Source: Zygnema circumcarinatum SAG 698-1b (taxonomy: Eukaryota > Plantae > Zygnematophyceae). From it: a stretch of 64,000 nucleotides of DNA. The position numbers were made by a program, and so were the translations under genes. The DNA is taken from the NCBI GenBank assembly GCA_037447605.1, contig CM074806.1, forward strand, positions 434,001-498,000, given 5' to 3'. Shown one piece after another: positions 1 to 64,000 of this stretch. The notes under the pieces were generated by a model. It was not told the origin of the DNA. It ran no database searches and was given only the letters and a program-made list of their open reading frames with translations. How positions within the stretch are numbered: position 1 is the first letter of the stretch; the number at the start of each line of letters is the position of its first letter.

Positions 1-745
1 AAGCTCAACGGCCTTTTCCATGTCCTTGGGGACTCCATCTCCGTTCTGGTAGCACCAACCTAAATTGAACTGGGCCGCAGAATGGCCCTTCTCTGCAGCG
101 CGCCTATAAAGCTCAACGGCCTTTTCCATGTCCTTGGGGACTCCATCTCCGTTCTGGTAGCACCAACCTAAATTGAACTGGGCCGCAGAATGGCCCTTCT
201 CTGCAGCGCGCCTAAAAAGCTCAACGGCCTTTTCCATGTCCTTGGGGACTCCATCTCCGTACATGTAGCACCAACCTAAATTGTTCTGGGCCGCAGAATG
301 GCCCTTCTCTGCAGCGCGCCTAAACAGCTCAACGGCCTTTTCCATGTCCTTGGGGACTCCATCTCCGTTCTGGTAGCACAAACCTAAATTGTTCTGGGCC
401 GCAGAATGGCCCTTCTCTGCAGCGCGCCTAAACAGCTCAACGGCCTTTTCCATGTCCTTGGGGACTCCATCTCCGTTCTGGTAGCACAAACCTAAATTGC
501 TCTGGGCCGCAGAATGGCCCTTCTCTGCAGCGCGCCTATAAAGCTCAACGGCCTTTTCCATGTCCTTGGGGACTCCATCTCCGTTATAGTAGCACCAACC
601 TAAATTGAACTGGGCCGCAGAATGGCCCTTCTCTGCAGCGCGCCTAAAAAGCTCAACGGCCTTTTCCATGTCCTTGGGGACTCCATCTCCGTTATAGTAG
701 CACATACCTAAAGTGTACTGCGCATCACTGTCTCCCTGATCCGCC
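1..745 (-). repeat. 108-bp coding tandem repeat (about 7 Sel1-like repeats in window)
   Basis: Units start at 1, 109, 217, 325, 433, 541 and 649. The period is 108 nt (36 codons) and the minus-strand frame is open throughout. Confidence 0.97.
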
Positions 746-2723
746 CTCATCCTTAATTCACTCACCATCTTCCGCTCCCTGTAAGGCGAATCTTCTACTT
801 CTTTTTTTTCAAGTGCAGGCGTTTGTGCTGATCCTGCTGAATCCGGTTGCTTTCCCTTCTTTGCATCCTCCGCTGCTTTTTGCAACCGAGGCAGCACATC
901 GCTCTCAAGACTTGGGCGAAGAGACCTCTCCTCCGCCACGCACCGCAGTGCCACGTGGAGGGCTGCCTCTGTCGGCTCCCGCCCCCACGCCCCTGCCCGC
1001 GGGTCCAGCTTCTCCATGAAGACAGCTGCCGCCTTCTCCAAGTCGCGCTTGGACTGTTCTGCCCCGCCGCTCTCGAGGAGTTCATGGATGTTCTGAATCT
1101 TGGGGTCGCCCGTGAAGAGCTGCAACATGACGAGGCCGAGGGCGAACACGTCGGCAGTGCCTGTGAGCATTCCCGTTCGTGCCTCCGGTGCCATGTACCT
1201 GTAAGGAGGCAAAATGGGGGGGACTTTTGAAGAAATGAATAAATTCCATCGCTATAAAGCAGCAGAGGATGACGGGAAGGAGAACTGCTCAAGAGGCAAC
1301 AAAACAGATTGGATTATGACGTACGGGAGAGTGCCTTTCAAACGGTCTGTTTGGATTGTGGCATCATAAAACAATTCTGCCAGGCCCATGTCCGCCAGCT
1401 TTGAGGTGAGGTTCACGTCCAATAGCACGTTCGCCGGCTTCAAGTCACAGTGGATGATACTTTGCTTGTGCATGAACAGAAGAGCTTTCGCCATCTCGGC
1501 ACATATCCGGATGCGGTCCGCCCAACCAAGGGGGGGGTACTTGGCAACAGGACCTTTCAGGCGGTCCTTGAGGCTCCCTCCGCTCATGAGCTCGCTCACA
1601 AAGCAGCGCGCTTCGGGGCTCCATTTCATGAACTGCACAATGTGGGGATGGTGCAGCCCTTTTAAAGCTTCCACCTCCTTCTCAAATTCCTCCAGGGGAC
1701 TGCCCTCATGCAGCCTCTTTACCGCCACAGGGGTGCCGTACAGCATGCCTTTGTAGACCGATCCAAAGGCTCCATTTCCAAGCAGGTTTTTTTCGGAGAA
1801 GTTGTCGGTGATGTCCGCCATTAGGCTTCCGGGAAGGGTGTCAGAAAGTGCCATTGCTCTGCGGAATCGCTTCTCATCCAGTTTTGTCCCTTTGGCAGCG
1901 ATAAGTTCAATAGTTATTTGAATGCTTTGCTCCTCTTGTGGACGATTGTCAGATACAGCACGTTCCTTCTCCTCCTTCAACTCCTCCACGAACGTTTCGA
2001 CCTGCGTGAGGATATGCCATGCATGAGGATCGCTTAAGAATGTCGATCAAGGAGTGTGTGATACCTCGACATCACACGTAGCCATAGGCCAATCATGCAC
2101 GCAAACATGCTGCAACTCCTGCTGCCAAGAAGTCATGCGGAATTCAAGCCCTATGCGCTCGAAACCAAGACAAAGCAATCTCCGCAAAAGAGAGCGCCTC
2201 CCACCTCCTCCTGCGTGACCTTCCCCTCCTCCAGAAGGCGGCTCACAAGCACCTTCACCGACTCCGGCTTGTCGACCGTCGCCCCCCCCAACCGCGCGGC
2301 ATTTTGCGCCCTCTCCTCCTCCTCCGCCTCCTGCACTGCTCTCAACCCGTCATCCTTCAACTCCTGCTCCCGCTGATCTTTATTCAGCTTTCGCAAAATC
2401 AGGAAGTCCAGCTCCCAATGCGTTATGTAGACATGGATCTCCTTTATGTCATCGGAGATCTGCTGGTAGTAGAGCAGGCGGTAGAGCACGCTCCACGTGC
2501 AGCGCTTGGCTAGTTTTTCGGCGGAGTGCACGTGCTTCAGTAGCTGCTGCAGGACCTTCTTCTCCGGCAGGGGGGCCCTCTCCGCTATGCGCTTCTCCAG
2601 GAGGGAGGAAAGGTTCTCCACGCGCTGGCAGAGGAGGTCGCCCAGTTTTCGGTGTGACTTTACAGTGTCCCACACGGTCCGCAGGGCGATTACCGCATCG
2701 ACAACTGATTTCACCATGTCCAT
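1..2723 (-). CDS. MLKL-like N-terminal 4-helix-bundle + non-RD RLK/Pelle kinase + Sel1-repeat protein (3' end beyond window start)
   Basis: Exons 2205-2723, 1325-2001 and <1-1198 join in frame at GT-AG sites (TQEE|VETF; KGTLP|YMAPE). Exon 1 resembles the MLKL NTD (TVKSHRKLGDLLCQRVENLSSLLE...LYRLLYYQQISDDIKEI). Kinase motifs: LGNGAFGSVYKG, VAVK, HCDLKPAN, DMG, APE, DVFALG. The C-terminal 36-aa repeats (RRAAEKGHSAAQFNLGWCYQNGDGVPKDMEKAVEL) fit the Sel1 consensus. Confidence 0.9.
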
Positions 2724-3239
2724 CTGAGAGAGAGTGGGAGGGAGGGAGGGAGGGAGGGAGGGAGGAAGGGAGGGAGAGGGAGAGAGAGAGGGAGTTGCCT
2801 AAACGCTTTGGATGCTTCCTATTGGTTCTGGGTGGACAGGGATCCACGTTTTCTTCATATTAGTTTTAAGAGGGAGGGAGGGAGGGAGGGAGGGAGGGAG
2901 GGAGGCAGAGGGGGGGGAAGACGCGCATAGCAGCGAACGGCCGTGTCCTCGCCGCCCGGCCGCGGGCGGACTTACGCGGACCGTACAGGCGGGTACAAGT
3001 GGACAACAAGGCCGGACGCGGAACAAGATTGCCTTATGGTACGGACTTGTACATTCCCGAGGGCGGGCAAAAGTTGACCACTGCGCTCGCCACGTGGTCA
3101 CCGCCGATTGCCTGATGAAGTGGATGTCCCGTCACGTCACGTCACGTCCCGTCATGCTGTTGGGTGAGTCCTGCCAACGGATCCTCGACAGCCACGTGGC
3201 GGCGCGCGATTTGTCTACGCGGTCAAAGTTTTCTCAGTT

Positions 3240-3545
3240 CGGACCAGTGGATCGGCAACCATTGGACAACCATTGGATGGCAATGGTTGGACGTCTACTG
3301 GTTGGCAACCAGTCGACTGGTTGCCAACCAGTGGCATCCACTGGTTCCAAACCAGTCGAATGGTTGCCAACCAGTGGCATCCACTGGTTCCAAACCAGTC
3401 GAATGGTTGTCAACCAGTGGCATCCACTGGTTGGCAACCAGTCGAATGGTTGTTTCGGTCCGCAACCACTGGTTGGCAACCAGTCGACTGGTTTGGAACA
3501 AGTGGATGCCACTGGTTGGCAACCAGTCGAATGGTTGTTTCGATC
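3240..3545. repeat. Array of TGGTT-N3-AACCA palindromic boxes (same family as 48437-49762)
   Basis: Repeated TGGTTnnnAACCA boxes joined by GTCGA(C/A) and GTGGCATCCAC linkers. The leader GGATCGGCAACCATTGGACAACCATTGGATGGCAATGGTTGGACGTC recurs inverted at about 49360-49410. Confidence 0.9.
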
Positions 3546-4180
3546 CAGGGGGAGAGGGAGAGGGGGAGAGGGGAGAAGGGGGGGAGGGGGAACGGGGGGG
3601 GAGAGGGGGGTGAGGGGGAGGGGGAGGAAGAGGGGGAGAGAAGGACGAGAGGGACCGGGGGCGGAGAGGATGGGGAGAGGAAGGGTGAGGGGTGAAGGGA
3701 AAGAAAGGGGGGTTGGGAGGGGAAGAGGGAGGGGGTGAAGGGAGGAAAACGGTGGGGGAGCGGGGCGCGAGGAGAAGGGGAAAGGGAGAATGGGAGAGGG
3801 AGGGAAGGGAGGGGGGGCAGCAAGAAGGAAGGAGACAATGAGAGGGAGAAGAGTGACAGAGGAGGGGGAGGAAGAGTGGGGGGGGTGGAAGGAGGGGGAA
3901 AGAGGGAACGGGGAATGAAGGGGGAGGGGGGAGTCTAAAGGTTGGGCGAAGGGGAAGAATTTGCGGAAGCAGGTGAGTGGAGGGGGCGATGGGGGGAAAG
4001 AAGCAGCCAAAATCCGGACGGACTGCCAAACGGATCAGCTGTCGGATCCCATCACAGAAGCTCCCACAAGCCCCACTTTGAAATTCTAAACCCTAACCCT
4101 AAAAACCTCAATCCCCTCCAGTGCCCTGAATCCTGACCCACTCCCCCCTTCCTTCCTCCTCCTCCTCCTCCTCCCTCGCA

Positions 4181-4414
4181 ATGCGCGATCTAAAGACCCT
4201 TCTCCTCCTCTTCCTCCTCACTCTCTGCGAGTCCTTGGCCTACTGCATCCCATGCCCCCATGCATGGATGGATCCGTCATGCAATGCCATACCATGCCGT
4301 GCCCATACATGCCATCCCTTCCCCCTCCGCCGCTCCTTTACAATGGGCCCAAAAACTCCCTGGGAGCCCTCGTACGGAAGAGGGCTTTTTCTGTACGGAC
4401 TAAAAGGTGCCTAG
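4181..4414 (+). CDS. Possible small secreted Cys-rich peptide (77 aa)
   Basis: Signal-peptide-like MRDLKTLLLLFLLTLCESLA followed by 5 Cys. Telo-box AAACCCTAA at about 4088 and a CT-rich leader upstream. No homology recognised. Confidence 0.25.
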   Translation: MRDLKTLLLLFLLTLCESLAYCIPCPHAWMDPSCNAIPCRAHTCHPFPLRRSFTMGPKTPWEPSYGRGLFLYGLKGA

Positions 4415-4972
4415 AAGTGCAAAGGCCACGTGGCCTCTTATTACTGGCTGAAACCTCTTAAGGTGGTACCGTACGGCATTGAAGTCCTTGGAGGGTCACC
4501 CGGAATGTGCGGAGCCAATCAGAAGTCGCCTGAGCAGAACCCAACGCAATACCGTACGATTTTTTGAGTATTTTTTCGCAATTTTGGGGCAGCCATTTCG
4601 TTGACTTGGCAACATCCTGGCTTGCCAGGTGTAATATGTAACACGTGGCAATTTTTTATTGGTGTTGGACAGGGGATTTAAACATTTTTCTCACATGCAG
4701 CTAAAAACTGTACCCATTCTGTACGGTTTTGTGTACCTTTTCAAATGGCATGTTAGATGAAAGAGTTGTGTACGAAATCTTGCTAGTGCAAAGGTTTTTG
4801 AAGTACGAAAATGTACTTTTGATACCTTAACCAAGAAATATAAAGTACAGAAAAGAGTACAAAATGCAATATAGTACAATTTGGATGATCTCTTCTTAGC
4901 TAACAGGAAAAGGACAGTTTTTTGGAACCTCCTGTCTCCTAGAAGGGGAAGAAGGCACATTCCCCTGCAGCC

Positions 4973-7900
4973 ATGGCGGAGCTGGCGGACGGGGTGCCGG
5001 AGCCAAGCGGCAGCGGGCATGTGATGATGATGGAGGAAGAGGGAGGGGCAGAGCTGAGAGAGATGGAGGTCGCCATGGCTGGAGAGAGGCGCTCGGAGCT
5101 CCTGCAGACTATGGCGACGGCGGGTTCAGGCAGCCAATGGCGGTTGGACAGCTGGCGGGAGCAGATGAAGGAGAAGGTGGAGAAGCTGGAGGCGGCGCTG
5201 AAGCGATTGGAGGCCGAGAAGAGGTGAGGGGGAGGGTTCAGGAGGGTTTTGGAATGGATATGGACGTGGATGTGCAGTAAGGACTTTGAAACCACTTTGA
5301 GGTTTGAAGTGTTTTGAGGATTTTGAGTTTTTGTTTTTGTGAAGATTCTGAAAACGTTTTGGAAGATCTTTGAAATTTTTTTTGGAAGGATTTGGAAAGG
5401 TTTTTGAAGGTTTTGGAAAAAACTTGAACGTTTTGGAAAGGTGTTGGAAAGGTCTTTGAAGGTTTTGGAAAGGATTTGAAAGAATTTTGAAAAGGTCGTT
5501 AGGTTTTTGAAAGGGTTTGGAAGGGCTTGGAAGGTGAAGAGATGGTTCAGGAAGGTCAGTTGTGATCATTTTGGATCATATTCTTCTTAGTTGGTTCAGC
5601 CCAAAAAACACGCCTGCACTTCCACTAGAGCTTACAGTCCCAAAAAAAAAACTGGTTCTTGCTTGTTTTGCAAATTCATCCGTTAATTATATCTCTACTA
5701 CCCCTTTTTCGCCTCAAAATCTGCTCTCGCTCTCCTTCTCTCTCTCTTCCCCTCTATATCTCCGTCTCCCTCCCTCCGCCCTCTCTCTGTCTATCTTTTT
5801 CTCCCTCTTTCTCACTATCCCCGTCCCTCTCTCTCTCCTTCTCTCTTCTTTCTCTCTCCCTTACTCGATTTCACTTGAAGCATGTCATCAAGGCAGGCAT
5901 CTCTATTTTTTTTTCTATTTTTCTTGCTGAGGAAAATTATTGATTTCCATTGGCTTGCGAGGGTGCGTCAGTAGTCAAACTTCCGTACAAATCCTCTACT
6001 GGTAGCCTATGATAAACATGACACCTTGCTATTCTGCAATAACGCCGTCAGACTGAACATATCCATAGAACAAATTCATCAATGTGCAAACACATAGATA
6101 TGGAATTAAAAAAGTAAATAAATTGCTTTTGCGGTTCTCAAAACACGTCTGGATGCGCACAATCTGATGATTTTTTTAGTTCATTTCGTTTGCCTTTCGT
6201 TGTCCTCCTTTCCCTTCTTCTTTTCTTAGTTTGATTTTCTTTTTTTCCAATCATTCTATGATGTTCAGGCAGGAGATGGACAATATAATGCGACGAATGA
6301 GAACGTCAGATGCTCTGATGGGATACCTCGCCGCCAAGGCTCGCCTTATGAACGTTTCGGAAACCCCTCCCTCCCTCTCTCTCTCTCTGTCGGCATCTCA
6401 AAGGGGGTTGCAGTACAGCAGTGGTAGTGTGGTGGGAAATGAGAGTGAAAAGACTAGGGAGACAGCAGAGATTGCGAAGGCTGAATTGGCGGAGACTGCA
6501 GGTGGTAAAAAAGAACTTCCTCACCCTCTCTCTCTCTGTCGCTCCCTCACTCTTTCTTTCACTCTCTCTGCTTCTCTCTGTCCAGCTGCAAGATCTTCCA
6601 TCCCACTCATGTGATTTACAAAAAAATGCTGTTTTCAAGCGTTTCTGAGGGCTCTGTTCCCGCACGATTTTTTACTGAATCAGACCTTCATAGAAATCGG
6701 GTTGGATTTCAACTTCCCTATCTTGATAAAGCTCATTTGGACCCGGCTGAATGCAGGCTGCTCCTTGAACTTGAAACATTTTGAATTTGCAGAGTCGACA
6801 GGGCCTTCATCTGATGCTGCACATCTCAGCCGGCTTGCAAGCACAGGTAATTAAGCAGACAGGGCAATTCTCCTCTACTTCGCATATTCAGCAGAAAACA
6901 TCTGCCTCTAAGTGGGGCAATTTATAAGTATCCATATATTCCGATATACCGTTGGAGGTATTTGTATAGTCGTTCTTTATGTGAACCCTTGTTCTCGTTC
7001 GGTCAAAAAGATTCTGACTGACTGACTGAAATTTTAGCAATGTGATTTTGTGACGGCAGTGACGGAGGTGACGGAAGTGATGGGGTCCCTTCTCCGGCGA
7101 GCCCTTCAAGCAGAACAGACTGTGAGAGAGACTAAGGGGCAGTTGGAAGCCTGCCAGGTGGCAGCACGGGAGAGGGCGAAGGAGATGGGGGGCATGTGGG
7201 AGAAGGTGGAGGCTATGGAGCGATCAGCGAAAGTGACAGGTGTCCAACTCCCTCCTCTCCCTCACCCTCCTCCTTTCCCTCCCTCTCTACCTCTGTGTGC
7301 CTCTAGCCCAACAAGACTTTCTACGACCCAAAACTATGAAATTCTCTCAAAGATTAACCCTAATTGTGGGGTGGTGAGGTACAGAGGAGCAGCTGAAGGA
7401 CATGCAGCATCGGCTTGCGGAGTTGGCGGTGGAGACGAAGCAGCAGAGAGAGAGAGCGGCGGAAAATGAAGCGGAGATAGCGAGTGTGAGAGCGCAAGTA
7501 GGGCAGCTGAGAGGGGGAGTGGAGCAGTTGGCAGCTTCGCGGGAGACCATTGTGGGGTTGGAACAACGCCTGCGGGAGATGGAGACGACGACCAAAGGGT
7601 GAGGAGAGGGAGNNNNNNNNNNGGAGGGAGGGGAGGGAGGGGAGGGAGGGAGGGGAGGAGGGAGGGAGGGAAAGGGGAGAGGGGCCCAGAGAGTGTGAGG
7701 GAGGGGGGCCGAGAGGAGTGAGCAGGGATGGGAGAAGGCACGAGAGAGAGGAGGTGGTAAGGATGGCAGGAAGGGGGGAAGGGAGGGAGATGTGGAGAGG
7801 AGAGAGGTTAGGAGGAGAACAAAGAGCTAAAGCTAAAAGAACTGTGTTCCTGTTCCATGCCCCATGTTCCCTGTGTGCAGTTTGACTCTCCGTTTGGACG

Positions 7901-8106
7901 CGCTGGAACTGACAAAGAGCAGCAAGGATGCTGAGGTGGCACGACTCCGCGCCTCGGGAGACCACATGCAGGCGGAGCTTGACTTTAAGGAGGCCGAACT
8001 GATGGCTCTCAGCGAGCAGGTCCGCCACTTGGCGGAATATAAGAGGAGGCATGAGATAGCCGCCGGGGGGTGCTCGCTTGATAAAGTCACGATGGAGCAT
8101 GCATGA
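4973..8106 (+). CDS. Plant-conserved coiled-coil protein of unknown function (multi-exon)
   Basis: Exon 1 is 4973-5223 (donor GTGAGG) and the last exon 7881-8106. Internal exons read RQEMDNIMRRMRTSDALMGYLAAKARLM, VTEVMGSLLRRALQAE, MQHRLAELAVETKQQRERAAENEAE and KDAEVARL...KEAELMALSEQ. These resemble an uncharacterised angiosperm coiled-coil family (from memory). Middle exon boundaries are uncertain. Confidence 0.75.
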
Positions 8107-9029
8107 TGTATGAGGCAGGGAAGGGTTCAGTGTTCAGCTCGAGGTCTGGGGGGGAGGCATGTATGGTGTGGGCCCATTCAAGAACTGTACATAGCTCAAG
8201 GTCTTGCTTGAGGGGTCACATGTGGTCTGTTGGACGGCATTCGTTGGAACTGAGAACGGCATTCTTTGTGCATTGAAATTGAAATTGGTCTCTGCGTTCG
8301 ATTTCGTTCGTTTTTTTTTTTTTTTTTGTGAATTTCACATTTCTGTCGAACTGTAAAGAGATGAGATCCTATGAAGGGATGGAGCAGGTAATCTTGCAGG
8401 GACCATTACTTCTTTTTAATGTTTTTTTCTTTTAAACGCATGCAATCATGTAAGAGCGCGCGGAGGGACAGTGAACTGTGATCGAGTTTTGGGGGTTTAG
8501 GGTTTATGTGAGCCAGCCCCTTGTCGTATTCAACCGTTTCCATGTCCTCCAGTGCACATGTAGCCATTGACGCAATCACGCTTAATAGAACCATGCATGT
8601 AAACAGCAGCTGCAACTTCATACACGTGCCACAAGAACGGTTTGCAGTGCTCTGTAACGGGACTGTTATCGGTGAAGTTTGACACATATGCCTGTAGCCT
8701 CAGTTCATCTCCAATTTCTCGGGCCAAGAAAGGTATAAATTCAGAATTTCTTTGAGTGCCTAGAATTGGGGGCTCCAGCCAATGACAGCATGCCACGTCA
8801 TCCAGTATGTCGCACAATTTGGTACCAAGGACGATTTTCGTACTGAAATCCGTACGTGCAGATTTACTCGTACGGAAATTGAACTCCAACCATCAACAAA
8901 TGTGGATGTGTCACGTAGACAACTTTGTCCCGTGGCGAGCCACGAATGTCCCGCCGTCCTGATTTTTTTGTTCGAAATTTGACAATAGGCGCTCAAAGCA
9001 AAGTCCGTCCATATGACATTCGGCCGTCT

Positions 9030-9136
9030 CCCTTCACCACGTGTCAGCTGCTCATTGGCCCTACCCCGTCACGTGTCAGTTGCCCGTTTGCCCAGTTCGC
9101 CACGTGCTCATTGGCCCCAGCCTGCCACGTGGCGCC
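9030..9136 (+). promoter_or_regulatory. Cluster of four G-boxes (CACGTG) with ATTGG/CCAAT boxes just upstream of the BMI1 start
   Basis: CACGTG at about 9038, 9070, 9101 and 9126, with two CTCATTGGCCC copies between them. Confidence 0.55.
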
Positions 9137-12100
9137 ATGCCGTCGCTGCGGCGCGCGCCTCTGGCGGACGCGCTGACGTGCGCGCTCTGCCGACGGCTCC
9201 TCCGTGACGCGACAACTGTCACGGAGTGCCTGCACACGTGTATGGCCCTCGGCTCAGGGCTCGGGGTTAGGATTTTGGGAGTTAGGGTTTCAAGTGCGGG
9301 GTTTATGTTTAGGTTTCAGAGGTCAGGGTTGAGAGCTTTCGATTCAGGGTTAAAGTTAGGGTTAGGGTTTAGGGTTCAGGGTTAGGGTTAGGGTTAGGGT
9401 AGGGTTCAGGTTAAGGTTAGGGTTAGGGTTAGACTTAGGATTAGAGTTAGCGTAGGGTTAGGGATAGGGTGAGGGTTAGGGTTAGGGTGAGGGTTAGGGT
9501 TCAGGATCAGGGTTCAGGGTGCAGGGTTGAGGGTTAGGATTCAGGGTTAGGGTTAGGGTGCAAGGTTGAGGCTTGGGGTTCAGGGTTAGAGTTCAGGGTG
9601 AGGGTTAGGATTGGGATTCAGGGTTAGGGTTAGGGTTAGGGTTAAGGTGAGGGTTCGGGTGCAAGGTGCAGGGTTCAGAGGTCAGGGTTTTGGGCTTTGG
9701 TTTAGGGTTTGACGGTCGAGGTTTCGGGCTTAGGCTTAGGGTCCCGAGTTAGGGTCAGGGTTAGGGTTCAGAGGTGGTCGGGTTTAGGGTTTTTGGTACA
9801 GAGTTTAGGGTGTCGGCTTAGGGTTGAGGATTCAAAAGCTTACAATTTAGGATTGATGGTTGTGGGTTTAGAACTGAGGGTGGACGGGCTCAGAATTAGG
9901 GTTCAGAGTTTGGGATTTGATGTTTGAATTTTACAAGTCCCGCTCCAATCGCCTCTCTTTCTTCCTGTCTCTCTCCCTCTACTTCCTCCCTCCCTCCCTC
10001 CCTCGCCCTCCTCCCTCTTCCCCCCGGCTTTCACCCGCTCTCTCTCAGTTCGTCTCTCCCCCTCTCTCGCTTACCTCTCTCGCCCTCTCCCCCTTTGTCA
10101 CAGCCTTCCCTTCCTCACCTTGCAAGCTCAGACTTTCATGAGGGTTTCAGATTTAAGCTCTCCCTTTCCACCTCCCACCTAATTCTTTCTATGTTTTTTC
10201 TATTTCCTCTGATTTTCAGTTTGCAGGAAATGTATTTTCAAGGAGCTTAAGGCGGCACAGCGCGGGAGATGCCCCTCCTGCTTAATCGATTTGGGGGTTA
10301 ATCCCACGGAAAAATTAAGGTAAGTTGAAATATTTACAGTATTAGCCCCCNNNNNNNNNNCCCCCCCCCCCCCCCCCCCCCCCTTCACTCTCCTCTCCTC
10401 CCCCTCCCACCCTTTTCTTTTTTTTTGTTTTGTCGTTTTTTTGGAGACTGGATCGATTGACTACCTTTTCGTTTTTTTTTTCTTTCTTTTTTTTTTTTTT
10501 TAACAGGAGCGATTATCAGCTTTCGGAGCTTCGAAATAAAATTTTTCCGTCGAAGAGCAAAGAGGCTCCTCGTGACGCATTCCTGGAGAGTATCGTGGAA
10601 GCTTCCGGGAACCTTCCGGGAGAGCCTGCAAAGAAGAAGGCGAAAAAATCGCATCCGGAGAAAGAAGGAGGAGTCACTGTTCGATCTCTCTCAGAAAAAA
10701 GAGAAGAAAATGAAATTTTCACTAAACAGTCTCTCATCTGTGAAGAACCGATGCTTGATGCGGACTATGATGATGAGGTTCAGGAAAGAGGAGAGGGGCT
10801 GGAGGAGGGAGAGAGAGAGCGCTCAGAGAAGGTGGAAGAAGTGAAGAAAGAAGAAATTAAGGAAGAAATTAAAGAAGATGAAATAGCTAACGATTTAGAA
10901 AAGGCAACCAGGGAAAGTGATGATGGGGTTTGTGAAGAAGATGGGAACGGTCTACCCATTGTACTTGCTCTAGAGGCACATATTTCTGGAACTGAACATG
11001 GAGGGGGGGAAGGAGGAGCAGAGGTAGAGGTAATGGAAGAGGAAGTGGGTGGGGAAGGGGGAGGCGGAAGGGCAGGAGTGGGAGAAGGAGCGGGAGGAAC
11101 AGTGGGAGTCGTGGAGGGAGACGAAGTGGGAGATGCAATGGGAGAGAGAGTTGGAGAGGGAGCAGGAAAAGACAACGAAACATCCCCTCGGAAGGATGAA
11201 CTTCAGAAGGTGGAGAGTAATTCTCCTTCCGGAAACGAGGTTTTAACTCCTCCTGAGATTTCTTCTCAAGTTCCAAATCAACCAGATTTTGCTCAAAACG
11301 CAGAAAATTCGGCTATCTCCAAAGCGCAAGTCGATCAAGCAGGGAGTTCTATGCCGTCGGCTGCAACGGAACGGACAACTGAAGCTTCGGATTCATCTTC
11401 TGTTCCACAAGGCGTGACTGTTTCCATCGACACCGTTAAGGACAACGGAACGGCGGAAAATCCGCAAGGATTTCCCCCTGTTCAGTGGAGCGGAAAAACG
11501 GAACCCCATTCTCCTATTGAAGACTCCAAAATTTCGATTCCGAACCTCATGTCTCAAGTAACGGATGCTGCCACTCCTTCACTTTCCGCTCCCACTACCG
11601 CCCTCAAACCGACTCCCACACTCTCTCCCACCCCCACTCACAAACCAACTCCTCCCAACCTCACTCCAACACCCACTCACACTCTCACTCCCACTGCCAC
11701 TCCCACTCCCATTCCCACTCCCACTCCCACTACCACTCCCACTGCCACTCCCACTACCACTCCCACTGCCACTGCCACTCCCACTGCCACTGCCACTCCA
11801 ACTCCCGCTCCCACTGCCACTCTCACTGCCACTCCCACGCTCATTCCCATTCGCACTCCCACTCCCATTTCCACTCTCAGAGCGACTCCTCTTACTCCAG
11901 CAGCTTCAGGAACTCCTCTCATACCCCCCCCAAACAACTCCACAAATATGAACAGACCAAGTAATGTCATTCCCAGTGCGAACGGTCTTTTTTCTCCAAA
12001 TGTTTCGTGGGTGAAACGGCCGCTCCATGTGCCGGGGGGGCTCGATCTCAGCCAATGGAAACCGCCCAAAACCCCTAATTTTCAGTTAAACGGAACGAGT

Positions 12101-13922
12101 TCTCGCACATCAGCATACCATCCGATGGGAAACTCACTTGCATTCGATCAGAATTTAGAGATGGGAGCTCCCTCTCTCCCTCCTCCTCCTTCTCCTTCTC
12201 CCTCTCTCTCTCCTTCTACCTCCTCTCCCGTGACTACCATGACAGTCTACAGTAGTTCCTCACCTTCCTTATTGGGAAGCTCTATGGGAGGAGGGAGAGG
12301 AGGAGGTCGCCTTGGAAATATGGGAATAATGAGAAGGGGAATACCGCAGAAAATTGGGGTTAAGAGGGGGCCGGGAGGGAAGCAAATGGATGCTACAAAA
12401 CCCCTTGCAAGTGGGAGTTATTCCATAGTTTTGAACTCAACGGGGTCCCCTCCTCAAGCAGCAGGAGAGAGACCCTCTCTCCCTCTAGCAATAGGGAGTC
12501 CACGGCCTCCCACATGGGTCTTACTCCAAACGGCAGAACATCCGTAAGTGGTTCTTTTCTCGGAAGGGATTTTGGTTTGTAGACCATCTCTCTCTTTAAG
12601 TGTCTGTGTGTTTTGTGCGTGAGTCACTGTTTTGTGTTTATTATCTATTTTTCGATTTTTTTATTTCTGTATGTAGGTCGAGAGGATATATGCTGATTTT
12701 TTGTGGTATTGCTTCTTTCTCCCTTTCTCCAGGCCTCCTGGAAAGGAGCTACCGGCTATGGACCGCCCTTATCTTCGAATACGGTACACACAACAATCCT
12801 CTCTCCCTCCTCTCCTCTCTCCCTCTCTCTCCCCCCTCTAGTCAGAGTTGGCTAAGAGAACGCCTTTTGAAACCTGCAGAGATTTTGGAGTCACAATTGG
12901 AACTCTGCAGAAGCATGTCGAGCGCAAGTTCAACACCAAACCAGGGGAGGTAAGGAGAGACCCTACCCCTCCCCCCCGCCTCTCTCTCTCTCTCTCTCTC
13001 CTTTTCTCTCTCCGCATCGCCCATCTTCCTCTCCACCCTGGACATCCTTTCCACTATCTTCCATCTCCACTCCGTTCTTGCCTACCACTTTTCTCCCTCT
13101 CTAATTCCCTCCTCTCTACCTCCCTCAGTCCTCCCCTCCCTTCTCTGCTTCCCGCCCTCTCCATCCCCCTCTTTCCCCTCTTCCGTATGCCTCTCAATCT
13201 GACTCTCCCTCATACCACTTTCTCCCTTCACTCCCCCCTCCTCTCTCTCCATCCCCCACTTACTCCTCCCTCCCTCTCCTCCCCTCCTCTCCCGCATTGC
13301 ACCTCTTCTCCTCCCTCCCCCTCTTCCCCCTCCTCTCTCCCCCCTCCTTCTCCCTCCCCTCCTCTCCCTCCCCTTCTCCCTCCCTCCCTTCCCCTCTCCT
13401 CCCTCCCCTTCTCCCTCTCCCCTTTTCCCCCTTCCTCCCCTCTGCTCCTCTCCTCCCTTTCCCTCTCCCTCTCCCTCTTCCCTCCCTTTTCCCTCTCCCT
13501 CCCCTCCTCTCCCTCCCTCCTCTCCCCCCCTCCCTTCCCTTCTCCCCCCTCCCCTTCTCCCTGTCTCCTTTTCCCCCCTCCTCGCCTCTGCTCCTCTCCT
13601 CCCTTTCCCTCTCCCTCTTCCCTCCCCTTTCCCTCTCCCTCCCCTCCTCTCCCTCCCCTCCTCTCCCTCCCCTCCTCTCCCTCTCTCCCCCCCTCCCCCC
13701 TTCCCTCCCACCCCTCATTCCCTCCCTCCCTCTCCCCTCCCGCAGGTCCTCATCATGTGCCGCGACCGCGTGTTGGACCCCGCCTTCCCCCTCGCGGTGG
13801 TGCAGTCCGCGTGGCACTCCACGCAGCAGGCGGGGCAGTCAACGATGGTCAAAGGCTACCCCCCCCTAGCGGAGGGCAACCTCATGGAAGTCGTCCCTTT
13901 TCTCACCTATCAGAGGTCCTGA
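9137..13922 (+). CDS. BMI1: PRC1 RING-finger E3 ligase, BMI1/DRIP family (RING + RAWUL)
   Basis: Exons 9137-9239, 10220-10319, 10507-12543, 12733-about 12783, 12881-12949 and 13746-13922. RING: [21 protein letters not shown]|FCRKC...CPSC...NPTEKLR|[19 protein letters not shown]-like end: [12 protein letters not shown]|[17 protein letters not shown]...|VLIMCRDR...FLTYQRS*. Confidence 0.9.
9245..9910 (+). repeat. Degenerate telomere-like TTAGGG/TTTAGGG/TTCAGGG tract in BMI1 intron 1
   Basis: Dozens of GGGTTA/GGGTTTA/GGGTTCA units begin immediately after the donor site. Confidence 0.9.
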
Positions 13923-15366
13923 ATCGCCGCGGGTTCTATGGTGCTGTTCTGGCCCGTTGCAGGCAACAGCGAAACAGGGTGGCATGTCAGTTCTGTTCCG
14001 TTGCACGGAGTAGTGTATTTATCGAAGTTTGAGGGATGGTATCAATGGGGATGTAAGTTCTGATGGGGTGTGATTGGACCCTTCCCCACCCCCCCACTCC
14101 TCCCCTTTTTCCCCCAATATTTTTTTTTGTTGTTGGTCCTTTTTTCGTCTTCTTACTGTCGATCTCGTCAGACTTTAATGAAAACGGACATGACCCATTA
14201 TCATACATGTAGATTCATTTGTTTCTAAAGAACCTCACTTATGGGGGAAGTTTCAGTTCAGTCTCAGTTTTGGTTTCCTTATTCACGGCAACGAGCTAGC
14301 AGCTTCTGAAAGCTCCTCCGCCGGCCGCAATCTGAAGTTTGTTTTCAGCCTAATCTGCTGAATGGTGTGAATGCTGAACTCCTTGTTTGCAATATTATTA
14401 ACTTTTTCGTCTTGCAAGTTTCACTATGTCTGCATGACAATGTACTTCCCTGGTCAAACAAGGAAAAAAGAAAGAAAAATGTCTTTCCAGATTTATCACA
14501 TATTCTGGCTTCTGTGCTTCCAATTTATCAGTTTTATGTGTAGTTTAATACTCTTGAATTTGGTGTTCCATGCGTACAAAGTTGCCAGTTTCCAAGTCCG
14601 TTATTTCCTCATCCTGAACCCTCGTTACCAGCAAGCGATGCAGACATTAACTGCGGTTCACTTCGGTTTAACTGCAATGTCGTTTTTGGATAGAATTCTA
14701 CTGGAATAGTGCCCTGTTGACCTGAAAATACAATCCTTTTAAGCCTCACAATGAGAAAAAGGCTTTTTTTTGGAGAAGAGAGACCACTATGCCATCCAAG
14801 GACAGGAAGGAAGGAAATTTCAGAGGAGAAGAGAACAAGCTATTTCAGCGCTTGAGGAAGACAAAAAAGCAGGAGCCCAACGAAAGAAAAGCATAGGCTA
14901 ATAGAAAATGTTTTAGTTTGTACACATTTCAAAAAAAAGAAATGGAAAACACAAATGTCACATATATCAAACGTAATTTGCGACGATTCTAACTGGAATT
15001 AAAACTGAAACTACAACTTAAAACTGAAACTGGAACTGAATTTTGTCTGCCTTTTCTACGCAGTTCCATAATCTTAACAGTCAAATCCTCCACATCGCCT
15101 CCCCCTTTTTTTTTTTTTTTTCCTTTTCTTAAACATAATCAAAGAATTTCGATCTCAAAATTGCTCGCGACAAAATTGGACATTGCAACTTGCCGGTTAT
15201 TTTTGCACCTCGTTACACCACCTTCTCTCCCTCTCTCTCCATATCCTCCGCTCTCTCGCTCCCCCTCTCTCTCTCTCTTTCTCTTTCTCTCTATATCTCT
15301 TCCTCGCCTTCGCTCTCTCTCACTCGCTCTCTCTCACTCGCTCTCTCTCTCTCTACCTCCTCACCC

Positions 15367-16801
15367 TCACACCTCGACCGAAGTATCCTTCGAAGTGAAG
15401 GTCAACACCTCCACCTGCTCCTTGAAGGAGACACGCCTTCTCGAGCTCTCCTTAATCTCCATGGGAGCCATGGGCCCTGACTTCAACGCTCCCCTCAACA
15501 GAAGGGGCATGCTCGACGTTCTATGTAACACAAATCTGCTGTCCTCCACAATGGTCGCCAACGGAATGTCGTCGACTTCTATGCCTTTCCTTGAACAGAA
15601 ATCGATAACATTCGCAGTTTCCAGATGGAACTCCGACGACTCCGAAGGCCCCCCTCCCTCGCTGTGAGGGGGACTCCTCCTCGCCTCCACCGCTACCGCA
15701 TGCGAGAGAAGGCTCAGATCTGGGCTCCCGTCGGGACTGCCCCTCCTCTCCCCTCTCACTGTCCTCCCTCCTTTCTCCCCTCTCTCTCTCCACTCTCCCC
15801 TCACGTCACTTTCTCCCCTCCCCTCTCTCTCCTCTCTCCCTCCCGCAGTCCCCTGCGGCTGCTCCTCTCCATAGGTGTCCCTCTCACTCTTCTTCCTCCT
15901 CGCCTCATCTCTCACTCGATTCCGAAACTCCTCCTTAGACGACCGCGAATTTCTCATCTTCTGCGCCAGAAACTCCCTCAGTTCCAAATGGGGGTCCTTC
16001 TCCTCCGCTCTCTGTCCTCCCTGGATTCCTGAACGAACCATTCTACTATCCGTAATCGAAGCAGCCGCCAAGGACCCACTCCACTGCTGACGACTACTAC
16101 TCTGTATCACTCCGCTCGCTGGCCTCTCCCTCTCTCTCCTTCCGCCTCTCCCTCTCTCTCCTTCCGCCTCCTCCTCCTCCTCCTCCGCCTCCTCCTCCTC
16201 CACCTCCTCCTCCCGTATCGCTCCCATACCCGCTTCCGGGACTCGGTAATCGAGTGGCTCTGGAGAGACTTCCAAAGGGGCGCTGACCCCTCAAAAAGGA
16301 GCCATGGATCGCTCCCTGCCATCCGGAAGCCGTCGGATGTTGCATCACCTTCACACTCAAGTCCTGATCCTTCTCCATCAACGGCGATCTATGCTCCCTC
16401 AGTTGCGTTTCCTGTTTAACTGACGGCGGCCGCGAATGTAACGGCCCCGACTTCGCTCCCTGCGGCCCCGAACTCATCCCCACAGGCTGCAAAACCCCCG
16501 TCGCCGCCTTCATAACCGTCTCCGTCCCCGCCCCTCTTCCCGCCATATTCGATCGAAAATTCGGCGTTTTTTCCATTTTCGTGAAGGGCTGCCACAGCTG
16601 CTCGAGAGTCTCCTTCAGAGCCTCCCCCGAACCGTTCCCATTGGCCGGCGGCTCCCGAAGCTTCCGGAAGTCGTCCGGAAGGCGCGGTTGGTCGGTCACG
16701 AGGAGCTGCCACGACGCGTGGCATTGGGCCATTTCGGAGGCGGCACGTTCCGGCCCTAAAGCCTTTCCGTAGTGGCCCAAAACTATGGGCTTTTCGCCTG
16801 C

Positions 16802-16836
<35 letters not shown>

Positions 16837-17834
16837 GAGAGAGTGAGAAGGGGAGAGAGAGGGAGGGGTGACATTCTCGAGTGGGTTTCACACTTGATGG
16901 GGACGATGGTGAATCGACGGTTTGAAAGCAACACGGTCCAATTTCCACACAATGCTAAGAACAAATTGAACAATGAAACAATGTAGCATGAGTGCATGAT
17001 GTTGTGCATGCTCTAGAGGAGGAACTAACCTGGAACGGTGGGCACTGAGAACCGAAACCACGACTGGAGGCTCTCCAGCAGGCCCGGCCGGAGCCTCCGC
17101 AGGTCGGTGGGCCCCACCAGGTTCTCCGCGAGAGGGTCCCTCATGTCGATCCCCACCAGTTTCCATGCCACAGTTACGCCCTTCACGATTACGGAGAACA
17201 TCGCAAGGAGCTTCACCGAGTAGACCTCCCCCGGGCACGCCCTCCTCTCGCTGACGTCAACCACCTCGAGGGGGGACCCGTCGCCCTGCAGATCGCGGTA
17301 GTCCTCGACGCTCTCTTTGGGGTCGGCCCAGGTCTGGGGGAGCATGCCGACGTTCCATGCGGGCTCGCGAGCGTAGAACTGAACGCGGCCGTCCTTTGTG
17401 GTCAGTTTGAGGGGCCTGAACGGCTCAAACTGCGCCACGTGGCAGCGGAGATCGCTGCCACGTGGCGTCGTGCAGACGAAGCTGAGAGAGCCGTCGGCGT
17501 TGAAGAGGGGCACGTCGTGCCAAGGAGACGCCACGTGGCCCGTTTCCATGTCCGTCAGTAACAAGCGGTAGGACGGAGTTCCATGCACGCCGAACTCCAG
17601 CGGTTTCCATGTCCTGCTCCGCGTTCCCTCCCGGGACTTCTCTCCCTTAGCCGCCCTATCCCTCTCCCTCTCCCTCTCTCCCTCCCTCTCCCTCTCTCCC
17701 TCCCTCTCCCTCTCCCTCTCCCACTCCCTATCCCTCTCCCTCTCATTCCCGCCCTTCGCCTGCAGCGCCATAGACCGCGCCGACGGAAACGAATCGAAGC
17801 CCGCTCCTGCCGCCGCCTCCAGCGATGGGGTCAT
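15367..17834 (-). CDS. Catalytically degenerate family I soluble pyrophosphatase-like protein with long C-terminal extension
   Basis: Exon 1 (17030-17834) has SPWHDVPL, LPQTWADP, GDGSPLEVV and WKLVGI, which align with plastid PPa6. Exon 2 starts at 16797 and completes the fold (HASWQLLV). The tail is split between two frames (stops at 16097 and 15367), so the 3' structure is uncertain. Confidence 0.75.
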
Positions 17835-19287
17835 CTCTGAACCCTAAAAACCCTCCGAGCCCTCTGCGCCCTGAACGCACTCCTGCGCGCCTCCTCTGTC
17901 TCCCTCCCTTAAGGCCCGCGCCCTGAACCCACTCCCTCCCTCCCTCTCTCTCTCCCTCCCTCCCTCCCTCTCTCCCTCCCGCCGGCCGTCGACCAAGGGC
18001 TGAGCGCAGGGGTTGAGGGTCTCCCGGCGGGGGCCCGGGCGGGTTTGTACGCGGCCGCGGGCCAGCGCGGCTTGGATGCGACAAAACAGGTGGTTGTCGT
18101 TTGGCGCCGATTCTGTCGGCAAGCGGACGGACTTTTGGACGGTTTCTGGCATTTTGTTGTTTTGGGAGGTTTTTGTGGCTGACCGAGGAGGGCCCAGGGG
18201 GATGGTGGTTGGAAAAGGACAGGTGGAGGGGTGACATTTGGCGGGATCTGGGGGAGGTTGCAAAATCACACGTGTGAAGGGAAGCGATGATTGGATGTTA
18301 GAATGTACGGAAACCTATTCGAGGAGTACGAGGAACGTTCGGTCAAAGGCGGAATCCGGGGAGTCGAAGGATCGGCAGTTTTTGGCGGGACTGGGGTCAA
18401 TGGGTGGCGGAGTTTGTCCGGGTCTTCAGGCCGTTATTGGCCGGGAGCGCTGATTGGCGGACGGGGACAAAAGGGGACGCCGCGCGTGCACTTTTGGAAC
18501 CAATACGACAATTACGAGATTCGGCAAGTGGGCGAGATTCGAGGAACGATCTGACGATTAGGTACGAAACAAAGGACGGGATCTGTACGAACGTATGATA
18601 AAGACAATAAAATTTTGAACGTTTTTGGGGTGACAGGCTGTTAGATCTCGTCGTCTAGCGGACCTATTTCGTTTGGCAACTCACCGCATGCTGGCTAACG
18701 CAAAAAACGACAATAAATGTACTCATAAGCTTGTCAGGACTGCATTGTCGTACTATATTTTACGGACCTGTACGGACAACCTGCTGGCCGGCACGTCCTT
18801 GCTGTGAATCTTCTTAAGATCTTGTGTCGACCAATCAGATCAAAATCAATCCAAGTCACGACGGCCAGGGGACGTGGCCAGACGACATTCCAGCGTGGCG
18901 AATCTAGAGAACGTATCCTATCTGACTAGCCAAACCAAATACGACAAAATGCTTGGCCGATATTTTCAGTGCAAGTCGCTCCCAACATTGACTTTCTGTC
19001 CGATCCGTCCTTTGGCCCGGATTCGTCGACGTGGACAAAAAGCGCTCGCCGACGTGCGAGGATCATTTGTTTTGTCGTTTATTCTGTTCACGCTGTCTTA
19101 CCTTTTTGTCGGAGTTCTTGTATGAAATAGTACGAAACCGCCGGCCGGCGAGAAAAAACAAAAAAAAAGACGGCGGCGGGCGGGACGATTTCAGCCGGCC
19201 GTTGGAATAACCGTACATAACTTTGTCGGAGAGCGGACAATAGTACGTTTTGGTACAGTTCAAGAAATACAGTCCGTACATATGAAA

Positions 19288-19989
19288 GGGGGCGACTATT
19301 TACAGTGTCCTTTTTCTGAACGTAGTGTACGTTTTCGACGGGCAGCAAAAAAAGGTTTTTTTTGGCGAAAAATGCTGTTTCATACTTTTCAGAATAGATA
19401 CAGACCTTTTCTCGTTGGATGTACGGATGGTGATTTGAAATGTACGAAGCGCGCGCGTCTACAAGGTATAAGGGCGCAACACGTGGAGCGACATGATTGG
19501 TCGCGGCAAACATATGACGTGACAAGTATGTTTGGGACCGTGACGTGACGAAACGAGACGCGAAAAAAGTGCAGTCCGCGGACGGCAGTCGGAAATGGCG
19601 GGAATTAAAACTGACAGATTTTTCCTGAAACACGCTACGGTATGTGCCCTATCTTTTTCTGTCAGTTTTAATTCCCGCCATTTCCGACTGCCGTCCGCGG
19701 ACTCCACTTTTTTCGCGTCTCGTTTCGTCACGTCACGGTCCCAAACATACTTGTCACGTCATATGTTTGCCGCGACCAATCATGTCACTCCACGTGTTGC
19801 GCCCTTATACCTTGTAGACGCGCGCGCTTCGTACATTTCAAATCACCATCCGTACATCCGACGAGAAAAGGTCTGTATCTATTCTGAAAAGTATGAAACA
19901 GCATTTTTCGCTAATGAAAACCTTTTTTTTGCTGCCCGGCGAAAACGTACACTACGTTCAGAAAAAGGACACTGTAAATAGTCGCCCCC
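19288..19989. mobile_element. Foldback / MITE-like element with about 330-bp near-perfect inverted arms
   Basis: Arms 19288-19618 and 19658-19989 with a 39-nt loop. Termini GGGGGCGACTATTTACAG...CTGTAAATAGTCGCCCCC. No TSD found. Confidence 0.85.
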
Positions 19990-19993
19990 ATTT

Positions 19994-20987
19994 GGAAAAT
20001 TCTATTCTCACACCTTTTTTGTCTACACACAGGCCTCTTTTCGCCGGGCAGATTTTAAAATAGCACAAAAAAAGAACACACCTTTCACACCTTCTCACCT
20101 TTTTTTTCCCACCTTTTTGAAATCGACACACACCTTTCTCCATCGGGCAGATTTTACCCCTTCTTGTTTTTTTCTTTGAAAAAAACATCGGCCTGCCCGA
20201 ATCCACTCGGAGCAGAAGATCCGTCCGCCACGAGATCGTTCGCGAGTGGCCGTCCTTCACACGTGCAGAAACGATACACCGTCGATTCTAGAGCAGATCA
20301 CACCACGGCAGATCACCGTTCGATCGGCAGCCGGGCTCGGTTCCAGCGAATGGCACACGCCCACGTGTCCCACCCGAGCAGGCTCGAGGACCGTACACAA
20401 CTCGTACGGTCGCAGCTTCGAGGAAAGTCCTTACATTGCGAGCTTGAACCAATCACCATCTGCCGCGTGCTCCTTTTAGACGTGGCAAACTGTGATTGGT
20501 ACAGGCACTCAACTTTAATTATTACGTTTTTTGACTTTCCTCGAAGCTGCGGGCGTACGCCTTCTGTACGGTCCTTGGAGCCGGCTTGGGTGGGACACGT
20601 GGGACAGAGCCTGGCTGCTGATCGACCGGTGATCTGCCATGGTGCGATCTGCGTGAATATCGACGGCGGAAATTATTGCACGTGTGAAGGACGGCCACCC
20701 GCGAACGATCTCGTGGCGGACGGATCTTCCGCTCCGAGCGGATTCGGGCAGGCAGATATTTTTTTCACTGAAAATAAATGATAAGGAGTAAAATCTGCCC
20801 GACAGAAAAAGGTCTCACGGCGCTCGGCCGCTCAGGACTAGTAGCGTGTATCGATTCCAAAAAGATGTGAAAAAAGGTGAAAAAAAAAAAGGTGTGAAAG
20901 GTGTGTTCCTTTTTTGTCTATTTTAAAATCTGCCCAGCGAAAAGAGGTCTGTGCGTAGACAAAAAAGGTGTGAGAATAGAATTTTCC
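19994..20987. mobile_element. Non-autonomous Mutator-like (MULE) element with long TIRs and 9-bp TSD
   Basis: TIRs begin GGAAAATTCTATTCTCACACC. Arms about 19994-20429 and 20533-20987. Flanking direct repeat CCCCCATTT at 19985-19993 and 20988-20996. Confidence 0.85.
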
Positions 20988-21292
20988 CCCCCATTTGGTG
21001 CCTCTCATTTGACTGGTTTCGTACGAGCCACTGTCCGTTAGCGCTGGTGAACGATACGTATCGGCTAGAGAAAAGTGTGCTCGATACGAATTGTGGTCAT
21101 ATCGAAATTATTCCGATACGCTACGATATATAGCTACGAAGCCTCTCATATCGCTTTGGTTCTATGTGGATCTGGTCAGTGTACCGTATTGCTGAACCGA
21201 CGGGACTGGAACTGGGACTGGCCCATTTCCATGTATAGCCTGTTCTACTTGCACTTTGTTCAACAGTTTGAGAACAAAAAGGGAAAATGATA

Positions 21293-22317
21293 CAGCGGCC
21301 CCACCTTTTGGATATCGGCGCCCCTTTTTGGGAAAAATTGTACTTTTTTTTTTGGCTAATCACCCCCCCCCCCTTGGATCTTTCGGGAGGAGAGCTTGTA
21401 GACAATCGGACCCCGCGCCTCGCGCGCAGGATCCGATTGTGCACCGACGTACGGCGCCGCGCATCGCGGCGCGGCCCGCGAGATGCGGCGAGCCTACGGA
21501 AAAGTTGTCCTCACCTGACCCGTTTGGGTCAGAGGTTGCCACGTGGCAGTCTGCCATTGGACAGCCCTGCTGCCGGTCCCCCATGCCGATACAGTGGACC
21601 CCCATAATATTTTCGCCATGGTTTCGGCAAATACTGGGCGAAAATATTGTAATTTGCAAATATAAGGTCCGTGTTACCAATAGGCGAGCGGTATTATGTT
21701 AGAGTTCATGTCTGTTCGTATGTATCGTATCGTATCGTATCGTACCGTGATTTAGATACAAGAGCTCCTATTGGTGCTTTACGTATATCGTACGACTCAG
21801 AGATTTTATTCGTACTTACCGTACAGCGTAAAAGCGTGACCCATGCTTGAAATCCGTTCCGATTAACAGATTTTGTATTGGAGAATAGGTCAGGTTAGGT
21901 TAACACCCCTAATACGTTAACATTGAGTTACCGTACAAAAAGGTGGTTTCGGCAAAATCGGGGCAAGTTTCTTGGGGACGCACTGTACAAGGTGGAAAAT
22001 ATTATGGGGGTCCACTGTATCGGCATGGGGGACAGGCAGCAGGGCTGTCCAATGGCAGACTGCCACGTGGCAACCTCTGACCCAAACGGGTCAGGTGAGG
22101 ACAACTTTTCCGTAGGCTCGCCGCATCTCGCGGGCCGCGCCGCGATGCGCGGCGCCGTACGTCGGTGCACAGTCGGATCCTGCGCGCGAGGCGCGGGGTC
22201 CGATTGTCTACAAGATCTCTCCTCCCGAAAGATCCAAGGGGGGGGGGTAATTAGCCAAAAAAAAAAGTACAATTTTTCCCAAAAGGGGGCGCCGATATCC
22301 AAAAAGTGGGCCCACTG
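21293..22317. mobile_element. Tc1/mariner-type MITE composite (outer about 300-bp palindromic arms; inner MITE 21592-22017)
   Basis: Outer ends TA|CAGCGGCCCCAC...GTGGGCCCACTG|TA. Inner ends TA|CAGTGGACCCCCATAATATTTT...AAAATATTATGGGGGTCCACTG|TA. Confidence 0.85.
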
Positions 22318-22559
22318 TATCATTTTCCACAAAAAGTTGCACAACATTTGAGCACGTTGTCATTGCCACGTCATTCATGCTCTTGTCGAATGTTACGTCA
22401 CCAATCAAGCACGCCATTGGCTGGGTGGCAACAGATTGACAGACGCGCGGCAGATTGGCCAGGAGGAGAAACGGAGCACGTACGGCCACCCAGGTGCTGC
22501 TTTCCACGAACTTTCTGTCCGTACGTCGTACAGCTTGTGCCAAACCCTTTCGTCCGTAC

Positions 22560-23060
22560 ACAAACCCAAAAACTGAAAGGAGAATGCTGCTGCACCCCCC
22601 TATTTTGGTTATTACACCCCCCTTTTTGAAAAATTTGCCTGCCCATTTTGGTATCCCACCCCCCTGTTTTGGATATTTCACCCCCTTATTTTGGATATCC
22701 CACCCCCTGTTTTTTTCCTTTTCACTACTGACTTCCAACATTGTGCAACAAAAGAAAAGGAGATTTGCATTGATCTCAAGATGTTGTTGTTTTTTGTCGC
22801 TATGCCTGCCTATCTTGATGTGAACTCCTTCTGTAAAGCTCGGTAATGACTTGTACAAGCTCATCGCGGGTCTCATACTCACTTGGTAGCATTTCTGTGG
22901 ACATTGCAAACCGAGAAGAGGGGAGCAAAACATGGGGGTGGGATAACCAAAATGGGCGGGCAAAATTTCCAAATACGGGGGAACCAAAATAAGGGGGGTG
23001 CAATAGCATTCTCCAACTGAAAGCTGAGTTTTGGGATTTGGGTTTTGAGTTTTTCCTCGG
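22560..23060. mobile_element. Diverged inverted-repeat element
   Basis: GAAAGGAGAATGCTGCTGCACCCCCCTATTTTGG...TTTGCCTGCCCATTTTGGTATCCCACCCC (22575-22665) is mirrored at about 22935-23030. Confidence 0.6.
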
Positions 23061-23219
23061 TTTTCCATTATTTTTTTGTTTTTGACTATCAATCACGAAC
23101 AGTAAAGTTTTCTATTTATTATTTAAAAACAAAAAAAATTATTTACAAGCGCTATTCACCAATGTACAACTGTACAGTAATGCCCCAATAAAAATATTTC
23201 AGTTCCGGGCCCTAAAATT

Positions 23220-26200
23220 TTAGTCCCAGTCGAGGGTTCCGCCGTGCCCGGGCTGGTCATCGAGCTCGTAGAGAGGCCCGTTCACTGAAAAAAAAAAAAA
23301 GGTTCGGGGGGGGGGGGGGGGGGGGGNNNNNNNNNNGGGGGTACAATTTATTTGAATCAAAATTAATTGAAAAAAGCAAAAAAATTGAGAAATTAAGTTC
23401 CCATTCAGCAGCTCTCTCCCTCTCCTCCCTTTCTCTCTTTTTTTTCTTTTTTGTTTTTTTACCTCGGTATCCTCCTCGGACAGGGTCGTTGGCCAATAGG
23501 AGCGGCGTGTCCAGGTCGACGAATCTGCCCCGACAAGAAAAAGAAAAAAACACGAGAAAAAATATCAACGCCGAAATCCTCCAAAAACACAAAATTTCAG
23601 GAAACCCAAATACTCTAAACTTCAAAACCCTCAATGGCCCAAAAACCCAAAAAGCCCCAAAACCCTAAAACACTAAACCCCCAAAACCCTAAACCTTACA
23701 ACCCTGAAACCCTAAAACCCTTCAACCCCCAACCCCGCCACCCTAAAACCCTAAACCCCAAAACCCCAAAACCCCAAAACCCAAACCCCAACCCTCCTAC
23801 CCTCCCTAGCCCCCTACCCCTTTACCCCCCCTACCCCTTACCCCCTACCCCTACCCCCTACCCCCCTACCCCCCTACCCCCCTACCCCCCTACCACCCTA
23901 CCCCCCTACCCCCCTACCTCCCTACCCCCCTACCCCCCTACCCCCCTACCTCCCTACCCCCCTACCCCCCTACCCCCCTACCCCCCTACCCCCCTACCCC
24001 CCTACCCCCTACCCCCCTCCCCCCAACCCCCTAACCCCTACCCCCTACCCCTGACCTCTACCCCTACCCCTACCCCTACCCCCCTACCCCCCTACCCCCT
24101 ACCCCTACCCCCCCCCCTACCCCCTACCCCCCTACCCTACCCCCCTACCCTACCCCCCTACCCCTACCCCCCTACCCCTACCCCTACCCCCTACCCCTAC
24201 CCCTACCCCCTGCCCCTACTACCCCCTGCCCCTACCCCTACCCCTGCCCCCTACCCCCTACCCCTACCCCTACCCCCTGCCCCCTACCCCCCTACCCCCT
24301 GCCCCTACCCCTAGCCCCTAGCTCCCACCTGAACCCCCCAGGCCCTAGCCCCTAGCCCCTAGCCCCTAGCCCCTAGCCCCACCTAGCCCCACCTGACCCC
24401 CCCAGGCCCTAGCCCCTAGCCCCTAGCCCCTAGCCCCACCTGAACCCCCCCAGGCCCGCCGCGAGGTGCGCGGAGAAGCCCATTCCGATGCGCGTCTCGA
24501 CCATTCCGCCAATCATGAGCGCCAGCCCGTGGCGGCGCGCCACGTGGACGATTTCGAGGGCGCCGAGGACGCCCACTTTGGCGAGTTTGATGTTGATGGC
24601 GCCCGCCAGCTGGCGGCTCGCGATTCGCTCCGCGTCGGCGAGGCTGCGGCAGCTTTCGTCGGCCGCCACCTGGACGCCGTACAGCCGCCCGGCGACCTCG
24701 CTGACGTGGCGGATGCCCAGCCAATCACGGCGCGGCGTGGGCTGCTCGAAGAGGATCGGATCCAAACCAAGGTCTAAAAATGATATTTTTTTCCAAAAAA
24801 AAAAAATTTAGAGGGAAGTAATCAACTGTTGAATGGATCCAGAAGTGAAATTTTTTATCATAAATTAAAAAAAAAAAAAAAAATTACCGTGTAGCCGCTC
24901 GAGCACTTGCAGGGCCTGTTCCGAAGTGTATCCGCAGTTCGCGTCGAGGAGGAGATCGCAGGTCGGGTGGCCACGTCGGATGGCGGATAGACGCGCCACG
25001 TCAGCATCCACAGTGGTGCCGCCAATCTTCGTCTTGATGGAGAGGAATCCTCTCTGCCAATAGTGAGCTGCCAGCTCAGCAGCGGTGGAGGGAGAGCAGA
25101 TGGGGATCTGATGGGGGCGAGAGGAAGGGAAAAGGAAGGCATGAGGGGGTTTTTTGTTTTCAGTTTTCAGTCGGAGTTCGAATCTGAGGAACGGGTTTGG
25201 GTCAGAAGTGGAGAGGGAGACGGGGGGGGGAGGGGGAGGGAGGGGAGATGGAGAGGGAGGAGGAGAGGGAGAGGGAGAGGGAGAGGGAAAGGGAGGAGAG
25301 ATGGAGAGGGCGAGAAAGGAGAGAGGGAGAGGGAGGGGAGATGGAGAGGGGGGAGGAGAAGGAGAGGAAGAGGGAGGAGAGAGGGAGAGGGCGAGGAAGG
25401 AGAGAGGGAGAGGGAGGGAAGATGGAGATGGAGAGGATGGAGACGAGGGGTTAGGAGGGGAAATGGAGTAGGAGGAGGAGAGGGAGAGGAAGGGGAGAGG
25501 AAGAGTAAGTATAAGGGGGAGGGGGGGGCAGAGGGAGAGGAAAAGCAGAGATGAGAGAGGAGAAGCAAGGGAAACCGGAAGCAGAGGGAAAAGGGAAGAG
25601 GACATGGAGAGGAGAGGGAGGTAGAGAACACAGAGAAAATTACGGATTCAAACATTTGATAGCCTTCACTATTGGGAAGGCAAAATCTGAAGGGGTTGGG
25701 GTGGGAGAGAAGGTGATGTTGGGGCCGCCGCAACATACTGTGATGTCGGTCGTGACGCGGTCGCTACATCCTCCGAAGAAGGCCCAAAGAGGAATCTCCT
25801 GACTGCGCGCAACTGCGTCAACAATTGACATTTCTACCCCCGCTCGGATCTGGAAAAAAACCAAATGAATAAAGCAGTTTAAATAAGGAAATAAAGCAAT
25901 CCGGCAATCGATTGAATGATTAAAAGGTAATTGCTTGCCGAATCAATAACAACAATAGAGCTGATTAAAGAGTTCGATCATAAAACATGAAAGTGGGTAA
26001 ATTTAATCGATAAACCGATCCTTTAAACCAGGCCCAAAAAACATAAACCCAAAACCCCCAAAATCCGAAAACCTCACACAATAAAAAACACGAACCAGAA
26101 TTTCAAAAACCTGAAGCACCCCAATAACCTTAAAAAAAAAAAAACAGCACAAAAAAACCCATAAAAAAAGAAAAAAATTACCGCTGCGTATTGGTGTCCG

Positions 26201-26844
26201 GGCATGTACTCCCCGAGCCCTCGAATGAGATCCAGCCACGTGGCAGCCTCCTGGCGCTCCAGCCAATCCCCAGCCAGGGCCGCCCCAGCCAATGCCTCCT
26301 CCTGATTTTCCGCCGTGACTGGCGGCATTATGGGTACCTCCCCCCACCCTACACTACCGTCCAAAAGCTCCGTACGAATGGCGACATTTTCGACACGTGT
26401 CACGTTGGCAGAGGCTATCGTAAACGGAGCCAAGAGCGGCACGTCGAGAGGGCGCGCATCGAGCTTCAAAATTTTAACGGGCGGCAAATCTGTTTGGAAT
26501 TGGGGGAAAAAATTACCATCTGAGCCCTCCTTTCTCGGTTTTTGCGTTTCCGGGGAATTGGGACCGTGCGAAAAGGCGCAGGAATTTGATTTTTTCGACG
26601 AAATTCGCAAGTGGGCCGATCTGTAATTAGGGGAAAAGGGGAGATTAGGGTTCAGAGAAGCGATCTGCATCTGGGTTTTGGCCCTGAACCCTGAAAAGTG
26701 GAGTGGTTTCTGCGTGCTGTTGGGGGGAAAGGGGAGGCTTCGCTTGAGGCGGGGGAGGGAGGAGAGGGAGACATCCTCTGCTTCTGCGCTTGCTTGGGAT
26801 TGCAGAATTGAAGAAATTGGGGAGGTGGGGTTTACGGAATGCAT
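23220..26844 (-). CDS. L-Ala-D/L-amino acid epimerase (enolase superfamily), probable plastid transit peptide
   Basis: Six exons reconstructed. Motifs: PLLAPFTIAS, GWGEVP, IRAGVEMSIVDA, KTKIG, LLDANCGY, LFEQP, AADESC, NIKLAK, MIGGMVET, FVDLDTPLLL, GHGGTLDWD* (stop 23220-23222). Confidence 0.93.
23640..24445 (-). repeat. Telomere-like AAACCCT grading into (CCCCTA)n and (GCCCCTA)n in epimerase intron
   Basis: The plus strand shows a gradient AAACCCT, then CCCCTA, then CTAGCCC. It is G-rich on the sense strand, following the donor. Confidence 0.9.
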
Positions 26845-26857
26845 GGAGAAAGTGAGA

Positions 26858-26897
<40 letters not shown>

Positions 26898-27495
26898 GCG
26901 AGCGAGAGAGCGAGCTGGCTACTAATGCTAAACGAAGAATTAAGAATAAAAATTAAAGCGTGCACGTGTGAGGCACATAATTGGCTCCAAAGTCTGAGGG
27001 AAAGGCCGGTTGAGAATTGCGCTGTACTGTTTCCGACTGGATCGTAGGTCTAACCACCACTGAGCTCTGCCTCGTCGAAATCAATCGGAGCCCCCCACGT
27101 GATCGATATGCAAACGTGGCGATCCGTGATTGGTCCAGTTTACAACGACGAATGGAGATCCACTTCGAGACTAGTGGGAGCGCCGCGTGTCAGTGCCTCT
27201 GACTGAGTCAGACTTCAGAACGACGACATTTTCACAGATCGCGTTCAAGTGTGAACGGAACACTGCAATCGTTGCTGTCATATGCGGATCCGTACGATTT
27301 GTTTGTCGTTAAGTCAAATGCAAGTGTGAACAGGGACATTCGCCAGCTTAGCACAGCTCAGCTTTCTTTTGGTTATTTGGGGTCAACCTTTCCTTAAAGT
27401 TAACGGATCCAAAGTTAACTATTCTATAAAGTTAAAGTAAGCGATACCACGGAATTTGATAAAATAAAATCACTTGGACATAAAAAAGAACAATA

Positions 27496-27696
27496 GGGGG
27501 AGTCAGACTTTGACCATGGCCAAATCAATTAAGCAAGCCTGTCGGGCGAATTAAGCATTGGCTAGGTACACATTTCGGTACGGCTGGGTATGGCGGGGCC
27601 CCGGATCCCGACCCGAAATTCGTACACGAAAGAAGTGACTTTTAGTATAAGGAATTCGGGAATTTAGTACGCGATGGTCAAGGTCTGACTCCCCTT
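27496..27696. mobile_element. Short MITE-like element with about 22-bp TIRs
   Basis: GGGGAGTCAGACTTTGACCAT...ATGGTCAAGGTCTGACTCCCC. The TSD is ambiguous. Confidence 0.5.
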
Positions 27697-27929
27697 AATA
27701 TGATCATAAAGGAATACAAAAAAATGCTGGTTTAGCTTCCTATCTTAATAAAGAAAAAAAAAAGATTGCTCAAAAATCAAATTCAATTGGTAAAAGGTTG
27801 AATCCTGTTTACAAATTCAAAAAAATTAGAGCCTAAAACTAAAACCCTGAAATCTAAGCACTAAAAAAGAGAGAAAAAAAAAGAAAAAATCAAGTGAAGA
27901 GCCAAACCCAATTTAAAAAAAAAAATTGA

Positions 27930-27947
27930 CTACTTACTTTTTACTGA

Positions 27948-28014
<67 letters not shown>

Positions 28015-31000
28015 AATCCCCCCTCCAACTCTCCGAACTGCAGCACATGTGGCGCCAGTTCCAGTAACCGTTCAACTGTGCCGGGCCCAAACTTCCGTGC
28101 GAACAAGTAACATGGAACTGCTCGGCCGTTCCGTACACACGGAATCGCATCCAACCTTTTGTCCGTAAACGCGCGAAATGTGGAAATATTTTTCAGTTTC
28201 AGTATGAAATTTTCCGTCACGTCACTCGCCTCATACGTCGGCGGATGGAAGGTCTGAAAGTTCGTACTGTTCCAGTCCACATACATTAACGTCCGGTTAG
28301 CCAAAAAATTCGCTTTTTTTATGTACAAAAGCGTCGGCATGTAACGTTCATCAATTATGCCCCTCCTCTTCGGAAACACGCAATCCGGGCAGCCGTAAAA
28401 TTCTTTAAATTTTGGGTAAAAGCAGGTATCCGAAAGCACTGTGGCGACTAAGTCCCTGTGAAGCTCCTTCCAGCCGTCCCCCTTTTTCCACACTTTCCTG
28501 GAAACTTCCGGGAGGAGTTCAGGCTTCCAACTCAAGTGCGCCACGGGGCAGCGTGTAACTGTGATGAAACTGAACGGAGATTCCGTGACATATGAATAGA
28601 CATAGGAGAAATTAAAAAGGGGTATACATGACTCGGAAAGAAGAATCATGAATTTGTTGGAGGGGTCGAGGAGGGCGTGCGCCATTAGACGGAGCTCCGC
28701 ATTGAGGAGACCCAAACTGCCCCAACTCACTTTCTGCAAGAGCAATAGGGAGTGCTTGCTGGGTGGGAGAGGTGAGGGAGAGGATGAGAGAGGTGAGGGA
28801 GGGGATGAGAGAGGTGAGGGAGAGGATGAGAGGGGTGAGGGAGAGGATGAGAGGGGTGAGGGAGAGGATGAGAAAGGTGAGGGAGAGGATGAGAGAGGTA
28901 AGGGGGAGGATGAGAGAGGTGAGGGAGAGGATGAGAGAGGTGAGGGAGAGGATGAGAGGGGTGAGGGAGGGGATGAGAGAGGTGGATGAGAGGATGAGAG
29001 AGGTGAGGGAGAGAGGATGCGAGAGGTGAGGGAGAGAGGATGAGAGAGGTGAGGGAGAGGATGAGAGAGGTGAGGGAGAGGATGAGAGAGGTGAGGGAGA
29101 GGATGAGAGAGGTGAGGGAGAGGATGAGGGAGGTGAGGGAGAGAGGATGAGAGAGGTGAGGGAGAGAGGTTGAGAGAGGTGAGGGATGGGGCGAGCGAGG
29201 TGAGGGGGAGAGGATGAGAGAGGTGAGGGAGAGAATGGGCGAGGTGAGGGAGAGGATGACAGAGGTGAGGGAGAGGGAGAGAGAAGGAGAGAGAAGGGGG
29301 GAAGGAGGGAGGGAGCGGAGAAGGGATGGGAGAAGGGAAAAGGGAAACGAAGAGATAGGTTGGTGGAGTGTCTTATTATCTGTATGCTTACCTTGCTTGG
29401 AATGTGCCGTCCTCGGAAAACTTCTGGCAAAGTTTGATCGGTTGTGTTGTAATCCGGATTAGCGTGAATGTAGATGGAGAATTTTCCAGTGTGCCCCCTG
29501 CGGGAAACATTGAACCCTTTAATAATAGTTTTTATGAATGTGGAATCGGAAATTTTATCGCAGGCAAGCTAAGTCCGAGGGCGGAGTTACTGACCGAAAA
29601 AAATGTTCCCAGAGAGGAGCTAAAGGAAGGGGCCCACGTGTAATGAACAAGAATGCGATCTGATTGGGTCGAAAGTATGGTGTAAAAAAGGGAGGGGGAG
29701 ACGAAAGAAAAGGGAGAGGGGAAACCAATGTGAGGTTCGGTTTCAGTTTCAGGAAATGGGTTTCAGAGAGGAAGATGATAGGAGTAGAGAGGAGGGAGGG
29801 AGGAAGAGAGGGAGAGGGAGAGAGTGAGGAGGGGAGAGTGAGCGAAGAAAGTGGAAGAGGGGGATAGAAAAAGGGGCACCGAAGAGCAAGAGTGTGTGAG
29901 GGGTGAGGGCAGAGAGAGAGAGGGGAGAGGGTGAGAGAGAGGGAGAAACGATGGGGTAGAAAAGTGCAAGAGTATGTGAGGGATGAAGGCAGAGAGAGAG
30001 AGGGGGAGAGGGAGGGCAGAAGGCGAGAGAGATGAGCAGGGGGAAGGGGGAAGAGGGGAGATGGGAAGAGAGGGAAGGAAAAAAGTGAGCGGAAAGGATT
30101 AGTGCAGATGGGGAGTAGGGGGGAGGGAGGGAGAAAGAGAGAGAGAAATGTGAGGAGATAGAAGCTTCCATGAACTTGTTCAGTTTTAGCAGCTGGAACA
30201 AACAAGTTCTATGCTAATTATTTTGTACCTTCGCTACAGACAAATCGCTGGCAGGTTGCATCGCGAGAGCCCTCGCAAAGAGTTCCTGATCTGCAATAAC
30301 CCTAATTCACAAACTTCAAATGTCTTACTTGGGTTTCTGGGTTCAGGTTTGTGCTTCAGGGTTTCAGGAGCCTTGAAAATTTCGTACAAAAGTAAACCTA
30401 TGAATTCAAAGAGAAAAAAATATAGGGTGAGCATAATGTGCTGCCCTTCCTACCCCTCCCTCCCCCTCCCCTCCCTCTCACTCTCCCCTCTCCTATCCTT
30501 TCTCCCCTTCTCCCCTTCTCCCGCCCCCCCCCTCTCTCTCTCCCTCCCCCCTCTCCTATCCCTTCTCCCCTTCTCCAATTCCCACCCCCCTCCCTCTCCC
30601 TCCCCCCTCTCCTTTCTCCTCCCTCTCGCACTCCTCTCCCCCCTCCCTCTCCCTCCCCCATCTCCTATCATTTCTCCCCTTCTCCCAACCCCCCCCTCTC
30701 CCTCTCCCTCCCCACTCTCCTATCCTTTCTCCCCTTCTCCCACTCCCCTCTCTCTCCCCCCCCCTCTCCTATCCCTTCTCCCCTTCTCCCACTCCCACTC
30801 CCACCCCCCCCCCTCTCCCTCCCCCCTCTCCTTACCTGACTCTTCGTGATCTTCCGAGGGACGAAGAGAAGTCGGAAGCCGGCAACGTTCCGGAAGCTCT
30901 ACCCTGTCTGCTGACGTGGCCTTTGCGATGGGTGCCAGGTGTGCCCGCAGCCCACGTGGCAGCGCCTCATTGGCCCCCGCCTCCTCGTAGAGCTCTGAAT

Positions 31001-31130
31001 AGTCCGCCACCTCCTCTGTGCGCGGAGGGACCTTTTGGGCACTCGGGAGGAGGTCGGCGGAGAAGAGGAGGAGGCAGATGGAGGCGGCGAAGAGGAGGAG
31101 GTAGAGGAAGGGCCGGGAGAGGCCCAGCAT
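27930..31130 (-). CDS. Core-2/I-branching beta-1,6-GlcNAc-transferase-like (DUF266/BC10 family) glycosyltransferase
   Basis: N-terminal TM anchor. Exons read DQELFARA, IAFLFITRGPLPLAPLWEHFFR|GHTGKFSIYIH, VFRGRHIPSK, VSWGSLGLLNAELRLMAHALLDPSNKFMILLSESCIPLFNF, DERYMPTLL, YVDW, CYLFARKF. Confidence 0.92.
28765..29270. repeat. About 21-bp purine-rich minisatellite (GAGAGGATGAGAGAGGTGAGG)n in intron
   Basis: About 20 tandem copies with minor variants are visible. Confidence 0.85.
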
Positions 31131-31373
31131 TGTCTGTTGGAGAGAGAGAGAGAGAGAGGAGGGGCGAAGTGAGGGAGAGAGAGAGAGAGAAAAGGGCGAG
31201 AGGGAGGAAGGCAGCTTGAGAGAGAGTGGGAGGGGGGCGGAGGGAGAGGGGAAGAGAGGGGAGAGAGGGAGAGATTGGGGGAGAGCGAGGGGAGAGAGAG
31301 AGAAGGGGCGTGAGAGGTAAAGGACGAGAGACGGGAAAAACAGAGAAGGGGAGAGGCAGCATAACAGGGAGTC

Positions 31374-31415
<42 letters not shown>

Positions 31416-32879
31416 GTGGGAATAAAAATGGCTAGGTCCATGAATGCAATAACGGAACTCATGGACAATTCCTGAGAAGGAAAAAAAAAATCGTGAAAAC
31501 CCATTTGAGATGCAAGTAAGGAAACCCACCTTTTACAATTTAAAAAAAAAAACAAATCAGGAAAGCTCGGAAAATTTATCCGATCTCCTGCTGCTCAACG
31601 CGGGGAGGTGGGGGGAGACTGCAGCTGGGCAGTGAGAGAGGGAGAGAGAGAGCGAGAGGCAGATGGGGTTGTGAGAGAGAGCGAGAGAGAGCGAGCCGGG
31701 AGGGAGAGGGAGAGGGAGAGGGAGAGGGAGAGGGGCAGAGAGAGAGAGGGGAGAGGGAAGCAGTCGACATCTGGGTTCAGAACGAAGGGTTCTGGCTTTG
31801 GGGTTTTGCTGGGGGAGGGAGAGTCAGGGGGAGGGCCTTCCGGGCGGGAGAGGAGGTTTTTCTGCATTGAGAACTTAAGAGGCTACCAACGTCCAATAGC
31901 GTGGCGCCACGTGGATATGTCTGTACACGTGGCGGATAGCAGGTGGTGAAATGTTCTGACGAGGTGGCACGTGGAGAAACCGGATTGGTCTGGCTTTATG
32001 ACAGCTGGCGAATGCTGATTTGTTGCAGATAAGGACAAAATTGCAGAAATGCCGCTTCTGGGACATTTTAAAGGAGTACCGTGCTTCGGTTTTGTACAGT
32101 ACCAAAATACGAAATGTAGAATTATGTACCATACTCATTCTACGTTGAAGTTCGACGGGAATCGTACATTACGATACCGCCTATCGGCATTTGACAGCTG
32201 TCAATAGTCTCACTTGGTGACGTCATAACCTTAAATTCCTGTCAGCTGACCAATTTGGGCTACCGCCGGTCACCTCCGTCGCGGTCGGTCTCCTCCCACA
32301 TGGGCCCAATGTTGTGGCCATGTTTTGGTGTCAAAAAAAAAAAAAAGTGGACGGCCTATTTTTGTAGATTCATTTTTAATTTTCTTTTGCAAGGTTTACT
32401 GTACGGTAAAATGTACGAAAATAGTACGATTAAGGGACTCCGTACAAAGATGTACGGTAACATGGAACAGTCCTGGGCCACGCTGTACGGCCAGAGAGCA
32501 AGCCATGGCTGCAAGGCCGCCTGCTTTCGCCCTCAAGCGCTGACTTATGATTTTTTGGGAGGGTTAAACGGCAGAATTTAAAAATAAAAAAATTATATAT
32601 ATAGTTAGAAGCTCGGCTGCAAAGTCTTCTGCATTGTGTTCTTTAGGTAAGTTTTTTTTTTTTTTTTTTGTATGGATGCAGGATGGATGACTTTAGAGTT
32701 TGATTTAGGGCTACCTCACGCTTGCATTTGGAGCTGTAAGGCTGTTGAATGTAAAGCCAGCAGTTTTTTCTTTACTAAAGTAGACGTTGTTTCTTGAGAG
32801 AGCGAGCAACCTTTTTTCATATCTAATTCATTATTTCACTTCAAGCTTCATCCCGCTCTCACTTTCAACCTTCAAGATA

Positions 32880-33095
32880 AGGGTTACATTAAGATTAGGG
32901 TTAAGGCTAGCATTAGTTTTAGGGTAAGGGTTAGGGTAAAGGTTAAGTTTAGGGCTTAGGCTGAAGTTTAGAGTTAGAATTAGGGTTAAGTTTAGGGTGA
33001 GGGTTAAGTTCAGGATTAGGGTTAGGGTTCAGTTCAGGATTAGGGTTAGGGTTCAGTTTAGGATTAGGGTTAGGGTTAATTTTAGGGTTAGGGTC
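32880..33095 (+). repeat. Degenerate telomere-like tract in probable 5'-UTR intron of the LPP-gamma gene
   Basis: TTAGGG variants lie between donor GTAAGT (about 32647) and acceptor TGTGCAG (about 33233). Confidence 0.7.
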
Positions 33096-33239
33096 AGCGT
33101 CCCCTTACATCTCTTCTAAAAAGCTCTCCCTTTTGAACTTGAACCCACTTTTAAACTTTTTAACCAACCCACTTCCCTTTTCCTTCTTCTTCTTCTTCTT
33201 CTCCTTCTTCTCCTTCTTCTTCTTTTTGTGCAGCACGCA

Positions 33240-33902
33240 ATGCCCCTCCGAGCAGTGAACCTGACCCATGTCCGCTACGAACATGGCGACCTTCTCGGGA
33301 AGCTCCTCGCGTGGTTCTCTCTCCTCCCCGTCTTCATCGCCCTTGGCGGCTTCACCTCCCTCGCCCTCTTCCGCCGCGAGCTTCAAACCATCTTCTTCGC
33401 CCTCGGTCTCGGCATGTCTGAAGTGCTCAACCAAACCCTAAAGCGAATCATCCGCCAATCACGGCCTGCCACGTGTCATGCTCTCGAGACATGTGACAGC
33501 CATGGCATGCCCTCCAGCCACTCTCAATACATGTGCTTTTTCGCCATATATTGCTCTCTTTTAGTCCTCAAAAGACTGACTTTTTCCGACCGTTTCAGTT
33601 ACTACTTCAGTCTCCTCCTCCCTTGGCCCCTTGCCTTCCTCACAATGTGGTCCAGAGTCTATCTCGGCTACCACACCTTCCCCCAAGTCATGGCCGGAGC
33701 TTGCGTGGGGCTAAGTATGGGGTATTTTTGGTGGTGGCTTGTGGACTCTAAATTTGTTCCTAAATTTCCTGACTGGTCGGAAAGCCGCGTTTGCCGCTAC
33801 CTCTGCATAAAAGACAATGGTCACATCCCTAATGTTTTGGAATTTGAGTACAAGAATTCGTTGGCTGTCCGAAAGGTGCTTCAAGACATGAAGGCGGATT
33901 AG
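33240..33902 (+). CDS. LPPG: Lipid phosphate phosphatase gamma / dolichyl-diphosphatase (PAP2 family)
   Basis: Intronless CDS. LTHVRYEHGDLLGKLLAWFSLLP, KRIIRQSRP, GMPSSHSQYM and SRVYLGYHT cover PAP2 motifs C1-C3. Confidence 0.93.
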   Translation: MPLRAVNLTHVRYEHGDLLGKLLAWFSLLPVFIALGGFTSLALFRRELQTIFFALGLGMSEVLNQTLKRIIRQSRPATCHALETCDSHGMPSSHSQYMCFFAIYCSLLVLKRLTFSDRFSYYFSLLLPWPLAFLTMWSRVYLGYHTFPQVMAGACVGLSMGYFWWWLVDSKFVPKFPDWSESRVCRYLCIKDNGHIPNVLEFEYKNSLAVRKVLQDMKAD

Positions 33903-34144
33903 GGAACTGCAGGGTTTAGGGTTTAGGGTTTAGGGGTCAGGGGTTAGGGGTAGGGTTAGGGTTAGGTTTCGAGATGGGCTTTTGGGTCTGATCGAATCAA
34001 GAGGGAAGGAGGTGGGTCTCTAGTGTAATGGTTTGACGGCTTCAGAGTGATGGGAGACATCTGTTGATAATGCCCCTCCCAAATTTTGGGTTTACTGTTT
34101 AGAGTTTGAAGTTTGAATATTAGGGTTTGAGGATTGGATGCCTT

Positions 34145-64000: not shown

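Follow-up and report, generated by a model that had tools for sequence, protein, structure and literature searches.

We describe a gene at the edge of a 64,000-nt stretch of Zygnema circumcarinatum DNA (hereafter the window) that encodes, on a single chain, a helical N-terminal region, a kinase with intact catalytic residues and an array of Sel1 repeats. The explanation that best fits these data overall, to which we assign a probability of roughly 0.45, is that the N-terminal region is a divergent bundle of the MLKL_N/MCAfunc/RPW8 class and that bundle, kinase and Sel1 array most likely operate according to the working model set out below. We infer that the gene belongs to a lineage-specific family in which bundle, kinase, U-box and Sel1 modules have been shuffled, and that it is an intact copy with its domains in the MLKL order.

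The gene lies on the minus strand, and both six-frame translation and the spliced coding sequence show three exons that join in frame into 2394 nt, or 798 codons with 0 stops. Exon 1 (2723-2205) begins with an ATG at 2723 and supplies 173 codons whose translation comprises the helical N-terminal domain and the first brace-like helices; a pyrimidine-rich (ccct/ctcc)n tract (2724..2905), probably the 5' UTR or promoter region, lies directly upstream of the ATG. Intron 1 (2204-2002) is a 203-nt GT..AG intron in phase 0. Exon 2 (2001-1325) carries the end of the brace, a linker and the kinase from its N-lobe through the activation loop, and is followed by intron 2 (1324-1199), which spans 126 nt from GTACGT to AG and splits the Pro codon within GTLP/YMAPE. 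Exon 3 (1198-1) holds the kinase C-lobe, a linker of ~40 aa and the Sel1 array. No stop codon is reached by base 1, the window edge; the encoded protein is at least 798 aa long, and its C-terminus falls outside the window. As the initial annotation observed, the open reading frame track lacks this last exon, because exon 3 runs off the edge of the window and such frames are not listed. A tblastn search with the full protein as the query found no second copy of the gene in the 64,000 nt of the window.

Contigs from public runs confirm that transcripts join the exons as the initial annotation had predicted, each junction having been seen. The intron 2 junction is present in record 4 of run X2 (with sides of 229 and 125 nt) and also in run X4, the joint falling at 1194/1321 (cut +4) with 126 nt skipped in both runs. 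Record 9 of run X2 crosses intron 1 with a 376-nt side and an 18-nt side and no mismatch; its joint connects 2203 with 1999 and is ambiguous by 2 nt, as both sides read "gt," and the donor that it uses is the GT at 2204. A GTGAGC at 2246 was considered as an alternative donor and rejected, since the contig uses the other one. Loose contig ends occur at 2003 in four runs; those in X3 and X4 reveal a paralogue or allele that shares this splice site. Public-run contigs also cover the span 2203-2722 of exon 1, and some contigs are unspliced across exon/intron boundaries. The hydropathy scan lends no support to a signal peptide or a membrane span: its highest 19-residue value is 1.64 and lies inside the kinase, and the protein has no transmembrane segment. 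The gene is real, transcribed and correctly spliced, with three exons that code for a soluble multidomain protein.

The kinase domain (residues ~237-505; 880..1812, minus strand, split by intron 2) was delimited by a motif scan, by alignment with Pto and by Pfam, which matches Pkinase on exon 2 at 2.1e-28; the C-lobe continues on exon 3. The initial annotation had called a kinase with intact VAVK, HxD and DxG residues, and the motif scan bears this out, placing GNGAFG at 248, VAVK at 265-268, HCDLKPAN at 357, DMG at 377, APE at 402 and DVFALG at 415. All of the catalytic motifs are present, including the alpha-C Glu. K268 is encoded by codon 1719-1717 and the catalytic D359 by codon 1446-1444; the kinase is non-RD (HCD), and DMG replaces DFG. 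Its Pkinase fold is closest to those of Pto, IRAK and RLK kinases, the closest solved structures being Pto (7e-28), IRAK1, a LysM receptor kinase, BAK1 and IRAK4, which places it in the RLK/Pelle (IRAK) group. Among named proteins, its nearest relatives are kinases of plants and green algae annotated as "U-box domain-containing protein 34" (46% identity for a Monoraphidium protein and 41% for a Hibiscus protein). The closest match without a plant name (P0002) shares 49% identity and also reads DMG; it comes from another organism, on a 2.9-kb contig of 40% GC that holds neither a bundle nor a Sel1 exon. The kinase C-lobe and linker, used as the sole query, returned no match. Judged by these motifs and relatives, the kinase is of the RLK/Pelle (IRAK) type, belongs to the plant U-box-kinase lineage and retains its catalytic residues.

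The Sel1 array occupies 1..768 on the minus strand. Pfam matches Sel1 (PF08238) at 1.7e-97 in 7 stretches, with full-length profile matches (1-36 of 36), which agrees with the earlier count of at least 7 repeats; by direct count, the window holds 6 full 36-aa units (108 nt each) and a partial unit at both ends. TRF reports a period of 108 with 6.7 copies and 96% matches. The units differ from one another at 1-9 nt and are 92-99% identical at the DNA level. Of the 12 nucleotide columns that vary in the 108-nt unit, 10 are non-synonymous and 9 fall in codons 3-11, the variation being concentrated in codons 3, 4, 7, 10, 11 and 26. Such clustered variation would fit a putative binding surface.

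The homogeneity of these repeats can also be read less generously. The gene could belong to a high-copy family associated with transposons and be a young copy adrift, transcribed without any maintained function, with the likeness among Sel1 units reflecting recent unequal crossing-over and nothing more. The 92-99% identity of the repeats and the introns retained in some contigs are in keeping with such a scenario, but a drifting copy sits poorly with 798 codons in three exons free of stops and frameshifts, with a full complement of intact kinase motifs and with two precisely spliced introns. We regard it as very improbable.

Conventional searches with the helical N-terminus, ~190 aa that precede the kinase, returned no relative. 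Pfam, run on three cuts of the domain at E<=1 and E<=10, gave no significant match, to MLKL_N (PF22215) or otherwise; its sole matches, Death_2 (0.086) and DUF7032 (0.24), are not significant. There were 0 matches at E<=10 among PDB sequences, 0 by phmmer against 1.84 billion cluster representatives and 0 in a word-indexed search at E<=10 of proteins of 95-300 aa. Metagenome contigs yielded no relative, and an exact look-up of the 190-aa read-through open reading frame found no match. None of the profile and sequence methods that we used connected the N-terminal region with MLKL_N, MCAfunc, RPW8 or HeLo. The MLKL fragment that the initial annotation had quoted for comparison is genuine: it is the helix at residues 20-43 of human MLKL, 9 of whose 24 residues are identical to the N-terminal segment at the same offset.

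The protein-language-model search of the Atlas did return matches. The 173-aa query scored 0.94 with 201 shared features and residues 1-112 scored 0.94 with 192; by the tool's own statement, 4-10 in 100 shuffled proteins reach 0.9, and counts of 170 or more shared features typify genuine family members and seldom arise in chance matches. With both queries, the ten best matches that carry a Pfam family all belong to one family or clan. Among the matches listed, scores of 0.90 or more belong to Streptophyta clusters of MLKL_N/MCAfunc/DUF7792/RPW8; PUB10_N and PUB2_N clusters also appear, at 0.84-0.86. The Atlas recognition value was 2665, over the 2300 mark.

Structure predictions are consistent with this class, with low confidence. 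The AF2 models show four antiparallel helices followed by long helices at a pLDDT of 60-63, values that are low because no relatives were found and these single-sequence AlphaFold runs hence had no alignment. Residues 1-112 (2388..2723, minus strand) are predicted, from these models and the Atlas features, to form a four-helix bundle with helices at 2-21, 28-47, 52-74 and 77-85/91-112. Residues 113-195 (1936..2387, minus strand, interrupted by intron 1) form two brace-like helices in the predicted secondary structure, at 113-146 and 153-190, which lie between bundle and kinase and are modelled with mixed confidence. The bundle has a net charge of +5, and the brace is acidic, with a net charge of -9. 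MLKL was never among the matches from Foldseek on the PDB or the VIA wide search. In these and in the Atlas fold search, all of which were queried with low-confidence models, the matches were generic four-helix bundles, except for one in the Atlas search with the 173-aa model; that model aligned with a 673-aa kinase cluster at a TM of 0.61 over residues 1-152, which is possibly meaningful. One Atlas shape match of the bundle, to the N-terminal part of a cluster of ascomycete NACHT proteins (TM 0.80), is no better than its matches to bacterial sensor bundles. The combination of AlphaFold and Foldseek proposed earlier as a check came out divided, in that a four-helix bundle was modelled (pLDDT 60-63) but only generic bundles matched it.

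The blank sequence and profile searches, the generic bundle matches from low-confidence models and the ability of shuffled sequences to reach an Atlas score of 0.9 would all be expected if the N-terminus were a helical or coiled-coil stretch peculiar to this lineage and unrelated to MLKL_N, which it would then resemble through an artefact of composition and helix pattern, and the gene simply a kinase-Sel1 protein with an orphan N-terminus. Against this stand the agreement of both Atlas queries on one clan for their ten best family-bearing matches, with 192-201 shared features, a recognition value above the 2300 mark, and a number, length and placement of helices relative to the kinase that match those of MLKL. 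We consider an unrelated region unlikely. The earlier description of an MLKL-like four-helix bundle survives in part: the Atlas score of 0.94, the MLKL-like helix lengths and the brace-like helices argue for it, but the profile and sequence searches are blank, the fold matches are generic and the pLDDT is only 60-63. Our preferred reading of the bundle, based on the language-model features and the models, is that it may be a very divergent member of the MLKL_N/MCAfunc/RPW8 helical-bundle class.

Plant U-box ligases have non-lethal interaction domains that belong to this helical-bundle class too, and the kinase comes from the lineage of those ligases. The protein could be a signalling kinase or a scaffold of ordinary kind that derives from the plant U-box-kinase lineage, with a UND/DUF7792/PUB_N-type bundle for interaction or regulation like that of plant U-box E3 ligases, Sel1 repeats that serve as a scaffold or in autoinhibition like the TPRs of BSK kinases, and no membrane-damaging or receptor function. 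The "U-box domain-containing protein 34" annotation of the closest named kinases, the DUF7792, PUB10_N and PUB2_N clusters among the Atlas matches of the N-terminus and the nearest Atlas cluster of the exon 3 piece, a kinase with TPR_BSK1_C (0.82, below the tool's threshold for a lead), all point in this direction. Several observations point away from it: Pfam finds no U-box in the three exon pieces, which make up the 798 aa within the window; the top Atlas matches are to MLKL_N/MCAfunc and not to PUB_N (0.94 versus 0.84-0.86); bundle, brace and kinase follow one another in the MLKL order, starting with the bundle at the very N-terminus; and near-identical repeats with clustered variable codons resemble a diversifying binding surface rather than a fixed scaffold. 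We hold this account to be possible, if somewhat doubtful.

Under the preferred reading, a divergent MLKL_N/MCAfunc/RPW8-class bundle joined to a kinase with intact catalytic residues and a Sel1 array, the protein would work as follows. The variable positions of the Sel1 array would bind a ligand, whether protein or not, and the array would restrain or position the kinase. Activation of the kinase, probably by auto- or trans-phosphorylation, would alter the packing of the brace on the basic N-terminal bundle, and the freed bundle might then oligomerize or move to membranes to produce a stress or immune-type output. This output could be membrane damage, or signalling and relocalization only. 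A cell-killing, immune or sensor-kinase-executioner role, such as the initial annotation proposed, may be envisaged for the gene product. A bolder version of this scheme would make the protein a one-chain necroptosis-like pathway of a green-lineage alga, in which hypervariable Sel1 repeats recognize a non-self or danger ligand, an active non-RD kinase plays in cis the part of RIPK3, which acts in trans on MLKL, and an MLKL-type four-helix bundle permeabilizes the membrane; the gene would then be the intact prototype of a diversifying, NLR-independent receptor family. This version strikes us as decidedly improbable.

Comparison with known systems places the gene beside, rather than within, the MLKL family. 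MLKL has the order of bundle, brace and kinase that is predicted here, beginning with the bundle at the extreme N-terminus; the predicted bundle and brace are of similar length, the bundle is basic in both, and the N-terminus described here matches MLKL_N clusters by its language-model features. MLKLs, however, are pseudokinases that lack the residues for phosphoryl transfer, whereas the kinase here keeps all of its catalytic residues, and the serine-rich C-terminal extension of plant MLKL is replaced here by the Sel1 array. The plant MLKLs (AtMLKL1-3), pseudokinases with a serine-rich C-terminus, have been described across seed plants (bioRxiv 10.1101/681015). By its sequence, the gene is not a member of the MLKL family, being a non-pseudokinase with a Sel1 tail in place of the serine-rich region. 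In the catalytic loop, the plant U-box kinases of the PUB34 type have the same DLKPAN motif, and like the kinase here they read D[VM]G in place of DFG. A U-box C-terminal to the kinase would be expected in that group, whereas a bundle and a Sel1 array accompany the non-RD (HCD) kinase here, and Pfam finds no U-box in the 798 aa within the window. The BSK kinases likewise set TPR-class repeats behind a cytosolic RLK/Pelle-type kinase, as in the kinase-Sel1 arrangement of this gene, but their TPRs number 3, and they lack both an N-terminal bundle and an array of near-identical repeats.

If the bundle is truly a relative of MLKL_N, the gene would be a tractable case in which to ask whether phosphorylation can control a killing bundle in cis, and it would bear on the assembly of cell-death or immune modules in the green lineage, whether ahead of NLRs or alongside them. 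If the bundle is only an interaction domain of the U-box-ligase type, the gene amounts to a curiosity within a shuffled family peculiar to this lineage. No NB-ARC or NACHT NTPase was matched by Pfam in the three exon pieces, so the protein does not class as an NLR or STAND protein. In Glomeromycota fungi, kinase and Sel1-like domains occur fused within single proteins. The expanded fungal families of kinases and Sel1-like proteins are high copy, lineage specific and proposed to function in environmental perception, albeit in a different kingdom. Fungal HeLo/HELL proteins and NLRs combine an N-terminal helical killing domain with a homogenized repeat sensor that varies at few positions; the logic is similar, but here a kinase takes the middle position. 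The literature searches returned no account of an N-terminal MLKL-class bundle, a catalytically intact kinase and a homogenized Sel1 array whose variable codons are clustered, all on one chain, in agreement with the earlier statement that this architecture is undescribed in green plants. Taken singly, MLKL-type bundles, RLK/Pelle kinases and Sel1/TPR sensors are familiar; their putative combination on one chain is new to the literature that we searched.

The three-exon gene read from the sequence by the initial annotation is real: its exons join in frame, and contigs from public sequencing runs carry both junctions. On the minus strand, exon 1 (2723-2205, with an ATG at 2723), exon 2 (2001-1325) and exon 3 (1198-1, with a frame open up to the window edge) give a spliced coding sequence of 2394 nt within the window, and joining them in minus-strand translation yields 798 codons with 0 stops. 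The exons are separated by intron 1 (2204-2002, 203 nt, GT..AG, phase 0) and intron 2 (1324-1199, 126 nt, GTACGT..AG), the latter dividing the Pro codon of GTLP/YMAPE. The last exon is absent from the ORF track, as had been remarked, because the ORF listing leaves out ORFs that run off the source. The gene model starts at the ATG, the tract upstream of which is masked as repeat. A tandem array at 3297-3546 (period 43/85 nt) of palindrome-like ACTGGTTGGCAACCAGT units, with open frames on both strands, is flanked by purine microsatellites of the GGGA/GAGG type (2736-2905 and 3547-3880).

Seven runs from three studies of a single organism carry parts of the stretch, and we aligned four of them to 700-2900. 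Removal of intron 2 is recorded by a 354-nt contig (run X2, record 4) in which 1194 adjoins 1321 (the cut being ambiguous by +4), exactly the predicted loss of 1199-1324, and the identical joint occurs in run X4. Removal of intron 1 is recorded by a 394-nt contig (X2, record 9) that runs from 2578 to 2203 and then from 1999 to 1982 with 0 mismatches, which is the predicted loss of 2002-2204 with a 2-base ambiguity, 'gt' lying on both sides. This evidence consists of contigs and bears on the junctions rather than on expression level or a single full-length molecule. The copy at this locus is intact across 798 codons, with splicing as predicted. A second transcript, aligned at 1880-2003, differs from the kinase exon at 2 of 124 nt and has the acceptor of intron 1 in common with the gene. 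Loose ends occur at 2003 in all four aligned runs, and 4 of the 26 loose letters there in X3 and X4 differ from the exon-1 end of the gene; the second transcript is therefore an expressed paralogue or divergent allele spliced at the same intron-1 junction. Unspliced contigs (records 15, 19, 21 and 22, at 1974-2346 and 1267-1350) span exon/intron boundaries without mismatch and may stem from pre-mRNA, from carried-over DNA or from transcripts that keep an intron. Retention of intron 1 would bring a stop at 2151 and leave an ORF (2151-2723) for a hypothetical 190-aa isoform of bundle and brace without kinase. Within the kinase exon, short contigs of 35 to 47 nt at 1503-1536 and 1603-1649, with 1 or 2 mismatches, reach a word depth of 66 to 237, against ~10 elsewhere in the gene, a 20-fold excess that fits words common to many expressed paralogues.

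The kinase is intact, as had been claimed. Pfam scores Pkinase at 2.1e-28 on exon 2, the C-lobe lying on exon 3, and a motif scan with alignment to solved kinases finds all catalytic elements present: GNGAFG (residue 248), VAVK (Lys268), the alpha-C Glu, a non-RD HCDLKPAN (Asp359), DMG (residue 377), APE (residue 402) and DVFALG (residue 415). Relatives have DVG or DMG at the position of its DMG. Judged by its own motifs, the kinase is likely to be able to phosphorylate. Pto, IRAK1, a LysM receptor kinase, BAK1 and IRAK4 come nearest to it among solved structures, so we assign it to the RLK/Pelle family. The best database proteins, from Monoraphidium (46% identity) and Hibiscus (41%), are annotated "U-box domain-containing protein 34"; Xa21-like kinases come next. 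Pfam finds no U-box, NB-ARC or NACHT match in the three exons (798 aa within the window), so over this length the protein is not a U-box kinase. Hydropathy predicts no transmembrane segment, the top 19-residue value (1.64) lying within the kinase. A 2.9-kb contig from another organism's run (40% GC) carries at L001:2149-2925 a kinase exon that shares 49% identity with the one described here, with DMG instead of DFG as here, yet of the RD type; no bundle or Sel1 exon was seen on that contig.

The crucial question is the nature of the N-terminal domain, predicted to comprise a helical bundle (residues 1-112) and two brace-like helices (113-195), which had been likened to the four-helix domain of MLKL. 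We judge the odds at about two in three that it belongs to the MLKL_N/MCAfunc/RPW8 bundle class. An ESM-Atlas feature search groups it with Streptophyta clusters of MCAfunc, MLKL_N, DUF7792 and RPW8 type (score 0.94, 201 of 256 shared features, recognition 2665), and residues 1-112 alone with MLKL_N clusters (0.94, 192 shared features); by the tool's own calibration, genuine family members typically have at least 170 shared features and chance hits seldom do. Sequence searches, however, are blank: exon 1 has no Pfam match, three cuts of the domain bring up no relevant family when the cutoff is relaxed to E<=10, and there are 0 matches among PDB sequences at E<=10, by phmmer against 1.84 billion representatives, in a word-indexed search at E<=10 or among metagenome contigs. 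AlphaFold was consequently run on single sequences and modelled 173 aa at a pLDDT of 60 and residues 1-115 at 63. Helices at 2-21, 28-47, 52-74 and 77-85/91-112 are common to both models, the shorter forming an up-down four-helix bundle and the longer adding long helices reaching 146 and at 154-167; a shape search with the latter returned a 673-aa kinase cluster (TM 0.61 across residues 1-152). The MLKL fragment cited in the initial annotation is genuine human MLKL (residues 20-43 of the full-length chain), and the matching segment here, also residues 20-43, is identical at 9 of 24 positions, a suggestive agreement at equal offset that was chosen post hoc. The bundle is basic (net charge +5) and the brace acidic (-9). 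The main rival explanation takes the bundle for a U-box-ligase-type interaction domain, which would make the protein an ordinary signalling scaffold.

The Sel1 array, claimed to hold at least 7 repeats, was recovered by Pfam as seven stretches (1.7e-97), and we count 6 complete units of 36 aa within the window, with one partial unit at either end. Its period is 108 nt (96% matches), and units differ from one another at 1 to 9 of 108 nt. Ten of the 12 variable nucleotide columns per unit are non-synonymous, in codons 3, 4, 7, 10, 11 and 26, and 9 of the 12 lie in codons 3-11, corresponding to helix one of the repeat in the region of the conserved LG..Y..G. Such a distribution is consistent with concerted evolution in which variation is retained at a putative binding face, a role suggested by TPR/SLR structures in general. 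The array may bind a partner via its variable positions; by analogy with MLKL, phosphorylation or partner binding would free the brace-held bundle, whose output could be membrane damage or signalling. Elsewhere in the window, the ten ORFs that were scanned, a 705-aa frame at 10430-12547 (+) and nine of 246 to 394 aa, have no Pfam match at E<=0.001.

The earlier interpretation of the gene is partly supported. The gene has an unusual architecture that lends itself to testing; its key domain, the bundle, is an orphan of putative function. A literature search returned nothing combining Sel1, kinase and streptophyte algae, and for Sel1, kinase and MLKL the titles and abstracts of the matches listed describe no such protein. 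NLRtracker-type surveys found MLKL-like proteins in all plants tested, two streptophyte algae included (PMC11218826), and kinase and Sel1-like families are expanded in Rhizophagus (PMC8647823). Its bundle-brace-kinase order is that of MLKL, and membership of the MLKL family in the strict sense is ruled out by the intact kinase and a Sel1 tail that is not serine-rich. In animal and plant MLKLs alike the kinase-like domain is a pseudokinase, whereas the Zygnema kinase is intact, and in the position of the serine-rich C-terminus of plant MLKLs (10.1101/681015) the Zygnema gene has its Sel1 array.

What the first reader, a model, noticed from the sequence alone, without database searches (positions are those of the whole stretch)
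1..745. Sel1 repeats homogenised at DNA level yet hypervariable at five codons
Seen: six full units are almost identical at the nucleotide level. Differences fall at fixed codons: Y/F (RRAA start), F/S/N (AAQxNL), W/L/M (LGxCY), Q/Y/M and N/Y (CYxxG). I saw only one synonymous variant (CTT/CTG Leu). Known: this pattern characterises high-internal-conservation WD40/TPR/ANK repeats of fungal NLRs such as HET-E, where repeat shuffling creates new recognition specificities. Inference: a rapidly diversifying ligand-binding surface maintained by unequal crossover or gene conversion.
Basis: partly seen in the sequence, partly recalled or inferred. Interest (0 to 1): 0.78.

Follow-up and report, generated by a model that had tools for sequence, protein, structure and literature searches.

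The report
Near-identical Sel1 repeats, variable groove residues
A kinase gene of a plant-related alga ends in about eight almost identical 36-residue Sel1 repeats that differ almost only at four residues lining the predicted binding groove, a pattern known from fast-evolving fungal immune receptors but not yet shown to be evolving fast here.

Summary
Window 1-729 (minus strand) encodes six full and one cut 108-nt Sel1 units: TRF 6.7 copies, 96% match, no indels; Pfam Sel1 E 1.7e-97.

- **Where the units differ.** Units U2-U7 are 94-100% identical in DNA. They differ at 9 nucleotide columns in codons 5, 9, 12, 13, 27 (the one synonymous change) and 28.
- **Clustering.** It is non-random (P about 0.002-0.009). 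Four of the five variable residues are TPR/Sel1 concave-face specificity positions (P 4e-4).
- **Position 28.** F/Y here is a conservative core position, not a hypervariable one.
- **Structure.** The AlphaFold model (pLDDT 97) matches solved Sel1 solenoids.
- **Comparators.** Five unrelated internally conserved Sel1 arrays (four prokaryotic, one from Pelomyxa) vary at the same positions.
- **Gene.** It reads as an MLKL/MCAfunc-like helical exon, then a non-RD kinase, then Sel1 repeats. It has no NOD domain, so it is not an NLR.

Concerted evolution of the array is well supported.

The scan had already noted this same stretch in overlapping windows. It also noted near-identical 108-bp Sel1 units in another paralogue on other DNA of this genome.

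The parts
1..81 (-). Sel1 unit U7, cut by the window edge (27 of 36 codons). Identical to U6 over its 81 nt.
82..189 (-). Sel1 unit U6. Residues at positions 5/9/12/13/28: F W Q N Y.
190..297 (-). Sel1 unit U5 (N W M Y F). Its private differences are 3 nt, all in codons 12-13.
298..405 (-). Sel1 unit U4 (N L Q N F). It differs from U3 by 1 nt (AAC/AGC in codon 5).
406..513 (-). Sel1 unit U3 (S L Q N F). It shares the synonymous CTG at codon 27 with U4.
514..621 (-). Sel1 unit U2 (F W Y N Y). It differs from U6 only by 2 nt, both in codon 12. Its TAT there equals that of U1.
622..729 (-). Edge unit U1. Its first 27 nt are diverged (9/27 nt, including synonymous changes); the remaining 81 nt are homogenised (3/81).
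   Evidence: Fisher P=1.5e-4
739..786 (-). N-terminal capping helix, resembling a helix B, that precedes U1.
   Evidence: AlphaFold model, helix at residues 5-20
787..1198 (-). Start of the last exon: kinase C-lobe (the YMAPE motif onward) and a linker. The AG acceptor is at 1199-1200.
   Evidence: The splice site was read from the sequence.
1325..2001 (-). Exon 2: kinase N-lobe and catalytic loop. It has HCD (non-RD) and DMG in place of DFG. The GT donor is at 1323-1324.
2205..2723 (-). Exon 1 (173 aa, ATG at 2723): all-helical domain resembling MCAfunc / MLKL_N / RPW8.
   Evidence: feature score 0.94; all-helical, low confidence. Pfam gives no hit.

Best explanation
The stretch is the C-terminal Sel1 (SLR) solenoid of a three-exon, minus-strand gene in a streptophyte genome. 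The gene's order is an MLKL/MCAfunc-like helical exon, a non-RD protein kinase, then about eight Sel1 units.

The units are kept almost identical in DNA by recent single-unit duplication and by unequal crossover or gene conversion within the array (concerted evolution). The outer part of the first unit escapes this.

Against that uniform background, amino-acid differences are confined to helix-A positions 5, 9, 12 and 13. These line the concave groove and set ligand specificity in TPR and Sel1 proteins. The backbone-anchoring Asn at position 6 and the whole scaffold stay fixed.

Each unit thus acts as a cassette with its own contact residues. Duplicating, deleting or exchanging units re-tiles the groove.

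What is shown: the array, its coding frame, the clustering of differences, the fold and the register.
What is inferred: the homogenising mechanism; selection, most likely diversifying, acting on the four positions; and that ligand binding controls the kinase and the helical head.
For: - **Array and frame:**. Pfam Sel1 E 1.7e-97 with 7 stretches.
- **Homogenisation:**
  - DNA identity among U2-U7 is 94-100% with one synonymous step in about 22 synonymous sites.
  - Adjacent pairs are the most alike: U3/U4 differ by 1 nt, U6/U7 by 0.
  - U1 differs at 9/27 nt before codon 10 but 3/81 after it, including synonymous changes, P=1.5e-4. Synonymous sites are therefore free to drift where homogenisation stops.
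- **Clustering:**
  - Nine of 11 minimal steps fall in four codons, P=0.002.
  - Four of five variable residues fall in the a-priori TPR set {2,5,9,12,13}, P=4e-4.
  - Against a null in which synonymous sites and all non-consensus positions evolve neutrally, P=5.5e-6 counting steps, or 1.9e-3 if multi-nucleotide changes count once.
  - Other non-consensus positions (2, 15, 18, 21-23, 26, 36) do not vary at all.
- **Structure:**
  - AlphaFold pLDDT 97.3 with a 13-7-13-3 helix-loop pattern.
  - Foldseek TM 0.91 to LceB, and matches to EsiB/c5321, LpnE and HcpC.
  - Helix 1 forms the concave face (PMC10868440, PMC3851747).
  - With the register checked by alignment, the groove contacts of c5321 are repeat positions 2, 5, 6 (Asn anchor), 9 and 13.
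- **Generality:** five independent internally conserved Sel1 arrays put 50-71% of their nonsynonymous steps in positions 2, 5, 9, 12, 13 and 36.
Against: - Only seven units from one assembly were available.
- Whole-unit N:S of 10:1 is not significantly above neutral (P=0.46).
- The test of the four variable codons against synonymous sites (P=1e-5) chose its codons after seeing the data.
- No alleles, orthologues or paralogues could be retrieved. The best database identity was 59% and the metagenome scans were empty.
- Neither repeat-number polymorphism nor turnover of the variable residues has been seen.
- Positions 2 and 36, which are hypervariable in the comparators, are invariant here.
- Read support and expression could not be checked.
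- In LceB the concave face showed no conserved patch, and the authors point to the convex face. Groove binding is therefore not universal in Sel1 proteins.
Confidence: 0.6

Rival explanations
1. The binding surface is fixed and differentiated. Conversion and unit duplication homogenise the array. The four positions differ because purifying selection preserves unit-specific contact residues for one conserved ligand. Nothing is diversifying.
For: The same data fit this reading: variable residues on the groove face and a uniform scaffold. Whole-unit N:S is not significant. Sel1 proteins commonly act as constant adaptors, for example SEL1L/Hrd3 (matches).
Against: - U6 and U7, and nearly U3 and U4, are duplicates carrying the same contact residues. 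That looks like recent, unrefined unit gain rather than a tuned surface.
- Codons 5 and 12 need 3 and 4 steps each while synonymous sites show one step. Old preserved differences would have to survive many rounds of conversion with breakpoints a few bases away.
- The same positions vary in unrelated internally conserved arrays.
Confidence: 0.25
2. Assembly artefact. The array, or its unit order and number, is a mis-assembly of a repeat: collapsed, expanded, or a chimera of paralogues.
For: Tandem 108-nt units at 94-100% identity are hard to assemble. The window holds nine 10-N runs elsewhere. An earlier scan note reports a heavily broken Sel1 array in another paralogue of this assembly (unchecked).
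Against: - The frame is open across all units with no indels.
- Units carry distinct variant combinations that allow unique placement.
- About 860 nt is short enough for single long reads to span.
- There are no N runs in 1-2723.
Confidence: 0.07
3. Neutral, very recent amplification. The few differences are chance or clustered multi-nucleotide mutations at unconstrained positions, without selection.
For: The sample is small. Several differences are adjacent or share a codon (TT/AA, CAGAAC/ATGTAC) and could be single mutational events. Nine of 11 steps are transversions.
Against: Even when multi-nucleotide changes are counted once, 5 of 6 events fall in the four groove codons (P=0.0019). The overlap with the independent a-priori sets gives P=4e-4 and P=1.2e-3. 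Ten other non-consensus positions and about 22 synonymous sites carry one change in all.
Confidence: 0.05

Closest known systems
Highly internally conserved WD40/ANK/TPR repeats of fungal NLRs: HET-E/D/R and the NWD family (Paoletti 2007, Chevanne 2010, as cited in Dyrka 2014; Dyrka 2014 itself is PMC4986451)
   Same: Repeat units are more than 85% identical over more than 100 aa. A few variable positions per unit map to the concave binding face. The signs of unit duplication and exchange are also present.
   Different: The repeat type here is Sel1. The host protein has no NOD/NACHT/NB-ARC domain but a helical head plus an apparently active kinase. The lineage is a streptophyte, where Dyrka et al. 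found only 0.4% of repeats to be highly conserved. Repeat-number polymorphism and positive selection, which were shown in Podospora, are untested here.
Hypervariable ligand-binding positions of TPR repeats (Magliery & Regan 2005, PMC1261162), and the peptide groove of the Sel1 protein c5321/EsiB (PMC3851747)
   Same: With L7-G8-Y11 in register, the window's variable positions 5, 9, 12 and 13 are four of the TPR concave-face positions 2, 5, 9, 12, 13. The invariant Asn at position 6 matches the backbone-anchoring Asn N310/N345 of c5321.
   Different: Those studies compare repeats across many proteins, or within one old protein. Here the contrast lies within one array whose DNA is otherwise identical.
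Other internally conserved Sel1 arrays found here: P0008 (TIR-Sel1), P0221 (kinase-Sel1), P0164 (Sel1-AAA/STAND-like) and P0126 (Nitratireductor), all prokaryotic; and P0142 (Sel1-RRM, Pelomyxa schiedti)
   Same: Units of 36 aa. Nonsynonymous steps concentrate at positions 2, 5, 9, 12, 13 and 36.
   Different: They are only 50-59% identical to the window's units and are not close relatives. Their DNA identity is lower (86-91% against 95%) and they carry many more synonymous steps (7-18 against 1). The window array is therefore the most recently homogenised of the set.
NB-ARC genes fused to Sel1-like repeats in Klebsormidium (Andolfo 2019, PMC7145615), and exon-shuffled TPR/LRR candidate receptors of brown algae (Zambounis 2012, PMC3341825)
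   Same: Algal candidate receptors that use Sel1 or TPR repeats as the variable sensor part.
   Different: Those proteins have NB-ARC or ROCO cores. In Ectocarpus each repeat is its own exon. Here the whole array lies in one exon behind a kinase.
Plant MLKL, MCAfunc and RPW8-type four-helix-bundle proteins
   Same: Exon 1 resembles these families by language-model features (score 0.94, 201 of 256 features shared). It precedes a kinase domain, as in MLKL.
   Different: Pfam gives no hit and the single-sequence model is poor (pLDDT 60). The kinase keeps its catalytic residues. I know of no described MLKL that carries Sel1 repeats, and a paper search for MLKL plus Sel1 found none.

Membership tests
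Sel1 repeat (SLR, PF08238) | Match to the Pfam Sel1 profile above the gathering score, in tandem | tested here: met
   E 1.7e-97, 316.8 bits against a cutoff of 30.7, 7 stretches
Sel1 repeat (SLR, PF08238) | Right-handed alpha/alpha solenoid with 13-residue helices, a 7-residue intra-repeat loop and a 3-residue inter-repeat loop | tested here: met
   Model pLDDT 97.3 with a 13-7-13-3 pattern. TM 0.91 to LceB 8sxq and matches to 4bwr, 6deh and 1ouv. Same geometry as c5321.
Highly internally conserved (HiC) repeat domains in the sense of Dyrka 2014 | More than 85% identity between repeats over at least 100 aa | tested here: met
   U2-U7 are 89-100% identical in protein over about 207 aa. Criterion taken from PMC4986451.
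Highly internally conserved (HiC) repeat domains in the sense of Dyrka 2014 | Variable positions map to the ligand-binding (concave) face | tested here: met
   By homology and register, not by coordinates:
Highly internally conserved (HiC) repeat domains in the sense of Dyrka 2014 | Codon-specific positive diversifying selection | tested here: inconclusive
   Clustering is significant (P 0.002 to 5.5e-6), but whole-unit N:S is not (P=0.46). Seven units are too few for site models.
Highly internally conserved (HiC) repeat domains in the sense of Dyrka 2014 | Repeat-number polymorphism between strains, and exchange between paralogues | not testable with these tools
The species is absent from the protein and contig collections.
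NLR / STAND receptors | Central NOD (NACHT or NB-ARC) NTPase domain | tested here: not met
   Pfam on all three exons finds only Pkinase and Sel1/TPR-type families
MLKL-like (four-helix bundle plus kinase fold) | N-terminal MLKL_N/HeLo-type four-helix bundle | tested here: inconclusive
   No Pfam hit. Language-model look-alikes are MCAfunc, MLKL_N and RPW8 at 0.94. The model is all-helical but has pLDDT 60, so it was not fold-searched.

The most novel reading that the evidence does not exclude
A streptophyte alga uses a family of MLKL-like helical-head kinases as receptors that lack a NOD domain. Their recognition surface is a concertedly evolving Sel1 cassette array: duplicating, losing and exchanging units re-tiles four groove residues per unit and quickly creates new binding specificities. 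This would be an independent, plant-lineage counterpart of the highly internally conserved repeat NLRs of fungi. Sel1 would join WD40, ANK and TPR as a repeat type used in this way, in bacteria and amoebae as well.
Probability: 0.3. Interest if true: 0.8.

Novelty: new variant of a known kind. Interest (0 to 1): 0.55.

Why it matters
Nearly identical repeats with a few hypervariable contact residues mark rapidly re-programmable recognition domains in fungal and bacterial NLR-like receptors. Dyrka et al. found them very rare in the green lineage (0.4% of repeats).

The same signature here sits in a Sel1 array behind a kinase and an MLKL/RPW8-like head, in a close algal relative of land plants. 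That would point to a recognition system that does not use NLRs and LRRs. It also yields a concrete, testable prediction: four residues per unit set the specificity.

The side result is a small generalisation that I did not find in the papers searched. Unrelated bacterial and amoebozoan Sel1 arrays show the same positional pattern.

Tried and rejected
- **Reads and expression:** Assembly support, expression and repeat-number variation are untested.
- **Close relatives:** two word-indexed protein searches (last exon; four units) and one exhaustive representative search gave only generic Sel1 proteins, at most 59% identical. The species itself is not in the collections: a housekeeping ORF finds at best 77% identity.
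- **Metagenome scans:** an exact 33-mer and a degenerate pattern for the unit core both gave 0 matches.
- **Paralogues in the window:** none. The paralogues noted elsewhere in this genome could not be fetched, and a look-up of scan notes by sequence was blank.
- **Helical exon:** the single-sequence AlphaFold model was too poor (pLDDT 60) to fold-search, so I did not.
- **Spliced protein:** it was never joined or searched as a whole. The exons were handled one by one, by reference.
- **Solvent exposure:** Mapping rests on register and on published structures.
- **Considered and rejected:**
  - NLR membership, because there is no NOD domain.
  - A higher-order repeat, because TRF finds only period 108 and U7 resembles U6 rather than U3.
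  - A pseudogene, because the frame is open and the splice sites are canonical.

Full report
**What is there**

Tandem Repeats Finder reports one array at window 1-720: period 108, 6.7 copies, 96% matches, no indels, score 1279. It is by far the cleanest tandem repeat in the 64-kb window.

The minus strand is an open frame through the whole stretch. It encodes 36-residue units that Pfam calls Sel1 (E 1.7e-97, seven stretches).

In protein order the units are U1 622-729, U2 514-621, U3 406-513, U4 298-405, U5 190-297, U6 82-189 and U7 1-81. The window edge cuts U7. An overlapping first-stage note gives the array as 864 letters, which would mean one more unit beyond the edge. I could not read that DNA.

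**The gene**

Reading the sequence gives a three-exon model on the minus strand with canonical GT-AG introns.
- Exon 1 is 2723-2205 (173 aa).
- Exon 2 is 2001-1325. It holds the kinase N-lobe and catalytic loop, with HCD (so non-RD) and DMG in place of DFG.
- Exon 3 runs from 1198 to beyond position 1. The splice restores GTLPYMAPE. It then continues through the C-lobe, a linker, a capping helix and the Sel1 array.

Pfam finds Pkinase in exons 2 and 3 and nothing in exon 1. By protein-language-model features, exon 1 resembles MCAfunc, MLKL_N and RPW8 clusters of streptophytes (score 0.94, 201 of 256 features). Its single-sequence model is all-helical but of low confidence, so I did not fold-search it.

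There is no NOD domain.

A housekeeping ORF in the window (33240-33899) is 55-60% identical to land-plant lipid phosphate phosphatase gamma/dolichyldiphosphatase-type (PAP2) proteins. Its best hit is 77%, to an unnamed transcript product. The genome is therefore a streptophyte whose own proteins are not in the collections.

**Checking the pattern**

Among U2-U7, DNA identity is 94-100% and protein identity 89-100%. Nine of 108 columns vary, in these codons:
- Codon 5: TTC/AGC/AAC
- Codon 9: TGG/TTG
- Codon 12: TAT/CAG/ATG
- Codon 13: AAC/TAC
- Codon 27: CTT/CTG, synonymous
- Codon 28: TTT/TAT

The minimum number of steps is 11. Nine of them lie in codons 5, 9, 12 and 13.

Tests of the distribution:
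- Same-codon clustering of the variable columns has P=0.004.
- Nine of 11 steps in any four codons has P=0.002.
- The whole-unit nonsynonymous to synonymous count, 10:1 over about 86:22 sites, is not significantly above neutral (P=0.46). A global dN/dS above 1 cannot be claimed.
- The contrast lies in where the changes fall. Take as neutral targets the synonymous sites plus all positions that are non-consensus across Sel1 proteins (2, 5, 9, 12, 13, 15, 18, 21-23, 26, 36; consensus). The four codons hold 21% of those targets but 9 of 10 steps (P=5.5e-6). If multi-nucleotide changes are counted as single events, they hold 5 of 6 events (P=0.0019).

**Signs of homogenisation rather than mere constraint**

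- Adjacent units are the most alike. U3 and U4 differ by one base. U6 and U7 differ by none over 81 nt.
- U2 equals U6 except for two bases in codon 12, and its codon there is that of its neighbour U1.
- U1 differs from the consensus at 9 of its first 27 bases, including synonymous Ser and Ala changes, but at only 3 of the next 81 (P=1.5e-4).

So synonymous sites do drift where homogenisation stops. An edge unit that escapes homogenisation in this way is expected in arrays that evolve by unequal exchange.

**Where the variable residues sit**

The AlphaFold model, built on an alignment of 61 sequences, has mean pLDDT 97.3. Each unit reads helix (positions 1-13), loop (14-20), helix (21-33), loop (34-36).

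Foldseek matches solved Sel1 solenoids: LceB 8sxq at TM 0.91 and rmsd 1.6 Å, plus c5321/EsiB 4bwr, LpnE 6deh and HcpC 1ouv.

In LceB and c5321 the first helix of each repeat forms the concave inner surface and the second forms the convex one (PMC10868440, PMC3851747).

The sequence alignment to c5321 is ungapped within the repeat and in register. Using its published helix table, the residues that hold a peptide tail in its groove are these repeat positions (the mapping to repeat positions is mine):
- T306 and A341: position 2
- A309 and Y272: position 5
- N310 and N345: position 6
- A313: position 9
- K280 and R317: position 13

For TPRs, positions 2, 5, 9, 12, 13, 33 and 34 are the most variable and lie on the concave face. 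HOP binds its peptides with positions 2, 5, 6, 9, 12 and 13 (PMC1261162).

Four of the window's five variable residues fall in the set {2,5,9,12,13} (P=4e-4). The anchoring Asn at position 6 is invariant in U2-U7.

Position 28 corresponds to c5321 position 29 ('F or Y'), which is part of the inter-repeat core. It is a conservative exchange, not a hypervariable site.

I could not compute solvent exposure directly, because model coordinates are not exposed to scripts.

**Comparison with other arrays**

From the 270 database proteins returned I extracted ungapped 36-residue units. Twelve proteins have internally conserved unit groups. Positions with three or more residue types, counted over those 12 arrays:

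| Position | Arrays |
|---|---|
| 2 | 10 |
| 12 | 9 |
| 5 | 7 |
| 9 | 7 |
| 36 | 7 |
| 13 | 6 |

For five of them I fetched the DNA:
- a kinase-Sel1 protein in a prokaryote-type gene neighbourhood
- a Nitratireductor protein
- a TIR-Sel1 protein
- a Sel1-AAA/STAND-like protein
- a Sel1-RRM protein of Pelomyxa schiedti

In these, 50-71% of nonsynonymous steps fall in those six positions. Unit DNA identity is 86-91%, with 7-18 synonymous steps.

The window array shows the same positional pattern in its most extreme form: 95% identity, 9 of 10 nonsynonymous steps in the set, and one synonymous step. The overlap of the window's variable positions with this independent set has P=0.0012.

None of these proteins is a close relative; identity is at most 59%.

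**Interpretation**

The best reading is a concertedly evolving Sel1 solenoid. It is about one superhelical turn long, since seven to eight units make a turn in c5321. Its groove is tiled by unit-specific residues at four positions.

Whether those residues are turning over (diversifying selection, as in fungal NLR repeats; PMC4986451) or are old differences protected from homogenisation cannot be settled from one array of seven units.
- I give 0.6 to the diversifying-surface reading. In its favour are the recent duplicate units, the multi-step codons against an almost silent synonymous background, and the recurrence of the pattern elsewhere.
- I give 0.25 to the fixed-surface rival.
- I give 0.07 to an assembly artefact.
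- I give 0.05 to a neutral accident.

An immune or cell-death role is suggested only by analogy: the non-RD kinase, the MLKL/RPW8-like head and the repeat pattern. It is untested.

**Relation to what is known**

- Highly internally conserved repeats with hypervariable concave positions are established for the WD40, ANK and TPR domains of fungal NLRs. They are reported as very rare in Viridiplantae, at 0.4%.
- Sel1 repeats fused to NB-ARC have been noted in Klebsormidium (PMC7145615).
- Repeat shuffling in brown-algal candidate receptors is described in PMC3341825.
- Positive selection on Helicobacter Sel1-like proteins is on record (Ogura 2007, as cited in PMC3561388).
- My paper searches found no description of this pattern for Sel1 repeats, nor of MLKL-like proteins carrying Sel1 arrays.

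I therefore class the finding as a new variant of a known kind.

**Limits**

- The rest of the array lies outside the window.
- The scan had already noted this same stretch in overlapping windows. It also noted a similar freshly amplified 108-bp Sel1 array in another paralogue on other DNA of this genome. I treated these notes as leads only.

Noticed in passing
window 1325-2001 (-): The kinase has HCD instead of HRD in the catalytic loop, so it is a non-RD kinase. It has DMG instead of DFG. The Gly-rich loop, the VAVK lysine and the APE motif are kept.
   Followed up: partly
window 3297-3546 and 48532-49741: Tandem arrays of a palindromic 42-43-nt unit (ACTGGTTGGCAACCAGT...). One lies about 570 nt upstream of the gene's start codon. 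It looks like a foldback or MITE-like satellite.
   Followed up: no
window 9309-9791, 23786-24437, 41759-42225, 45457-45660: Four interstitial telomere-like arrays (variants of TTAGGG/TTTAGGG, CCCCTA, TAGGG) within 64 kb.
   Followed up: no
window 7613-7622, 10351-10360, 23327-23336, 43957-43966, 46845-46854, 53713-53722, 56004-56013, 61724-61733, 63158-63167: Nine runs of exactly 10 N, either gaps or masked stretches. None lies in the gene studied.
   Followed up: no
window 33228-33902 (+): An intact single-ORF PAP2-family gene (lipid phosphate phosphatase gamma/dolichyldiphosphatase-type). It is 55-60% identical to land-plant proteins, and its best hit is 77%, to an unnamed transcript product. 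I used it only to place the genome among streptophytes.
   Followed up: partly
L001 3001-5736; L003 501-4973; L004 2001-3719; L005 2001-5897; L002 114-5326: Unrelated Sel1 arrays (kinase-Sel1, Nitratireductor, TIR-Sel1, Sel1-AAA/STAND-like, Pelomyxa Sel1-RRM) are internally conserved. They concentrate amino-acid change at repeat positions 2, 5, 9, 12, 13 and 36. This general pattern was not described in the papers I searched.
   Followed up: partly
window 82-621 (-): Nine of the 11 minimal substitution steps among U2-U7 are transversions, five of them A/T exchanges. This is unusual against a 1:1 expectation (P=0.03) but not against equal rates for all base changes (P=0.23).
   Followed up: partly
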